From Cloacimonetes bacterium UBA5210 (GTDB taxonomy: Bacteria; Cloacimonadota; Cloacimonadia; Cloacimonadales; Cloacimonadaceae): DNA of 64,000 nt. The stretch covers positions 30,145-94,144 of the forward strand of contig DHVK01000012.1 in NCBI GenBank assembly GCA_002412625.1. Direction: 5' to 3'. Shown here one piece after another: positions 1-64,000 of the stretch (positions within the stretch are counted from its first letter, which is position 1; each line of letters starts with the position of its first letter). The position numbers and the translations under genes are program-made. The notes beneath the pieces are model-generated. The model did no database searches. It saw nothing but the letters and a program-made list of their open reading frames with translations, and had not been told where the DNA came from.

Positions 1-194
1 AACGCTTGTTCTGCGTGCTCGCGTATTTGCCGAAAGCAACTGTGCAGGCAGCGCTTGGCACGATTCCGCTTGCCCTGGGAGTGCCACAGGGACAGCTCAT
101 TCTGGCAATCGCGGTCATGGCAATCGCAATCAGCGCCCCCTTGGGTCTGATCCTGATAAACACCTTCGGGCATAGGCTTTTGGCCAAAGACTAA
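1..194 (+). CDS. Membrane transporter C-terminal fragment, cation:proton antiporter-like (5' end outside window)
   Basis: The frame is open to the window edge. The hydrophobic tail AYLPKATVQAALGTIPLALGVPQG...ISAPLGLILIN resembles the last TM helices of Na+/H+ exchanger-family proteins. Family call is from memory only. Confidence 0.4.
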   Translation, partial: RLFCVLAYLPKATVQAALGTIPLALGVPQGQLILAIAVMAIAISAPLGLILINTFGHRLLAKD

Positions 195-261
195 GGGCAT
201 CCATCCTCTGCCCAACCCCCCATATTGCCATTCAGGGACAGAGGTAGAATTCTGCTGAGCT

Positions 262-345
262 TGAGCTGATATCGTGCTGTTATCAAGCTGTGGCCATAGG
301 ATAATAACAGCTTGAAACCAGCTTGAACTAAGTTTCATGAATCTG
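262..345 (+). repeat. Dispersed structured intergenic repeat, copy A
   Basis: GAGCTGAT..GCTGTTATCAAGCTGTGGCCATAGGATAATAACAGC..CCAGCTT..TTTCATGAATC. It aligns with the copies at 9428, 16385, 25918 and 36638. An internal 9-bp stem pairs TCAAGCTGT (283-291) with ACAGCTTGA (307-315). Confidence 0.8.
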
Positions 346-426
346 TCGTGGAAGCTTCACCCGGAACGCGGATAAAGATTTGCATTGACAAAAGAGTTGA
401 ATCTTTTAAGCATGGAGACCTAATGA

Positions 427-1707
<1,281 letters not shown>

Positions 1708-1718
1708 AGGAGGTCACC

Positions 1719-2891
1719 ATGAAACTTCGTTTGCTGCCAATACTCATGCTGCTTGCTACCGGGCTTTTTGCTCAGAGCACAAACACGCTGACTGAGCTTC
1801 AAGCTCCGCAATTCAGCAATCCTTTCTATGAAGCCTTTTCCCGAAACTTCGTAGGTTCAGAAGCTGCCGGAAGGGGCTATACGGGTGCCGCGGTGCTAAG
1901 CAGTGCCTCCGGTTCGCTGATCAATCCTGCGGTGATGCTGCCGGATAGCGCCAGTGTGTTTACCGAAATTGGGATCAAGCTGCCTCAGGATGAGGATAAT
2001 CTCCCCTTTAACAGCAACTATATATCCACAGCCCCTCTGGGCTTATTTGGGTTTAGCTTTCCAATTGGCTCAAAACTTGGGCTGGCGGCGATCTATAGCA
2101 ACCCCAAAAGCATTAGCCTGGAATCCTTTAGCATCGTGATCAATCAAGGTGCCTGGATGATTGAACGCAACCCCAAATACTATCTGCATCAATTCAGCGG
2201 CATAGCAAGTTACAGCATTCAGGAAAACGTGAGCCTGGGCTTGTCCCTTCACAACCAGATCCACTATCTGGATGATCCCATATTTCTGCGCACCTACGAC
2301 AGGGTCGAGAGATCCCGCTATGTTCTGCGCTTCCAGCCCGGGATCCTGGTTCAGCAAGGCCCGGTGATGCTTGGGGCTTCTGCCACGCTGCCGGCAGAAA
2401 TCGACTGGGATCTGCGTTACGCGCAGTATGAGACTACGCTGCCGCTTGAACTCACGGGCGGGCTCAGCTATACTAAAGATCACTACAGACTTTCGGCAGA
2501 TCTTGGCTTCATCAACGATTCCGCAGTGGACGACAATTTCTCGGATCGTTACAGCCTGCATCTGGGAGCTGAACAACGCAATGGCAACCGGATTCTGCGG
2601 GCGGGATATATGTATCGCTCCAATGTGTGGGACGGCGAGCTGATGCTGCCGGTGAACACGAGCGCGAATGCGGATTCATCGATGTTTTGGGATGATGTCG
2701 TGCGAAGCCTGCCGATCAAAGATAACTCCCAGCACTTCCTGACCGTGGGGCTGGGTTACTTCTTCAAAGCCGGTCAGCTGAATGTATCCGTTTTGCAGAG
2801 CATCATCGGGGACAATCGGCAGACACAGATCAACCTGGGGCTGAGCGTGAAGCTTAGTACCTTCAGCGGAAGAGAATTACCGCAGAATTGA
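1719..2891 (+). CDS. Secreted/outer-membrane beta-barrel-like protein, function unknown
   Basis: AAGGAGG RBS precedes the ATG at 1719. Signal peptide MKLRLLPILMLLATGLFAQ. The body is rich in alternating aromatic/polar beta-strand-like segments. Confidence 0.6.
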   Translation: MKLRLLPILMLLATGLFAQSTNTLTELQAPQFSNPFYEAFSRNFVGSEAAGRGYTGAAVLSSASGSLINPAVMLPDSASVFTEIGIKLPQDEDNLPFNSNYISTAPLGLFGFSFPIGSKLGLAAIYSNPKSISLESFSIVINQGAWMIERNPKYYLHQFSGIASYSIQENVSLGLSLHNQIHYLDDPIFLRTYDRVERSRYVLRFQPGILVQQGPVMLGASATLPAEIDWDLRYAQYETTLPLELTGGLSYTKDHYRLSADLGFINDSAVDDNFSDRYSLHLGAEQRNGNRILRAGYMYRSNVWDGELMLPVNTSANADSSMFWDDVVRSLPIKDNSQHFLTVGLGYFFKAGQLNVSVLQSIIGDNRQTQINLGLSVKLSTFSGRELPQN

Positions 2892-4018
2892 TGAAACAGT
2901 TTAGTGTTCAGATCCGAGCGATAGACAGCTACGACCTCCCTCTTCTGGAGGATGCGGTCAGTAGCTGGTTCTCTGTTCTGAAAGATAACAAGCTGAAACG
3001 CAGCAAAAGGGTGTTGATCAAACCCAACCTCCTGGGCGCGTACCCACCGGAGCGGGCAGTGACCACGCATCCCCTGGTGATCGAAGCCATCATCCGCTAC
3101 TTTCTGGCACAGAAAAAAGAAGTGTGGGTGGGGGACAGCCCGGGCGGTTCCGTATCTGTTCAAAAAGTATGGCAAACCTGTGGTCTGCAGGATCTTGCCG
3201 ATCGCTATCCGATCCGGTTGGTGAATCTTTCCACACTGCCATTTCGGGAGCTAAACTATGAGGGCACCCCGGTGAAGATCTCCGAAGCACTGTTTAAGTG
3301 TGGCATTGTGATCAATGTGGCCAAATATAAGACCCACTCTCTGATGGCGTTTACCGGAGCGCTGAAGAACCTTTATGGGCTGGTGCCCGGCATGGTGAAA
3401 AGCGAGTATCACCGGATGAACCCGAATACCGGCAGCTTTGCCCGCATGTTGCTGGCGATTTATGGGCTCTGCCGCTCCAAGATTACCTATAATATCATCG
3501 ACGGCATCGACGGCATGGATGGGGCGGGTCCCGCAGCCGGTAATCCCAAACACTTTGGGCTGTTGATGGGCTCGGATAGCATTCCCGCGCTGGATACAGT
3601 GGCTTCACGCATGATGGGTTTCGCGCTGAATGATGTTCCGTATCTGCGGGAAGCTCTGCATATGGAAGGCATTATTCCCTCGCGGATCCGCGTTCCGCAA
3701 AGCTTTTTGCGCCATAGGATCCCCGGTGTGGATATCCGGACGGTGAAGATTAGCAAAGAAAGCCTGAAATATGTGCCAAAGATCTTGCGTTTTGCCTTTC
3801 AAAAAGTATATTATTACTATCCGGTAGTGAGCGAGCGCTGCGTGAGGTGCGGAGTGTGTGTGCGTTCTTGCCCGGTGGAGGCTATTGCCTGGCAAGAAGA
3901 CGGATATCCCAAGGTTGACAAAGATAAATGCATCAAGTGCATGTGTTGTCATGAGCTGTGCCCTAGTCAAGCGGTAGATATCCACAAGTCATTTGTGGCA
4001 AAGAGGTTCTCGGCATGA
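2891..4018 (+). CDS. DUF362-like protein with C-terminal 2x[4Fe-4S] ferredoxin domain
   Basis: ATGA-type overlap with the upstream stop. The C-terminus carries CVRCGVCVRSCP and CIKCMCCHELCP cluster motifs. The N-terminal part resembles DUF362 (VLIKPNLL..., NVAKYKTH). Confidence 0.75.
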   Translation: MKQFSVQIRAIDSYDLPLLEDAVSSWFSVLKDNKLKRSKRVLIKPNLLGAYPPERAVTTHPLVIEAIIRYFLAQKKEVWVGDSPGGSVSVQKVWQTCGLQDLADRYPIRLVNLSTLPFRELNYEGTPVKISEALFKCGIVINVAKYKTHSLMAFTGALKNLYGLVPGMVKSEYHRMNPNTGSFARMLLAIYGLCRSKITYNIIDGIDGMDGAGPAAGNPKHFGLLMGSDSIPALDTVASRMMGFALNDVPYLREALHMEGIIPSRIRVPQSFLRHRIPGVDIRTVKISKESLKYVPKILRFAFQKVYYYYPVVSERCVRCGVCVRSCPVEAIAWQEDGYPKVDKDKCIKCMCCHELCPSQAVDIHKSFVAKRFSA

Positions 4019-4326
4019 AGATCAAAGCAAAGGAAACCCCGAAGATAGTGTCCTATGTGTTTTATATGGCTATCTTTCTGCTTGTGTTGTGGATCGCCTT
4101 ACTGAGCCGCAATAGCTTCTGGAATACGCATCAGCTCCAGCGTAAAGTAGAGTCCCTGGAGCAACAGGCATCCTATCTGCAGACAGTAAACGACTCTCTG
4201 GCAAAAGAAAACGCACGGTTGAAGACAGATCCCGAAGCCGCGGAAAAAGCAGCTCGGGAACAATATGGCCTTACCAAACCGGGAGAGAAGGTGTTCAGGT
4301 TCGTGCCTGCCAAAGAGGACAAGTGA
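4015..4326 (+). CDS. ftsB: Septum formation initiator (FtsB/DivIC family)
   Basis: One N-terminal TM helix and a coiled coil (LQRKVESLEQQASYLQTVNDSLAKENARLK), then AREQYGLTKPGEKVFRF, typical of FtsB/DivIC. ATGA overlap with the upstream gene. Confidence 0.75.
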   Translation: MKIKAKETPKIVSYVFYMAIFLLVLWIALLSRNSFWNTHQLQRKVESLEQQASYLQTVNDSLAKENARLKTDPEAAEKAAREQYGLTKPGEKVFRFVPAKEDK

Positions 4327-5996
4327 AGAAACACCGGTACGATATCGTCGAGATGAGCGAGATTGCTCCCCGGGCGATTACCGAGATCCAACGGCTTGCC
4401 TCCGCTCTTTTCGCCAGGGATTCATCTGCCAGGGAGCAAAGCATAACTGATCTGATCTCCCTGGTATCCCAACATCTGAAAATGATTGGGGATAAACGAC
4501 GCTTTGCGGCCGCGATTGCGGTGTTCTTCGATGCTGCGTTCAGTTGTCTGCAGCACAACCAGCTTAGCAGAAACAGCGAGCTATATAAGTTCTTCATCAT
4601 TCTGAATCACTTGCCGGTGCTGGAGAACTCTCCATTTTATGCGCAGACGCTGGACATCCTATCCCGCTACTTCCGCAAAGATCCATCCATCATCAAGCTC
4701 TTTGATCGATTGCAACTGTTATACTTGTATACAGAAATAGGGAATTTCGAAGCTGCTAAGACATTGGCAAAGGAACTTGAAAAGGAAGTCCCGGAGACGC
4801 ATCTAAGTTTTTTCACTCTATATCAGATTTGCCGATTCAAGGTCTATGATGCAATCAGCGAAGTGGAATCCAAAGTAGAGATACTATTGCGAATCACTAC
4901 CAAGATCTATGATACCGAAGGGGATGAATGCGCTCTGTTCTTGATGGGGCGCTGGTTATGCTCTTTGGAGATCATCAAAGGAACCCCGTTCTACCGGGCA
5001 CTGCTCTGCAATCTCTACGACGACATCAAGGGTTCTCAGTGCCTGAATGCCGCCATGGTTGGCTATGAGCTCTTTTCCATGGACGACAGGCTGATCTCTC
5101 CGGACGAAAAGTTGTGCCTTTACGAAGAGCTGATGGAGTATAAGGAATCGGTACTGAACGCGCAACAACTGAACTCTCTGCATTTCTTTGCCGGAAACTA
5201 TATGAGCGGAAAGAACGAGAACTTCCGGGATAGCATCCAAAGCTTCAAGTCTTCAAACTATTTCTTGCATAAATGCTGGGAACGCCTGATCGGGATTTCC
5301 CGATACCTGAGGCTGCACTGCAATCCCGTGGACTATAAGCTGAGCGTGGGATTTCTGGACAAACTCTATCTGGATCTCTCGCATCAGACGAGCATGCGGA
5401 ACAACAGCTACGTGGAAAACCTCCAGACAAACTTCGACAAGATCGAGGATCTGTATCGCGAAGTAGGCGAACTGTCTTTGCGGGATGCACTTACCGGCCT
5501 CAGAAACAGACGCTATATGGAGAACAACCTAACTCAGATCGTGGCCCTGGCGTTCAGACACAATGCGCCGGTTAGTTTCGCGATGATGGATATCGACCAT
5601 TTCAAGCGCGTGAACGACACCTTGGGTCACGCCGCCGGGGACTATGTATTGCAGGAGCTAAGCAAGAAACTACTCGGGACATTCAGAAAAAGCGATATCA
5701 TCATCCGCTATGGGGGCGAAGAGTTTCTGGTCGTGCTGTTTGATATCGGCCCCGAAAAGTGCATGAAGATGATGCAGGACCTGCGTGAAGATATCCAGAA
5801 CCAGACCTTCCAGTATCAACGACACAGTATCAGAATCACGATCAGTATCGGGCTTTCTTACGAAAAACTAAGCACATCCGGGGATTGCTGCGAGTTGGAT
5901 CGCTTTGTCCAAAACGCTGATGCAGCCTTGTATGAAGCCAAAGCGGCAGGCCGAAACCAGGTGGTTATCAATCAGAAACCGGAAAATCCTGCTTGA
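4323..5996 (+). CDS. Diguanylate cyclase (GGDEF domain) with ~380-aa N-terminal helical sensor region
   Basis: The C-terminal domain carries RDALTGLRNRR, MMDIDHFKRVND and the RYGGEEF active-site motif. The start is uncertain: GTG at 4323 overlaps the upstream stop, and an ATG at 4353 is also possible. Confidence 0.88.
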   Translation: MKKHRYDIVEMSEIAPRAITEIQRLASALFARDSSAREQSITDLISLVSQHLKMIGDKRRFAAAIAVFFDAAFSCLQHNQLSRNSELYKFFIILNHLPVLENSPFYAQTLDILSRYFRKDPSIIKLFDRLQLLYLYTEIGNFEAAKTLAKELEKEVPETHLSFFTLYQICRFKVYDAISEVESKVEILLRITTKIYDTEGDECALFLMGRWLCSLEIIKGTPFYRALLCNLYDDIKGSQCLNAAMVGYELFSMDDRLISPDEKLCLYEELMEYKESVLNAQQLNSLHFFAGNYMSGKNENFRDSIQSFKSSNYFLHKCWERLIGISRYLRLHCNPVDYKLSVGFLDKLYLDLSHQTSMRNNSYVENLQTNFDKIEDLYREVGELSLRDALTGLRNRRYMENNLTQIVALAFRHNAPVSFAMMDIDHFKRVNDTLGHAAGDYVLQELSKKLLGTFRKSDIIIRYGGEEFLVVLFDIGPEKCMKMMQDLREDIQNQTFQYQRHSIRITISIGLSYEKLSTSGDCCELDRFVQNADAALYEAKAAGRNQVVINQKPENPA

Positions 5997-6042
5997 CATA
6001 TATCGCGGAACCAAAATTTCTTTTCTTGATAAGGAGAATGCC

Positions 6043-7146
6043 ATGGCAAAAGTAATAGTAAAAAACCTGAACAAGTTTTATGATAACGGTTTTCACGCCG
6101 TGAAAGACGTGAGCTTTGTGGCTGAAGACAAAGAATTTGTAGTGCTGGTGGGTCCCTCCGGTTGCGGAAAGACCACAGTTCTGCGCCTGATTGCCGGGCT
6201 GGAAGAAATCTCCAGCGGGGACATCCATATCGGCGACAATCTGGTAAACAAAAAGCCACCCAAAGACCGCGACATCGCCATGGTGTTTCAAAACTATGCC
6301 CTATATCCCCACATGACTGTGTATGACAACATGGCTTTTGCCCTCAAACTGAGAGGGGAAAGCAAGGCTGAGATTCAGGGCAAAGTGGACAAAGCCGCCG
6401 CGCTTTTGGGCATCGAAAGCATGCTCACCCGCAAGCCGGCTCAACTCTCCGGCGGACAGCGGCAGCGCGTGGCATTGGGGCGCGCCATTGTGCGCAACCC
6501 CAAAGTCTTCCTCTTTGATGAACCGCTATCCAACCTGGATGCCAAATTGCGCGTGGCAATGCGCGCGGAGATCGTGAAACTGCACCAAACTCTGGCAAAC
6601 ACGATGATCTATGTTACTCATGATCAGGTAGAAGCAATGACCATGGCCGACCGCATTGTGGTGATGAAAGACGGCATCATCCATCAGATCGATACCCCCC
6701 TTGATATCTACAACAAGCCCGCGAACATGTTTGTGGCCGGCTTCATCGGCAGTCCGGCAATCAACATGGTCTCCGGGAAGCTGGTGGCCAAGGACGGCAC
6801 TCTCACTTTTGATAGCGGGGACTACCAGTTAGCGCTCACTCCGGAGCAGACGAAGCGCCTCAAAAACTATGAAAACAAAGCCATTATCATGGGCATCCGC
6901 CCCGAAGATATCTATGACGCCCGTCACGACAGCATGGCGGAATTTCCCCAGAAGTTTACTCCGGTGTGCGACCTCGTAGAGCCCCTGGGCAACGAGTTCC
7001 ATGTCGTGCTGAAGACCAAGCAATACAGCTTTGTAGCTCGCTTTGATCCCAAGGAACTACCCAAAGTAGGCAAAGAACTCCCCGTAACGGTGGACATGGT
7101 GAAGGCTCACTTCTTTGATCCCGAAAGCGAACTGGCTCTCTATTAA
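6043..7146 (+). CDS. Sugar-type ABC transporter ATP-binding protein (MalK/UgpC/MsmX family), no adjacent permease
   Basis: Walker A GPSGCGKTT, signature LSGGQRQR, Walker B FLFDEPLS, and a C-terminal MalK-like regulatory domain. AAGGAG RBS at 6031-6036 with ATG at 6043, so the track ORF start at 5905 is an upstream extension. Confidence 0.93.
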   Translation: MAKVIVKNLNKFYDNGFHAVKDVSFVAEDKEFVVLVGPSGCGKTTVLRLIAGLEEISSGDIHIGDNLVNKKPPKDRDIAMVFQNYALYPHMTVYDNMAFALKLRGESKAEIQGKVDKAAALLGIESMLTRKPAQLSGGQRQRVALGRAIVRNPKVFLFDEPLSNLDAKLRVAMRAEIVKLHQTLANTMIYVTHDQVEAMTMADRIVVMKDGIIHQIDTPLDIYNKPANMFVAGFIGSPAINMVSGKLVAKDGTLTFDSGDYQLALTPEQTKRLKNYENKAIIMGIRPEDIYDARHDSMAEFPQKFTPVCDLVEPLGNEFHVVLKTKQYSFVARFDPKELPKVGKELPVTVDMVKAHFFDPESELALY

Positions 7147-7147
7147 C

Positions 7148-7897
7148 GTGAAGTATCTCGCCATTCTGTTACTCCTGACCTGCATCCCGCTTACAGCTTC
7201 GGTGGGAGAGTATTCCGCGATGGCAAATGCCCTCTCCGGAATCACCCTGCTCTCGGATTCCGTGGCGGATTATGCGATCTCCCCCGTGATGGCGCAAAAG
7301 GGGCTTAGCACTTTCTACAACAGACCATTCAACAGCTCGGAGCTTACCATCCTGGGGCTGCATAACGCGGTGGGAAGAAAGAACATCTTTGTCGGAGTGG
7401 GTACCACCTACCTGCATCACGAGGACTACGTGAAGCACGAACCCTATCTGAATCTGAACTACCGCTTCCATGGCTTAGGCATCGGAGCCACCGGACACAT
7501 GATGTATGACTCTGTGAAAGGAGAGGATGGCGAGTTCGACTTTGCCTATGATCTCGGAGCTGCTTACATTCGTGGCGATTATGGCTTGGAACTCAAACTC
7601 TTGCGCGGGGATAGCGCTGATGAACAGCTTGCTTTTGGCATGAAGGCCGCTCTCAGTCCGGAAGTCACCACTGCCCTGGGCTATGTGAAGGAGAAGAATC
7701 ACGATGATTATTTCCGCTTCGGAATCGCCGCGGAACTGCATGAATACGTCTCCCTCTATGGATCCTGGCAGAACGAGCCCAATCGCTTCGGCATGGGCGT
7801 TCAGCTAAATCTGGATAGCTGGAGTGTGATGTATTCGGTGCGCACCCACACAGCCCTGGATCCCACTCACGCGATTTCCCTGGATATTTATTGGTGA
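7148..7897 (+). CDS. Signal-peptide protein, probable small outer-membrane beta-barrel, function unknown
   Basis: GTG at 7148 gives VKYLAILLLLTCIPLTASVG (signal-like). The C-terminus ends in an aromatic residue (...SLDIYW), as in many OMPs. Confidence 0.5.
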   Translation: MKYLAILLLLTCIPLTASVGEYSAMANALSGITLLSDSVADYAISPVMAQKGLSTFYNRPFNSSELTILGLHNAVGRKNIFVGVGTTYLHHEDYVKHEPYLNLNYRFHGLGIGATGHMMYDSVKGEDGEFDFAYDLGAAYIRGDYGLELKLLRGDSADEQLAFGMKAALSPEVTTALGYVKEKNHDDYFRFGIAAELHEYVSLYGSWQNEPNRFGMGVQLNLDSWSVMYSVRTHTALDPTHAISLDIYW

Positions 7898-9378
7898 AAC
7901 AGGCCCTTGGGCTGATCCTGCTCTTATCCTGTTGCCTTGCCTTCGCTCAGGTGTCCGAAGATGCTTTGCTGGGGGTGCATGAACTGAATCCTCAGGATAT
8001 TTCAGACCAACACACAGATGACAATTACAAAGAATATGAGCCCTTTAGCGGGGCTCTTTCTGTATCCGGATACAGCGGCAGCACGGACTATCTGGTCGGC
8101 TATCTGCACTTCAAACAAGAGTCCTGGCTTGTGCGCGGAGGGATGCGGCTGGAGGATCAGCGATCCGGCAACCTGCAGCTCAAGTTCAAGGATGCCCTGG
8201 CACTGGGGGCATATCGTCCGGCATGGGCGCAAGGTCTTGTCTTTAGTGCCGCAAACCAATCTCCCCGCCTGTTGAATCCGCCCCATCCGCAGAGCCACGC
8301 GCCCTTGGGGCTGGCTCTCAATCTGCAATACAAAGCCTGGGCTGTTCTGGCAGCAGTTTCCGCGGTGGAGCGGGATGTGCGCCTGGCTGGCGAAAGCATC
8401 TCATATCTGCCGCGCACGAAGGGACTTTATCTGGCAAGCACAGACGAACGCCTTGGCGCTTTCGGAGTCGTCTATGCCCGCGACCGCTTCGATGTGGGCG
8501 CCTTGTACTATCATCAGAGCTATAACCGCGGTTTTGCCAATACAGAGCTTGATTCTGTGCTGAACATGGGCAGCACGTTCATCAGGCTGAAGGGGGGAAG
8601 CAATACTGTGCAAGCAGAACTTGCGCTGCAGGGAGGACCAGCCGCCCTGAAGACAATGTGGGAAAGCCATAGCGGCAACCTACACACCCGGGTAGGTTAT
8701 GCCCGCATCGGGAAGTATCAGCGCCCCGCGTATGCGGCAAAGCCTCTGCTCTTGAGTTCTTTGGATGAGCGCGAGGAGATTCGGGCAGAGCTGAAATACA
8801 AGCTGCGCAGAAGCCTCAGCATCGCCGGCGGGACAGTGCTCAATCACCGTCGCGGAAGCCTGGATGATCCTGCCTGGCTGGCGCACAGCAGCGTCCGGAT
8901 AGCGTACCGGGATCGTGAATCGCGGTTTAGCCTCGCCCTGAAGCTGATCGATCGGGAGATCCTGTCTGAGGTGGATAGCAGCTATGTAAACAGCAAGCCG
9001 CTGCATATCCGCCTGCAGCTCAGCGCAGCGCAGCGGGTGCATGATCACTGGAGCGTGGAACTCAACGCGCGCTATCACCATCAGGAAAAGACTGCTGCCA
9101 TAAACAACGGCTCCTACTGGGCTCAACATCTGGTCTATCACCAGAGCCGGCTGAAATTCAAAACCGGATTCTCTGTTCTATCCAGCGCCAATTACAAAAT
9201 GCTGGTGATCGCGGACAACGACCTCGGTTACGAGCTTTGGGGTAAAAGCAATGTGCAGGCAGAACTGGAATGCGCGTTCAGGCTGAAGTGGTGGCATATA
9301 ACGGGGAAAGCTCAGCAGGAGCTGCAGGATAGCCGCCGCACCAAGCTCAGTTTGCGGCTCAGCAGCCGTTTTGGCTGA
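7894..9378 (+). CDS. Signal-peptide protein, probable outer-membrane beta-barrel, function unknown
   Basis: VKQALGLILLLSCCLAFAQ signal peptide. The start overlaps the upstream stop. The long body has alternating beta-strand-like patterns and ends ...RLSSRFG. Confidence 0.5.
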   Translation: MKQALGLILLLSCCLAFAQVSEDALLGVHELNPQDISDQHTDDNYKEYEPFSGALSVSGYSGSTDYLVGYLHFKQESWLVRGGMRLEDQRSGNLQLKFKDALALGAYRPAWAQGLVFSAANQSPRLLNPPHPQSHAPLGLALNLQYKAWAVLAAVSAVERDVRLAGESISYLPRTKGLYLASTDERLGAFGVVYARDRFDVGALYYHQSYNRGFANTELDSVLNMGSTFIRLKGGSNTVQAELALQGGPAALKTMWESHSGNLHTRVGYARIGKYQRPAYAAKPLLLSSLDEREEIRAELKYKLRRSLSIAGGTVLNHRRGSLDDPAWLAHSSVRIAYRDRESRFSLALKLIDREILSEVDSSYVNSKPLHIRLQLSAAQRVHDHWSVELNARYHHQEKTAAINNGSYWAQHLVYHQSRLKFKTGFSVLSSANYKMLVIADNDLGYELWGKSNVQAELECAFRLKWWHITGKAQQELQDSRRTKLSLRLSSRFG

Positions 9379-9427
9379 TCCCAGGCTACAGCTTGCCCCC
9401 TTGCTCCCCTCGCGCCTGATCTGTGCT

Positions 9428-9503
9428 AAAGCTGATTTCAAGCTATGATTATCGTGTGGCCACAGCTTGATAACAGCACAAAATCAGCTTGGTGAAGGCA
9501 GAG
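9428..9503 (+). repeat. Dispersed structured intergenic repeat, copy B
   Basis: AAAGCTGATTT..GGCCACAGCTTGATAACAGCAC..AAATCAGCTT. The terminal 10-bp arms are perfect reverse complements. It lies between convergent genes. Confidence 0.8.
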
Positions 9504-9563
9504 TAAACGCGGGATGGGTGGAGCAGGGCGCTATTTGAGAATCAGGGCAGAATGAGCGCCGGG

Positions 9564-11138
9564 TCAGAGCTCGAAGATTGCCCTAAGCGCTTGCAGGGCA
9601 TTCATATCGCAGCGAATCAAAGGCAGTTTGGGATCTATGAAAGAAGGATATTCCAGCTCCGGGCGAAGGTAGCTTTGCACCCGCTCCCCGGCATACTGCA
9701 GAGGGTTGCGGAATTCGGCAAAACGCCCGTAGCGCACATCCGTGATCTCGCCAAAAGCGATGCGCAGCAGCTTGTTACGCGCCCGCAGGGGCCAGTTCAG
9801 GTTCTTGAACACCGGCACCGGGATGGGCAGATACTGCTGCTGGTATAGATGCCATAGCCTGCGCCCCAGCCTCAGCTTCAGCGGAACTTCCGCCCAAAAA
9901 TCCATCAGCTCGGCATCCCACAGGGGTAAACGCCAGTCATAGCCCAAATCCTCATAGACCCGCACCGAGTTCACAATAAACTTGGCTTGCCGCTCCTGCA
10001 GCTCCCAATATTCATACAAGGATGCTGCGTCCATTGCGCTCATCTGTTCCGGGATATCCAGATAGCGCTCAATTCTTTGCCGGAAGCGTGTCGTTTCTTC
10101 CCGCGAAGGGTGTTTCCACAGCCGATAGTGCCGCGCCAGAATCTGTTCCACAAGCTCATGCCGGCTGAATTCGGTGGCATCTCGATACACGGCAGGAAGA
10201 TGTCCGCTTTGCAGAAAATCTCCGGTATGCCCGGGGATGAAGACGCTGTCATGCGGGATCAGCTTCCGGCTTTTGAGTTCCTTAACTGCCAGCCAATCTT
10301 GAATATGCGCGCTGGAAGTGGCATTCACGGCATACTTATAATGCTGCTTACGCTCGTTTGAGAAGTAGGCTTGGTACCAGCTCTTGTGGGTGTGTTCCAC
10401 AAACAGCCAGGGGATGTTCAGATGCTTTGCCACTTTTCTGGAGATGCGGGCTTCAGCGTTGCCTTTGGCTTCATAACTGAAGGCATAAATAGCGGGATAT
10501 TGCGCGCGTTTCAGCAGATAGGCAATCAGGCGGGAATCCCAGCCTCCGCTCAGGGGGATCACGGCGCTACGGCCGTTCAGCGAAGCGATCAACCGCTCTG
10601 TGGTGTTCCGATGAATCTCATGCAGTTGCGCGCTCAGATCCTTCTCTGAAAGCGAGCTTTCCTTATCGTGACGGTATTTGAAATACGCTTTCAAAACCGG
10701 CTTTTGGCCATCCCGCAGTAGCAGATAATGTCCGGCGGGAATCTGAAAGATCTTGGGGTGGAGCGTATCGTTCCCGCTCACAAAGCCCGTGATCAGGAAT
10801 TCTTCCCACACAGCCCTGTCCTGATCCCGGATGTGGCTGATCTGAAGCGGATCAATGGCCTCGCTGCGATCCGCCAGCAGCCCGTCAGCCGTATAGAACA
10901 GCGGGATGGAGCGGATGCGATCCACCGCTGCAAGTGTGTAACCTTTCCCCTCAAAAACCAAGGCAAAACAGCCGTTAGCCCGGGTGAGCCACGCTTCTAC
11001 TTCTGCCACAGGACTGTCTCCGGTGAAACGCTTGAGGCTCTCCTGTGCGGCGCTCAGCAGGTGTCCAAGGAGATGCAAGCCTGAGGAGTGCTGCCAACCG
11101 CTGCCGCAAAGCTTCACTGTTTCCGGATCCTCTTCCAA
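9564..11138 (-). CDS. Asparagine synthase (AsnB)-like amidotransferase/PP-loop protein
   Basis: PP-loop VIPLSGGWDSR and an overall AsnB-like C-terminal synthetase domain. There is no canonical N-terminal Met-Cys, so glutaminase activity is uncertain. Confidence 0.7.
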   Translation of the reverse strand: MEEDPETVKLCGSGWQHSSGLHLLGHLLSAAQESLKRFTGDSPVAEVEAWLTRANGCFALVFEGKGYTLAAVDRIRSIPLFYTADGLLADRSEAIDPLQISHIRDQDRAVWEEFLITGFVSGNDTLHPKIFQIPAGHYLLLRDGQKPVLKAYFKYRHDKESSLSEKDLSAQLHEIHRNTTERLIASLNGRSAVIPLSGGWDSRLIAYLLKRAQYPAIYAFSYEAKGNAEARISRKVAKHLNIPWLFVEHTHKSWYQAYFSNERKQHYKYAVNATSSAHIQDWLAVKELKSRKLIPHDSVFIPGHTGDFLQSGHLPAVYRDATEFSRHELVEQILARHYRLWKHPSREETTRFRQRIERYLDIPEQMSAMDAASLYEYWELQERQAKFIVNSVRVYEDLGYDWRLPLWDAELMDFWAEVPLKLRLGRRLWHLYQQQYLPIPVPVFKNLNWPLRARNKLLRIAFGEITDVRYGRFAEFRNPLQYAGERVQSYLRPELEYPSFIDPKLPLIRCDMNALQALRAIFEL

Positions 11139-12388
11139 AGAGCCAGGTCGCCCATGCCGGGCAGCAGCAGTTCTTTCAGCGAAAAGCCTTCACCATACTT
11201 CAGCATCGCCAGATAATATAAGCCGTAGCAAACATAGGAAATGGTGGATGCCAGCGCGGCGCCTAAGTTCTGCCAGAGGGGGATGAAGAAGAAATTCAGG
11301 ATGATGTTGATCAACAGGCAGCCCAGTGTGATGCGCAAATGGACCTTTGGCCTGCCGGAGCTGAAGAACCAAGGAGATACAATCTTGGGAATGCAGGCAA
11401 ACAGCACTCCCGGAATGAGCAGCAACATGATCTGCGTTCCGGCTGCGTAGGGCTTGCCATACACATAGGGGATCAGGAAGCTTCCCGGAATGGCGATCAG
11501 ACAGAGCGCCAGGCAGATGGCCATGCAGATGCGGGTTGTGCTAGCCAAAAGGGTTCTGCCGCTGTCACCTTCTGCCAGGTTGTACAGCCTTCCGGTGAGC
11601 GCGGTGTTGATCGAAAGCGGCAAAAGGAAGAGCAGTTCCGCGATGGTCACTGCGATGGTATATACGCCCAAGTCCGCAGAACCCAGATATTGCTTGATCA
11701 TGATCTGATCTGCCCGATAGTGCAAGAAGGCAAACAGGGTGGAAGCCCAGGCTACTCCGCCATAGGCAAACTCCGCTTTCAGGATGCGGGTGGAGATGCG
11801 GGCAAGGTAGCTTTCCTTCAGCTTGATCTGGATCAGAATGAACCACAGAAGCAAGGAAACCACAGTGATCAGAAAGAATGAATTGACCGTCAACACACCC
11901 CAGAGCCAGAGCAGCAGGATGGTTCCGCTTTTCAGGAAGAAAGAGACCAGCCCGATCTGATTGTTCAGAATGATCTTCTCATCCCCGGTCAGCCAAGCCT
12001 GATGATGGCCGATGAAGAGATACGAGACCATCAGCACCAGGCCGCCCACAATCATGAACCAGCTGTAGTTTGCCAGCAGCAGGCCGTATGACCTCAGCAG
12101 GACGATGATCCCGGCGGTTGCCAGGGTCATCAGCGCGAGCGTGTTCACATTGCTGCTATAGATAGCCACCCGGTCGAAGCCGCTTTTCTTCTGATAAAAG
12201 GCCACGGCGGAGGTGATGCCCAGATGCCCGAAATTGCCCAACAGGGTGAAGATCAGGATGAGGTATGCAATGTATCCCTGTCCGGCGGGACCCAATGCCC
12301 GCGCCACCAGGATGCCGGTAAGCATCCCAAACACAATCTTCAGGATCTGTGTGAAGAGATTGTGCCCGATGTTTTTGGTATAGCCCAT
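11114..12388 (-). CDS. Polysaccharide/oligosaccharide flippase (Wzx/MOP superfamily)
   Basis: 424 aa with about 12-14 predicted TM helices. The pattern is typical of polysaccharide biosynthesis proteins, and the gene sits next to glycan-synthesis genes. Confidence 0.7.
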   Translation of the reverse strand: MGYTKNIGHNLFTQILKIVFGMLTGILVARALGPAGQGYIAYLILIFTLLGNFGHLGITSAVAFYQKKSGFDRVAIYSSNVNTLALMTLATAGIIVLLRSYGLLLANYSWFMIVGGLVLMVSYLFIGHHQAWLTGDEKIILNNQIGLVSFFLKSGTILLLWLWGVLTVNSFFLITVVSLLLWFILIQIKLKESYLARISTRILKAEFAYGGVAWASTLFAFLHYRADQIMIKQYLGSADLGVYTIAVTIAELLFLLPLSINTALTGRLYNLAEGDSGRTLLASTTRICMAICLALCLIAIPGSFLIPYVYGKPYAAGTQIMLLLIPGVLFACIPKIVSPWFFSSGRPKVHLRITLGCLLINIILNFFFIPLWQNLGAALASTISYVCYGLYYLAMLKYGEGFSLKELLLPGMGDLALWKRIRKQ

Positions 12389-13411
12389 CTAATCTTTGAA
12401 GATCTCGGCTTGCTCCGCTATGGGGCTCAGGCCCAGATGCTTATATGCTTTGAAGGTTACCTTTCTGCCCTGTGTGGTGCGTTCCAGAAAGCCCTGCTGC
12501 ACCAGATAGGGCTCGAAGATCTCCTCGATCGTGCCGGCGTCTTCACCGATGGCCGTGGCAATGGTCTTGATCCCAACCGGACCGCCCCGGTAGTTCTCGA
12601 TGATGGTGCCCAGGATGCGCTTGTCCATCTCATCCAGCCCTGCGTGATCTACTTGCAGCATAGATAGTGCCGCAAGCGCGATGTCCAAAGTGATGATGCC
12701 GTCTCCGCGGATCTGGGCGTAATCCCGCACTCTTCGGAGCAGGCGGTTGGCGATGCGTGGTGTGCCCCTGCTACGGCGGGCGAGCTCCTTCACTCCATCT
12801 TCCTCAGCGCTCACATTCAGCAGCTTGGCAGAGCGTTTGATGATGCTCTCGATGGACGCTTGGTCATAATAGTCCAGCCTCAGCACGATGCCGAAGCGAT
12901 CCCGCAGAGGGGGAGTCAGCAAGCCGGCGCGGGTGGTGGCTCCGATCAGGGTGAAGGGTTCGATCGGAATCTTCAGTGTCCGGGAGGAGGGTCCGCTATC
13001 CAGGATGATTTCCATTTCGTAGTCTTCCATCGCGGGGTAGATATACTCTTCGATCACGTGGGAAAGGCGGTGGATTTCGTCAATAAACAGTGCTTCATGC
13101 CGCCCCAGGTTGGTCAATACTCCTGCCAGATCGGAGGGTTTTTCGATCACCGGTCCGCTGGAGACGGTGATATTCACCCCCATTTCGCGGGCAATGATGG
13201 TTGCCAGGGTGGTCTTGCCCAAGCCGGGAGGACCGTAGAACAGCACATGATCCAGGGGTTCTCCGCGCAGTCTTGCGGCTTGGATGCTGATGTCCAGGAG
13301 CTCTTTGATGTGGTCCTGCCCCACAAAGTCTTTCAGGGTGCGCGGTCTCAGGGCGCGGTCAAAATCCTTATCTTCGGTTTGCAGGACGGGGTTGTTAATC
13401 CGTTCCAGCAT
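12389..13411 (-). CDS. ruvB: Holliday junction branch-migration ATPase RuvB
   Basis: LRPRTLKDFVGQ, Walker A GPPGLGKTTLA, Walker B FIDEIHRL, and the C-terminal winged-helix region EPYLVQQGFLERT. Confidence 0.97.
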   Translation of the reverse strand: MLERINNPVLQTEDKDFDRALRPRTLKDFVGQDHIKELLDISIQAARLRGEPLDHVLFYGPPGLGKTTLATIIAREMGVNITVSSGPVIEKPSDLAGVLTNLGRHEALFIDEIHRLSHVIEEYIYPAMEDYEMEIILDSGPSSRTLKIPIEPFTLIGATTRAGLLTPPLRDRFGIVLRLDYYDQASIESIIKRSAKLLNVSAEEDGVKELARRSRGTPRIANRLLRRVRDYAQIRGDGIITLDIALAALSMLQVDHAGLDEMDKRILGTIIENYRGGPVGIKTIATAIGEDAGTIEEIFEPYLVQQGFLERTTQGRKVTFKAYKHLGLSPIAEQAEIFKD

Positions 13412-13412
13412 C

Positions 13413-13868
13413 TTATTTGTTCTTGGTTTGGGGGGGTATGATCAGCGGTTCATCCAGCTTGCGGATAAGGTTTGTCCCTTCCGGGATCAGCAATTGCCAG
13501 CCTTTGGTTTCGCCGCTTGCTTTGTGAGTAAGCAGCATGTGCATGGTGTCCCCGGCTAACCATTGCCGTTTGAAATTACCCAGTTGAATGCTCACGATCA
13601 CGGTTCTGGGGAATTTATCGTCGTGGCCCACTTCTTTGATGGCGATGGTGTGGATGGGGTGCGTCTCTGTGGAGATCACTTCCTCCGGGTTGGCTTCCAT
13701 CCAGGCGCGCAGGATGTATTCGTTGGCGCTGGATTTTTCCGCGGCGGTAACGAGCGGCTTGCTGCTGTCGTCCAAAATCAGTTTCTGCACATACACCCGT
13801 GGAATGGTGATTGCCAGCAGTGGCAAGGCCAAAAGCATAATGTACACAAGCGCAAGAATCTTTCTCAT
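13413..13868 (-). CDS. Hypothetical secreted protein
   Basis: N-terminal signal-like segment MRKILALVYIMLLALPLLA. I recognised no other motif. Confidence 0.5.
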   Translation of the reverse strand: MRKILALVYIMLLALPLLAITIPRVYVQKLILDDSSKPLVTAAEKSSANEYILRAWMEANPEEVISTETHPIHTIAIKEVGHDDKFPRTVIVSIQLGNFKRQWLAGDTMHMLLTHKASGETKGWQLLIPEGTNLIRKLDEPLIIPPQTKNK

Positions 13869-13881
13869 GTCTCCTCTCTTA

Positions 13882-14598
13882 TCAGTGCAGGTTTCCCAGC
13901 AATTTGCGGAACTGCAGATGCCACACCATCCAGACTGCTTCCCAAACGATGTGTTTGTTCATTTTGGATACTCCGTTGATGCGTTCAGTGAAGATAATCG
14001 GAATCTCTTTGATGCGAAATCCCTGTACCCAAGCCCGGAAGTTCATCTCGATCTGAAAGGCATAGCCGTCAGAGAGAATGCGATCCAGATTGATGCTTTC
14101 CAATACTTTGCGGTTGAAGCATTTGAAGCCTCCGGTGGGGTCTTTGATCGGCATTGAGGTGATAAAGCGCACATATTTGGAGGCAAAATAGCTGATGAGC
14201 AGGCGCCGGATGGGCCAGTTGACGATATTCACGCCGTTGGAATAGCGGGAACCAATCACCAGGTCATAGTTCTGCGCGGTCTCCAGCAAGCGTGGCACAT
14301 CCGCGGGATTGTGCGAGAAATCTGCATCCATCTCCATGATGAATTCAAAGCCGTTTTTCAGCGCATACTTGAAGCCAGTCACGTATGCCGAGCCGAGCCC
14401 CATCTTGCCGGGACGCTCGATCAGGTGAATCCGCGGTTCGCTTGCCATCTTGGCTTTCACCGCTTTGGCAGTACCGTCCGGGCTGTTATCGTCCAGCACC
14501 AGGATTTCCAGGTCAGCGGTGTCCCGCAAGAGAATGCCGAGCAGGCGATCGATGTTTTCCACCTCGTTATAGGTGGGAATAATGAGCAGAGCTTTCAT
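13882..14598 (-). CDS. GT2 family polyprenol-phosphate mannosyl/glycosyl transferase
   Basis: IIPTYNEVENI and VLDDNSPDGT (GT-A DxD region), with strong resemblance to dolichyl/polyprenyl-phosphate mannose synthases. Confidence 0.85.
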   Translation of the reverse strand: MKALLIIPTYNEVENIDRLLGILLRDTADLEILVLDDNSPDGTAKAVKAKMASEPRIHLIERPGKMGLGSAYVTGFKYALKNGFEFIMEMDADFSHNPADVPRLLETAQNYDLVIGSRYSNGVNIVNWPIRRLLISYFASKYVRFITSMPIKDPTGGFKCFNRKVLESINLDRILSDGYAFQIEMNFRAWVQGFRIKEIPIIFTERINGVSKMNKHIVWEAVWMVWHLQFRKLLGNLH

Positions 14599-15350
14599 TA
14601 CTTGTCCAGATTGTTCCTTAATAGTTGAGTTTCCGGCACGATCCGGAGCTGTTTGGCAGGGCTGCCAACCACGATCGCGGCTTCCTGAACATCTCGGGTG
14701 ACCACCGCTCCCGCGGCCACAGTGCCGTCTGTGCAGATCGTTCTTCCGGGCAGGATCGTAGCGTTCACGCCGATGCGCGCCCCGCTTTGCATGGTAATCC
14801 CCTTGAAGTGGTTGAAGCGTTCCTTGTCTCGTGCCATATAGTTGTCGTTACTCGTGGCCACACACGGCGCTACAAAGCAATAATCCGCGATTTTGGAATA
14901 GGCGGTGATGTAGCAGTTTGTTTCGAACTTGTTACGATCGCCGATTTCCACGAAATTCTCGATGGATACATTGCGGCCTACGATATTCAGATTCCCGATT
15001 TTCACGTTTTCACGGATGGTTGCGAGGTCCGCGATCAGATTGCGTTCGCCGATCTCACACTGGGCATAGATCACCACGTTTGCCCCGATCTGGCAGAAGC
15101 TTCCCACCCTTGCCGGTTCCAGGTTTTCGGGCACTTTGAAGATGCTGCGCGGAGAAGAGAGCGGCTTTTTACCGATGATCACGTTGTCATCGATGCGCAC
15201 GTTATCGCCGATGATGCTTCCGGCGTGGATCACCACATTGTGCCCGATCAGGCAGTTGCTGCCGATTTGCACATCTTCCATGATGATGGCGTTGAACCCG
15301 ATTTTGACCTCTACGCCCAAGCGAGCGCTACTATCTATATGCTGATTCAT
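14598..15350 (-). CDS. Left-handed beta-helix (hexapeptide-repeat) acyl/acetyltransferase
   Basis: Repeated [LIV]-G-x4 hexapeptides throughout (IGSNCLIGHNVVIHAGSIIGDNVRIDDNVIIG...). GGAGG RBS precedes the ATG at 15350, so the track start at 15425 is an extension. Confidence 0.85.
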   Translation of the reverse strand: MNQHIDSSARLGVEVKIGFNAIIMEDVQIGSNCLIGHNVVIHAGSIIGDNVRIDDNVIIGKKPLSSPRSIFKVPENLEPARVGSFCQIGANVVIYAQCEIGERNLIADLATIRENVKIGNLNIVGRNVSIENFVEIGDRNKFETNCYITAYSKIADYCFVAPCVATSNDNYMARDKERFNHFKGITMQSGARIGVNATILPGRTICTDGTVAAGAVVTRDVQEAAIVVGSPAKQLRIVPETQLLRNNLDK

Positions 15351-15442
15351 ATTACCTCCACTTATATAGAGCAAGTTTTTTCTCGACAAAGAATAAGGCA
15401 AGCAAAAAATGTGCCTAAGAAACACATTAGGAGCATTTTGGG

Positions 15443-16333
15443 ATGCAAGAGTGGATAGATCGACACAGACAGTATCTGGCCCTGGAAGGTAAAAGCCCCC
15501 GCACCCTGGATGGATATCAGCTTGATCTGCAGCAGCTTAAGCGCTTCCTGGAAGAGGCTTTCGGAGAGATCGAGCCTTCTCAAATTGGGGTGCTCCACAT
15601 CCGCGCTTTTCTGAAAATGCTCTCTGAACAACCGGATTGCAACAGAACTCTGGGCAGAAAAATCGCCGCCCTGGGATCTTGGTTCAAATTCCTCAAACGC
15701 GTAGGATGCATCCCGGACAATCCCATGCGCAAGATCCGGCGCCCCAAATTCGAAAAAAAACTGCCCAAAGTATTCAGTGAAGAGGAGATGAGCCTGCTGC
15801 TCCGGATACCCGATATCGACAGCATCTATGGCATCCGCAACCTCGCCATCATGGAAACGCTCTATAGCTGTGGCCTGCGCCTGATGGAACTGGCAAATCT
15901 GCGTTTGGACGACATTGACTATCATCGGAAGATCATCCGCGTGATCGGTAAAGGCAGCAAGGAACGGCGCATTCCGCTCGGTTCCAAAGCGCTGGAGGCA
16001 CTTCAGGAATACCTGAAGATCCGCCCGGCACTGCGGCGGGAGCATAGCTCAAACCGGGTGTTTCTGACCCGCAACGGCAAAGATTTTGACACCAAACAAC
16101 TAAATATCATCCTGATGCGCTACATCGATCTGATAGCAAGAGAAAAAGGCTATTCGCCTCACACCATCCGCCATTCATTCGCCACCCATCTGCTTTCCCG
16201 CGGGGCAAGTTTGCGCGCGATCCAAGAGCTTTTGGGGCATGCCGAGCTTTCCACCACTGAAATCTATACCCATGTGAGCCTGGAAGACATCAAGGACGCA
16301 TACGAAAAAGGGCATCCCCGCAGCGGCGAATAA
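15443..16333 (+). CDS. Tyrosine recombinase, XerC/XerD family
   Basis: N-terminal SAM-like domain plus a catalytic domain with ...GLRLMEL..., HTIRHSFATHLL, LLGHAELSTTEIYTHV (R..HxxR..Y signature). Host-like GC. Confidence 0.9.
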   Translation: MQEWIDRHRQYLALEGKSPRTLDGYQLDLQQLKRFLEEAFGEIEPSQIGVLHIRAFLKMLSEQPDCNRTLGRKIAALGSWFKFLKRVGCIPDNPMRKIRRPKFEKKLPKVFSEEEMSLLLRIPDIDSIYGIRNLAIMETLYSCGLRLMELANLRLDDIDYHRKIIRVIGKGSKERRIPLGSKALEALQEYLKIRPALRREHSSNRVFLTRNGKDFDTKQLNIILMRYIDLIAREKGYSPHTIRHSFATHLLSRGASLRAIQELLGHAELSTTEIYTHVSLEDIKDAYEKGHPRSGE

Positions 16334-16384
16334 ACACTCAGCAGCATCCCCGCAGCAGCCGAACTTCATTGCCTGGCGCGTGCT

Positions 16385-16470
16385 AAAGCTGATATTAAGG
16401 CCTTATTAAGCTATGACCACAGCACGATAACAGCCTAAGATCAGCTTAATGCTGCTTTCATGAATCCGGC
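16385..16470 (+). repeat. Dispersed structured intergenic repeat, copy C
   Basis: AAAGCTGATATTAAGG..TTATTAAGCTATGACCACAGCACGATAACAGC..GATCAGCTT..TTTCATGAATCCGG. Confidence 0.8.
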
Positions 16471-16598
16471 GTGGGTGCCGCAAGCCAAGGCTCAGCACCA
16501 AGATTTTCCTTTACAAATCTCCCTGCAAACTCAAGCTTGAACGGTGGTCAATTACAGATTTTCAGGCCCCGCAAATACATGCCCGATGGTGGAATATT

Positions 16599-19358
16599 AT
16601 GAAAGAAAAGCTATATTTAATCGATGGTACCGCGCTATTGTATCGCGCTTACTTCGCCTTTATCCGCAACCCGCTGATCAACAGCAAAGGTGAAAACACT
16701 TCCGCCATCTTTGGGGTGCTAAACTCCTTCATCACGCTGGTCGATAAAATGGATGCAAAGCATGTAGCCATCGCTTTCGACCGCAAAGCGCCTACTTTTC
16801 GGCACCGGGATTATGAAGAATATAAGGCAAACCGGCCTCCCATGCCGGATGATATGCAAGCGCAAATCGCGCCGGTGATGGAGTTTTTTGAAATCATCAA
16901 AGTGCCTCAGATCGGAGCAGATGGGTATGAAGCGGATGACGCTCTGGGGACGATGGGTGAAAGATTCAGGAAAGAATTCGACATCGTATATGTGACCAGC
17001 GACAAAGACTATTGTCAGCTGATCTCAGACGGCAGCGTGCTCTATGACCCGATGAAGGATAACACCATGGATTCTGAGGCGGTGATCAAGAAATATGGCA
17101 TTCACCCGGATCAGTTCATCGATTATCTGGCTTTGATGGGGGATAGCTCAGACAATATTCCCGGGGTCCGCGGGATCGGTCCGGTGGCGGCGCAAAAGCT
17201 TTTGGAACAATACGGCAGCTTGCAGGAAATCTATGCCAAAATCGAAGAGGTGGACCCCAAATATCGCAAGAAATTGGAAGAAAACAAAGCTAACGCCTTC
17301 CTCTCCCAATATCTGGCCCGCATCGTGCTGGATGCCGATGTGGAATTGCCTGCTTCGGAGGATTTACGCTTCGACCCGGCTCTTCTGGGCAAAGCGCTGC
17401 CTCTGCTGAAACGCTATGAGATCAGCAGCCTCCAACGCAAGATCGAAGCGCGCATGAAGGCCACTTCCGCAAGCCCGGAGCCCGAACCGGAACAGGCGGA
17501 TATCTTCGAGACTGCCACGCCCAAGCCTGAACCTGTAGTGGAAAGCCCTGCTCCCGTGGCACCGTTCAAGGCAATCCTGGTTAGCCCGGAGATTCTGGAT
17601 GGCCTGCTGCAAGATCTGGCACTTCACAAAGAGATCAGTCTGGATACCGAGACCGATTCGCTGGATGCCAGAAACGCCAACCTGGCAGGGATATCCCTTT
17701 GTTTTGACGCAAGTACCGCATACTACATCCCTGTGGGGCATCAGATGGCGGATAACCTGCCGCTGCAGGAGACCTTGGATAGGCTCTTCAAAGCACTGAA
17801 CGGGAAGGAGATCATCGGACACAACCTGAAGTATGACTTCCTGGTGCTGGCGCGCTATGGGATGGCGATTCCGGAGCATTTCTTCGATACCATGATCGCC
17901 GCATATATCCTTGATGCTGCCAGTTTTGGCTATTCTCTGGACGATTGCGCGCTAAAAGAACTGGACTACCGCATGATGCCGATCACAAAGCTTATCGGGA
18001 AGGGGCAGAAGCAGATCACTTTTGACCTGGTGAGCCCCCAGGACGCCTGTTTCTACGCCGCGGAAGATGCCTGGGCGGCATATCAGCTGAGCAGCATCTA
18101 CAAGCACCAGCTGCGGCAGAGCCCCGCCCGCGATGTGTATTACGATCTGGATCTTCCGCTGTTACCGGTCCTGATGAATATGGAAGACAATGGGGTCAGC
18201 ATCGATGAAAAGATCCTGGCATCCATCTCGCATCATCTGAATCTGCAGATAAAGCAGCTCAGTGAAGAGCTGTTTGAGGCTGCGGGATATGAGTTTAACC
18301 TCAATAGTACACAGCAATTGGCGAAACTGCTGTTTGAAGACCTGGCTTTGCCCTCGAAGAAGAAGACGAAGAGCGGATACTCCACGGATAATAGCGTGCT
18401 GGAGGCTTTGGCGGAAGAATATGAGATTGCGGGGAAGATCATCGAGTATCGGCAGATGGTGAAGCTGGAAAACACCTATGTGAGCGCGCTGCCCAAGCTG
18501 GTGAATCCGCATAGCGGGCGCATCCACTCCTCCTTCAACCAATGCGTGGCTTCCACCGGGCGCTTGTCTTCCACAAATCCAAACTTGCAGAATATCCCGG
18601 TGCGCACCAAGATTGGACGGGAGATTCGCAAGGCATTTGTGGCAAAAGATGATTCCCGCCTGATCCTGGCGGCGGATTATTCACAAATCGAGCTGCGCCT
18701 GCTGGCACTGATGTCCGGGGATCAGGTGCTGATTCAGGCCTTCAAGGATGGGGTGGATATTCATCGGCAGACTGCTGCCCAGATCAATGGCATCAGCATC
18801 GAAGAAGTGAGTTCAGATCAGCGCCGGGCGGCGAAGACGATCAACTTCGGGCTGCTGTATGGCATGGGGCAGAGGAAACTGGCTCGCGAGCTTAGTATCT
18901 CGCAGACGCAGGCTAAGACCATGATCGAGAGCTATTTCGCGCAGTTTCCTTCTATTCGGGATTATCGGGCAAGCTGCATCGCGCAAGCCAAAGCGGAAGG
19001 GCAGGTGCGGACGATGTTTGGGCGTGTGCTGGAGCTTCCCGGGATTTTCAGCAAAAACAAGGGGATTCAGAGCGAAGCGGAACGCGTGGCGGTGAATATG
19101 CCGATTCAAGGCAGCGCTGCGGACCTCATCAAGCGGGCGATGCTGGCGATATTCCGGCAGATTGAGCACGACGGGCGCATCAAGATGATCATGCAAGTGC
19201 ACGATGAACTGGTGTTTGAAGTGCAGAAGGATTTCATCGAAGAAGCGACCGCGCTGGTGAAGCACGCCATGGAAAATGCGATGCCGGAAGAGCATCGCAA
19301 AATGGTGGAACTGGCTGTGGACGCGGGAATCGGGAAAAACTGGTATGAGGCCCACTAG
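16599..19358 (+). CDS. polA: DNA polymerase I
   Basis: 5'-nuclease domain (LIDGTALLYRAYFA), 3'-5' exonuclease region (SLDTETDSL) and polymerase motifs (DYSQIELR, RRAAKTINFGLLYG, QVHDELVFE). Confidence 0.98.
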   Translation: MKEKLYLIDGTALLYRAYFAFIRNPLINSKGENTSAIFGVLNSFITLVDKMDAKHVAIAFDRKAPTFRHRDYEEYKANRPPMPDDMQAQIAPVMEFFEIIKVPQIGADGYEADDALGTMGERFRKEFDIVYVTSDKDYCQLISDGSVLYDPMKDNTMDSEAVIKKYGIHPDQFIDYLALMGDSSDNIPGVRGIGPVAAQKLLEQYGSLQEIYAKIEEVDPKYRKKLEENKANAFLSQYLARIVLDADVELPASEDLRFDPALLGKALPLLKRYEISSLQRKIEARMKATSASPEPEPEQADIFETATPKPEPVVESPAPVAPFKAILVSPEILDGLLQDLALHKEISLDTETDSLDARNANLAGISLCFDASTAYYIPVGHQMADNLPLQETLDRLFKALNGKEIIGHNLKYDFLVLARYGMAIPEHFFDTMIAAYILDAASFGYSLDDCALKELDYRMMPITKLIGKGQKQITFDLVSPQDACFYAAEDAWAAYQLSSIYKHQLRQSPARDVYYDLDLPLLPVLMNMEDNGVSIDEKILASISHHLNLQIKQLSEELFEAAGYEFNLNSTQQLAKLLFEDLALPSKKKTKSGYSTDNSVLEALAEEYEIAGKIIEYRQMVKLENTYVSALPKLVNPHSGRIHSSFNQCVASTGRLSSTNPNLQNIPVRTKIGREIRKAFVAKDDSRLILAADYSQIELRLLALMSGDQVLIQAFKDGVDIHRQTAAQINGISIEEVSSDQRRAAKTINFGLLYGMGQRKLARELSISQTQAKTMIESYFAQFPSIRDYRASCIAQAKAEGQVRTMFGRVLELPGIFSKNKGIQSEAERVAVNMPIQGSAADLIKRAMLAIFRQIEHDGRIKMIMQVHDELVFEVQKDFIEEATALVKHAMENAMPEEHRKMVELAVDAGIGKNWYEAH

Positions 19359-20059
19359 GAGTGGTGCTTCATGCGCTCCAAGAGGTGTGAACGGCGGCTG
19401 ATCCGATAGAGCCAAAAGACCACGAAAGCGATCAGAACCAAGCCGATGAAGCCGATCACGAACACGAACCAGGGTAGTTCTTTGCGGAATTCGGCGGTCA
19501 TGAATTCGTGAGTATTCCACATCTTGGCGGTGTCGTAAGTCCAGGTGAGGGTCTTGCCTTTGATGTCCACATTGCTGTGGATGGCGTTTGTATCCACAAT
19601 CTTCCAGGGAGCATGCAATTTGTAGCGCCAGACCGGGTGCGTTCCCTGGATTTGGCTGAAATAGCTTTCCAAATCATCATCATCTTCCTGGCTTCCCAAG
19701 GCGATTCGGCGTTTGAAGGTGATGCGGCGTCCGGGCTCTTTGTTCAGGGTAATCTTGCCCCAGAAATCCGCGGCACCGAGCTGGTCGTTGACGTTGTTGA
19801 AAGCTTCCACACTCTTGAATTTGAATACGATATCGTAGATGACGTCCTGGCCTTGACGCTGGACTTTGTAGCTTTCGAGGGTGATTCCGGGCAGGTTCCC
19901 TTTGCGGAGGATTTCTTCCGTATTTTCGTAGGGTGAGCGGTTGATTAGGCGCATTTTGGCCTTGCCTGAGCCGTCTCTATGCAGCCAGAGCTCTTCTTCA
20001 TAGTGCACGCATCCAAATAGCGATAGCATCGCCAGAATGCAGATTGCAAGCCGTTTCAT
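19355..20059 (-). CDS. Hypothetical lipoprotein with C-terminal TM anchor
   Basis: Lipobox MLSLFGC at the N-terminus and a TM helix LPWFVFVIGFIGLVLIAFVVFWLY near the C-terminus. Its 3' end overlaps the polA stop by 4 nt (convergent). Confidence 0.6.
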   Translation of the reverse strand: MKRLAICILAMLSLFGCVHYEEELWLHRDGSGKAKMRLINRSPYENTEEILRKGNLPGITLESYKVQRQGQDVIYDIVFKFKSVEAFNNVNDQLGAADFWGKITLNKEPGRRITFKRRIALGSQEDDDDLESYFSQIQGTHPVWRYKLHAPWKIVDTNAIHSNVDIKGKTLTWTYDTAKMWNTHEFMTAEFRKELPWFVFVIGFIGLVLIAFVVFWLYRISRRSHLLERMKHHS

Positions 20060-20180
20060 CTGATATCCATCCTCACAAGGGTGTTATTATTACCCAAAAT
20101 AGGAATATGCTACTTTTGGCAAGCTTTTTTTAAATTGGTAGTAAAGGTTTGTTCTCTCTCTACGTGGCATATAGTTGTGC

Positions 20181-22244
20181 TTACTCCGGATTGCTGAGCG
20201 CAAGCTTGATTTTGTCTTGCAGCTCCTGGCGGGTGAAGGGTTTGTGTAAGAAGGGGATACTGGGGTCCAAATCACCATGGCGGTTGATCACGGATTCGGT
20301 ATATCCGGACATCAGCATGAGCTTCATTTCGGGGTGTTTGAAGCGGATAATCGCTGCTAATTCCAGCCCGCTCAGGCCGGGCATCACGACGTCTGAGATC
20401 ACCAGCCTGGGCCTCAGACCTTCGTCCTCAATCATGTTCAAGGCCCTGTCCGCGGTATCCGCAAGCAGAACGCTGTAGCCCATTTTCTGGATCATCTTTC
20501 CGCTGAGATCGGAGATAGAGGGGTCGTCTTCCACGATTAGTACCAGTTCTTTGTTCCCTTCTGTTTGCGGCTGGATGATCTTTTCCTGCTTTTCCTGCGC
20601 TACGCCCCGGGCTGCGGGGATCATGATGACGAAAGAAGCGCCTTTGCCGGGCTTGCTATCCACGTGAATATGTCCCTCAGCTTGCCTCACGATTCCATAT
20701 ACTGTGGGCAGACCAAGACCGGTGCCATGCCCTTTGGCTTTGGTGGTAAAGAATGGTTCAAAGATATGTTCCATAATGCCTTTAGTCATGCCGCATCCGG
20801 TATCGCTGATTCTCAGAACGGCATATCTATCCGCTTCGATCATCGGGTGGCGGGAGATGAACATGGCGTCCGCGTCAAAGCTGAAAGTGACGATCTGCAG
20901 CTTGCCGCCCATTTGCATTGCTTCGCGCGCATTGATTACCAGGTTCATGATCACCTGTTCAATCTGGCCAACGTCCGCCATGACCATTGGTACGTCTTCT
21001 CCGAGATCAAGCGTGAAATCGATATCTTCACCGATCAGGCGCATCAGCATTTTGGAGAGGTTGCTGATGGTCTCGTTGATGCTAAGCAATTGCGGCTTGA
21101 TCACCTGTTTCCGGCTGAAGGTAAGTAACTGCCGGGTGAGGCTGGAAGCCCGTTGACCGGCGTTGATGATCTCCTGAATGTCCAGCCGCAAGGGGTCTTT
21201 ATCGTGCAGGTTGTTCATGATCTCTTCAGAGTAGCCCAGGATCACGGTCAGGATGTTATTGAAGTCATGCGCCACTCCTCCGGCGAGTTGGCCGATGGAA
21301 TCCAGCTTTTGGGCCTGGCGCAGTTGCGAGGTTAGCTCTTGCTGGCGGATTTCCGCTTCTTTGCGTTCGGTAACATCCTGAAAGGTGCCTACTACTCTGC
21401 GGATCTTGCCCTCTTCCCACAGTGCTTCAGCGCTTGCCCGGATGAATATCTTGCGCCCTTTCTGGGTGTTATACCAAGTCTCAATCTTGTACGGGGTGCC
21501 GTTTTTAACTATCTCCTGCATCGCCGTCTGCAGCTTTTCCCGGGAGTCGTCCGGGTAGCCCTCCATGCTGATGGCCACTAATTCTTCGTCGGGCATGTCC
21601 GGTTCAAGGTCATGCAGGTGATACATTTCTTCGGTCCAAAAAATGCGCTTTGTATCCAGATCATATTCCCATCCGCCAAGTTTGCTGAGTGCCTGAGTAG
21701 CTTTCAGCAGGTCTTGACTTCTCTGCAGCGCTTCAATCGCCTTTTTGCGTTCGTTTACTTCCATTTCCATTTCCAACATCTTATCTTCAAGCTTGCGCAC
21801 CAGGCGCTCGTTGTATAGTTTCAGTACCGTTTCGTCGGGGTGAATCTCCAGCTGGTCGGAGCCAATGCCGGCCTTGTGTTTTTCCATCACTTGTTCTACT
21901 CTGCGCACAAACATGTCCGGGTCACAGGGCTTGATGATGAAGTCATCGGCGCCGATCTTTCGAGCCAGAATCTCGTCCTGATCACCCTTATAAGTAGCGG
22001 TATAGACAATGAAGGGAATGTGGCGGTATTGGGGATTACGGCGAATTTCCCGGCACAGCGCAAAGCCATCCATCACCGGCATCAGGATATCGCTGATGAC
22101 GAGGTCAATAGCTTCCGTTTTTAGGATGTTCAGAGCCTCTCGACCGTTTTTAGCGTCGAATATTATATTATCACCTGCTCCCATTAGGCTTTGCAGCAAG
22201 TAGAGGTTGTCTGATTGATCGTCCACATTCAGGATTCTCATCAC
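20181..22244 (-). CDS. Hybrid sensor histidine kinase/response regulator (REC-PAS-HisKA-HATPase-REC)
   Basis: N-terminal REC ([14 protein letters not shown]), PAS-like segment, H-box [16 protein letters not shown], HATPase ([21 protein letters not shown]) and C-terminal REC ([13 protein letters not shown]). Confidence 0.92.
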
Positions 22245-22253
22245 TGCTCCTTA

Positions 22254-22628
22254 TTATTTTTGGGATCTCAGAAAGGCTTGTATCTCTTCTGAAAACTTAT
22301 CCGGATCAATCGGTTTTTCGATGTATCCGCTTGCGCCGCATGCCATAGCCAGTTCTCTGTGACCAACCATTGCATAAGAAGACACCGCTACAATCGGGAT
22401 TTCTGCCAGCTCCGGAGTGGCGCGTAATCTTCGCATTACCGTATATCCGTCCATGCCCGGCAGCTGAATGTCTAATAATATAATATCCGGAATATTGTAA
22501 AGCGCCATTTCAATTCCTAACCATCCGCTATCCGCACCCATTACCCGAAAGTCCTCACGTTCCAGAAGATATTGCATCAGAAAGTAATTGTCGCGGTTGT
22601 CTTCTATGATGAGGACGGTTTTTTGCAT
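22254..22628 (-). CDS. Single-domain response regulator (REC)
   Basis: 124 aa. VLIIEDN, DIILLDIQLPGMDG and the conserved K region (GYIEKP). Confidence 0.92.
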   Translation of the reverse strand: MQKTVLIIEDNRDNYFLMQYLLEREDFRVMGADSGWLGIEMALYNIPDIILLDIQLPGMDGYTVMRRLRATPELAEIPIVAVSSYAMVGHRELAMACGASGYIEKPIDPDKFSEEIQAFLRSQK

Positions 22629-24337
22629 GATAGCTCCTCGCCTCTCAGGGGCAGGATGATGGTGAAGTTACTGCCTATTCCCACTTCACTGGTCACCGAT
22701 ATCTCGCCTCCCATTTTCCCGATGATTTTCTGGCTGATGAACAACCCCAGCCCGCTCCCTTCGTATTTGCGATCCATCCCCATCTCCACCTGCATAAAGG
22801 GTTGGAACAATTTATCCAGCATGTCTGCGGGAATCCCGATACCGGTATCCTCGATGCTCAGATGAAGCAAACCCTCATGCTCGAAAGAACTCAGACATAC
22901 ATGGCCGGTTAAAGTGAACTTTACCGCATTGCCTAAAAGATTGAAGAGAACCTGATCAAGTCTGCGGCCGTCCGTGTGGATCGTCCGTGGGCTTTCGCCT
23001 GCTTTGAGGATCAATTCGATGCCCTTTTCCTGGGCCTGAGCACCCATCGTGCTAATGACCTTTTCCAGCAGAGGTGCCAGCTCCAGCTCGGTATAGTGTA
23101 ATTCCAGCTCTCCGGCTTCGATCTTGGAAATATCCAACACATCATTGATCAGGGAAAGCAGGTGCCGGCCACTGGTTTGCACGATCTTCAGCATCTTGAG
23201 CTGTTCCGGATTGAGCGCTCCGGGCATCTCTTTCAGCAAGATTCCCGTGAACCCGATCACCGAATTCAGCGGTGTGCGCAGTTCATGAGACATAGTCGCC
23301 AGGAACGCGGATTTCAGCATGTCTGCCACTTGCGCTTTGTGCATGGCCAGAGCCAGCTCTTCGGTGCGTTCCTCAATGCGTTGTTCCATTTCCAGATTTG
23401 CCTGCATCAGTTCTGCCGTACGCTTGCGAACCTGATGTTTGAAGAGCACTGCTCCCACCATGGACAGCACCAGCGTAACCAGCAGGATGCTCCCGCCCCA
23501 AATGATCCACAGCGGGATGCGGTACTCCTGGGCCTCGCTGGAATGTTTCCTGAGGATTTTGTAATACACGGTATCCGGTCTTCGCTTAAGCTGGATGATA
23601 TGCTGATCAATTGTGTCCAATATCTCTGCATTCCTTCCTTTGGGAGCAGCAAAAAACAATGATGCCGGCTCAAACAGGATACCTGTTTCCTCCAGATTAT
23701 ATCTTAGGGCATTCATCCTGCCGAAATAGTTATTCGTCGCCGCGACATCTGCTTTGTGGTCTTGCACCAGTGCCAAAACATCCTCAAACGTATCTGCCGT
23801 CACCAAGCTTGAGTTCATGCCAAACCCGGTGATCATATCACTCAGCACATTTGCTTGAATGGAATTGTGCAACACTGCCAAGCGTAGGCCGTCCAGATCT
23901 TCAAACGATTTGATCGCATTTCCCTTGCGGGCATAAAGCTGTGTCCAGCTAAACAACACCGGGCTTTGGTGAAAATCCAGGAGCTTGGCCCGCTCGGAAC
24001 TATACGCCACATCCGGCACAAGATCCAGCTCGCCTATTTGCAGAAGACGCAGGTTGTTGTCCCAGTTGTCTTTGTGATACTCGATTTCCCAGCCTTCGGC
24101 AGTTGCTATATGATTCAGGATGTCCACAAAGATGCCGGCGGCTTCACCGTGTTCGTCCCAATATGTCTTGGGTGGATTTTGTGTAAGCCCGACCCTGAGA
24201 GTTCGACCATGTAGCTGAGACCCGAATGTGAGGAAAATCAGCAGAGCGAATAAGGCGCAAAAAGCACCTTGGGTGGTTTTTACGCCATCACCGGCACTCA
24301 TTATGGAGCGGCTATCATTTGCAATCAAATCTCGCAT
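22604..24337 (-). CDS. Sensor histidine kinase with periplasmic solute-binding (SBP_bac_3-like) domain
   Basis: The N-terminal TM is followed by an amino-acid-SBP-like domain and a second TM. H-box MSHELRTPLNSVIGF, then HATPase N/G boxes (LLGNAVKFT, DTGIGI, GSGLGL). Confidence 0.9.
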   Translation of the reverse strand: MRDLIANDSRSIMSAGDGVKTTQGAFCALFALLIFLTFGSQLHGRTLRVGLTQNPPKTYWDEHGEAAGIFVDILNHIATAEGWEIEYHKDNWDNNLRLLQIGELDLVPDVAYSSERAKLLDFHQSPVLFSWTQLYARKGNAIKSFEDLDGLRLAVLHNSIQANVLSDMITGFGMNSSLVTADTFEDVLALVQDHKADVAATNNYFGRMNALRYNLEETGILFEPASLFFAAPKGRNAEILDTIDQHIIQLKRRPDTVYYKILRKHSSEAQEYRIPLWIIWGGSILLVTLVLSMVGAVLFKHQVRKRTAELMQANLEMEQRIEERTEELALAMHKAQVADMLKSAFLATMSHELRTPLNSVIGFTGILLKEMPGALNPEQLKMLKIVQTSGRHLLSLINDVLDISKIEAGELELHYTELELAPLLEKVISTMGAQAQEKGIELILKAGESPRTIHTDGRRLDQVLFNLLGNAVKFTLTGHVCLSSFEHEGLLHLSIEDTGIGIPADMLDKLFQPFMQVEMGMDRKYEGSGLGLFISQKIIGKMGGEISVTSEVGIGSNFTIILPLRGEELSCKKPSSS

Positions 24338-24512
24338 AACATTCCCTTAACACCTCAGCATCGTTATCAATTTTGGCCCGTGCTGATTGCAAACCAAATA
24401 CCATGATAATCCATATTCATGCTTTTTGCAAGCATACTTTGTGTAGCTTGCCGCAGGTATCATGCTTTGCGAAATGCCTTGACCACCATCAATGGTGCCG
24501 GATTGTTGGCGC

Positions 24513-25868
24513 ATGAAAAAAATCCTCTTTGTTGCGCTCAATAGCAGTTGGAGCCAGTCCAACCTCGCTTTCTATTATCTTAGAGAAGTGATTCGCGATC
24601 TTGAATTCACCTCCACCATCGCGTCCTTTACGCTGAAAGAACCGCTGCATCAGGTGATGGAAGATATCTATGCACGGTGTCCGGATGTGATCTGCATGTC
24701 TGCATACATCTGGAACAAGATATACCTGCAGTCCTTGCAGCGGGAGCTAGCCAAAATTCTGCCTCAGGCCAGCTTCGTGATCGGCGGTCCGGAAGCTGCA
24801 GCGTTTTCGGATGCCGCTCGAGCCACTGTCATCATCGGCCCGGGGGAGGCAGCTTTTCGCGAACTGGCTGTGCAGGGTTTCCCGCCCCGAGCAGACCTTG
24901 GCTCCATCGCGCAGCTAGCTCTGAAAGAACTTCCCTTTCCTTATCATCCGGAAGATTTGGCGTTTCTCGCCGATCATCTGATCTACTATGAATGTTATCG
25001 GGGCTGCCCATATTCCTGCGTCTATTGCCTTTCTTCCTGCGACAAACGGCACGAGCCGCGCTTCGATGTTTCCCGAATGCAGGATCGCGACAAGCTGCAC
25101 CGGGAGTTATCGGCTTTGGTCGCCCTTAAACCCCGCACGCTGAAGTTCATCGATCGCAGTTTCAATATCCAGAAGGATCTGGCGCACGAAATCTGGAACT
25201 TCGCCATAGAGCAAGATTTGGATTTTGATCTGCACTTTGAGATCTATCCGGATCTGGTGGAAGAGCGCGATATCGAGCTGCTGGCGCGGGCTCCGGAAGG
25301 CCGCATCCGCTTTGAAGTGGGCATTCAAAGCACAAACGACGCCGTGCTGAGGGCTTGCGGCAGAAATTCAGATTGGCAGAAATCCCGCGCTACACTGCTG
25401 GCACTCAAAGAACGCACAAATGTTCGCGTTCACGCGGACTTGTTGGTTGGTCTGCCCGGAGAAGATTTTGGCTCGATTACCCGTTCTCTTAATGAACTAT
25501 GTCTCTGCGAACCGGCGGCGATCCAACTGGGCATGCTGAAAATCCTGCCGGATACGCCGATGCGCGAAATTGCGCTGGAACGCGGATATCTGTGGATGGA
25601 TCTGCCCCCTTATCAGATTCTCTGTTCAGACACGCTTGATTTTGCCTGCTTGTGCCTGCTGGACGATTTTGCGCATCTCCTCAGCCTATATTGGAACAAG
25701 GAAGAGTACCCCCGGCAGTGGCATCAACTGTTGCAGAAGCATTCCGCGGACCATGTTTTGCAAAGCTTGCGGGAACTGCACAAAAAACATGAGCTGCCCC
25801 TGCACAGCGTTTCCCGCCAAAAACGGGAGATGATTATGCAAAGCTTGGTCGAGAAGCTTTTGGGCTAA
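24513..25868 (+). CDS. B12-binding-domain radical SAM protein (DUF4080-type C-terminus)
   Basis: CPYSCVYC (CxxxCxxC radical SAM cluster motif) follows an N-terminal B12-binding-like domain. The likely start is MKKILFVALNS at 24513. Confidence 0.8.
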   Translation: MKKILFVALNSSWSQSNLAFYYLREVIRDLEFTSTIASFTLKEPLHQVMEDIYARCPDVICMSAYIWNKIYLQSLQRELAKILPQASFVIGGPEAAAFSDAARATVIIGPGEAAFRELAVQGFPPRADLGSIAQLALKELPFPYHPEDLAFLADHLIYYECYRGCPYSCVYCLSSCDKRHEPRFDVSRMQDRDKLHRELSALVALKPRTLKFIDRSFNIQKDLAHEIWNFAIEQDLDFDLHFEIYPDLVEERDIELLARAPEGRIRFEVGIQSTNDAVLRACGRNSDWQKSRATLLALKERTNVRVHADLLVGLPGEDFGSITRSLNELCLCEPAAIQLGMLKILPDTPMREIALERGYLWMDLPPYQILCSDTLDFACLCLLDDFAHLLSLYWNKEEYPRQWHQLLQKHSADHVLQSLRELHKKHELPLHSVSRQKREMIMQSLVEKLLG

Positions 25869-25917
25869 GCATATGCAGCGCAAGCTGCCCCGTTTCTTGC
25901 TCACCAAAGCCGGGATC

Positions 25918-26001
25918 AAGCTGATCTTGAGCCCTTATCAAGCGGTGAGTATGGGAGAATAACAGCTTCAGTTCAGCTTAATACAAGCCTGGTGAATCCG
26001 G
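25918..26001 (+). repeat. Dispersed structured intergenic repeat, copy D
   Basis: AAGCTGATCTTGAGCCCTTATCAAGCGGTGAGTATGGGAGAATAACAGCTTCAGTTCAGCTT..GGTGAATCCGG. Confidence 0.8.
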
Positions 26002-26157
26002 CAGCAAGGTGGTGAAGGATGGTGACCAGAGCTCAGAAAAGCAGGATTATGCACAGCTTATGGGCTTGAACTGCAAGATCTGCAAAGCTTTCTGCTTGAC
26101 AGATATCCGCCCTCGAAAAACCATGCCTTTCCATACAGTAATTTATAAGGAGATATG

Positions 26158-26472
26158 ATGTACGCCATCGTCGACATTAAAGGATTTCAGTTCAGGGCTG
26201 AAAAAAACGCAGTACTTCGCGTTCCCTTGCTGAATACGGCAGAGCCTGGTCAGATCGTTGAATTTGACCGCGTACTCTTGGTCCGCAAGGATGAAGAAGT
26301 ATTTGTTGGCACTCCCGTAATCGAAGGCGCCGCGATCGTAGCAGAAGTTATCGAACACGGTAAAGGTAAAAAGAAGATAATCTATCATCACAAACGCCGC
26401 AAAGGCTATAGAGTGAAAAAGGGTTATCGCGAGCAATTCACCGATATCAAAGTTACCGAGATTCGGGCTTAA
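26158..26472 (+). CDS. rplU: 50S ribosomal protein L21
   Basis: [15 protein letters not shown]... is a typical L21 N-terminus. AAGGAG at 26147-26152. The second ATG (26158) has the better spacing. Confidence 0.96.
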
Positions 26473-26486
26473 GGAAGGTTTGAGAT

Positions 26487-26747
26487 ATGGCACATAAGAA
26501 AGGTGTTGGAAGTAGTCGTAACGGTCGTGACAGCAATCCCAAGTATCGCGGAGTGAAAAAGCACGCGATGGAATTGGTGACCCCCGGCAATATCATTCTG
26601 CGCCAGAAAGGCACCAAGATTCACCCCGGAGCCAATGTCGGCATCGGGCGCGACTTCACCATTTTCAGCCTCATCGATGGTCACGTGAAATTCGTTACCA
26701 AGAAAGCAGGCAAGAAATTCGTAAGCGTTGAACCTATCAGCGAATAA
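26487..26747 (+). CDS. rpmA: 50S ribosomal protein L27
   Basis: [19 protein letters not shown]... is the canonical L27 N-terminus. The gene sits directly downstream of rplU. Confidence 0.97.
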
Positions 26748-26773
26748 GTAATTTAGAAAAGTTAGAGATAATC

Positions 26774-26810
26774 AAACAGCAGAGTTTTTGGCTCTGCTGT
26801 TTGTTTTTTG
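26774..26810 (+). terminator. Rho-independent terminator after rplU-rpmA
   Basis: 11-bp stem AAACAGCAGAG (26774-26784) / CTCTGCTGTTT (26793-26803), followed by GTTTTTT. Confidence 0.85.
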
Positions 26811-26820
26811 GGGATAAAAC

Positions 26821-27579
26821 TTAGTGGATGTGGGTCGCGAGGATCGAAGCCATTTCGCCGCTATCGATCAAATCCTGCAAGGCCTTGCGCACAGCCTCGT
26901 TGTGCTTACCGTTGCGGGGCATGGCTATGGCATATTCTTCTACAGAGTTCAGCTTTAAGCCAATCGTCAGCGGGTATATCTTGGAAAAGCCGTAGGCAGC
27001 GCTGCTATCATTGACCACAAAATCGATCTTGCCATTTATTAAATCCTCTATTGCCTCTGTGTTGCTTACATAGAGGACTAACCTGTCCCGATGCATCAGG
27101 TCTTTATCGACAAGGTTCTCCATGATGTACTGGTGGGCGGTGCTGCTATGCAAGACACCGATCTTGAAGCGCCCCAGCTCTTCTTCGGACGCCGGCATAA
27201 CCGGGCTTTTATTCGAGCCGATCAGCACCTGATGAGCAAGGTAGTAGGGCCGGGTGAATTCTACCTTGCGGGAGCGTTCTTCGGTGATGGACATTGCAGA
27301 AATCACCAAATCCACCTTTTCGGAAAGCAAAGCATGGAGCAGGGTGTCAAACTCCATATTGATGATCTCGTAAGGTAGATCCAGCTTTTCAGCGATCTTG
27401 TGGCTTAAATCAACATCCACACCCACAAAGGCGCTGTCCACGATCGATCCGAAGGGAGGGAACTCTACATTCATCCCCACGCGGAGCACCTGCTTTTCTT
27501 TGGGACTGCAGGAGCTGAACAAAAGGATGATGGTCAGGATAGCGCATAAATGGACAAGCATGTACTTCATCGTCTTCAT
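26821..27579 (-). CDS. Amino-acid ABC transporter substrate-binding lipoprotein (SBP_bac_3 family)
   Basis: Signal/lipobox ...ILLFSSCS, then LRVGMNVEFPPFG and DLVISAMSITEER, typical of polar amino-acid SBPs. The start is chosen among ATGs at 27585/27579/27570. The track start at 27744 overlaps the upstream gene and is rejected. Confidence 0.8.
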   Translation of the reverse strand: MKTMKYMLVHLCAILTIILLFSSCSPKEKQVLRVGMNVEFPPFGSIVDSAFVGVDVDLSHKIAEKLDLPYEIINMEFDTLLHALLSEKVDLVISAMSITEERSRKVEFTRPYYLAHQVLIGSNKSPVMPASEEELGRFKIGVLHSSTAHQYIMENLVDKDLMHRDRLVLYVSNTEAIEDLINGKIDFVVNDSSAAYGFSKIYPLTIGLKLNSVEEYAIAMPRNGKHNEAVRKALQDLIDSGEMASILATHIH

Positions 27580-27641
27580 CTCCATGTTTCGGGTTATGAA
27601 ATGAAGATGCCCGATCCTGGGATCGGGCATCAAAGATTGGG

Positions 27642-28100
27642 TTAGGTTATCTTCTTTACTATCAGTTTGTTTCCGTCGATACCGACAACGCTTACGTGTT
27701 CTCCCGCGTCGATGGCTTGGTTGTCTTCCGAGACGGCCACCCACTCTTCTCCACCTACTTTCACGTGCCCTCTGGCGTCGGAGAGAATCGCGGTGGTCAC
27801 TTGGCCGTTCTTCCCTTTCAGGGCAAAGACGTTCGTTTCTTCACCGGGGTGTGCCAAGACTTTCTTGCCCAGTTTTCGCATGAAAAGAAAAGCGATGAAG
27901 CTGATCACGGAAAACAGTACTATCTGCAACAATACATTGCTCTGCATAAACGGGACGAGCGCGATCAGGCCTGTCGCTATGGCGCCGATGCCCAGAGACA
28001 CAAAGAAAAAAGCCGGATCAAAGATCTCGATGATGATAAAGATGATCCCCAGGATCATCCAAACGTGCCAGGCTAATAGTTCCATAACAAACTCCTGCAA
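27642..28100 (-). CDS. NfeD-family membrane protein
   Basis: Three or four N-terminal TM helices plus a C-terminal OB-like soluble domain (GHVKVGGEEWVAVSEDNQAIDAGEHVSVVGIDGNKLIV). Confidence 0.75.
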   Translation of the reverse strand: MQEFVMELLAWHVWMILGIIFIIIEIFDPAFFFVSLGIGAIATGLIALVPFMQSNVLLQIVLFSVISFIAFLFMRKLGKKVLAHPGEETNVFALKGKNGQVTTAILSDARGHVKVGGEEWVAVSEDNQAIDAGEHVSVVGIDGNKLIVKKIT

Positions 28101-28106
28101 AAGCTC

Positions 28107-29021
28107 TTATTTGTTTTCGTTGTTTTCTTCTTCCTCGTTGGTTGAAGCACCTTTGTCTTTGTAGATACGCTTAATTTTGCGCTTGCTGTTTCCGCCATAA
28201 CCGTAGCGGGAGGAAGATTTGGCGTAGTTCGAATAGCTGCCATAGCCGCCATAGTTGTAACTACCGCCCAAGCCACCGGCACTAAGCCCGCGAATACCTA
28301 ATGCGGAAAGGAAAAACATCAGCAGCTTGGTTCCGAAGTAAACCAGAACCATGCCCACGGCGAAGATTCCCAGCCAGAAGAGATACATAAAACTCAGGTT
28401 TTTTGCTGTTTCCAGCCAGCTGTTACTTTTTTGCCGGGGGACCAGAGTGAGGTAAAGCAATGTGTTCTCGCCTTCACGAAGCTTGTCCAGATTGTTGCGT
28501 GACTGGTGGATCAGGCCGTGGAGCACTTCTTTGCGGCGGTTTTGTTGGTCGGAGGGGTAGCGAACTTTGTCCAGATCGGTTAGTTCGCTTTCGTAGCTTG
28601 CCAGGCGAGCAGTTTCAGTATCGTAATCAAGGTTGACCAGGGAGGTGTCGATCTGCTCGGTCTGTGAGCCCACGGATCCAAAAGTTCTAAGCTCGGCAAT
28701 GATGTTCTCCAGTTCGTTCTGAGGGACGGTGAACAGATATGCGCCGGAGCTGCCTTCGTTTTGCTTGCGGATGCGCTGCTTGCCTTTTTCTTCCATGATC
28801 TTGTTGATGTTTTGCTGGGCTTTGGCGATGTTCTCCGAACTAAAGGAAACCTGCGCCTTGTTGATAAACTTCAGATCCCGAAACTCATTTGCACTGGGCT
28901 TGAAGTTGAATGTGGGCTTTTTGGTGCCTTGATTCTGAAACTGCACAATGGTAGCAGCCAGAGCCAAAAATACGATAAAGATTGCTATTCCACGTACTCT
29001 TCTTTTTGTCTTTTTGTCCAC
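28107..29021 (-). CDS. Membrane protein (DUF4349-like) with Gly/Tyr/Ser-rich and acidic C-terminal tail
   Basis: N-terminal TM, coiled-coil middle, C-terminal TM pair, then GGLGGSYNYGGYGSYSNYAKSSSRYGYGGNS...EEEENNENK. Confidence 0.5.
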   Translation of the reverse strand: MDKKTKRRVRGIAIFIVFLALAATIVQFQNQGTKKPTFNFKPSANEFRDLKFINKAQVSFSSENIAKAQQNINKIMEEKGKQRIRKQNEGSSGAYLFTVPQNELENIIAELRTFGSVGSQTEQIDTSLVNLDYDTETARLASYESELTDLDKVRYPSDQQNRRKEVLHGLIHQSRNNLDKLREGENTLLYLTLVPRQKSNSWLETAKNLSFMYLFWLGIFAVGMVLVYFGTKLLMFFLSALGIRGLSAGGLGGSYNYGGYGSYSNYAKSSSRYGYGGNSKRKIKRIYKDKGASTNEEEENNENK

Positions 29022-29033
29022 TTCGTTCCTCTT

Positions 29034-30722
29034 CTATTTCTTATTTATAAGTTCTTCCGCATGCTTCAATGCGGTCTGAGACAAGTTTCCGGAAAGCATT
29101 CGGGCAATCTCCGGGACTCGTTCTGCCGCGTTTAGAACACGCAGGGTAACACTTGTCTTTTCCTTGGCACTCTTCTCCACCGCGATGTGGGTGTCTGCCA
29201 CTGCTGCGATCTGCGCCAAATGTGTGATGCACAATACAGGATGCTTCTTTGCGATTCCTGCGATGCACTCTGCAACCTTGTCCGCTGTTTTGCCGCCAAT
29301 ACCGCTGTCTATTTCATCCAAAATCAGCAATCTGGCGCTTTCCTTGCTTACCAAAACTTCCTTGATGCCCAGCAGGATCCGGCTCATTTCTCCACCACTG
29401 GCAACCGCCGAGAGACTCTTCAGAGAGCTTCCGGGATTCGCGGAGAACAGAAATTCAACCATATCCGCTCCAGTCTCTGTTAAAGAAGACAAGGCATCGG
29501 ATTGAATGTTTTCAGTTTTACGATTCTTGTCAATCCTAATCTCAAAGCGGGCGTCTTTCATGGCTAGCTTACGTATGCTATCCTGTAGTTCCACATTCAG
29601 TTTGATGGCTGCTTCACGGCGCATCTTGCTCAGGTCATTTGCGTTCTCGATCAGGGTCAAACAATCTCTTTCCAGCCGGTTACGCGTTTCCAGAATGGCG
29701 CTGTCGAAATCGTGTGCCGCCATAATCTCCAGTTCACGCTGGGCAAAAAGCTGTTGCAAGTCATCCACAGATTTTACCTTGTGTTTGTGCAAAAGTGAAT
29801 TGATCAGGTTCAAGCGTTCCTCGATCACTAATAGCCTGCCGGGGTCTGCATTCAGGCTGTCCATGATCGTGGAGAGCTCAAATGATGTGGAGCGCAAGGC
29901 CTCCAGCGCTTCGGTGAGGGATTGGGCAGCGTTTTCCAGAGCGGGGTTCAGCCCTTTGTATTGAGCCAGCATCGCGGAGAAGTGGCTAAGCTGATCAAAG
30001 ATGCTGCTCTCGCTTTCAAACATGGCTTGGTGCATGCTTTGGGATAGATCCAGGATGTCCCTGGAGTGCGACAACAGATCAAACTCTTTTTGCAGTGCCT
30101 GGTCCTCGCCGGCTTTGATGCTGGCGCTGTCCAGTTCCGCGTGTTGATAGCGGTAGAGTTCGATCAGGTGCTTCTGCTCTTCCCGGCGGCGCTGCATATC
30201 TTCCAGTTCGGTCTTCAGGCGTTTCAGCTCGCGCCAGGCCACACGGAAGTCCTCTCTTTGCTTCAGGCAACCGGCATAACGGTCCAGAACTTCCAGCTGG
30301 TAGCCGGGGCTGAGGATCTTCTGTTGATCACGCTGGTGATGGAAATCCAAGAGCAAGGGCTTGAGTGTCTTCATCACAGAAGCACTCACCTTTCTACCGC
30401 CAATGTAATAGGTGGATTTGCCGCTTTTGGAGATCTCTCGCGCCAATAGCAGTTCGTCGTCTTTTTCGTTGTTGATTTCCTGAAGTTGCAGGCAAAGCTC
30501 ATCGTCTCCACCCGGATTGAAGCTGGCTTCCAGATAGATCGGGCGCTCCTTGTCCCAAGCTTCCAGGCCGGCGGGGCTATCCCCAAAGATGATGCCGATT
30601 GAGCCTACCAGGATGGATTTCCCGGCACCGGTTTCGCCGGTTAAAACGGTCAAGCCGGGGCTGAACGGCAAGCGCAGCTCGGGCACCAGAATGTAGTTCT
30701 TGATATAGATTTCGCTAAGCAT
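29034..30722 (-). CDS. recN: DNA repair protein RecN
   Basis: Walker A GETGAGKSILV at the N-terminus, a long coiled coil, and C-terminal SGGEMSRILLG / LILDEIDSGIGG (SMC-like signature and Walker B). Confidence 0.96.
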   Translation of the reverse strand: MLSEIYIKNYILVPELRLPFSPGLTVLTGETGAGKSILVGSIGIIFGDSPAGLEAWDKERPIYLEASFNPGGDDELCLQLQEINNEKDDELLLAREISKSGKSTYYIGGRKVSASVMKTLKPLLLDFHHQRDQQKILSPGYQLEVLDRYAGCLKQREDFRVAWRELKRLKTELEDMQRRREEQKHLIELYRYQHAELDSASIKAGEDQALQKEFDLLSHSRDILDLSQSMHQAMFESESSIFDQLSHFSAMLAQYKGLNPALENAAQSLTEALEALRSTSFELSTIMDSLNADPGRLLVIEERLNLINSLLHKHKVKSVDDLQQLFAQRELEIMAAHDFDSAILETRNRLERDCLTLIENANDLSKMRREAAIKLNVELQDSIRKLAMKDARFEIRIDKNRKTENIQSDALSSLTETGADMVEFLFSANPGSSLKSLSAVASGGEMSRILLGIKEVLVSKESARLLILDEIDSGIGGKTADKVAECIAGIAKKHPVLCITHLAQIAAVADTHIAVEKSAKEKTSVTLRVLNAAERVPEIARMLSGNLSQTALKHAEELINKK

Positions 30723-31606
30723 TATTTACCCAGATGCATCTTGTTACGCAGGATGCGGTAGAAAGTACGCTTGGAGAGCTTGATGAACTGCACTTCCCGG
30801 GGGGACGCGGTGATGTGGATCTCATCCTGATCCAGCACCGGGCAGATATTACAGCCGTCGATCTGCAGCCAAGCCGGTTGAGAGAGCTTGTAGATCTTCA
30901 TGCAGAGCTTTTCATCGGAAGGAAACACCATGGGGCGGATAGTGAGCAGATGCGGGTTGAGCGGGCTTAGCACCATGGCCTTCATTTGCGGGGCCAGGAT
31001 CGGACCTCCCGCGGAGAGCGAATAGGCCGTGGAACCGGTCGGCGTGCAGACCACCATGCCGTCGCAACGAGCGTCAAACACATAGCGTCCCCGGGCAAAG
31101 ATGCGGGCATTGATGAGTCCCGGGTTTTCGCCTTTATAGACTACCGCGTCGTTGAGCGCTTCAGTTTGCAGAAGCACCCGGCCCTCCCGCTTGAGAGTGC
31201 AGATGATCAGCATGCGGGACAGGATTTGATACTTGCCTGCCACCAGGTCCCGGATGGAAGCGCTGATCTCCGGCAAAGTGCTTTCCGAAAGAAAGCCCAG
31301 ATAGCCCAGATTGATCCCCAGGATCGGAGCATTGGCCTTTAGAGCCAGCTCCTTGGCTTTCAGGATGGTGCCATCCCCGCCAAAGACCAAGATGCAATCG
31401 ATGGGTGGCACGACATTGCCATTGTCGAAATCCACCACCTGCACCGGGTCTCGCAGGATCTCTTTTTGGGTACTCTCGCCATAGAAGAGCAGTTCCTTGC
31501 CGCCGTTGCTCTGCGCTTTATCCTCGTCCTTCAGTCTGTAAAGCAGGCTGAAGATGCTGTCTTTATCCGCAAAGCCGGGGTTGATGAAAACCGCAAAGTT
31601 TCTCAT
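30722..31606 (-). CDS. nadK: NAD kinase
   Basis: GGDGTIL motif, NLGYLGFL, TPTGSTAYSLSAGGPI. The start is set at MRNFAVFINPG (31606), which overlaps the rsgA stop by 4 nt. Confidence 0.93.
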   Translation of the reverse strand: MRNFAVFINPGFADKDSIFSLLYRLKDEDKAQSNGGKELLFYGESTQKEILRDPVQVVDFDNGNVVPPIDCILVFGGDGTILKAKELALKANAPILGINLGYLGFLSESTLPEISASIRDLVAGKYQILSRMLIICTLKREGRVLLQTEALNDAVVYKGENPGLINARIFARGRYVFDARCDGMVVCTPTGSTAYSLSAGGPILAPQMKAMVLSPLNPHLLTIRPMVFPSDEKLCMKIYKLSQPAWLQIDGCNICPVLDQDEIHITASPREVQFIKLSKRTFYRILRNKMHLGK

Positions 31607-32667
31607 ATATTCTGCATCACCCACACATAGGATTCATAGCGCATGGGGTCCAGCTTGCCTTCTTCCATGGCAGCCAGCACCGCGCAGCCTTCTTCGTGAA
31701 TGTGTTTACAATCCCGATAGCGGCAATGGGGATAGAAGCGGTCAAAGCCCGGAAAGAGCTTCGGGATCAGCGGCGCGTCGTCCTGGTTCAATGTCAGGGT
31801 CTTGATCCCCGGAGTATCGATCAGGTATCCCCCAAAGCTGAAGGGCAGCATCACCGCCTGCGTGGTGGTATGCTTGCCTTTTTCGTTGAAGTCGCTCACT
31901 TCGGCGGTCAGCAGTTCCAAGCCCGGTTCCAGGAGGTTGATCAGCGAGCTTTTCCCCGCTCCTGAATGTCCGGAAAACACGGTATCCATGTCTTTCAGTT
32001 CATTTTTTAGTTCTTCGATTCCCTCTCCGCTCACGATGGAGCTAAGGATAATCGTGATCCCGGATTCCCGATAGTAGGCGATCTCACCCTCCAGCTCTTC
32101 AAAATCCTCACACAGGTCGATCTTATTGATCACCAGGATGGGGCGGATGTTGAACTTGGCAGAGAGGATCAGATAGCGATCCACCAAACCCGGTTTGAAC
32201 ATTGGCATGCGCCAGGAGCTGGTGATCACCAGTTGATCCACATTCGCCGCCAGGGCGATCTCCTTCTGGAAGCTTCCGGAGCTATAGCGGATCAGGCTGT
32301 TTTTGCGCGGCAGGATGTTCTCCACCCGATTGTCCGGTGCCGGGGAGACATCCACTTCCACATAATCTCCCACTGCCAGGATCGCGCTGCTTTGGTTTTT
32401 GAATTGTTTCAAACGCCCGCCGATGGAGGCGAAAATCACCTCGGAATCAAGCGCTATCCGGCATTGATAATTGCCCATCACTTCGATCACTCTGCCCTTT
32501 TTCAGGATAGCCCCGCTCTTGCGGGAAGCGTCGCGCTTGTGTGCCGAGCGCGCGGTCTTGAATCCGCTGTGCGCGGCAACATCGTCCAGCACGTCAAGAT
32601 CCGGCAGGCTGATGTTTTTCAGCCTGCCGGTATATCGTTTTGCGCGTTTCTTATCTTTTTGTTTCAC
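31603..32667 (-). CDS. rsgA: Ribosome small-subunit-dependent GTPase A
   Basis: Circularly permuted GTPase: NKIDL (G4) precedes GHSGAGKSSLIN (G1). C-terminal zinc motif CRYRDCKHIHEEGCAV. Confidence 0.95.
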   Translation of the reverse strand: MKQKDKKRAKRYTGRLKNISLPDLDVLDDVAAHSGFKTARSAHKRDASRKSGAILKKGRVIEVMGNYQCRIALDSEVIFASIGGRLKQFKNQSSAILAVGDYVEVDVSPAPDNRVENILPRKNSLIRYSSGSFQKEIALAANVDQLVITSSWRMPMFKPGLVDRYLILSAKFNIRPILVINKIDLCEDFEELEGEIAYYRESGITIILSSIVSGEGIEELKNELKDMDTVFSGHSGAGKSSLINLLEPGLELLTAEVSDFNEKGKHTTTQAVMLPFSFGGYLIDTPGIKTLTLNQDDAPLIPKLFPGFDRFYPHCRYRDCKHIHEEGCAVLAAMEEGKLDPMRYESYVWVMQNI

Positions 32668-35588
32668 TTCTTGAATATGGGGCTGATCTTATCAAACAGC
32701 TCCGTAGCTTCTTTGATTTTCGCCTCGTTGCCCATGATGGCATAGTGGTTCTTTTCCATGATGACCTGAATCATTTCCGCATACTGGCGCAGGTCGGCCA
32801 GGGTGGTGCTTAGCACTTCATCGCGGATTTGCTGGCGATCGGCGTGGGTGAACCCGGTGATAAAGTCTCTGTCGGACTGTTCGCCCATCCCTTCCGGAGT
32901 CTTAGGATAATCCATGATCGAGACATCGCCCAGGATGTATTTATCCATCTCGCGTTTACTGCATTGGAAGTTGCGGATAAAATCCGGTACATTGTCATAC
33001 ACTTCCAGGCTTTCGCGCAGGTTTGGATCCCGATAGGAATAGAAATATTGATATCCGTCCAGAGTGAATCCCGCGCCACCGCCGTAAGCTCCGCCTTTCA
33101 CCCGCAATTCCTTGTAGAGAAATTCGTTACTCAGGATGTTCGAGAGCACGCGCAGCTTGCCGGAATAGGGGTATCCTTTGCGGAAGAAGTTGCCGCCCTT
33201 GGCCACGTATTGAATCTTGATCGGGGCAGCGATGCCTTCGTTGATCTGCCGGGTCACAAACTCCTGTGCCACAGGCTCAAACTCATCTGTGCTGAATTGT
33301 GATGCCAGTTCCGTGAGGCTCTCAAAGACTTGCGGAATCAGTTCTTCATTGGCGGTAATGCTCACGATGGATTTGTGGATGCTGAAGAAGTGCTCTTGCA
33401 CCCACTTCAGTTCTCCGATGATCTTTTCGATATCGCTATCCAGGTTTTGCGCAAGGTCACTCAGGAAGTTCAGATAGTCCAAGCCGCCCACTTTATCCTG
33501 AAGTTCATGATACTGCGAGAAGGGCGCGAACATCCGGTTGATGGCCACGCTCACGCCTCTGGAGATCACGGTTTCTTCCATGCCGGCTTTTAGTTCCCGA
33601 ATCAGGCTTTTCACCCGGGAACTATCTTCCAATTCCGGCTTCAGCGCGTATTCCGCGCAAAGCTCCATTAGGCTGGGCACCTTGTCTGCCACCGCTTTTC
33701 CGGTCAGAATCAATTTGGGCAGGATATCGTCCGGGGTCTGATAGCTGTTCATGATGTCCAGATACAGGCTAATCCCGCCGGTGTGGTTGCGGATCTCGTT
33801 ATAGAGTTCACCATAGCTGAAGTTCTGGCTGTTCACCTGTCCCAGCAATTGCGTATAGAGCTTGATCCAGGGCAGATCTTCACGGGAGGCATGGGCGAGA
33901 TCGAAGTAAACCTTCAGATACACAATGCCGTTTGTATGCACGGGGTGTTTCAGCAGGGTAAACTCTTTATAAACTTCCATTTCACAAGGCATAGGCTTGG
34001 TCTCGGGGTCCACATCGCTCAGGCTCAGCAGCGGGATTTTCAGGATATCTTCATCGCTATCCGGCTCTTCCTGCCACTTCTTCAGGTCGTGGTTAAATTC
34101 GATCAAAGCTTTGATCTGAGCAGGGCTCAGGCTCTTTTTATAGGCGTCCAGTTTGGCGCGGGTCGCGGCTTCCTGCTGAGCGATCAGCCCGGGCACCGGC
34201 TCGAAATGGATCTCGCTTTTGTGAGTGTTTTTCAGGCAGACCGCGTCCAGCAATTGCTCAAAGATCGGCTCTTCCAAGCCCCGCCGCAGTTCTTGCAGAT
34301 ATTCTTCAAAAGCCAGCATCTTCAAGGGGTCTCCGCCATGATTCCAGAGCCCCAGGCTGTGCAGGTTGTAAAACAAGCCTTTGGGGAAGCGCTGCATCTG
34401 AGCTTCGCGCAGGAAGAACTCCTTGAAGTTGATCACGGCTTCCATCATCTTTTTGTCAAAACCCTCTGTTACCAGGCGTTTCATCTCGGTTTCGATGATC
34501 AGGGAGAGCTTGCCCAGGTCTTCTTGTTTCACCTGTTTGCAGATAATGGTCATGGTGGGCTGCAAGATGTCGTTTTGCACAGAGATATGCGAATCCTTAC
34601 ACAGCCCGGATTCCCGTATCACGGTTTTCAACGGCGATGCCGGAGTGTACATCAAAAGCTCGCTGAGCAAGGACATCTTCACGTCCAGATAGGGGTCTGT
34701 GACCTTGCCGAAGCTGTAGTTCAGCGCCAGGTAATATTGGTCCGCGGGATCTGTATCATCCGCCAGGGGATACTGGTGAACCAGCTTGATGGCTTCGCTA
34801 AAGGGTTTCTGATAAGGCAATTCCAGCCGGATCCCGGGGTCTTCAAAGTCGGTCAGATATTCCTCATCAATCACCCGCAAAGTGGATTCTATATCCATGT
34901 CCCCATACAGCCAGATCTTGCTGTTGGAAGGGTGGTAATTTTTGGCATGAAACGCGGTGAATTTCTCCTGCGTTAGTTCCGGGATGGCTTCCGGGTCGCC
35001 GCCACTCTCAAAACCGTAGGGCGTGTCCGGAAACTGGGCGTGCATACAGAAGCGCCCGATGATGCTGTCCACGGAAGAAAAGGCGCCTTTCATTTCGTTA
35101 TAGACTACTCCGCGATAATTGATCTCGCCTTCTTCACTAAAGAGCTCGTAATGCCAGCCTTCTTGCTGCAGGATCTTGGGTTCTTCATAGATTCTGGGCT
35201 TTAGCACCGCGTCCAGATACACCCGCATCAGGTTCAAAAAATCCTTATCGTTTGTAGAGGCAACCGGATAGCTGGTCCAGTCCGAGGAAGTCATGGCGTT
35301 GATGAAGGTATTCAGGCTGCCCTTCACCAGCTCCATAAAGGTGCCTTTGGCAGGATAGTTTTTGCTGCCGTTCAGCACAGAGTGCTCCAGAATGTGCGGG
35401 CACCCCGTATCGTCTTCGGGAATGGTTTTGAAGGTGATGTTGAAGGCTTTGTTGTTGTCCGTACAAGCCATGTGGATCAGATCCGCTCCGCTTTTTTGGT
35501 GGCGATAGCGGTTGTAGGTGCAGTTCAGTTCGCGTATTTCCTGGCTTTGAACAAGTTCAAAACCGTGCAACAGCTTTGTTTTCTTCAT
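32664..35588 (-). CDS. M16C-family (PreP/insulinase-like) zinc metalloprotease
   Basis: 974 aa. Inverted zinc motif HILEHSVLNGS near the N-terminus. The length and architecture match presequence-protease-like M16C enzymes. Confidence 0.9.
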   Translation of the reverse strand: MKKTKLLHGFELVQSQEIRELNCTYNRYRHQKSGADLIHMACTDNNKAFNITFKTIPEDDTGCPHILEHSVLNGSKNYPAKGTFMELVKGSLNTFINAMTSSDWTSYPVASTNDKDFLNLMRVYLDAVLKPRIYEEPKILQQEGWHYELFSEEGEINYRGVVYNEMKGAFSSVDSIIGRFCMHAQFPDTPYGFESGGDPEAIPELTQEKFTAFHAKNYHPSNSKIWLYGDMDIESTLRVIDEEYLTDFEDPGIRLELPYQKPFSEAIKLVHQYPLADDTDPADQYYLALNYSFGKVTDPYLDVKMSLLSELLMYTPASPLKTVIRESGLCKDSHISVQNDILQPTMTIICKQVKQEDLGKLSLIIETEMKRLVTEGFDKKMMEAVINFKEFFLREAQMQRFPKGLFYNLHSLGLWNHGGDPLKMLAFEEYLQELRRGLEEPIFEQLLDAVCLKNTHKSEIHFEPVPGLIAQQEAATRAKLDAYKKSLSPAQIKALIEFNHDLKKWQEEPDSDEDILKIPLLSLSDVDPETKPMPCEMEVYKEFTLLKHPVHTNGIVYLKVYFDLAHASREDLPWIKLYTQLLGQVNSQNFSYGELYNEIRNHTGGISLYLDIMNSYQTPDDILPKLILTGKAVADKVPSLMELCAEYALKPELEDSSRVKSLIRELKAGMEETVISRGVSVAINRMFAPFSQYHELQDKVGGLDYLNFLSDLAQNLDSDIEKIIGELKWVQEHFFSIHKSIVSITANEELIPQVFESLTELASQFSTDEFEPVAQEFVTRQINEGIAAPIKIQYVAKGGNFFRKGYPYSGKLRVLSNILSNEFLYKELRVKGGAYGGGAGFTLDGYQYFYSYRDPNLRESLEVYDNVPDFIRNFQCSKREMDKYILGDVSIMDYPKTPEGMGEQSDRDFITGFTHADRQQIRDEVLSTTLADLRQYAEMIQVIMEKNHYAIMGNEAKIKEATELFDKISPIFKK

Positions 35589-35610
35589 TTTGTATTCCTT
35601 AGTTTCAATA

Positions 35611-36486
35611 TTAAATAATCTTGTATGCCTGCAAACCCTCGCGCAGAATTTCGCGGTTCTTATCCTGCAACCGGCAGATGGGTAAACGGAACTCAGCTTC
35701 GATCAGCCCCATCATGTGCAGAGCTTCTTTGGCGGGGATGGGATTGGTCTCGATAAACATCAGTTCGTTCAGTCTATCCATATAAAGGTGTTGAAGCTTG
35801 GCAGCGGCAAAATCCATATTCAAACACGCTGTGATGAGTTCGCTCATCAAGCGCGGGGCAACGTTTGCTGTGACCGAGACGCAGCCCTTGGCACCGATTG
35901 CCATCAACGGCATATTCAGGGCGTCTTCACCACTCATCAGGCTAAAGCCTTCCGGGGCATCGCGAATGATGCGCGTGGCCTGCACCAGATTGCCGCTGGC
36001 TTCTTTGATACCCACGATGTTTGGGCATTCTTTGGCCAGGCGCACTGTGGTCTCGGCTGCCATGTTCACTCCGGTGCGGCCGGGAACGTTGTAGATCACG
36101 ATGGGGATCTTCACCTTGGCAGCGATGCTCTTAAAATACTCATACATCCCGTTTTGAGTCGGCTTGATGTAATATGGAGTGATCACCAGGGCAGAATCCG
36201 CGCCCAGTTCCTCTGCCTTTTTGGTATTGGCAAGGCTCTGTAGATAGTTGTTTGTGCCGGTTCCGATCATCACCGGCACCTTGTCGCCAATTTTTTGCAG
36301 CGCGAAACGCAGCAGAGCGTCTTTTTCGTCGCTGGCAAGGGCGGCTGTTTCCGCCGTGGTGCCCAACAGCAGGATGCCGTGAGTGCCATTCTCCAGATGA
36401 AAAGTGATCAGGTTTTCCAGAGCGTTCCAATCCACGCTGCCATTTTTAAATGGCGTAACGAGAGCAACATAAGATCCTTGTAGCAT
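35611..36486 (-). CDS. dapA: 4-hydroxy-tetrahydrodipicolinate synthase
   Basis: GSYVALVTPF, LLGTTAETAAL, YNVPGRTG and IVGIKEASG motifs. GGAGG RBS precedes the ATG at 36486, so the track start at 36588 is an extension. Confidence 0.95.
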   Translation of the reverse strand: MLQGSYVALVTPFKNGSVDWNALENLITFHLENGTHGILLLGTTAETAALASDEKDALLRFALQKIGDKVPVMIGTGTNNYLQSLANTKKAEELGADSALVITPYYIKPTQNGMYEYFKSIAAKVKIPIVIYNVPGRTGVNMAAETTVRLAKECPNIVGIKEASGNLVQATRIIRDAPEGFSLMSGEDALNMPLMAIGAKGCVSVTANVAPRLMSELITACLNMDFAAAKLQHLYMDRLNELMFIETNPIPAKEALHMMGLIEAEFRLPICRLQDKNREILREGLQAYKII

Positions 36487-36637
36487 CTCTTCCTCCACAA
36501 CTGAAAGCAATATTTTCCCTCTTAATTTCCACATAATCACTGAAAACAGAGGTATTTCCAAACTATCCAAAGCGCAGGATTTCGTCAATATAAATCGCTG
36601 AACACCAAGAGCAGGCCGGATTTACTAAACTAAAACC

Positions 36638-36714
36638 AAGCTGAGTTTAAGCTGTGATCATCGGGTGAGCATAGGAGAATAACAGCACGAAATCAGCTTC
36701 AGTATGATTCGAGG
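36638..36714 (+). repeat. Dispersed structured intergenic repeat, copy E (last one before the foreign region)
   Basis: AAGCTGAGTTTAAGCTGTGATCATCGGGTGAGCATAGGAGAATAACAGCACGAAATCAGCTT..GTATGATTCGAGG. Confidence 0.75.
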
Positions 36715-37159
36715 ACATTAGCTTGGAACTTGGGGGGCTGGGCTTTCAGGACGAAATTCATTGCCTTCCGGATCTGTGATCCTTGCAATAAAGAGTAGAT
36801 CAAAGCCTGAATGCAAGCAGTGCTGTGCAACCTGAACAATGCCAGACTGGATGGAGATGAAAAGCTGATCGCCTTCTGCGAGAACGAACTTAGTAAACAT
36901 CAGTTACTACGCTACCGCGCCCTGCAAAAATTCTGCGCCAAACAACGGAAAAAATCACCCCGAACCTGCAGAATACATCTGCCAACACATTGTTATCCGC
37001 ATGAGATGCTATTGAAGCGAGATTCGCGTTAGTAGGAAGGGGTGAATAAATACCCAAAAAAATAAACAGATATCACTTAACTAGTGATTTTAGAACATAT
37101 AAGCAAGTATACAATGGTTTTTTGGGATGCCATACAAACTAGGTAATAAGGTATATTCT

Positions 37160-37636
37160 CTAATTGCGTTTAAAGATAGACAGAAGCCAACCAATTATGG
37201 TGTGCTTTTTATCATCTCTTTTGATAGGTGAGCAATGGGTTGCATTGATTTCTTTATGATTTTCTGTGTCATCACCATTGGCATTATAAGCATGGCTTCT
37301 AACAAATTCCTCTTGATTCCTACACTCGTTTATTTCTTCTTTTGACCATTGTTTTGCCCATATTACTTGATCATTGGTGATCCAATAGTGAGATTGACAT
37401 TCAAAACTCCAGTTTCCTACGGATGGAAATAATGATATCGTTCTACCATCATACGTCATTTTCCAGTCAATTGGAGAAAGCCGGGTAACAACTTCACCTC
37501 CGCATCCACAACAGCATTTATGAATGATTGTTGAATATTCAATAGAAATATATAGAATCCCATCTTGAATAATATCGGGAATACTATTTACGAATACATG
37601 TCTTAAGTACTTGTGCCTATTCACTTTTGTCTTCAT
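37160..37636 (-). CDS. Cys-rich small protein, DUF6527-like, third gene of the ubiquitination-like operon
   Basis: 158 aa. HKCCCGCGGEVVTRL ... FECQSHYWI looks like a zinc-ribbon Cys/His cluster. It overlaps the upstream E1-like gene by 20 nt. The DUF6527 assignment is from memory of the family and its usual neighbours. Confidence 0.6.
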   Translation of the reverse strand: MKTKVNRHKYLRHVFVNSIPDIIQDGILYISIEYSTIIHKCCCGCGGEVVTRLSPIDWKMTYDGRTISLFPSVGNWSFECQSHYWITNDQVIWAKQWSKEEINECRNQEEFVRSHAYNANGDDTENHKEINATHCSPIKRDDKKHTIIGWLLSIFKRN

Positions 37637-38795
37637 TTACCAAGGCGTTACCATTTAAACAATAAACACTAGAATGCTCATGAGTATCATCATAATAGTA
37701 ACCACAGATTTTTTTCCATTTAATTATTGCTAAAGCTGCACATAATGAATTTAATTCAGCGATTTGTATATCTGATTCGTAAACACCAATTTGTTGAAAA
37801 TCTGTCAATGGGATTCTAGATCTATGATGGTCGCTATATTCTGATGTACAAGTAGTTATTCTTATCAATGCACTAAGCATATCTGATTGCTTTGTTACGC
37901 CTAATCCTGTATCAATAAAGGGGATATGCAGTTCTATCAGTTTGTCTATTATCATTTTCTTTATCTCTGACTTATCGATGCAAATAAAAACGAAATTCAT
38001 TGCAGAAATGTCAATTATATTCTCATCATCAAGATAAACAGCATGTGATGTAATGTTTCGATGCATATTAGAGTATATTCTTTGGAAGTATGTAACTTTT
38101 TTTAGTCCAGCATTTAAATCATCACATGATGGAGCCCCAGGAGCTCGGAATGCATTATGTATAAAAAAGTCATCACCATCATATAGGTGTATTTCTTTCA
38201 CAGGAGTTTTGGCTACGAGATCAAGTATGTATGACCCTGTTCCTCCTAAACCAATAATTCCGATAAATTGATCTTGTAGCTTTTCAGCCAGATGACTAAT
38301 CCCATATATCGATGAAGCAGTATCATAATATTTAAATACGGATTCATTTTCCTCTGTTGCAACGCTTGGAAAGACACAAGGTGTTGCGGATGAATCCAAT
38401 AGACTAACTTGACTAAGCATGATGTTCACATAATTGGTCATCTTTTCATAATAATCTTTGAATTCGTTAGTAGGCCTAGCTGAAAACATATGATTTGATT
38501 TCACTCCTTGGGCTAGTTCTTGTTCAACACTTGAATGCTGAATTTGAAGAATAAGTGTACCGTCACTATTACAAGGAAATTCGCCTGCGAAGTAAACAAC
38601 ATGGTCTGGGGGTTTTGCGACTTTATCACCTTGTTGGGTAAAAGCCGATATTAGAGTTCCCCTTTTGACAATCTTTTCATGATTGAGATAAGGAATACTA
38701 CCTATTAGCAAGAAACCACTTTTAATTTTTAAGTCGTATCCCTCATCTCTTAGTCTTAACAGATCAGGACTATGATTTATTAGTTGCTGTGACAT
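37617..38795 (-). CDS. E1-like ThiF-family adenylyltransferase with N-terminal E2-like domain
   Basis: The C-terminal half carries the Rossmann/adenylation signature FIGIIGLGGTGSYILDL...IHLYDGDDFFIHNAFR. The N-terminal ~150 aa carry DHVVYFAGEFPCNSDG (His-x10-Cys, reminiscent of E2 HPN...Cys). It overlaps the Ubl gene by 26 nt. Confidence 0.75.
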   Translation of the reverse strand: MSQQLINHSPDLLRLRDEGYDLKIKSGFLLIGSIPYLNHEKIVKRGTLISAFTQQGDKVAKPPDHVVYFAGEFPCNSDGTLILQIQHSSVEQELAQGVKSNHMFSARPTNEFKDYYEKMTNYVNIMLSQVSLLDSSATPCVFPSVATEENESVFKYYDTASSIYGISHLAEKLQDQFIGIIGLGGTGSYILDLVAKTPVKEIHLYDGDDFFIHNAFRAPGAPSCDDLNAGLKKVTYFQRIYSNMHRNITSHAVYLDDENIIDISAMNFVFICIDKSEIKKMIIDKLIELHIPFIDTGLGVTKQSDMLSALIRITTCTSEYSDHHRSRIPLTDFQQIGVYESDIQIAELNSLCAALAIIKWKKICGYYYDDTHEHSSVYCLNGNALVNEDKSE

Positions 38796-39051
38796 CGAAG
38801 ATCATACCTTCTTTTACTCTTACAGATTGACCAGCAACCAAAGTGCCCTCAGGCTTATTTCCATGACCTCTGCGATATACCACAGTAAATAAATAATCTG
38901 GCCCTGTTGGTACTGGATCAAAAGCTAATTGAAGCACCTCAGGATACTCTAATTCCCGTGATGTAACAATTTTGGGGCGGCTGTTAACAATAATGTTGTA
39001 CTCATGATTGTTAGCTTTTTCTTCTTGTTCAGTTATCTTTTCATTGTCCAT
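38770..39051 (-). CDS. Single beta-grasp ubiquitin-like protein ('multiubiquitin'-type domain)
   Basis: 93 aa. YNIIVNSRPKIVTSRELEYPEVLQLAF...TLVAGQSVRVKEGMIFDVTATNKS matches my recollection of the prokaryotic Multiubiquitin domain pattern (I.VN......V......L.LA....G.L..G..V.V.DGM.F.V..T). It is the first gene of the coupled operon. Confidence 0.65.
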   Translation of the reverse strand: MDNEKITEQEEKANNHEYNIIVNSRPKIVTSRELEYPEVLQLAFDPVPTGPDYLFTVVYRRGHGNKPEGTLVAGQSVRVKEGMIFDVTATNKS

Positions 39052-39327
39052 TTTAAAAGACCTCCATGTCTTTATTTGTTCTAAGCACTATACATACACA
39101 GTATTGATGCTTTCTTGACAGTCAATTAATGTACACTATCTAGTTTCTTAAACACTCTTTTTATTCCTTTCAAGGAATCGAAACTTAAGAATACTATCCA
39201 TAGCATGGTTAAACTACTTTTATACGGTACTTTCTGTCAAGAATAATTTTGAGTATACAAATTCAAAAATCTTCCACACTAGGTCGAATATGCAAGTGTA
39301 CCAAGTGCATTTCGTTAGAACTATGCT

Positions 39328-40974
39328 CTAAAACTCTATCTCCCCTTGAAAGACTTTATTTTTCTTTATCTCCGGTTTCCTAAACGGGTCTATCGCAGTA
39401 TTAGGCAGATGCACAGGTATCGGATTGGCAAGCAGTTGTTCTGCGGTAACTATCTGGATGCGGGGTATCGAAAATGCTTGACTCATCTGAATTAGACGAT
39501 ATTCAAACTTACCTGCTTTCGCTGCTTCTTCGATCATGCCACGAGTTGGCTCTACCAGTGTTATCAGTATCCCAAAATCTGCATTCTGGCTTTCCACAGT
39601 TCCCTTGAGGTCTCGCACCATCGCGGGATTGATACTCTTTCCACCTTTTACGGAGATAATCCCTTTCCCCACACCGTTTTTCTTGCTGGAATCTATGAAG
39701 TTAATCACCCCATCCACCCCTTTATCACCTGTTTTTACCGTAGGTATGGCGTTTAGCTGGCTAACAGCCCACACTTCAAACTGGAAGGGATCTTTTTCTG
39801 CCAGTTTTGAGGCAGAGAGAAGGTCTTTAGGGGTGCCTTTCACCACAAAGTCCTTTCCTTCCATTATCTTATTCTTTTCGAAGCGTTTCTTGATTACGTC
39901 TATGGATAGATAGGTAATATCCACACCGATCCAATTTCGGTTTAGCCTTTCTGCCACAGCTACAGCCGTTCCACAACCGCAGAAGGGATCAAGGATTACG
40001 TCCCCTTCGTTGCTACCGGCTTTAATGATGCGCTCCAACAAGGCTTCAGGTTTCTGCGTAGGATAGCCTAAACGTTCCTCTTTAGGTGCTATTTTTATAT
40101 CTGTCCAAATATCTGGGCATTTATTACCTTCCATCTCATCTAAGTATCTTATATAGCGAGGGTTTCCACTCTTTGTGTGTAGTATTCGACCCTCTTTGTC
40201 TAATTGTTCCATCTTCTCAATATTATAGACAAAACACCTTGAGGCTGGTGGCGTATAACCCTTCCAAGAATAAACTTGCCCTTTGGATGCTCTTGACATT
40301 GGGGCAGTTAAATCTGTTGCTTGATATCTTCTTCCATTTTCATCTACGTGAGAATAGAAAGCATCTGTATATTCTTTATCATAATCCATAAATTGCTGAT
40401 TCCATTTCCAGTCATTGGTTTTGGAATAAAATAGAATTACGTCATGTATCCAACCAAATTTCTTCTGCACATTGCCTTTGGAATCTGTTCTTTTCCATAT
40501 AATTTCGTTCCTAAAGTTACTTGTCCCAAATACTGCATCCATCAGTAACTTAAGATAGTGGCTGGCAATGGGATCACAATGCAGATAGATACTCCCTGTA
40601 GGCTTCAATACCCGTTTCATTTCCATCAATCGGGGAGCCATCATGCACAGGTATGCCATCAGCGGACAAGCATCCAGATAGCTGCGCATTGCCTTCATCA
40701 AATCTATCAATTTCTGCGGAGGATGCGTTTTCGTTAAGGTGCCCATGATCAGGCTATTATATTCGTCTTCGGCTTTTTCGCCCCAAAGCCAAGTATCTTC
40801 AAATGTTTCTATCTGTGAAGTAGCGCCTTTCACGCCGTCTTTTTCGGGCTTGAAGATGATATTATAATTCCTTCCGCTTTGAAAGGGCGGATCCAGATAG
40901 ATCAAATCTACAGACTCATCTTTAATGTGCTCTTTCATGATGTCCAGATTATCACCATAGTACAATGTATTCAT
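39328..40974 (-). CDS. N6-adenine/N4-cytosine DNA methyltransferase (beta-class) fused to a C-terminal Mrr-like restriction-endonuclease domain
   Basis: Motif IV DPPFQSG lies near the N-terminus and AdoMet motif I VILDPFCGCGT lies later (beta-class order). The C-terminal ~150 aa carry FQFEVWAV...GDKGVDGVINF...GIISVKGGKS (D...x-K PD-(D/E)xK-like, Mrr_cat-like). Confidence 0.8.
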   Translation of the reverse strand: MNTLYYGDNLDIMKEHIKDESVDLIYLDPPFQSGRNYNIIFKPEKDGVKGATSQIETFEDTWLWGEKAEDEYNSLIMGTLTKTHPPQKLIDLMKAMRSYLDACPLMAYLCMMAPRLMEMKRVLKPTGSIYLHCDPIASHYLKLLMDAVFGTSNFRNEIIWKRTDSKGNVQKKFGWIHDVILFYSKTNDWKWNQQFMDYDKEYTDAFYSHVDENGRRYQATDLTAPMSRASKGQVYSWKGYTPPASRCFVYNIEKMEQLDKEGRILHTKSGNPRYIRYLDEMEGNKCPDIWTDIKIAPKEERLGYPTQKPEALLERIIKAGSNEGDVILDPFCGCGTAVAVAERLNRNWIGVDITYLSIDVIKKRFEKNKIMEGKDFVVKGTPKDLLSASKLAEKDPFQFEVWAVSQLNAIPTVKTGDKGVDGVINFIDSSKKNGVGKGIISVKGGKSINPAMVRDLKGTVESQNADFGILITLVEPTRGMIEEAAKAGKFEYRLIQMSQAFSIPRIQIVTAEQLLANPIPVHLPNTAIDPFRKPEIKKNKVFQGEIEF

Positions 40975-41151
40975 AGCAAAAGCTCCTTCATGTGCTTACC
41001 GATTACCTATGAAGCGTAGTAAATGTATCTCAGTATTCTTGTCAACAATTATATTCACCTCCTTCATAGCTATAATCCACCACTTTCCGGGGAGCAGAAT
41101 CCGGCATAAGTTCCGGACTTGGAGCGGGATTCACCAAGATGGTTCTCTTAC

Positions 41152-42498
41152 TCATCGCTCTGTAAACGCATCCAAATATAAGTTCAGACCTGTGCATAAA
41201 CCCAAATGGAGGTTTAGCAGATGAAACTGCTTTCCGGAAGGGGTTGACAATGTTTCCCAATTAGTTTGCCCATCATAAATTCTTACTGCCAGATCATGAT
41301 CAGCTTCCTCCATGAACAGCAATAAGGATTTTAAAGTTCCGGACTTACCTGCCTTCACTTCGATGGGTATCATGCGCTTCCCCCGGATAATCACAAAATC
41401 TACTTCCGCACTCGAATTGCGGGCACTTCGGTTCCAAGTTCCCAGTTCGAAACCGTCTCCGGCAGCCTTTGACAGCAACTGTTGCCCCACCAGATGCTCC
41501 ATGGCCACACCTTTGTAGATGGAGTTCAGCCCTTGATTAGTGAAGTATTGCTCGTGGATATTAGCCTGGAGATTCACGAATCCAGTATCAAGAAAGAGCA
41601 GTTTGGGTCGTTTGCTCAGCTTTGGCAAAGAGGGTAACACCGCATTGCCATAGGGATGCAGCAGTTGCAACAATGAAGCCTGCTCCAACAAAGTGAAGGC
41701 ATTTTTTACGGTTTGAGACCTGAAATCGGATTCTCCAAAATGCTCGAAACTGATCAATTTGCAAGCCTGTGTAGGCGCAGTGTTGATCAAATGCCCTAAA
41801 ACATTGGCCTGATCTCCGGATGCGGCGTATTTTACGGCATCATCGCGATAGGTTTGCAGGAGGTTGCCCAAAATCCTGCGAACATCCATGATATTGCCGG
41901 TTGCCAGCCAAACCCTGATCACTTCCGGCATGCCGCCCACCAAGGCATATTCCAGAAATTTCTCTCTTAAAACAGGATATGCCCAATCCGGGAAAGGGAT
42001 TGTGCCCAATAGCTCCAGCACTTGATCTTGTCCCGCTGCTTGCAAATACTCTTCGAAGTTGCAGGGATGCATCCAAAGATACTCAACCCTACCCACCGGA
42101 ATCTCCAACCGATTACGCTTCAGATATACATCCAGCAAAGAACCTGCAGCAATCACATATAGTTCGGGCATCTTTTCGTAAAAGTAACGGAGGCTAAGCA
42201 GCGCTTGCGGCGAATGCTGAATCTCATCGATAAACAGCAAAATCCTTTTCCCCCGGGCATGAACACCCTTTTTAAGCAGGATGAGATTAAACAGCGAGTC
42301 AACATCAGTGCCGTCAATGAAGATATCACGCTCTGCAGGCACTTCCAGATTGAGCTCGATGAAGCAGTCGAATTCGCTTCCGAACATCCGAACTGCGGTA
42401 GTCTTACCTACTTGTCGGGCTCCACGCAAAACTAATGACTTCCGATAGGGACTTTTTGACCACTCTCTCAGCTGATTAATTATCTGACGATTAAACAT
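41152..42498 (-). CDS. AAA-family ATPase with DUF4143-type C-terminal domain
   Basis: Walker A RGARQVGKTT and Walker B LLFIDEIQ. The C-terminal EVDFVIIRGKRMIPIEVKAGKSG is a PD-(D/E)xK-like motif typical of AAA_14/DUF4143 proteins. Confidence 0.8.
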   Translation of the reverse strand: MFNRQIINQLREWSKSPYRKSLVLRGARQVGKTTAVRMFGSEFDCFIELNLEVPAERDIFIDGTDVDSLFNLILLKKGVHARGKRILLFIDEIQHSPQALLSLRYFYEKMPELYVIAAGSLLDVYLKRNRLEIPVGRVEYLWMHPCNFEEYLQAAGQDQVLELLGTIPFPDWAYPVLREKFLEYALVGGMPEVIRVWLATGNIMDVRRILGNLLQTYRDDAVKYAASGDQANVLGHLINTAPTQACKLISFEHFGESDFRSQTVKNAFTLLEQASLLQLLHPYGNAVLPSLPKLSKRPKLLFLDTGFVNLQANIHEQYFTNQGLNSIYKGVAMEHLVGQQLLSKAAGDGFELGTWNRSARNSSAEVDFVIIRGKRMIPIEVKAGKSGTLKSLLLFMEEADHDLAVRIYDGQTNWETLSTPSGKQFHLLNLHLGLCTGLNLYLDAFTER

Positions 42499-42567
42499 CT
42501 CGATCTCCTAATTCACAATTGGTTCAAATAAATGGAGATAGAAAATCATGTCAAGGTAATTGTAGCC

Positions 42568-42628
42568 ACAAAGTCATCCAAATCCAAGGGTGTTTTGCCT
42601 ACAAAGTCATCCAAATCCAAGGGTGTTT
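42568..42628. repeat. Tandem direct repeat, 2 x 28 bp (period 33 bp)
   Basis: ACAAAGTCATCCAAATCCAAGGGTGTTT occurs at 42568-42595 and again, identical, at 42601-42628. Confidence 0.95.
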
Positions 42629-42676
42629 CACTAAAAGTCGGTCTAATCAGTAACTATCTTTGCTGGATATAAAGAG

Positions 42677-42889
42677 TCAGTGAAAACTTCAATTTGGCTC
42701 ACTGAAAACTTCAAGTGGCAAAATCGGTGGTATTTTGGGCACTTCCCATGGTGGCATTTGGATCACTGATTTCTTCAAATGGCTCACTGAAAACTTCAAA
42801 TGGCTCACTGATTTCTTCAAGGAAAGGTCACTGATTTCTTCAAGAAAGGATCACTGATTTCTTCAAGAAAAGGTCACTGATTTCTTCAA
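42677..42889. repeat. Iteron-like array: 8 copies of the 16-bp motif TCA(C/G)TGA(AAAC/TTTC)TTCAA
   Basis: Copies start at 42677, 42699, 42763, 42784, 42805, 42828, 42851 and 42874. The last six are spaced 21-23 bp apart (about two helical turns). The region is non-coding. Confidence 0.95.
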
Positions 42890-42904
42890 ATGGGTTTTGA
42901 GGAT

Positions 42905-42942
42905 ATAAAAAAACATGGGGAGCACCGGGCGGTGTCCCCATG
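42905..42942 (-). terminator. Rho-independent terminator (minus strand)
   Basis: Hairpin CATGGGGA(G)CACC-GGGC-GGTGTCCCCATG (42914-42942). On the + strand it is preceded by A7, which is a U-tract after the hairpin on the minus strand. Confidence 0.7.
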
Positions 42943-43126
42943 TATCGGAGGGCATTCTATGTAGGGTCTGTAGGCTGTTTGCATTCTCTGATATCACGCC
43001 TTTTTTGTCAAGCATCAATCTGCTATCAATCTTATGCTATTGTGCAGAAAGGACTTGACCACGGTTGCCACTGGTTCTATGTAGAACCCATTAATCAACA
43101 GTCGGGTAACCGAAAAGGAGATCAAG

Positions 43127-43528
43127 ATGAACAAGCAAAACAAGCATGGCAAAGAGCAGGCAACGCTGGAGGAGATGGTGAAATCAGGCAGCCAGCTCGT
43201 ATTGATGAGAGAAGATGGCACGGAGCAGCCTGTTGAAGCTCTGGCAGAGAAGAACGGGGTATTGAAGTTAGGATCAACCATGCGGGTGATCGAGATGGAT
43301 AAGACTGGTTTGAATGGCTCGGAGAGCGATCAGGGAGTTGACGATCCATTCGCGGGTGAGTTCCACTATAGAAGCTGGTGGAATCAGTTCCGGGGACCCT
43401 GGCTGCAGTCGGAGAAGATGACGGAGGAAGAGATCAAAATCAAAGCTGACGATGCCTGGGAATGCAGCGATTACAAGGAGATGATCAACCTGATGGCTGA
43501 GCTGATCTGCAGGCTCGAAAAGAAGTAA
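43127..43528 (+). CDS. Hypothetical acidic protein at the edge of the phage module
   Basis: AAGGAG RBS 6 nt upstream and an intrinsic terminator downstream. I recognised no motif. Confidence 0.6.
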   Translation: MNKQNKHGKEQATLEEMVKSGSQLVLMREDGTEQPVEALAEKNGVLKLGSTMRVIEMDKTGLNGSESDQGVDDPFAGEFHYRSWWNQFRGPWLQSEKMTEEEIKIKADDAWECSDYKEMINLMAELICRLEKK

Positions 43529-43553
43529 GCGGAAGCTAATCTATCACACTTAA

Positions 43554-43578
43554 CCCGGCGATGCCGGGTTTCTCTCTT
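43554..43578 (+). terminator. Rho-independent terminator
   Basis: CCCGGC-GAT-GCCGGG hairpin (43554-43568) followed by TTTCTCTCTT. Confidence 0.65.
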
Positions 43579-43595
43579 GGTCTGGTATCTGCGTT

Positions 43596-44252
43596 TTAGT
43601 AGTACAAGGCGATGATCTGGTACTTCCCTTCCTGTGCATCGAAAACCTGCCCTATGCCGATGGTTATGGTGACCTGAGTACCATCCAGTTTGATGTCGGC
43701 TATATACAGGAAGCAATTGCACTGGTTGGTCAGGATGATATGGGGAATGGTATTGTATTCCTTATCAAGCTTGTGAGAGATGAACCTGTCGTCTCTGATG
43801 CTGGCAGGGGTAGCTTGAGTCTGATCTCCGATTCCCTTATCCTGATCTTGAAGCTCGTGCTGCAGCTTTGAAAGAGTGAACACGCTGTTATCAAGATGAT
43901 TAGCAGATACTGCTCCATTGGCTATCTTGCTTCCGGTTACCACTCCATCCAAGATGTGATTGCCGTAGATACAGTCGTTCTGCAGACCCCTGGCATCGAG
44001 TTTACCGATGGTACAGGTCTTGCCTCCGAAGCTGCCATTGGGGTTGCCACGATTGTCCCAGATCTCATAGAAACCGCAATCGGCTTCAGTTTCGATCAGG
44101 CATTCATAATAGCCTGAGTTTTCGGTTTCATTGAGCCTGATCCCACTCTGCCAGTCGGCTCCGGGTCTGAGTAAACGAACATCCACTCCAGACTGAGGCT
44201 TCCTTGCCCCGTCTTCCATTATATAGTAGCTGATTCCATATTTGAACATCAA
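43596..44252 (-). CDS. Phage tail-tip/receptor-binding-type protein (hypothetical)
   Basis: It is the last gene of the tail block. Call is by position only. Confidence 0.4.
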   Translation of the reverse strand: MMFKYGISYYIMEDGARKPQSGVDVRLLRPGADWQSGIRLNETENSGYYECLIETEADCGFYEIWDNRGNPNGSFGGKTCTIGKLDARGLQNDCIYGNHILDGVVTGSKIANGAVSANHLDNSVFTLSKLQHELQDQDKGIGDQTQATPASIRDDRFISHKLDKEYNTIPHIILTNQCNCFLYIADIKLDGTQVTITIGIGQVFDAQEGKYQIIALYY

Positions 44253-44263
44253 TGCTCCTTCTG

Positions 44264-44716
44264 TTAGTTTGATGTTACAGTGTCGTTATCGTCTTCAATG
44301 ACAATGATTCCGAAGTCGATATAGCCAGGTGATCCGATGTATCTGGATTCGAGTGAGAACTTGACCTTCTCAGGATACTCATGCAGATCATCCGGACACT
44401 TGGGGAACTGAGAGACTGTGACCGGGAACTGGCTCTTGACTTCGTTATAGGCGGTGTATTCGAGAAAGAGTCTGCCAGTTGAGGTAATGAAGCTCATCAG
44501 GGTATAATACTCATCAGGATTGAGGGTTGCCTGCAGATCAAAGGAATCCTCCCTGTATTCATCTCTTTGATGCAGGATGGAAGGATCAAAGGCATTCTTC
44601 TTCTCGATGCGGTACTTACGACGGGGAGAGTATTCTACCTGCCCGGTGGTACAGTTAAAGTAGTATGTTCCTTGAGTGCTGAGTCGGATCAGTCTCCAGC
44701 CCTTTATAGCAGCCAT
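44264..44716 (-). CDS. Phage hypothetical tail-associated protein
   Basis: It overlaps the upstream gene by 13 nt within the tail block. No motif. Confidence 0.4.
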   Translation of the reverse strand: MAAIKGWRLIRLSTQGTYYFNCTTGQVEYSPRRKYRIEKKNAFDPSILHQRDEYREDSFDLQATLNPDEYYTLMSFITSTGRLFLEYTAYNEVKSQFPVTVSQFPKCPDDLHEYPEKVKFSLESRYIGSPGYIDFGIIVIEDDNDTVTSN

Positions 44717-46191
44717 GCTTTCACCTTGTATTCATCATTTATGTAGTCTCTCTCCAGTTCGGTAATGGCATAAACCTTATTCTGGATGCGTATCTTGGAC
44801 TGGAGTGAGAGATTGTATTTGGCAAGCTGATCGATAGTCGTTTCTACGCTCCACTTAGAGTCATAGAAGTCGATCAGGTAGTCTTTGATCAGCCCTTGCA
44901 GTTGATTGGTATCGCCACCCAGGACATCGATGGTTTTGATATCGGGTTTCTCTTGGTTGCCACGCTTGACGATAATGGATACCACATCCTCATCGGCTAT
45001 GTTGTTTATGACAGTGGCATAAGCATCCTTGTTCTTGAGGATGATGTTACCATTGGCAGTGGTGAAGATAGTGGCATTATAGAGCATCAGCATCGCTTGC
45101 AGGGCTTTGAGGTTATCGGTCTGCTCCTCTTGTAAGGTCTCATAAGCCTCTCCGGGCTGTAGCTTAGCCGGGAAGAGATTGCCATGAAAGTGAGCTTCGA
45201 TCCAGTGACCAACGTACTGGCTGCTACCATAGCTTCTGCCATCTAACAAGCCCGTACTGCTGAGTCCCGTGAGGAGGGTAGTACTGGAGATGCCATTATC
45301 ACCAAAGAAGCTGAGGAACTCGTTATAGGCATTATCCAGAGAGGGCAGGTCTTCCACCCAGTCGGTCTTTTCATCATATTCGGATACTACCGGACAGATG
45401 CTGTTATAGAACTTGAAGACTCGACCTCGGTATCTTCCCTGATAGCGTGTGGTGGCAGGACTGGGATAGGTAGCCTGGATCACCTTCTTATAGGCAAAGA
45501 CAAAGGTGATCTTGTTTGCTGCCGTATCCACGATGTAACCCCAAAAGGGTCCCGGCCATCCACTGCTGTGATGAGAGTAGGTCCAGCCTCCGGGGGGATT
45601 GGGAAACTGGATCAGGTCATCGAAATCGATGTGAGCGATGGTTAATGAGTCGCCCGAACCGATATTCATGGTTGGAGGGGTGAACTGATTAGTATAAGGA
45701 ATAGAGATTGGGATAGTCTGTTCAATATCCTGCAAGAAGTAACCGAGTATCCAGATTGGCAGATATCCTGCAGTTAGGGAATAGTAGTGAGTGAGATCGG
45801 AATAGACGGACAAGAGCTTGATCTTATCGTAACAGGTGAACTTGAGGATGCCGGAGCTTACATCGAAGGACAACTGGGAAGTATCGATGATGCCTGTAAA
45901 AAACAGAAAATTATCCCGATAGACCCTAACTTCAAAGTGGGATATATACCGCTCATATTCATTGGTTCCGGAGAGGATGTTATCCTGTATCCAGACAGTC
46001 GGGAAACACTCGAAAGTGAGTCGCTTGGGTTCTCTACTATAGTTGGATACCGCTTGCAGCTTATCGGCTGAGACACTTAGAGTGATGATAGCTCTACTAG
46101 TTGCAGTATCCACCAGGCTATGTTTGATCTGGTTATAGTCGGTTGCATCCGTATTGCCTTGCACGAAGTCTATCTTAAATAGATTCGGCAT
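44704..46191 (-). CDS. Phage distal-tail/baseplate-type structural protein (hypothetical)
   Basis: 495 aa, immediately downstream of the tape measure gene with adjacent stop and start. Call is by position. Confidence 0.45.
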   Translation of the reverse strand: MPNLFKIDFVQGNTDATDYNQIKHSLVDTATSRAIITLSVSADKLQAVSNYSREPKRLTFECFPTVWIQDNILSGTNEYERYISHFEVRVYRDNFLFFTGIIDTSQLSFDVSSGILKFTCYDKIKLLSVYSDLTHYYSLTAGYLPIWILGYFLQDIEQTIPISIPYTNQFTPPTMNIGSGDSLTIAHIDFDDLIQFPNPPGGWTYSHHSSGWPGPFWGYIVDTAANKITFVFAYKKVIQATYPSPATTRYQGRYRGRVFKFYNSICPVVSEYDEKTDWVEDLPSLDNAYNEFLSFFGDNGISSTTLLTGLSSTGLLDGRSYGSSQYVGHWIEAHFHGNLFPAKLQPGEAYETLQEEQTDNLKALQAMLMLYNATIFTTANGNIILKNKDAYATVINNIADEDVVSIIVKRGNQEKPDIKTIDVLGGDTNQLQGLIKDYLIDFYDSKWSVETTIDQLAKYNLSLQSKIRIQNKVYAITELERDYINDEYKVKAWLL

Positions 46192-49020
46192 TTATACCTC
46201 ACTCCTGATCATCTTGCCGGTATCAGCTATCTCGGATACCCTAACCGGGTCATTACTCAAGGGATCAACATTTATCTCGAAGTTGGGCTTGTTATCGGCT
46301 ATGCTCTGCCGGAGAGAACTGAACTCCTCCCGCACCACGGAGACGATGGTGTTCATGATCGCAGTCATACTGCCTCCACCGGAAACAGTGCCACCAGAGC
46401 CATAATATGAGCCCAGGTTGGCAGGCATGGGCACTGAAGGGATAGGCAGACCTGCAAATGCAAGCTTCACCTTTTCGATAGGTGCGAAGTTGAGGAAGTC
46501 AAAGAGGTTCCTACCCAGTGCCTTGACTCTGTCCTTGGCAGTGATGTACTCGTTACCTTCAGCTTCAATCAGGATGCCACCCTCACTATGCGCTTTACCG
46601 ACTAATAGTCCTCCGCTGGCTGCCTTGGGTGGCTCAGTGGATTGGATCACTGCGATATTGGCAAGCCCGGCTCCTATTGCTGCCGCAGCAGCGGTGACTG
46701 CCAGTCCGGGTCCGACCACAGGAATACCAACCATAGACTTATAGGCTGCTGTGGCAGAGGCATAGGTGTCTATCATCGCCTGTCCGATAGCCAGGGTCTT
46801 CCACATGGCAAAGCCTTTCTTACCGAAGATCTCTGAAGTCTTGGCAAGGTCACGCATGATCTGCTGGGCACCTTGCAGGTTCCGCATCTCATAGTCGTTC
46901 CGAATCCGAGCCTTGGCAGCTTCGCTTTGGGCTGTGATCTGCTGTTCGGTAAATCCAGCAGCCAGAAGCTTCTCTCTGCGCTTGGCATAGTACTGTTCTA
47001 TGGCTCTCAGCTCCGCATCCCAGGTTCTATCTGATAGTTCCAAGCTCCGCTGAGTGAACTCGAAGCGGGTATCCAGGAGTTCCTGCTGTTGCCGTCTCTC
47101 TTCTTCAAGCACCTTGCGTCTGGCTTCGGTTTCAGCTTCAATCTGAGCAGATCTGGCTTCGCTGGCTTCTGTCTCCACCCTGACCGACTCATCGGCATAG
47201 TGATCCCTGATAGACTGCAGAAGAGTCTCAGATGCTCCTAAGGACTGAGCCTTGGCAAGCTCTGCATCCCGCTGGATTTCGAGTTCCTTCTGTTTTCTAA
47301 GAACTGCATCGTCAATAGATAGCACATCATACTTCTGCTGTAACTGCCTAAGCTGTTCAAGCTGTCTCTGTCTCTCATCTATGAGCCTCTGAGCGTTATC
47401 AGTACCAGATGAGGATGATTCACCAGCATTACCGGAGTCAAAGCTCAGGTCCGGAGCTTCAAGCATCGCCTGTCTATAGGCTGCACCTATCTGCTGCAGA
47501 TCGTACTTGGCCGCTTGCAGTTGTCCCGTCAAAGCACCGAACTGGTTCAAGCGGCTTTCTAACTTGTTCCACTCTCCATCATTCCCGAAGTATAATGCAG
47601 GATTGAAGCCCATGGCATTGCGGTCACTGGTCAGGAAATCCCAATCCACTGAGTTCATCAATTGCTGTTTGCGGGCTCGGACCCTATCTACCTCAGCCTG
47701 TTGGGAGTCGATCTCAATCTGCAGCTCGGCTACCCTCCTGATCTGAGCATTATACCTCTCTCCATAAACTTCAGCTATCTGTTTCTGCACAAGTGCCTCT
47801 GAAGCATTCCGCAAGGCCGTTGCCAGGTTATTGTAAGATGATGTTTCGAGATCGATGTTGCCTATGTACTCAGAGTAGTTCTCATTGAGTGACCGGATGA
47901 TGTTCTTCATCTCGGTCTTATCTGATACCGTAAGTGAACTGGCAGAGCGTAACTCCAGGAGCCTGGAAGCCAGTAAAGAGAACTTCTCGGCTTCCACCGA
48001 GACCTGTTTCTGAGCTTCTTTGATCTCATCGTTCATAGAACGCTGTGCTACAGTTACCGTATCAGTCTTTACCGAGGCTGCTGCCAGCCCTAAGCCCAAG
48101 GCAGACAATGCACCCACAGCAATACCGATAATCCCTGCCACCGGGTTTATAGCTACCTGCAGAGCATGATAGGCAGCGGTCAAGGCAGTGATAGTGGTTG
48201 TAATAGTTCCGATCAAAGGAATGGCTACTACTATACCGGCAACGAAGCCTTGCATGACCGGAGATAAGCTCTGATAGGCATCCATCAGCCAGCGAAGACC
48301 CTGAAGTAACGGATTGATCAGAACTGTCAGCATATCGCCCACTGTCTCCTGGATGTCTCCCCAGGCATTGGCATTCTGCAATCTCAAATCAGCCAGAGCG
48401 ATAGCTGTGCCACCATAGTCCTCTCCTAACTTCTCAACCAGGTAAGACACCCCTTCAGTCTTGAGCCGGGTATCATCAAGCTCGATGCCATAGCGTCCCA
48501 GCATCTCGGTATGACCATTCAATGCCCGACCCATAAGATCAAATGCACTTTCCACGCTCATCCCGGTGGCTTTGTTGGCTTCGGTAAAGTCCAGCAGAAG
48601 TGGCACAAGCTGTTGTATCTCATCCTTATTCAGCTTGAAGGTCTGCGAGAGTTTGGACATCAAAGCCAGCAGTTGATCATCCTCGAAGTTAGTTAATGAC
48701 TGCATGGCAGAGGCAAACTCACCCATCTCAGCCGCAGCTTCTCCAAAGGCTATCTTTGCCAAAGTAACCGCTTGTCTCTGAGCCAGTGATGCATCCAATA
48801 AACCATTCATGGAACGCACCAGACCACCGACTACCTGGATCACTCCATCGACTGCGATCTTCACATCACGAATGGTAGCCAGAGCCTGTTCTGCAGATAT
48901 CTTGACTGCAGCAGGTTTCTCCACCACAGACTGGGTGGACTCCGCTTCCTGCTTGACTTCGGCAAGCTTCACATTGGCATCGTCTGTGACGAGGATGAGT
49001 TTGAAAGTTAGGTCAGGCAT
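46192..49020 (-). CDS. Phage tail tape measure protein
   Basis: 942 aa. Long Ala/Gln/Glu-rich coiled coils, internal hydrophobic Gly/Ala-rich TM-like segments (GFVAGIVVAIPLIG..., VGPGLAVTAAAAAIGAGLA) and a typical position. AGAGG RBS upstream. Confidence 0.88.
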   Translation of the reverse strand: MPDLTFKLILVTDDANVKLAEVKQEAESTQSVVEKPAAVKISAEQALATIRDVKIAVDGVIQVVGGLVRSMNGLLDASLAQRQAVTLAKIAFGEAAAEMGEFASAMQSLTNFEDDQLLALMSKLSQTFKLNKDEIQQLVPLLLDFTEANKATGMSVESAFDLMGRALNGHTEMLGRYGIELDDTRLKTEGVSYLVEKLGEDYGGTAIALADLRLQNANAWGDIQETVGDMLTVLINPLLQGLRWLMDAYQSLSPVMQGFVAGIVVAIPLIGTITTTITALTAAYHALQVAINPVAGIIGIAVGALSALGLGLAAASVKTDTVTVAQRSMNDEIKEAQKQVSVEAEKFSLLASRLLELRSASSLTVSDKTEMKNIIRSLNENYSEYIGNIDLETSSYNNLATALRNASEALVQKQIAEVYGERYNAQIRRVAELQIEIDSQQAEVDRVRARKQQLMNSVDWDFLTSDRNAMGFNPALYFGNDGEWNKLESRLNQFGALTGQLQAAKYDLQQIGAAYRQAMLEAPDLSFDSGNAGESSSSGTDNAQRLIDERQRQLEQLRQLQQKYDVLSIDDAVLRKQKELEIQRDAELAKAQSLGASETLLQSIRDHYADESVRVETEASEARSAQIEAETEARRKVLEEERRQQQELLDTRFEFTQRSLELSDRTWDAELRAIEQYYAKRREKLLAAGFTEQQITAQSEAAKARIRNDYEMRNLQGAQQIMRDLAKTSEIFGKKGFAMWKTLAIGQAMIDTYASATAAYKSMVGIPVVGPGLAVTAAAAAIGAGLANIAVIQSTEPPKAASGGLLVGKAHSEGGILIEAEGNEYITAKDRVKALGRNLFDFLNFAPIEKVKLAFAGLPIPSVPMPANLGSYYGSGGTVSGGGSMTAIMNTIVSVVREEFSSLRQSIADNKPNFEINVDPLSNDPVRVSEIADTGKMIRSEV

Positions 49021-49112
49021 AGTTAAGTTGATACCTCTTGCTAAGTGTTACAAATCATAGAAAATTATTGACATTTCCAGCTCCATCATTTTGCTTGGTA
49101 CTGGAGCATATT

Positions 49113-49937
49113 ATGAAAAAGAAAATGAAAAGAGGATATGTAGCCATGTTAGATGTCCTCGGATTTAAAGAGTATCTGAGCAAAAGACAAAACTTTGATT
49201 TTTTCTCTTTGTGGAAACAGCTTAAAAAAGAGCTCAACGATCAAAAATATTGCATAGAAAAAGAGATTCAAGGATTTGAAGATTATTGGCATCTTGATGT
49301 GTTATGCCTTTCGGACACATTGGTGTTATGCCTTTCCTGCACAGATGAAAACGAGGAAAATAGAACTATTTTATTAGCGCATATAGTGATCATTTTGGAC
49401 TCCTTTATTGACAGGTACTTTAAACAAGGTATTTATTTTAGAGGGGCTATTAGTTATGGCGACTTCATATGCGATACGAAACAAAATATCGCTATGGGAA
49501 ACGCTATAGATGAAGCATCCGAATGGCACGACAGCACAGATTGGATTGGCATCATTCTTGCTCCTAGTGCTAAATATGCTTACGAAAAAATCATACTTGA
49601 AATACCCATTAATCATCCTTGGAATGGTGAGCTACAAAAACTAGTGAATTATGAAGTTCCTTTTAAATTCAACACATCTTACAAAACACGGGCTTTTATT
49701 TGGTTCAACATACCCGATGGTATTTATATGAGAGGGCTGAAGTTACACGGTTTTTACAGGTTACTATCAAAATCCACTTACTCAAAAACTGTAATAGGCA
49801 AGTATGCTAACACAATCAAATTCATCGAAACAATTTTATCTGTTGATCGGGAAGAGTTCCTGTTAGAGGACGCTAAGAGAAGGAATGATAAGACATCAAA
49901 CTTACTTATAATTCCTAATGAGCAACTCGATTTGTAA
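49113..49937 (+). CDS. Class III nucleotidyl-cyclase/GGDEF-fold-like protein with unknown C-terminal domain (AT-rich moron)
   Basis: YVAMLDVLGFKEY (compare VTVLFADIVGFT), LCLSDTLVLCL (compare iGDavma), IYFRGAISYGDFI and MGNAIDEASEWHD (compare RIGIHTGPV / GDAVNLAARLE). GGAG lies 6 nt before the ATG at 49113. GC is ~27% in a spot count, and the gene runs opposite to the flanking phage genes. Confidence 0.55.
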   Translation: MKKKMKRGYVAMLDVLGFKEYLSKRQNFDFFSLWKQLKKELNDQKYCIEKEIQGFEDYWHLDVLCLSDTLVLCLSCTDENEENRTILLAHIVIILDSFIDRYFKQGIYFRGAISYGDFICDTKQNIAMGNAIDEASEWHDSTDWIGIILAPSAKYAYEKIILEIPINHPWNGELQKLVNYEVPFKFNTSYKTRAFIWFNIPDGIYMRGLKLHGFYRLLSKSTYSKTVIGKYANTIKFIETILSVDREEFLLEDAKRRNDKTSNLLIIPNEQLDL

Positions 49938-50681
49938 CTGAAAACTGCCTGAAACAGTGTACTGCGCTTCGACTTCATCAATGGCGAAGCCTTGGTAGAG
50001 TGTGCGGATGTAAGGGTCATTGTTGTAGGATAGCAGGAACTTCCCTTTGATGTTTTTCAGTGCGGATGCCAGCTCTGCATGCTTGGTAAATGCGTCTGCG
50101 TCTTCTCTGTCGTATAGATGCTCCTTGGTGTAATAGGGTGGGTCGAGGTAGAAGAAGGTGTTGGGCGTATCAAAACGGGCAATGATCTTCTCAAAGTCTT
50201 GCTTTTCGATAATCACCTGCTTGAGCCGTTCCGAGGCAGCTTTTACCTTCTCCAGGTTTCGCAGTGGCATGTATTTATAGCCCTGCATGATGCAGAAGTT
50301 CTTGCTGCGTGAGCCGTAGCTGCAGGATAACTGGAAGTAGAAACGGATAGCCCGTTCAAGTTCTGTTTTGGGCTCATGTTGGGTGAACGTGTCGAACATC
50401 TCCCTGGATACCAAGTACTGGTTCAACTCGGTAACAAACGCTTCAGGATGCTGCTTAACGTACTTCCAGAAGTTCACCAGATCACCATTGATGTCGTTAT
50501 AGACTTCAGTGTATCTGCTCTTCTTGGACAACTGCCAGTCTTCCTTGTTGGCTGATTTCCCGAACAGTATCCAGGCAGCACCGCCAAAGACTTCACAGTA
50601 GATGTCGTGCTTGGGGATGAGAGGCAGTATCTTCTTTCTCAGGAGACGCTTGCCACCTACCCATGAGATGATACTATTCAC
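49902..50681 (-). CDS. Dam-family (D12 class) N6-adenine DNA methyltransferase, copy 2
   Basis: WVGGKRLL, EVFGGAAW (motif I) and YLDPPY (motif IV). 4-nt overlap with the upstream paralog. Confidence 0.88.
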   Translation of the reverse strand: MNSIISWVGGKRLLRKKILPLIPKHDIYCEVFGGAAWILFGKSANKEDWQLSKKSRYTEVYNDINGDLVNFWKYVKQHPEAFVTELNQYLVSREMFDTFTQHEPKTELERAIRFYFQLSCSYGSRSKNFCIMQGYKYMPLRNLEKVKAASERLKQVIIEKQDFEKIIARFDTPNTFFYLDPPYYTKEHLYDREDADAFTKHAELASALKNIKGKFLLSYNNDPYIRTLYQGFAIDEVEAQYTVSGSFQLQIELLIRNYK

Positions 50682-51496
50682 GATATCCCCCTGATCTCTT
50701 TGGTGGTTTTAGCTTTGGTCTTGGCTGTATCCTGATCGGTATCCACGAGGTCGAAATTGGCGATGATCACTTCATTGAACTCGGACTTGCCTTCCTTACG
50801 GTTGATACCCTTGGTTCTGGTGACGTGCCTGATATCATAGCCTTTGTATAGCTTCAGTACTTCCGGGTTGTCATCATAGGAGAGGATAAACCTTCCCTTG
50901 ATGTTCTTCAAGATGTCTCTCAGGGTTTCATGGCTGAACTGCTTGGAGTTTTCGTAAGTGTAACCAAGCATGTAAGGCGGATCGCAATAAAAGAAGTTGC
51001 TCTTGGTGTCGTACTTCTCTATCACTTTCTCATAAGAGAGGTTCTCGATGATGACCATGTCCAGTCTTCTGTGCAGTTCCTTGATGCGTTCCAGACGGTT
51101 ATACATACTGGACGTGCCACGCTTCTGAGATGTACCAAAGCTGTCACCTTTGCTTCCGAATGATCTGGTGATGAGGAACATGAACCGGGCAGCTCTCTGT
51201 ATCTCGGTTAAGCCTTCCTGCTTGAGGATATCGCCAAAGAGCTTGCGACTGGCAACCAGAAAGTCCAGTTCTTTGATCAGCTCATCCGGGTGATACTTCA
51301 CTTGTAGGAAGAGATTGACCAGGCGATAGTCGAGATCATTATAAACTTCCAGATCACCCCACTTGTCTTTGAAGAGCAGCATCCAGGCAGCACCACCGAA
51401 GGGTTCAATGTAGCCCTGAATGTCCTTGGGAACGTATTGTGAGATAGTTTTGCGGAGGAGGCGTTTACCTCCGATCCAGCCGATCAGTGCATCCAT
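50678..51496 (-). CDS. Dam-family (D12 class) N6-adenine DNA methyltransferase, copy 1
   Basis: WIGGKRLL, EPFGGAAW (motif I) and YCDPPY (motif IV). It has a Lys/Thr-rich C-terminal tail. Confidence 0.88.
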   Translation of the reverse strand: MDALIGWIGGKRLLRKTISQYVPKDIQGYIEPFGGAAWMLLFKDKWGDLEVYNDLDYRLVNLFLQVKYHPDELIKELDFLVASRKLFGDILKQEGLTEIQRAARFMFLITRSFGSKGDSFGTSQKRGTSSMYNRLERIKELHRRLDMVIIENLSYEKVIEKYDTKSNFFYCDPPYMLGYTYENSKQFSHETLRDILKNIKGRFILSYDDNPEVLKLYKGYDIRHVTRTKGINRKEGKSEFNEVIIANFDLVDTDQDTAKTKAKTTKEIRGIS

Positions 51497-51596
51497 TAGA
51501 TGTCTCCTTTCATACTTGTCAGGCAGAGCCGTAGGTAGAGCTCCGGTAGAGTGAGGTTAGCGAAGTCCTCAGTAGTGAAGCCAAGCTTACGCATTA

Positions 51597-51947
51597 TCAT
51601 TTCGAAGCTCTCGTAGGGGTATTTTCCTGCACCTTGACCGCTAATCCGAAACTCCCGAGCCAAGCGCTGAACCTCTCTTTGCTGGCTCTGATATAGACGA
51701 AAAAAGCAGAGATATGCTCCAAGGCTTCCAAGGCATCCATTGTATCAGGGTCTTGGTTAGAGATGATGCGGATCAGCTCTTTATCGGCTTCTGATTGGGA
51801 GATGATCTCCAGCAGTTCCAGTTCACTGACCTTGGTTACCTTGCCGGAGAGGAAGTCCTCCAGCTTGGCTTTCAGTGTCGTATTGGAGATAGTGAGGCAG
51901 AGTATCTGCCGCAGTTGTTTATAGCTGAGTTGGGGTTCTCGCTTCAT
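51597..51947 (-). CDS. Phage hypothetical protein (tail assembly chaperone by position)
   Basis: A small acidic protein between the tail-protein gene and the tape measure region. The start is set at the ATG at 51947. Confidence 0.35.
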   Translation of the reverse strand: MKREPQLSYKQLRQILCLTISNTTLKAKLEDFLSGKVTKVSELELLEIISQSEADKELIRIISNQDPDTMDALEALEHISAFFVYIRASKERFSAWLGSFGLAVKVQENTPTRASK

Positions 51948-51963
51948 GGTTTGTTTTCCTTTT

Positions 51964-52164
51964 CTATTGTCCAAAGAACATCTTGATGGCAACGCCGATC
52001 AGCATGAAGAACTGGGTAGTGGAGACGCCCAGAAGCAGCTTCATGTTCGTCTCCACTCTCGCCATACGAGTTACCAGTGAGTTATTGCTGTTACCATTGC
52101 CGTAGATCTCCTCATGCACACTGTCGATGCGCTGTTTGATCTCGGGTTTGCATTGGCAATCCAT
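51964..52164 (-). CDS. Small phage protein with C-terminal TM helix
   Basis: 66 aa. The C-terminal hydrophobic segment is LLLGVSTTQFFMLIGVAIKMFF. Confidence 0.4.
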   Translation of the reverse strand: MDCQCKPEIKQRIDSVHEEIYGNGNSNNSLVTRMARVETNMKLLLGVSTTQFFMLIGVAIKMFFGQ

Positions 52165-52187
52165 GTTTAATCCTTGTGTTTCGATGA

Positions 52188-52739
52188 TTATGCTCCGACT
52201 GGAAGATCCTTAAACAGGTAAATCTTACCTGCAGTCACTCCGGAGAACTCAGTGCTGATAACGACCGTGAACAGACCATCAGCTTCACCCGACCAGTCTA
52301 CTGTCCAGCGTAAGCCATTAAAGATCACTGCGCGGTCTTTACCCTTAGATACGATTACGATAGTCGTGTTCTTGCCCATGAATGAGCTACTCTCAAGGAA
52401 GTCTTTCTGCTTCACAGAGAGACCTACAATACTGAGTTCGATGGTTGAAGTGCGCTTGCCGGGAATGCTGTAGTTCCGGGTCTTGAGCTTGGTGATCTTT
52501 GAATCGGTTTTGCCCGGCTTCTCGGCAAGTTCACCTAAGATGTCATAATTGGTACTTAGCTCGAGGTTAAGGGCAGTCTGGTTGATAAAGTGGGCAGCGA
52601 TATCAAGATCAGTGTAAGTGCCTATCCCGAAGTAGATATCATCGGCAATCATCCCCTCAACTAAAGAAACGAAGTTGAGGTCTTTATCAATCATGGTGCC
52701 CGGATAGACCGGGGGTGTTACAGATGGAGTGGGAGGCAT
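52188..52739 (-). CDS. Phage major tail protein candidate
   Basis: 183 aa and beta-rich, located upstream of the chaperone/TMP region. Call is by position only. Confidence 0.4.
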   Translation of the reverse strand: MPPTPSVTPPVYPGTMIDKDLNFVSLVEGMIADDIYFGIGTYTDLDIAAHFINQTALNLELSTNYDILGELAEKPGKTDSKITKLKTRNYSIPGKRTSTIELSIVGLSVKQKDFLESSSFMGKNTTIVIVSKGKDRAVIFNGLRWTVDWSGEADGLFTVVISTEFSGVTAGKIYLFKDLPVGA

Positions 52740-53090
52740 CTAAAATACTCCCTTGATGGCTTTGCCGATACTGAACAGCCACTTACGGTTGTGGAAGACA
52801 TATTCCACCGCTCCCCCGATAGTGCCGAAGATCTTCATGACCAGATTGGTTTGGTTACTGGGGAGGCTCTTGGTAGCCCGCTCGACTGCCAACTGCTTCT
52901 TGGCATAGTCATCGAGGTCCTTGGTGGCAGGATTGATCTTGATATCCTGGATGATATCGAGGATGATCGCCAGAGCGGAGTTGATCTTGGTCTTATCCAA
53001 GGTCTTACCCGTTATCTTGAAAATGATCCAGACGATCAGGGTGGTGATAAGCCCTAAGATGAAGGCTTGATTGGCAATGATGAAGTCCAT
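52740..53090 (-). CDS. Small phage membrane protein
   Basis: N-terminal TM helix FILGLITTLIVWIIF. Adjacent stop and start with the downstream gene. Confidence 0.4.
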   Translation of the reverse strand: MDFIIANQAFILGLITTLIVWIIFKITGKTLDKTKINSALAIILDIIQDIKINPATKDLDDYAKKQLAVERATKSLPSNQTNLVMKIFGTIGGAVEYVFHNRKWLFSIGKAIKGVF

Positions 53091-53117
53091 TGATACTCCT
53101 TATGTTTTGGTTATTGC

Positions 53118-54860
53118 TTAGGTGGTGAGCTTGAACACTTTCACGAAGCCGGAGATGTAGGTGATCCCGGGACGGATACGGATGTACCAGTGGTACTTCC
53201 AGTCTGCGCCATGGTGCTCAACCTTGAGTTCGGCATCGGTACGGTAACCGATGATGATGAACTTGGGCAGACCGCCGATGATGTAGTCATCAGCCATGAG
53301 ACGTGGCTTTACAGGAATCCCCGCAAAGGATACGTTACCGCCTTCGAGCAGCAGTCTGTCTCCGGCTCCGGTCTCACGTTTGGCGAGTTCGGCTCTGATA
53401 CGGATCAGGTCTTTCTGACTGACATAGAACTTGAAGTTCTCCTGCTCTTCTAACATCTCATCAGAGAAAGCTAGGAGTGCAGCTTCGAAGCGTTTCGCCC
53501 AGTCATTGTAGGTGGTCTTGGAGAGGTTGGTGACATCGGTGGCGGTGGTAGCGAGCTTGATCACTCCATCCAGTCCCTTCAGCTTGGCAGTGGCAGATAC
53601 TCTGTCACCTTTGAAGAGTAGCAGACGGATAGCCTTCTCAGTCTTCTTGGCGATATGGTTCTCTACATAGGCTCCGAAGGCATCCTCACCGTACTTGTCC
53701 TTATAGAACTCCACCACATCCCTGCCTAAGGTAAACTCAGCATTGAGTATCCCAGTGGGGACAGAGAGATCGGCAGTGGCTACGGTCTGAGCTGTAAGAG
53801 CACCATCGAGACTATTCTTGAATACCAGGTCATCAATCAGTCCGGCATCGATCTTCTCATCTTTGAGGAGTGGGATAATCGAGATATCGGAAAGGGTATC
53901 ACCGGGCTGGCTGCCAATCACTTCATCGATAAACAGAGATGTGGTATTAGCATTGAGGATGTTCATGGCTTTACCGGAGTCTACATCGGAGATGCCTTTG
54001 TAGATCTCCCGGTGGCTTGCTTTGACCACGATCTTGTTACCATCGATCATGACTTCTTTATCCGCATTCATCTGATTGCCGTCCGGCTCACCTGAAATGC
54101 TCTTGGAGATAGCTCTGGTCATGGTGACTGAGAGGTCTTTCAGGCTCTTCTCGATGCTCTTGATGGCTTCCGAGACGATTACAGTGCCACTGCTCTTCTC
54201 AAGCTCGGTGATCCGCTCAGTGATGGCAGTGATACCTTTCTGCATCTCACTGTTGTTGTTCAGTTCCGCTACCTTACGCAGGCTGCCCAGTTCGTTCTTG
54301 ATCTCGGCTAAGCTGGCTTCGGTGCCACCGTAGTCATCGGCCCGTCCATAGATGGATACCCCATTGAACTCGCCCTTCTCGACCTTCTGCCAGAGTTCAC
54401 TCTGCAGGTTCTCGCACTTGAGGACTTGCACCCAAGAGCCGACTTTAGCATCGGGGAAATGCTCCCGGTCACTGGTCTTGAGTAGGTAGTTCTCCACTAC
54501 GGTAAACTCCGGTACGGGCTGCATATTGTGGTTTACATCGCATTTGCCGACTAAGCCGTGCTTGGCGAAGTGATCACAGGACTTCTGAATCTCTTCCCGG
54601 GTGTAATAGTCCCCCTGGGAGTCATGGATGTTAGGCTCCATCAGAGTGACGTAAAGCCGTCCTTGAGTGCCTGATGTCTCACTCTTGAACTTGGTGGAGT
54701 TGATCTTGTGTTCAAAGCTCCGTCCGGAAGCATTCTTGACCACAAAGCCTTTCTGGTTAGCCGGGTTCATCTCGTCAAAGAGGAGCGAGACCAGCTCGAC
54801 TTCCACATTGCGCAGTTCGCCCTTTTTGACGATCCTGCTCTTAGTTCCGAAGATATTCAT
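53118..54860 (-). CDS. Fusion of XkdF-like prohead protease/scaffold region and HK97-fold major capsid protein
   Basis: The N-terminal ~180 aa match the XkdF-type pattern (DSQGDYYTREEIQKSCDHF...DVNHN...VVENY...GSWVQVLK...ELWQKVEKGEFNGVSIYG). A coiled-coil linker follows, then a ~300-aa C-terminal region of capsid size and position. Confidence 0.6.
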   Translation of the reverse strand: MNIFGTKSRIVKKGELRNVEVELVSLLFDEMNPANQKGFVVKNASGRSFEHKINSTKFKSETSGTQGRLYVTLMEPNIHDSQGDYYTREEIQKSCDHFAKHGLVGKCDVNHNMQPVPEFTVVENYLLKTSDREHFPDAKVGSWVQVLKCENLQSELWQKVEKGEFNGVSIYGRADDYGGTEASLAEIKNELGSLRKVAELNNNSEMQKGITAITERITELEKSSGTVIVSEAIKSIEKSLKDLSVTMTRAISKSISGEPDGNQMNADKEVMIDGNKIVVKASHREIYKGISDVDSGKAMNILNANTTSLFIDEVIGSQPGDTLSDISIIPLLKDEKIDAGLIDDLVFKNSLDGALTAQTVATADLSVPTGILNAEFTLGRDVVEFYKDKYGEDAFGAYVENHIAKKTEKAIRLLLFKGDRVSATAKLKGLDGVIKLATTATDVTNLSKTTYNDWAKRFEAALLAFSDEMLEEQENFKFYVSQKDLIRIRAELAKRETGAGDRLLLEGGNVSFAGIPVKPRLMADDYIIGGLPKFIIIGYRTDAELKVEHHGADWKYHWYIRIRPGITYISGFVKVFKLTT

Positions 54861-55022
54861 GTAATCTCCTTGTTATTGTTTTGAGTTCATGATTTTATGC
54901 TAAGCCATAATGACAAACCACCATGCCTAACTGTGCGACAGTTTTAGTTAAGCATCGATGAGATTTTACTTGTGCTATTTATGGTGGTTAAGAGACTTGT
55001 ACAAAATGAATAGGGAGAATAT

Positions 55023-55979
55023 ATGTCTCTACAACAAAGCTTTAAATGTTTTATGTCCGAAACGCAATCAATAACCCTCAATATAGTGTTGAACAATGTC
55101 AAAGACCGCTATCTTGAGATGATCGACTCAAGTGATGATGTTTATGTGAATACAATGAAAAACAAAATGCTATCCACTCTTAGCAACATGACGGTTCAGT
55201 ATGATGAGTATCATGGCCAGTTTTATCAGGATTATAGCGAGGTAACTTTGTATTTAATACTGAAACATAATGATCTCGATATAACTCCTTTAGCAAGAAA
55301 GAGTTATAGCACGCCTGATTTCAGAATAGTACTCGCTGGGAAAGATTACTTTGTGGAAAATAAGTGCCTAATGCCTATGAACACAGTAATCAACATGGCT
55401 GGACTTCAAGAGCAGATGTTAGAAGTTAACATAGAACTTGAGGAGAAATCGAAAAAGAAGGGCGTACATTTTGGTGCTCCCATCGTTTGCCAACCTCATA
55501 GAGCTAACACTGAAAAATACAGCCATAATGCCAATCTACTAGTAATAGATAACATTATAAGGAAAGTAGTACAGAATTGTAAATCTTCCCAGTTGTCAAA
55601 AAATACTATTCTCATGATAGATATGACCCATTTACCTCTTCATCATCGACCAACTTCATCAGCATTCATATACCTAGGTTCTGACGAGTTAGTTTATACC
55701 GCTCCATTATGGATATCTTGTTTTGGAAAAATCGGAACACCCGTTTTTGGTGTTAAAGAGTTTCCTCTTGGGAATTTTGAGGGATACATGGAAATCGATG
55801 GTATCTTTAACTCAATCAATGAGCTGAATGCCATAGCTTTCAGGTTCGATGATTGGACTGGTGATTCAGTATTTATTGGATTTGATAGATATGGGTTTGA
55901 CATGGACAGACTAATCCAGTCCTTTTGTAAAGAGAGTAATAATGATCGAAACAGACACTGTTTTCCTTCACTGATGTAG
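55023..55979 (+). CDS. PD-(D/E)xK nuclease-like protein with unknown C-terminal domain (AT-rich moron)
   Basis: YSEVTLYLIL...STPDFRIVLAGKDYFVENKC gives E...PD...(x13)...ExK in the expected order. GGGAG RBS precedes the ATG at 55023. The gene is AT-rich and runs opposite to the flanking portal and capsid genes. Confidence 0.55.
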   Translation: MSLQQSFKCFMSETQSITLNIVLNNVKDRYLEMIDSSDDVYVNTMKNKMLSTLSNMTVQYDEYHGQFYQDYSEVTLYLILKHNDLDITPLARKSYSTPDFRIVLAGKDYFVENKCLMPMNTVINMAGLQEQMLEVNIELEEKSKKKGVHFGAPIVCQPHRANTEKYSHNANLLVIDNIIRKVVQNCKSSQLSKNTILMIDMTHLPLHHRPTSSAFIYLGSDELVYTAPLWISCFGKIGTPVFGVKEFPLGNFEGYMEIDGIFNSINELNAIAFRFDDWTGDSVFIGFDRYGFDMDRLIQSFCKESNNDRNRHCFPSLM

Positions 55980-56002
55980 TTAATTATGTTAAAATTCCAA
56001 TG

Positions 56003-57199
56003 TTACTTTACTCCAAAGTTTCGGCTTTGCATAAAGAGTTGATCATCCGCAGATTGGAGCTTCTCGGTTAGATTGCCGAAGTTGAAGTCGTCCGGAGTGA
56101 GGTTCCACCCGAACTCAAAGTTGAACTCTATTGCCAGGGTAAGTGCGAGGCGATTCTGCAGTGGCTTGACTACGAAGTGGTAGAACATCAGCATATCGCT
56201 CTTGTTATCGCCACCCAGCTGCCCTGGGATCAGCTGTGAGACGATCCTTGCCGGAACCCGGTGATAAGCGAAGATACCTTCCCGCAAGTCTTTCTTAAGA
56301 GTGATGAAGCCACCTTCCCTGTCCTGCTGACGCAGTGGCTCGAGGCGTATCTTCACATCCCGGCTCTCGCTTTCGATTAGTACAGTAGAGTGGCTCTTGG
56401 CATTGCCTTTGACCTCGGTGAGTGCCTTTTCGATCTCGGTATAGGCATCGGTGAGGACTTCATTGCCCTGCTCGTCTGTAACGGTTCCGTCTCTGAGCGT
56501 GCCACCTTCCACAATCACGAAGTAATCGATCATCAGCCCGTTCTTGAAGTTGTTGTAGTCGAAGGTCTTGATCTCGGAGAGTATCTCGACATTAATGGCT
56601 ATCGGCAGGCAGGCCAAGCCCCAGGCATTGCTCTTATGGGTGCTCTTCTTGATGTGGATGATATCGGCATAGGCGAAGTCCTTCTTCTGGTTGTTCTTCA
56701 CTTGGATATAGTTAGGTCGAAAGAAGCCGAACTCGTCATAGTTCTCTACGATCTGCACTTCACTGGGCAGCATACGTTCGAGTCCCATCCACTGTCCCTG
56801 AGCGTTACGCATCTTGATCAGGAAGCCATTCCCACAGGTGAGATAGAACTTGATCATCTCAGCCAGGATAGTGGTCTGGTCTTCACAGGCAGGAAACTCG
56901 GCAGCTTCCATCCAGGACTTTACCTGGCTGTTCTTGCAGTCGAACTCCATGACAGTTGCCATAGACAAGGCATCCACACAACCGGAGTGGTACTCATCAG
57001 TATCCAGGAGGTTGAGCAGGTTACTCATCGAGTAGGGCTGAGAGACCACTTTCTTAGTCTCGGCTGCTTTGGAGATCAGTTGCTTACCGACCCGGCTGCA
57101 CTTGGATAAGTCAATCGGCTCAGGCTTGTATTTGGTCTCCAGGAGTTCAGTAGCAGAACTGATCGCCAGGTTATATCCACCCAGTCGCATCACTCTCAT
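56003..57199 (-). CDS. Phage portal protein candidate
   Basis: 398 aa. Its size, its position upstream of the protease/capsid gene and its C-terminal pattern (AYHRVPARIVSQL...MLMFYHFVVKPLQNRL) resemble HK97-family portals. Confidence 0.6.
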   Translation of the reverse strand: MRVMRLGGYNLAISSATELLETKYKPEPIDLSKCSRVGKQLISKAAETKKVVSQPYSMSNLLNLLDTDEYHSGCVDALSMATVMEFDCKNSQVKSWMEAAEFPACEDQTTILAEMIKFYLTCGNGFLIKMRNAQGQWMGLERMLPSEVQIVENYDEFGFFRPNYIQVKNNQKKDFAYADIIHIKKSTHKSNAWGLACLPIAINVEILSEIKTFDYNNFKNGLMIDYFVIVEGGTLRDGTVTDEQGNEVLTDAYTEIEKALTEVKGNAKSHSTVLIESESRDVKIRLEPLRQQDREGGFITLKKDLREGIFAYHRVPARIVSQLIPGQLGGDNKSDMLMFYHFVVKPLQNRLALTLAIEFNFEFGWNLTPDDFNFGNLTEKLQSADDQLFMQSRNFGVK

Positions 57200-57597
57200 G
57201 CCGATGCTCCTGTTCCTGCCTTGAGCAGGTCGATCTTGGCGATCCTGACCAGTCTGGTACCGTCGATGCGGCTGGTGTAGTATTCCACACTGGGCAAGTC
57301 CCGGTTCATCAGCTTGAGATATAAAGAGCGGAACTTCTCTTTGAGTTGGTAAAGGTCGTTATCTGGATCATCCACGTTCTGAGCATTGACAATCAGAAAC
57401 ACTGTCCAAGCCAAATCAGTACTAACATACTGTCTTGAAGTGCCATTCTTGCCTGTCTCTGAGTCCAGAATCACAATAGCACAGGGCAACTGCTTGGGGA
57501 TAGCATCCTTGTTGAACTGGATGGTCGGGATATCGGAATACTTCAATGCATCGACTATCCGATTCCGGTCTGCGATAAACTTCTCATGAGCGGTCAT
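57196..57597 (-). CDS. Phage head-tail connector/tail-completion-size protein
   Basis: ATGA overlap with the upstream gene when the start is set at 57597. 4-nt overlap with the portal gene. No motif. Confidence 0.4.
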   Translation of the reverse strand: MTAHEKFIADRNRIVDALKYSDIPTIQFNKDAIPKQLPCAIVILDSETGKNGTSRQYVSTDLAWTVFLIVNAQNVDDPDNDLYQLKEKFRSLYLKLMNRDLPSVEYYTSRIDGTRLVRIAKIDLLKAGTGASA

Positions 57598-58082
57598 AGA
57601 CTTACCTCGATAGAACTCAATTGTTGGTATATCCACTGCTCCCGGTTAGCAATAACCTCAGCGAATACATTACGGGCAGCGATGCCTTCCCGCTTGATCT
57701 TGCCCCTAATGAGATAAGCGATCTCAGCTACGGTCAGCAGCTTTCCTGTCTCTTTATCAGTCCAAGACAGGTGCTTGCGTTCGACCCAGGCGATCAGTGG
57801 AGCGATCGGAGTCCAGGAAGGCACTTTGCCACCCAATACAAAAGGCTCGTGTTTGACGTTGGAGCCTACTCTGAGGATCATGGCATCAGGACTGGTCTCA
57901 ACCAGATAACCGGTATTGCCATAAAAGTCACCCTTATCGTAGATCTGCTGTGCCAGTATCTCCTTTCGGGACTCAGCATCGATCACAGAACCGATCAAAT
58001 GCAGACGGCTCTCCAGAGCAGTATAGATAGCCAAGTAGATCTCCCGCATCAGCTCATCCGGTGTGGTATAGCTATCAGGCAT
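57594..58082 (-). CDS. Phage hypothetical (connector-size) protein
   Basis: It lies in the coupled gene block. No motif. Confidence 0.4.
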   Translation of the reverse strand: MPDSYTTPDELMREIYLAIYTALESRLHLIGSVIDAESRKEILAQQIYDKGDFYGNTGYLVETSPDAMILRVGSNVKHEPFVLGGKVPSWTPIAPLIAWVERKHLSWTDKETGKLLTVAEIAYLIRGKIKREGIAARNVFAEVIANREQWIYQQLSSIEVSL

Positions 58083-58540
58083 CAGATCACTCCCACCCGG
58101 ATCACTCTTGGAGGTCGGGGTTTCAACTCATCCAACCGAAGTAAACCAGTGGAATTGAGATAGTCTCGAAGTACGGTCAGTGCTCTCAGTTCAAGGTTAG
58201 CTTTGAATGCGTCAATTTCGCTCCCTGTGAGCAGTTCGGTAGCAGACTGGTCTAATCCTACGGTCTTCACTATTCCCTCGCCCAGGGTCTTCAAATTGAG
58301 AAACTCACAAGTACTGTGCAGCATCAGGAAACAGAACCCAAAACGAAAAGAGATCAGAAATGGCTCTTCCTCCGGCATATCATCCTGTATAGCACGATTG
58401 TAATATTCCGGTAAGACGATGGTTCTGATAGTCTCCATTACGATAGCCTTATGCTCTTTGAATATGCCGTTATCACCCATCTCCTTAGGAAGATTGAGTA
58501 TATCGAGCATGGCATCTATCTCGACCGGGATTGGTATCAC
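58082..58540 (-). CDS. Phage hypothetical (connector-size) protein
   Basis: It overlaps the neighbours by 1-4 nt. No motif. Confidence 0.4.
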   Translation of the reverse strand: MIPIPVEIDAMLDILNLPKEMGDNGIFKEHKAIVMETIRTIVLPEYYNRAIQDDMPEEEPFLISFRFGFCFLMLHSTCEFLNLKTLGEGIVKTVGLDQSATELLTGSEIDAFKANLELRALTVLRDYLNSTGLLRLDELKPRPPRVIRVGVI

Positions 58541-58962
58541 TTGCCTTTTCTCATCAGTTCGGGTAACTCAATCGCCCTGCGACCAACCTGCTTTGCCCAT
58601 TTGGAGGCAAGCATGTTATTAGCAGCCCGTTCCCAGTCACCTGCTTCTATGAACGCAAGGGTGTTTTTGAAGCTAAGTAGTCCTTTTATGCCCATGTTAA
58701 AGCACATATTCAGCAGTACCGATTTACGTACCTCATCAATCTGAAGATAGATTTTTGGAATCTCAGCCAGAATTTGTCTCTCACACTGCAGAATATCGCC
58801 TTCTAAGAGCAAATAAGCTTCCTTCTGAGTGATACCGCAATCATCCAGATTGCGACCAACCCCGATGGTTAATTTACCAGCTGTGCAGCGGTAAGGCTTC
58901 AGCCTCAGACCTTCATGTCTCAGCAGTTGTTCTTTCATGCGTTCCAGTAAGTTAGCTTCCAT
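58537..58962 (-). CDS. Phage lysozyme (T4/GH24-type muramidase)
   Basis: LLRHEGLRLKPYRCTAGKLTIGVGRNL with the catalytic-Glu context E-G, typical of GH24 lysozymes. AAGGAG RBS precedes the ATG at 58962, so the track start at 59091 is an extension. Confidence 0.85.
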   Translation of the reverse strand: MEANLLERMKEQLLRHEGLRLKPYRCTAGKLTIGVGRNLDDCGITQKEAYLLLEGDILQCERQILAEIPKIYLQIDEVRKSVLLNMCFNMGIKGLLSFKNTLAFIEAGDWERAANNMLASKWAKQVGRRAIELPELMRKGK

Positions 58963-59168
58963 TGTGTCTCCTTGCGATGTCAGTGGATACTCTATCCAGT
59001 GCAAGGAAGCCACTACCCTGTATAAACACAAATATGGATGCATAAGGTTGCGACAGATTTTAGTATTGACAGAATCTGACCTTTGAAGCATTAGTAATTA
59101 CCATGAAGAAACATTTACAGGATTTGTCATGGTCGGTGAGAAACACATTGTGATGGAGACGAGTAGTT

Positions 59169-60323
59169 ATGCTACAAGTTAGTAATATTGCAAAAAGTAT
59201 CGATGTATATTCGTTCTTCTCGGGAATAGGGCTTTTAGACCTAGGTTTCGAGAATGCAGGATTCAATATAGAGTTTGTTAGTGATATAAAGAGAGCATTC
59301 TTACATGGATATCAATATGCAAGAAAGTGTATGAAACTTTCAGCTCCCATGTATGGGTATTGGAACGCTAGCATCGACGAAGCTTTAGATAACAGATTGG
59401 AAAACTCTTTGAAAAATGCGCTATGTGATTCAAAGTCCAGAAATCAAAGGGTCTTTTTTGTTGGGGGTCCCCCATGTCCAGATTTCTCTGTCGGTGGAAA
59501 AAACCACGGTAAGAATGGAGATAATGGCAAGTTATCAAAATCATATGTAGATATAATCCTAGAATACAAGCCCGATGGTTTTTTGTTTGAGAATGTCAAA
59601 GGCTTGTGGCGCACCAAAAGACACCGTGAATTCTACGAAGAGATTAAGGCAATCCTGATTAAGAATGGGTATAGAGTCACAGAAAGCTTAGTTAATGCAA
59701 TTGAGTATGGAGTCCCGCAGGACAGGGAACGAATTATCCTAATCGGGTTTCATGAATCTTTTCTGAAGTTGAGTAAGCATCATGAGCAAAATGGATATTT
59801 AACAGATTTTCCGTGGGATAAGTACAAGGAGCATAATCTATCTGAAATAAGTGGATTGCCCTGGCCCCAAACAACTGAATTCCATTCAAATTCAAAGAGT
59901 TCATGCCCAGCTGGTATCAATGTTGAACTGGCAGTCGAATACTGGTTTACGAAAAACAATGTTTTGAAGCATCCAAACACTCATCATTGCTTCGTGCCAA
60001 GAGCTGGACTAGCAAAGTTTAAAACGATTGCAGAAGGTGACGTTTCAAAAAAGTCTTATAAACGGCTTCATCGGTGGAGATATTCTCCAACTGCTGCATA
60101 TGGCAATAATGAAGTGCACCTACATCCCTATTTTGAAAGAAGAATATCAGTGGCTGAGGCACTATCTATTCAATCTTTGCCTGCAGAGTTCAATTTACCC
60201 AATGACATGTCATTATCCGATATGTTTAAATCTATCGGGAATGGGGTTCCATACCTGTTGGCTTTAGGAATAGCTAAAACAATCTTGTCTTACTTAGGAG
60301 AAAATGATGTCGGTGACTGTTAG
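59169..60323 (+). CDS. dcm: DNA (cytosine-5)-methyltransferase
   Basis: Motif I FFSGIGLLDLGF, motif IV GGPPCPDFS, motif VI FLFENVKGL, motif VIII QDRERIILIGF and C-terminal GNGVPYLL. Confidence 0.95.
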   Translation: MLQVSNIAKSIDVYSFFSGIGLLDLGFENAGFNIEFVSDIKRAFLHGYQYARKCMKLSAPMYGYWNASIDEALDNRLENSLKNALCDSKSRNQRVFFVGGPPCPDFSVGGKNHGKNGDNGKLSKSYVDIILEYKPDGFLFENVKGLWRTKRHREFYEEIKAILIKNGYRVTESLVNAIEYGVPQDRERIILIGFHESFLKLSKHHEQNGYLTDFPWDKYKEHNLSEISGLPWPQTTEFHSNSKSSCPAGINVELAVEYWFTKNNVLKHPNTHHCFVPRAGLAKFKTIAEGDVSKKSYKRLHRWRYSPTAAYGNNEVHLHPYFERRISVAEALSIQSLPAEFNLPNDMSLSDMFKSIGNGVPYLLALGIAKTILSYLGENDVGDC

Positions 60324-61386
60324 CAATATAATACATGCAATCAACAAGTTGGATAAGAATATACACTACAATTACATCGATAATACTACAACCACGAAAA
60401 TCATTATTGATGAAGTAAGGCAGCCTGAAGGCCCCATCTATATCAAACGATACGACCCTAACAAGGGCAAGGGTACAATTGAAGCTATCAGAACATCAAT
60501 ATCATCACAAATGCTCTTAAGAATAGCTAATGCTGTTTCGGAAAACTACCCTATCAATATTGACAGGATACTTGGAGCGAGCTACAATACAAGATCAGCA
60601 CTTGAAGCTCTTTTAGCATATACTCCCGAGTTTTACTATTGCTATCCAGGAAGGATACAAAAAACAAGCACAGGTTCTAAAGTAGTAAGCGGACATAAGC
60701 ACCTTCTCTACAGACCAGATAATCCTCACGCTCAAGGCGTAATAGTAGAGGCTAAAACAGACTTTGTAATTTCTGAAATACCAACTGCAGAAGCCGTATA
60801 CGACGCTATTGAAATTCCTGTTTTTCCAAATAGTCCCGAGTTGGATATTGATATCCAAAGAAGGCATGCACAGATTCAGATAGCATTATTGTTTATAGGT
60901 GTCCAACTGGGTTCATCCATTTGGGTGGCACAAAATGATCGAGGAATTCAATACCGGGGTAGTAAATTGTGCGAAATCGAAGGAGTTATTAATGACCTTA
61001 AGAAAGTTCAGCAAATACAAGCATACCATGACGCACAAAGGGCAGCGTCATATATTGACGTTATTTGGTTCAGAAACTCGAGATTCATGCCAGCAGTATT
61101 CGAGATTGAGCACACGACTGGAGTAGTCAGGGGTTTATCCAGAATGATGGAGTTTAAAAGTAAGATTCCTCCAATTGACACTAGATGGGTAATTGTTGGA
61201 GAAGAATCTCTGCGATCAAAAGTCATAGAGTTAGCTAACCAAAATCAGTATAAGGATATGAATACAAGATTCATGTCATATGGTGCAGTCGAGGAGCTCT
61301 TTTCGCTTTGTCAACGGAGGCGGATTAAAGGTATCAACGATGATTTTTTAGATTGTTTTATGGAGTACTGCGTTGTAAATGGATAA
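60304..61386 (+). CDS. Putative type II restriction endonuclease (cognate of the Dcm methylase)
   Basis: It lies between the m5C methylase and vsr, overlapping both. Candidate PD-(D/E)xK-like core YIDVIWF...MPAVFEIEHT. I recognised no specific family. Confidence 0.55.
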   Translation: MMSVTVSNIIHAINKLDKNIHYNYIDNTTTTKIIIDEVRQPEGPIYIKRYDPNKGKGTIEAIRTSISSQMLLRIANAVSENYPINIDRILGASYNTRSALEALLAYTPEFYYCYPGRIQKTSTGSKVVSGHKHLLYRPDNPHAQGVIVEAKTDFVISEIPTAEAVYDAIEIPVFPNSPELDIDIQRRHAQIQIALLFIGVQLGSSIWVAQNDRGIQYRGSKLCEIEGVINDLKKVQQIQAYHDAQRAASYIDVIWFRNSRFMPAVFEIEHTTGVVRGLSRMMEFKSKIPPIDTRWVIVGEESLRSKVIELANQNQYKDMNTRFMSYGAVEELFSLCQRRRIKGINDDFLDCFMEYCVVNG

Positions 61387-61819
61387 TACTACTCCTGAAA
61401 TCCGTAGCAGAATGATGAAAGCAAATAGGTCATGCAACACCAAACCGGAATTGGTTATTCGAAGTATGATCCACAGAATGGGCTTCAGGTATCGTGTTAA
61501 CCTGAAGGTGATTCCTGGAAAACCAGATATTGCATTCACCAAAATGAAAAAAGCAATTTTCATACATGGTTGTTTTTGGCATCAACACGATGTAGGCTGT
61601 AGTTGTGCACATCTTCCACAATCAAATAAAGATTATTGGTCGAAAAAGTTTACGTACAACAGACAAAGAGATATTGCAGTACAAAAAGAACTAACCGATT
61701 TAGGGTGGAGATATTTGATCATTTGGGAGTGTGAACTAAATGACATTGACATAGTGAGAAATAAAGTTTTATACTTCCTCAATAACAACGAATATACGTC
61801 TAAATTGGTAAATGAATAA
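61379..61819 (+). CDS. vsr: Very short patch repair endonuclease
   Basis: RSRMMKANRSCNTKPELVIRSMIHRMGFRYRVN, PGKPDIAF and IFIHGCFWHQH are canonical Vsr motifs. Confidence 0.93.
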   Translation: MDNTTPEIRSRMMKANRSCNTKPELVIRSMIHRMGFRYRVNLKVIPGKPDIAFTKMKKAIFIHGCFWHQHDVGCSCAHLPQSNKDYWSKKFTYNRQRDIAVQKELTDLGWRYLIIWECELNDIDIVRNKVLYFLNNNEYTSKLVNE

Positions 61820-64000
61820 TTCAACCGTAACCCATTCAGAACTTGAAACTAACGGAAGTAACCAACACATGAAAACTAACTTTACTGTAAACGCTAAAGT
61901 GGAGCAATTACTAGGCAGGCACTTGATTACCAATAAGACAGTTGCCCTATATGAGCTGATAAAGAACTCATATGATGCGGGTGCAAGGAATGTCTACATT
62001 AGGTTTAAAGGGTTTAAACTTATCGTGAATCCTGATGATAGCACATGGGACAAATTAAAGAAGGCTAATCCTACGACTAAAACGTTATGTTCTGACTCAA
62101 ATTCACTGATAGAAATACAAGACGATGGAAGCGGAATGACTGATGTGGAGATTCTTGATAATTGGCTACAGCTAGGCACAGCGATAAAGGAAGACATCGA
62201 CGAAATCGATTATGTTGTTAGCAATGGTGCTGTTGAAAAAATTGATAGTAAGCCACAAGACTTAAACCAGCAATATCTTAAAAGAATCCTGAATGGAGAA
62301 AAAGGCATCGGAAGACTTGGTGTCGATATTCTTGGTTCAAAACTCGAATTAAAAGCAGTTAGCTCTCTAAATACGAGTCGTTTGAGCTCAATCATAGTGA
62401 ATTGGGATGCTTTTAACGATCATACAAAGAAGATTGAAGATATAAAACTGGAGCTTCATACAACAGAAAATAGTAGTCTGATGTCCTCAGGGGTAAAGCT
62501 CACTATAAGTAATCTTAGAGAAAGATGGTCTCTTTATGATTATGATATTGTAGTTAAAAACTTGAGAAAAATGGTTGCCCCTGACGTCGTTGACAATCTT
62601 GATTTTCAAATTCATATAGAGATTTATCGATCTGAGCTTGATAGTGCCCCGAGTGATAGTTATATAATAAAAAATGATGTTTTTTCAAACTTATCGACAT
62701 TTGTGCAGGCAGAAATCATGGCATCTGGAGTTTATAATTACTCAATAACCTATCAGGGAGTGGTTGCTGAGAAAGGTACGGGGGAATTTCTTTTCCATAA
62801 CGATAATGAGAGGTTTGGGCGAGCCAAGTTTCGAGCCTATTATCTTGATAGCAATGACAAGGGAAAGTTCACAAAACTTACGGGTGTGTCAACAAGGGAC
62901 TATGGGAATATACGTTTATACAGGGACGCGTTCCGGGTATTACCCTACGGTGAACCAGAAAATGATTGGTTGCGTATTGACCAGAAACACTCTCAGGGAT
63001 TATTCAGAACCTTAGGATCAAGAGATTTGTTAGGGTATGTTCAAATATCAAGAAAGCAGGATTGGCAAAATTCTCGCCTAAGAGATTCAACAAATAGATT
63101 GGGGTTGATTGAAGACGATCCGGCTTTTCTCAAACTAAGGGATGACTTTATCTGGACTGTACTTAAAAAGCTGCAAAGTTTCATATTCAAGCGTATCGAA
63201 TATGAGTCTCGAGGAGAAACTGACCTTCTGAAACTAAAGATCTCTGAGTTTAAAAGAGCTTTTGACGACGATGTAGAGTCTATAACAAAAATAATCCAAG
63301 AAATGCCACTAAGTCAGCCACAAAAAGAAACTCTTATAAAGGAGATGGATGACTTTCACGAAAAGTACGAGGAACCTGTAAGAAATCTTGCTAAGATGAC
63401 TCAATCGATTGATAATAGAATTAAATTGCTGGCGAGCTTATCTAGTTCTGAAACCCTCCTTTTTAAACTGTTTCATGAAGTGAAAACAAGTATCAGCATG
63501 TTAAAGTCATTAGTCATTGAGAGCGAGATGGAGAATCCCGAGGTTGTTTGGGAGGATTTTTATTTTGGCATAGATCGAATTCAAAAGTTCGTAGATTTTG
63601 CACTTAAAAGCGTGAACCCAATTTTGCTGCCGTCTGAAAGCATTCCAGTTAATGGTTTTATTAAGCAATTTATTGCCGCTGTACTGCCTAAACTAAGACT
63701 TGAAAACATAAAGATTCAAAACAACTTGTCAGATGCAGTTAACAATATTGATGTTCAGATAAACAGACACTCTCTCGACATTGCTATATCTAACCTAATC
63801 GACAATGCGTGCAAGGCTGTTTTTGAAGCACAAACAAAGATTATATCGCTTGACTATTTAATTAGTGATGATAGCTTTGTTCTGATGATTTCAGATACTG
63901 GTCGAGGATTGTCGCGGGATGCCAGGTTAACGCTTTTTTCTCTCGGAGAAACTACAACCAGAAATCTGCAAGGCTCAGGTATTGGCTTAACATTTACAAA
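61812..64000 (+). CDS. Large dual-ATPase protein: N-terminal MORC/HATPase_c_3-like GHKL domain plus C-terminal histidine-kinase-like DHp+CA module (3' end outside window)
   Basis: This ORF is not in the supplied track. My manual translation from the ATG at 61812 stays open to position 64000 (~729 codons). N-terminal Bergerat motifs are YELIKNSYDAGA, IQDDGSGM and GEKGIGRLG. C-terminal motifs are the H-box-like LFHEVKTSISML, N-box SNLIDNACKAV, G1 SDTGRGL and G2 GSGIGL. Confidence 0.75.
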   Translation, partial: MNNSTVTHSELETNGSNQHMKTNFTVNAKVEQLLGRHLITNKTVALYELIKNSYDAGARNVYIRFKGFKLIVNPDDSTWDKLKKANPTTKTLCSDSNSLIEIQDDGSGMTDVEILDNWLQLGTAIKEDIDEIDYVVSNGAVEKIDSKPQDLNQQYLKRILNGEKGIGRLGVDILGSKLELKAVSSLNTSRLSSIIVNWDAFNDHTKKIEDIKLELHTTENSSLMSSGVKLTISNLRERWSLYDYDIVVKNLRKMVAPDVVDNLDFQIHIEIYRSELDSAPSDSYIIKNDVFSNLSTFVQAEIMASGVYNYSITYQGVVAEKGTGEFLFHNDNERFGRAKFRAYYLDSNDKGKFTKLTGVSTRDYGNIRLYRDAFRVLPYGEPENDWLRIDQKHSQGLFRTLGSRDLLGYVQISRKQDWQNSRLRDSTNRLGLIEDDPAFLKLRDDFIWTVLKKLQSFIFKRIEYESRGETDLLKLKISEFKRAFDDDVESITKIIQEMPLSQPQKETLIKEMDDFHEKYEEPVRNLAKMTQSIDNRIKLLASLSSSETLLFKLFHEVKTSISMLKSLVIESEMENPEVVWEDFYFGIDRIQKFVDFALKSVNPILLPSESIPVNGFIKQFIAAVLPKLRLENIKIQNNLSDAVNNIDVQINRHSLDIAISNLIDNACKAVFEAQTKIISLDYLISDDSFVLMISDTGRGLSRDARLTLFSLGETTTRNLQGSGIGLTFT

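Follow-up and report, generated by a model that had tools for sequence, protein, structure and literature searches.

A GHKL ATPase-histidine kinase gene beside a restriction-modification unit and its candidate role in a methylation-linked phosphorelay

The DNA considered here is a window of 64,000 nucleotides, the whole stretch that was analysed, which towards its right-hand edge carries genes for a C5-cytosine methyltransferase, a type II restriction endonuclease and a Vsr endonuclease, followed on the same strand by a long frame that runs out of the window (Table 1). The public contig DDWG01000044.1 contains the window, and on it the frame stops 106 nt past the window edge and is followed by a receiver-domain gene (REC220), a gene for a His/Cys protein (P217) and, convergent with these, a second C5-methylase gene (Dcm510). 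The Pfam family NmeDI_C is recorded for the REase gene of the contig. The GC content of the island is 37-40 % against 47-51 % in its flanks and the genes around it encode portal, protease, lysozyme, Mu F, MuB-like and MuA proteins, the kinase gene and its partners (hereafter the cassette) being low-GC cargo of a Mu-like prophage. A megablast of positions 59000-64000 against phage and E. coli collections gave no match.

Table 1. Position of genes, domains and signals at the locus; window-equivalent positions lie beyond the window edge and continue its numbering.
Feature	Position	Strand	Basis or remark
C5-cytosine methyltransferase (Dcm384), neighbouring RM unit	59169..60323	+	Pfam DNA_methylase, E 2.5e-48
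Type II restriction endonuclease, NmeDI_C family	60304..61386	+	PADLOC REase_II PDLC03534, E 3e-114
vsr, very-short-patch repair endonuclease	61379..61819	+	Pfam Vsr, E 2e-28; TIGR00632, 142 bits
Sigma-70-like promoter TTGACA-18-TATACT	61746..61775	+	within vsr 3' end; 11/12 consensus positions
In-frame upstream extension from ATG 61812	61812..61868	+	probably untranslated
GHKL-HK sensor kinase gene	61869..64000	+	open frame; 710/745 codons in window; stop at window-equivalent 64106
N-terminal Bergerat-fold ATPase (HATPase_c_3), aa 24-195	61938..62453	+	Pfam PF13589, E 3e-13
Middle alpha/beta domain, aa ~220-415	62526..63113	+	AlphaFold model, pLDDT mostly 75-90
Coiled-coil linker and DHp helical hairpin, aa 418-581	63120..63611	+	AlphaFold model, SrrB alignment
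CA domain (HATPase_c), cut by window edge	63636..64000	+	Pfam PF02518, E 6e-15 for the full protein
REC220, receiver-domain gene, 220 aa	window-equivalent 64106-64768	+	overlaps kinase stop codon
P217, 217-aa His/Cys protein gene	window-equivalent 64777-65430	+	contig DDWG01000044.1
Dcm510, convergent C5-methylase	window-equivalent 65402-66934	-	contig DDWG01000044.1

The first-pass annotation had read an open frame of more than 729 codons that begins at 61812 and runs out of the window, and translation confirms a (+) frame of 729 stop-free codons that ends beyond the window, a length which the frequency of stop codons places far beyond chance in DNA of about 37 % GC. All the motifs that had been quoted for it are found (ELIKNSYDAGA, DDGSGM, GEKGIGRLG, LFHEVKTSISML, NLIDNACKAV, DTGRGL and GSGIGL). 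The ORF is identical to P0001 and is 745 aa long as called, or 764 aa if counted from the first ATG. That ATG, at 61812, shares 8 nt with the 3' end of vsr as had been noted, but it is probably not the true start, which is more likely to be the ATG at 61869 (M20 of the earlier translation). The N-termini of 29 homologs line up with M20, the public gene call begins at 61869 and a GGAAG lies 10 nt 5' of it, with no Shine-Dalgarno-like sequence found 5' of ATG 61812. A start at 61869 leaves a gap of 49 nt after vsr, hence the translational coupling of the kinase to vsr that had been proposed is unlikely, and it is rejected here as the homolog N-termini and the GGAAG both point to 61869. The sigma-70-like sequence within the 3' end of vsr is possibly the cassette's own promoter, although this goes no further than agreement with the consensus, and promoter-like sites taken together are no more numerous in this region than in shuffled sequences.

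The kinase is in outline a soluble protein and has four parts, namely an N-terminal GHKL ATPase, a middle domain, a long coiled coil and a DHp+CA core. The catalytic residues of the N-terminal ATPase (E29, N33, D36, D85xGxG89 and G143xKGxGR149) are invariant in 30 homologs. The alpha/beta domain that follows is confidently modelled over aa 222-410, stands where a MORC protein would have its S5-fold transducer and carries, in the homolog alignment, the invariant motif FRvxPYGExxxDW (R356, P359, Y360, G361, D366); it is presumably the transducer of the sensor or the part that binds its ligand, perhaps DNA. Three helices (418-478, 483-555 and 562-581) are predicted in the AlphaFold model of the kinase, which has a pLDDT of 78, with His536 (codon 63474-63476) on the second helix, which pairs with the third. 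His536 is followed by Glu and is invariant in 30 homologs. Residues 531-733 align to the DHp+CA region of SrrB (6paj) with an E value of 6e-10 in a search of PDB sequences, and the 50 best Foldseek matches of the model are all histidine kinases with DHp+CA (E 1e-12 to 1e-9). HATPase_c scores 56 bits in the full-length kinase against a cut-off of 26.4, and the N box (N642/N646), G1 box (D676xGxG680) and G2 box (G702xGxG706) of the CA domain are invariant in the homologs. The earlier suggestion of two GHKL domains in one chain therefore stands, since both exceed their curated Pfam cut-offs, as HATPase_c_3 and HATPase_c do in all 30 family members. The suggestion of a C-terminal DHp+CA module is borne out by the SrrB match, by Foldseek and by the invariant His and N, G1 and G2 boxes. 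These comparisons mark the last third of the protein as a true DHp+CA kinase module, which is predicted to autophosphorylate, with His536 as the predicted phospho-acceptor.

The kinase had been taken for a member of the Dcm-REase-Vsr operon. It probably lies outside it, since the type of methylase that travels with the kinase family is that of Dcm510 and a near-consensus promoter sits in the 3' end of vsr. The Dcm proteins adjacent to the cassette at 58 other loci have a mean score of 174 bits to Dcm510 against 54 bits to Dcm384 of the window, and Dcm384 is on these scores rejected as the cassette's methylase. From this comparison it appears that the cassette's own methylase is the convergent Dcm510 and not the Dcm of the NmeDI-like RM+Vsr unit, which is a new point here, and that the Dcm, NmeDI-like REase and Vsr genes form a conventional type II RM unit of their own, which shares the defence island with the cassette. 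The first-pass annotation had suggested a search for the same architecture next to dcm/vsr in other genomes. The kinase was compared over 79 loci, and at least 567 species-level genomes have confirmed matches. One particular C5-methylase type accompanies the kinase in bacteria and archaea alike. A Dcm gene is directly upstream on the same strand as the kinase in 58 of the 79 loci, which come from many phyla, with a median gap of -4 nt, and lies within three genes of the kinase in 72. Vsr is present in only 16 of 81 loci (absent from about 80 %), and at most loci there is a methylase and no conventional REase.

A partner gene had been predicted just beyond the window edge, and both REC220 and the probable effector gene for P217 are found there. 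Such pairing is the rule, with a receiver-family gene directly downstream of the kinase in 66 of the 79 loci, at gaps that are all 30 nt or less (median -4 nt). Within the receiver family the phospho-acceptor D70 is invariant and D15 near-invariant, Pfam Response_reg is matched by 30 of 42 members and the family profile has 231 PDB receiver matches, down to E 7e-13. REC220 itself is tied to this family by the iterated family profile only (E 1.5e-20); neither REC220 nor P217 has a Pfam match when searched singly, even at E 10. Close relatives of the two number just 2-4 in a word-indexed homolog search, and an exhaustive HMMER search with a P217 homolog as query added one distant relative.

The P217 family is found 3' of the receiver gene in 20-23 loci, about one third, and 22 members share the invariant residues H67, G68, C102 and G123, arranged as His-Gly followed by Ser-Cys. 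In the structure model, which was built from a three-sequence alignment and is of low confidence (pLDDT 47), the His is the last residue of strand 61-67 and the Cys comes after strand 96-101. Caspases make up 37 of the 43 PDB profile matches of P217, at the catalytic SHG strand, although weakly so (E 0.05-1), and caspases or MALT1 make up 43 of 50 Foldseek matches of the pLDDT 47 model (E 3.5e-3 to 5e-2, TM 0.26-0.46). Comparison by hhalign of the P217 profile with human caspase-3 gave a probability of 1.4 %, which is not significant. P217 is possibly a caspase-like cysteine protease. At most other loci the output would appear to be a HEPN-like RNase fused to the receiver. The receiver proteins of about 300 aa all have an RNxx[AG]H motif (37 of 37) in which R132, N133 and H137 are invariant; matches to five HEPN families of Pfam are found in 9 of 16 receiver proteins, all of them weak and sub-threshold, and a profile of the HEPN-like domain found no meaningful match in the PDB. 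About 10 of 66 receiver proteins have another extension or none, and in a Bacteroides plasmid an HNH gene lies 3' of the receiver gene.

The architecture of the kinase is not new, having been described computationally in 2008 (PMC2441816) and again in 2021 (PMC8011034). The first-pass annotation knew of no characterised example with a kinase module, and none was found, nor any experimental study of this architecture in the literature; it is the architecture itself that had been described before. Bellieny-Rabelo et al. 2021 (PMC8011034) reported kinases of the form HATPase_c_3+HEF_HK+HATPase_c beside RR-like genes and C5-methylases. Their HEF_HK/Response_reg_2 family of TCS-like genes resembles the cassette in its soluble kinase of three-part architecture, in the receiver-like gene directly downstream and the C5-methylase usually upstream, and in having Vsr and HNH genes as frequent neighbours. 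HEF_HK (PF19191) has no match in P0001 at E 0.01 or better and is matched by one of 30 relatives (2e-5), whilst a full-length homolog from A. baumannii reaches 18.8 bits, where the cut-off is 24.1, at the corresponding place in the DHp; the DHp of the kinase is present but beyond the reach of this narrow model. Similarly, Response_reg_2 (PF19192) is matched by one of 42 receiver family members (E 0.008), the receivers here matching classical Response_reg where the HEF_HK-paired RR-like genes are Response_reg_2. As HEF_HK misses the window's kinase and 29 of its 30 relatives, and the receivers are Response_reg and not Response_reg_2, the family is a divergent clade. It includes Firmicutes, Bacteroidota, archaea and others; the Pfam seeds, by contrast, come mostly from Proteobacteria.

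For their own family Bellieny-Rabelo et al. (PMC8011034) speculated that the HK/RR-like pair regulates R-M, and it is conceivable that the cassette is likewise a regulatory two-component system, in which the kinase responds to some signal from within the cell, for example the level of nucleotides, and the receiver controls the expression or activity of the neighbouring R-M genes. The canonical pairing of HK and RR genes fits this, as does the constant proximity of methylases and R-M genes (PMC8011034), and the N-terminal ATPase could sense nucleotides. The RR-like proteins of that study are reported to have no further domain, whereas the receivers here seem to come with toxin-like outputs. No DNA-binding family was detected in the tails of any receiver-family protein, with nothing consistent in the C-terminal tails of the short receivers either, more than half of the receivers carry the HEPN-like RNxxxH domain, in a third of cases the gene for the His/Cys protein comes next, and most loci are without a conventional REase to control. 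Regulation of R-M is therefore considered unlikely. The sequences suggest instead that the receivers are fused to, or encoded beside, toxin-like outputs (HEPN-like RNase, caspase-like protein, HNH) and not DNA-binding domains, a further new point here.

A different possibility is raised by the sensor half of the kinase, which profile matches indicate to be homologous to the N-terminal half of the BbrUII/HgiDII restriction enzymes; this too is new here. NF050001 (BbrUII/HgiDII) matches aa 76-251 of the kinase (E 2e-10) and is matched by 29 of 30 kinase family members, at best with E 4e-24. The kinase is rejected as a member of NF050001, as with 39.7 bits it stays below the cut-off of 550 and aligns only to positions 45-199 of the 659 in the profile. 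A GHKL domain is known at the N-terminus of R.HgiDII, and both M.HgiDII and M.BbrUII methylate cytosine to give 5mC (PMC2441816, PMC5867850), so that these systems share with the cassette both a homologous GHKL module and a 5mC methylase partner; their C-terminal half is different, of unknown fold and without a kinase core, and for the kinase no nuclease activity is predicted. It might be supposed from this homology that the kinase protein is itself a restriction component, part of an ATP-dependent nuclease complex in which the kinase-like domain is a second ATPase or dimerisation domain and there is no phosphorelay. R.EcoUTORF4938P, which has an N-terminal GHKL and a C-terminal histidine-kinase-like domain, is listed in REBASE as a putative REase (Orlowski & Bujnicki 2008, PMC2441816), in R-M pairs the two genes typically lie side by side, as the kinase and C5-methylase genes do, and there is a weak PADLOC REase_II match to the first 43 residues of the kinase. 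Such a role is nevertheless less probable again than a regulatory one. Pfam and other profile searches detected no nuclease domain in the protein, and the phospho-acceptor His, the acidic residue next to it, all the ATP-binding boxes of the kinase and the receiver Asp are invariant, with the receiver gene translationally coupled to the kinase. This conservation would be hard to explain other than by phosphotransfer.

The first-pass annotation had called the N-terminal ATPase MORC-like. The HATPase_c_3 type holds, but MORC is too specific a label, the nearer relatives being BbrUII/HgiDII and the N-domains of Hsp90, which match with E values of 1e-9 in a PDB profile search and account for all 60 matches listed, with no MORC or MutL among them. 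MORC and paraMORC proteins (Iyer, Abhiman & Aravind 2008, PMC2292703) are similar to the kinase in having an N-terminal HATPase_c_3-type GHKL domain whose ATP-binding motifs are intact and then a conserved alpha/beta domain, and their loci also bring together cytosine methylases, Vsr and nucleases on mobile islands, although none of paraMORC1-5 has been described with a kinase core or receiver partner. A role as a MutL-like accessory of very-short-patch repair, in which the GHKL ATPase aids Vsr at T:G mismatches arising from deaminated Dcm 5-methylcytosine, is very improbable, since even though E. coli MutL is a GHKL ATPase that interacts functionally with Vsr (PMC2292703) and vsr is directly upstream here, most loci are without Vsr whilst Dcm and receiver are nearly constant, the kinase core, receiver and toxin-like outputs would have no role, and the closest solved relatives among the matches listed are not MutL.

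The reading preferred here, to which a probability of about one half is given, is that C5-methylase, GHKL-kinase, receiver and effector together form a self-contained, methylation-linked phosphorelay alarm against phages or plasmids and not a transcriptional regulator. The methylase would mark the host DNA, and the N-terminal ATPase and middle domain would bind unmethylated target DNA, whether foreign or post-segregational, or some other cue of infection. Dimerisation of the sensor, driven by ATP, would then switch on the kinase, His536 would be phosphorylated and the phosphate passed to Asp70 of the receiver, and the phosphorylated receiver would release or activate a toxic output. At the window locus this output would be P217, and elsewhere mostly the HEPN-like RNase fused to the receiver or sometimes an HNH nuclease, with growth arrest or abortive infection as the result. 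In this scheme defence, phosphotransfer, DNA sensing and toxicity are what we infer for the cassette. A stronger version, which is put forward tentatively and is the less likely of the two, is that the cassette is a new form of restriction-like immunity in which cytosine methylation of DNA tells self from non-self, is read by a GHKL ATPase and is acted upon through a His-Asp phosphorelay and interchangeable toxins (an HEPN RNase, a minimal caspase-like protease or an HNH nuclease), or in other words an RM system whose response is a signal and not a cut, present in bacteria, archaea and prophages.

That a phosphorelay can serve as a defence system has a precedent in Detocs, which comprises the kinase DtcA, the buffer receiver DtcB and the receiver-effector DtcC (Rousset et al. 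2023, 10.1101/2023.01.24.525353). As is proposed for the cassette, a cytoplasmic sensor kinase signals to a receiver with a cell-killing, interchangeable effector and not a DNA-binding output. Detocs differs in its TPR-based sensor, its two receiver proteins, its main effector, which is an ATP nucleosidase, and its lack of a linked methylase, and it is experimentally proven whereas the cassette is a candidate. Neither DtcA, DtcB or DtcC nor any other defence system in PADLOC-DB matched the kinase, REC220 or P217, even with E values up to 10, the PADLOC matches left being the weak one of REase_II mentioned above and weak receiver-only matches to PDC-M60B/C. A cassette of GHKL-kinase, receiver and effector is also absent from the HEPN survey, the TRADD-N paper and Iyer 2008 (PMC2292703), and the legend of the HATPase/REC figure in the DefensePredictor paper contains nothing informative on it.

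If the proposed reading is true, the cassette, which is very widespread, would join restriction-modification and two-component signalling, which have been thought of as separate, and would follow Detocs as the second phosphorelay, independent of the first, to act as a direct immune pathway. It would also provide a tractable system in which to study the reading of an epigenetic mark by a GHKL/MORC-type ATPase, and P217, acting under phospho-control, would possibly rank among the smallest caspase-like effectors. The conservative part alone would give a common and testable context to thousands of genes that are annotated as 'sensor histidine kinase', 'ATP-binding protein' or 'putative restriction enzyme'.

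The cassette to which the window's GHKL-kinase belongs, consisting of a C5-methylase, the kinase, a receiver protein and an effector, is read here as a methylation-linked phosphorelay that may cause growth arrest or abortive infection, with a probability of about 0.5 given to the model as a whole. The kinase frame had been described as open to the window edge and translation bears this out, with 729 stop-free codons and every motif quoted in the first-pass annotation found in the product. On a public contig spanning the window (DDWG01000044.1, assembly GCA_002345525.1) the frame ends at a stop 106 nt past the edge. The start proposed earlier, ATG 61812, does overlap the vsr stop by 8 nt as stated, but the public gene call (P0001, 745 aa) begins at ATG 61869, the N-termini of 29 aligned homologs agree with the Met at that position, and a GGAAG is located 10 nt 5' of it; these favour the later start, which leaves a 49-nt spacer between vsr and the kinase gene. 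The vsr gene, which scores 142 bits against TIGR00632 and so strongly matches Vsr, is uncalled in the public contig record, where a gap is shown between the endonuclease and the kinase. Inside its 3' end lies a near-consensus TTGACA-18-TATACT, which on consensus match only could be the kinase cassette's own promoter.

Two Pfam domains of P0001 exceed their curated cut-offs, HATPase_c_3 in the N-terminus (E 3e-13) and HATPase_c in the C-terminus (E 6e-15 with the full protein as query). Thirty homologs that share 23-35 % identity with the window protein were aligned, and the alignment has as invariant columns the N-terminal Bergerat residues E29, N33, D36, D85xGxG89 and G143xKGxGR149, a middle motif (FRvxPYGExxxDW), H536, with an acidic residue directly after it, and the kinase boxes N, G1 and G2. 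The AlphaFold model built from this alignment has a mean pLDDT of 78, and its domains are listed in the table. A C-terminal DHp+CA module of kinase type, as had been suggested, is well supported because every one of the best 50 PDB structures retrieved by Foldseek is a DHp+CA module of a histidine kinase (E 1e-12 to 1e-9) and residues 531-733 align to the DHp+CA of SrrB from sequence alone (E 6e-10).

Coordinates of the cassette, its surroundings and two related loci (window numbering unless a locus or aa is named)
Feature	Coordinates	Strand	Remark
Mu-like prophage, first part	~52000-59100
S78 protease/capsid gene	53118-54860	-
318-aa ORF	55023-55979	+
Phage portal gene	56003-57199	-
vsr	61379-61819	+
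Candidate promoter	61746-61775		TTGACA-18-TATACT
Kinase frame within the window	61812-64000	+
H536 codon	63474-63476
GHKL domain	aa 1-216		AlphaFold model
Alpha/beta domain, confident	aa 222-410		AlphaFold model
Two very long helices	aa 418-478, 483-555		AlphaFold model; second bears H536
Return helix completing DHp hairpin	aa 562-581		AlphaFold model
CA domain	aa 590-745		AlphaFold model
3' overlap of P217 and Dcm510 genes	L001 (window's own contig) 13534-13562; window-equivalent 65402-65430	+/-	29 nt
Mu-like prophage, resuming beyond 64000	L001 15100-22238
Variant cassette, Bacteroides finegoldii plasmid NZ_OY725905.1	L083 5986-11088
Kinase locus, Acinetobacter baumannii CP040048.1	L084 4001-10277

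A response-regulator partner had been expected just past the window edge, and one is found there. The gene 3' of the kinase begins at the kinase stop codon and encodes 220 aa (REC220), the next encodes 217 aa (P217), and each of the two proteins alone has no match in Pfam or PADLOC. Homologs of both were sought with iterated profiles in 80 loci with kinase relatives, fetched from species-representative genomes after a scan with at least 567 confirmed matches. Judged by record titles, the sampled loci cover at least 12 bacterial phyla (including Firmicutes, Bacteroidota, Proteobacteria, Planctomycetota, Verrucomicrobiota, Patescibacteria, Spirochaetes and Actinobacteria) and four archaeal lineages. 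A REC220 homolog lies directly 3' of the kinase in 66 of 79 loci, all gaps being 30 nt or less with a median of -4 nt, and a P217 homolog then follows in 20-23 loci. Across the 220-aa family D70 never varies and the acidic pair that follows strand 1 hardly does, Pfam Response_reg is matched by 30 of 42 members, and the family profile matches 231 solved receiver domains; by these matches the family is a receiver domain. Four Bacteroidota loci (L009, L016, L017, L055) have a receiver of only 124-138 aa, a bare domain without fused output or 217-aa gene; in the first three a ~360-390-aa unlabelled gene sits between Dcm and kinase, and in L055 Dcm is directly 5' of the kinase.

What stands behind the receiver looks toxin-like rather than DNA-binding, no DNA-binding output being detected in any receiver-family protein examined. 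Receiver fusions to a helical domain of ~180 aa occur in 36 loci, and RNxx[AG]H is present in all 37 proteins with this domain, with R, N and H invariant; sub-threshold matches in 9 of 16 such proteins, across five different HEPN Pfam families, suggest a HEPN-like RNase. A further 20 loci, the window's own included, have a short receiver protein and then the 217-aa family, in which His-Gly, Cys and Gly are invariant. Of 43 weak matches to its profile 37 are caspase p20 subunits at the catalytic SHG strand (E 0.05-1), and when a low-confidence model of P217 (pLDDT 47) is compared by Foldseek, 43 of the top 50 matches are caspases or MALT1 (E 3.5e-3 to 5e-2, TM 0.26-0.46), while hhalign of the family against caspase-3 was not significant. 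That P217 is caspase-like is a hypothesis with the odds slightly in its favour. Receiver proteins of 374-403 aa with another, unassigned C-terminal domain occur in L047, L060, L070 and L072, and the receiver parts of the two tested, L047 and L070, weakly match the PADLOC candidate system PDC-M60 (B and C). On a Bacteroides plasmid (L083) an N6-adenine methylase replaces the C5-methylase, the order being GHKL-kinase, 209-aa receiver-like protein, HNH endonuclease (PtuB-like in PADLOC) and methylase. In Acinetobacter (L084) a 637-aa hypothetical protein without Pfam match comes after the kinase homolog, the opposite strand encodes a PAPS-reductase-like protein and an ATP-binding protein, and no methylase is present in the 10-kb stretch examined (4 kb each side of the kinase gene). 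Bellieny-Rabelo et al. 2021 (PMC8011034) proposed a TCS-like system with a possible role in R-M regulation and detected no additional domain in its RR-like proteins; regulation of R-M expression is a weaker explanation of this cassette than the phosphorelay, and a conventional endonuclease is absent from most loci.

The sensor of the proposed phosphorelay had been called MORC-like, an imprecise label for a domain of the HATPase_c_3 type. A profile of the N-terminal 415 residues finds its best solved relatives in Hsp90/HtpG/Grp94 N-domains (E 1e-9), and NCBIfam NF050001 (BbrUII/HgiDII family restriction enzyme) is matched by the N-terminal halves of 29 of 30 family members (best E 4e-24; P0001 2e-10). 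By sequence homology, then, the kinase sensor corresponds to a portion of a restriction enzyme. A GHKL domain at the N-terminus of R.HgiDII was noted earlier (Orlowski & Bujnicki 2008, PMC2441816), and M.HgiDII and M.BbrUII are 5mC methylases (PMC5867850). An ATP-dependent restriction enzyme without kinase function, to which this homology might point, is again a weaker reading of a protein with a DHp+CA module.

Linkage of this architecture to dcm recurs in other genomes, a C5-methylase homolog being present in 75 of 81 loci and directly 5' of the kinase on the same strand in 58 of 79 (median gap -4 nt). The window contig has two Dcm genes, Dcm384, which heads a unit with an NmeDI-type endonuclease and Vsr, and Dcm510, a 510-aa Dcm past P217 whose gene (-) converges on that of P217 (+). 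Because cassette-adjacent methylases of other loci score a mean of 174 bits to Dcm510 and 54 to Dcm384, the kinase cassette most likely pairs with Dcm510, with the RM+Vsr genes a neighbour and not, as had been supposed, part of the same operon. A MutL-like helper of Vsr, which the adjoining vsr might suggest, is also a weaker explanation.

The block from Dcm384 to Dcm510 is 37-40 % GC against 47-51 % in its flanks, which encode on one side a lysozyme, phage portal and S78 protease/capsid and on the other a Mu F-like protein, DUF3164, a MuB-like ATPase (AAA_22) and a Mu-type transposase (rve+Mu-transpos_C); it follows that the cassette is carried as cargo in a defence island lying within a Mu-like prophage. 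The island splits the prophage, and the prophage genes flanking it are all on the - strand. Between the portal and S78 protease/capsid genes, on the opposite strand, is a 318-aa ORF of ~36 % GC with no Pfam or PADLOC match, probably a second imported 'moron'.

The architecture is not the oddity that the first-pass annotation took it for, as it belongs to a known, widespread and computationally described family. The REBASE putative enzyme R.EcoUTORF4938P has an N-terminal GHKL and a C-terminal histidine-kinase-like domain (Orlowski & Bujnicki 2008, PMC2441816), and 91.6 % of HATPase_c_3+HEF_HK+HATPase_c proteins are linked to RR-like genes, with upstream C5-methylases, Vsr and HNH also neighbours of HEF_HK proteins (Bellieny-Rabelo et al. 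2021, PMC8011034). No kinase-fused paraMORC is described in Iyer et al. 2008 (PMC2292703), and a literature search found no experimental work on this kinase family. The HEF_HK model is reached by only 1 of 30 window-clade kinases and Response_reg_2 by only 1 of 42 of the receivers, although a proteobacterial kinase homolog has a sub-threshold HEF_HK match at the equivalent position; on these model matches the window's clade is a divergent one within the described family. Toxin-like outputs that can be exchanged behind a receiver domain typify Detocs, an experimentally proven defensive two-component system (10.1101/2023.01.24.525353), to which the cassette proteins are unrelated in sequence (PADLOC).

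The phosphorelay model starts from what is observed, namely the order of the domains, catalytic residues that are invariant in the receiver, the kinase and the sensor ATPase alike, a close linkage of three or four genes that includes the methylase, outputs of toxin-like and not DNA-binding kind, and the mobile-island setting. The methylase would mark self DNA, and the HgiDII-like GHKL sensor would bind unmethylated target DNA, or some other sign of infection, and dimerise with ATP, the reading of unmethylated DNA being the least secure step. The kinase would then be phosphorylated on H536 and hand the phosphate to D70 of the receiver, which may switch on P217, or elsewhere the fused HEPN-like domain, with growth arrest or abortive infection as the presumed result. 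Toxin-like receiver outputs together with a restriction-enzyme-like sensor thus make methylation-linked phosphorelay immunity a concrete and testable hypothesis.
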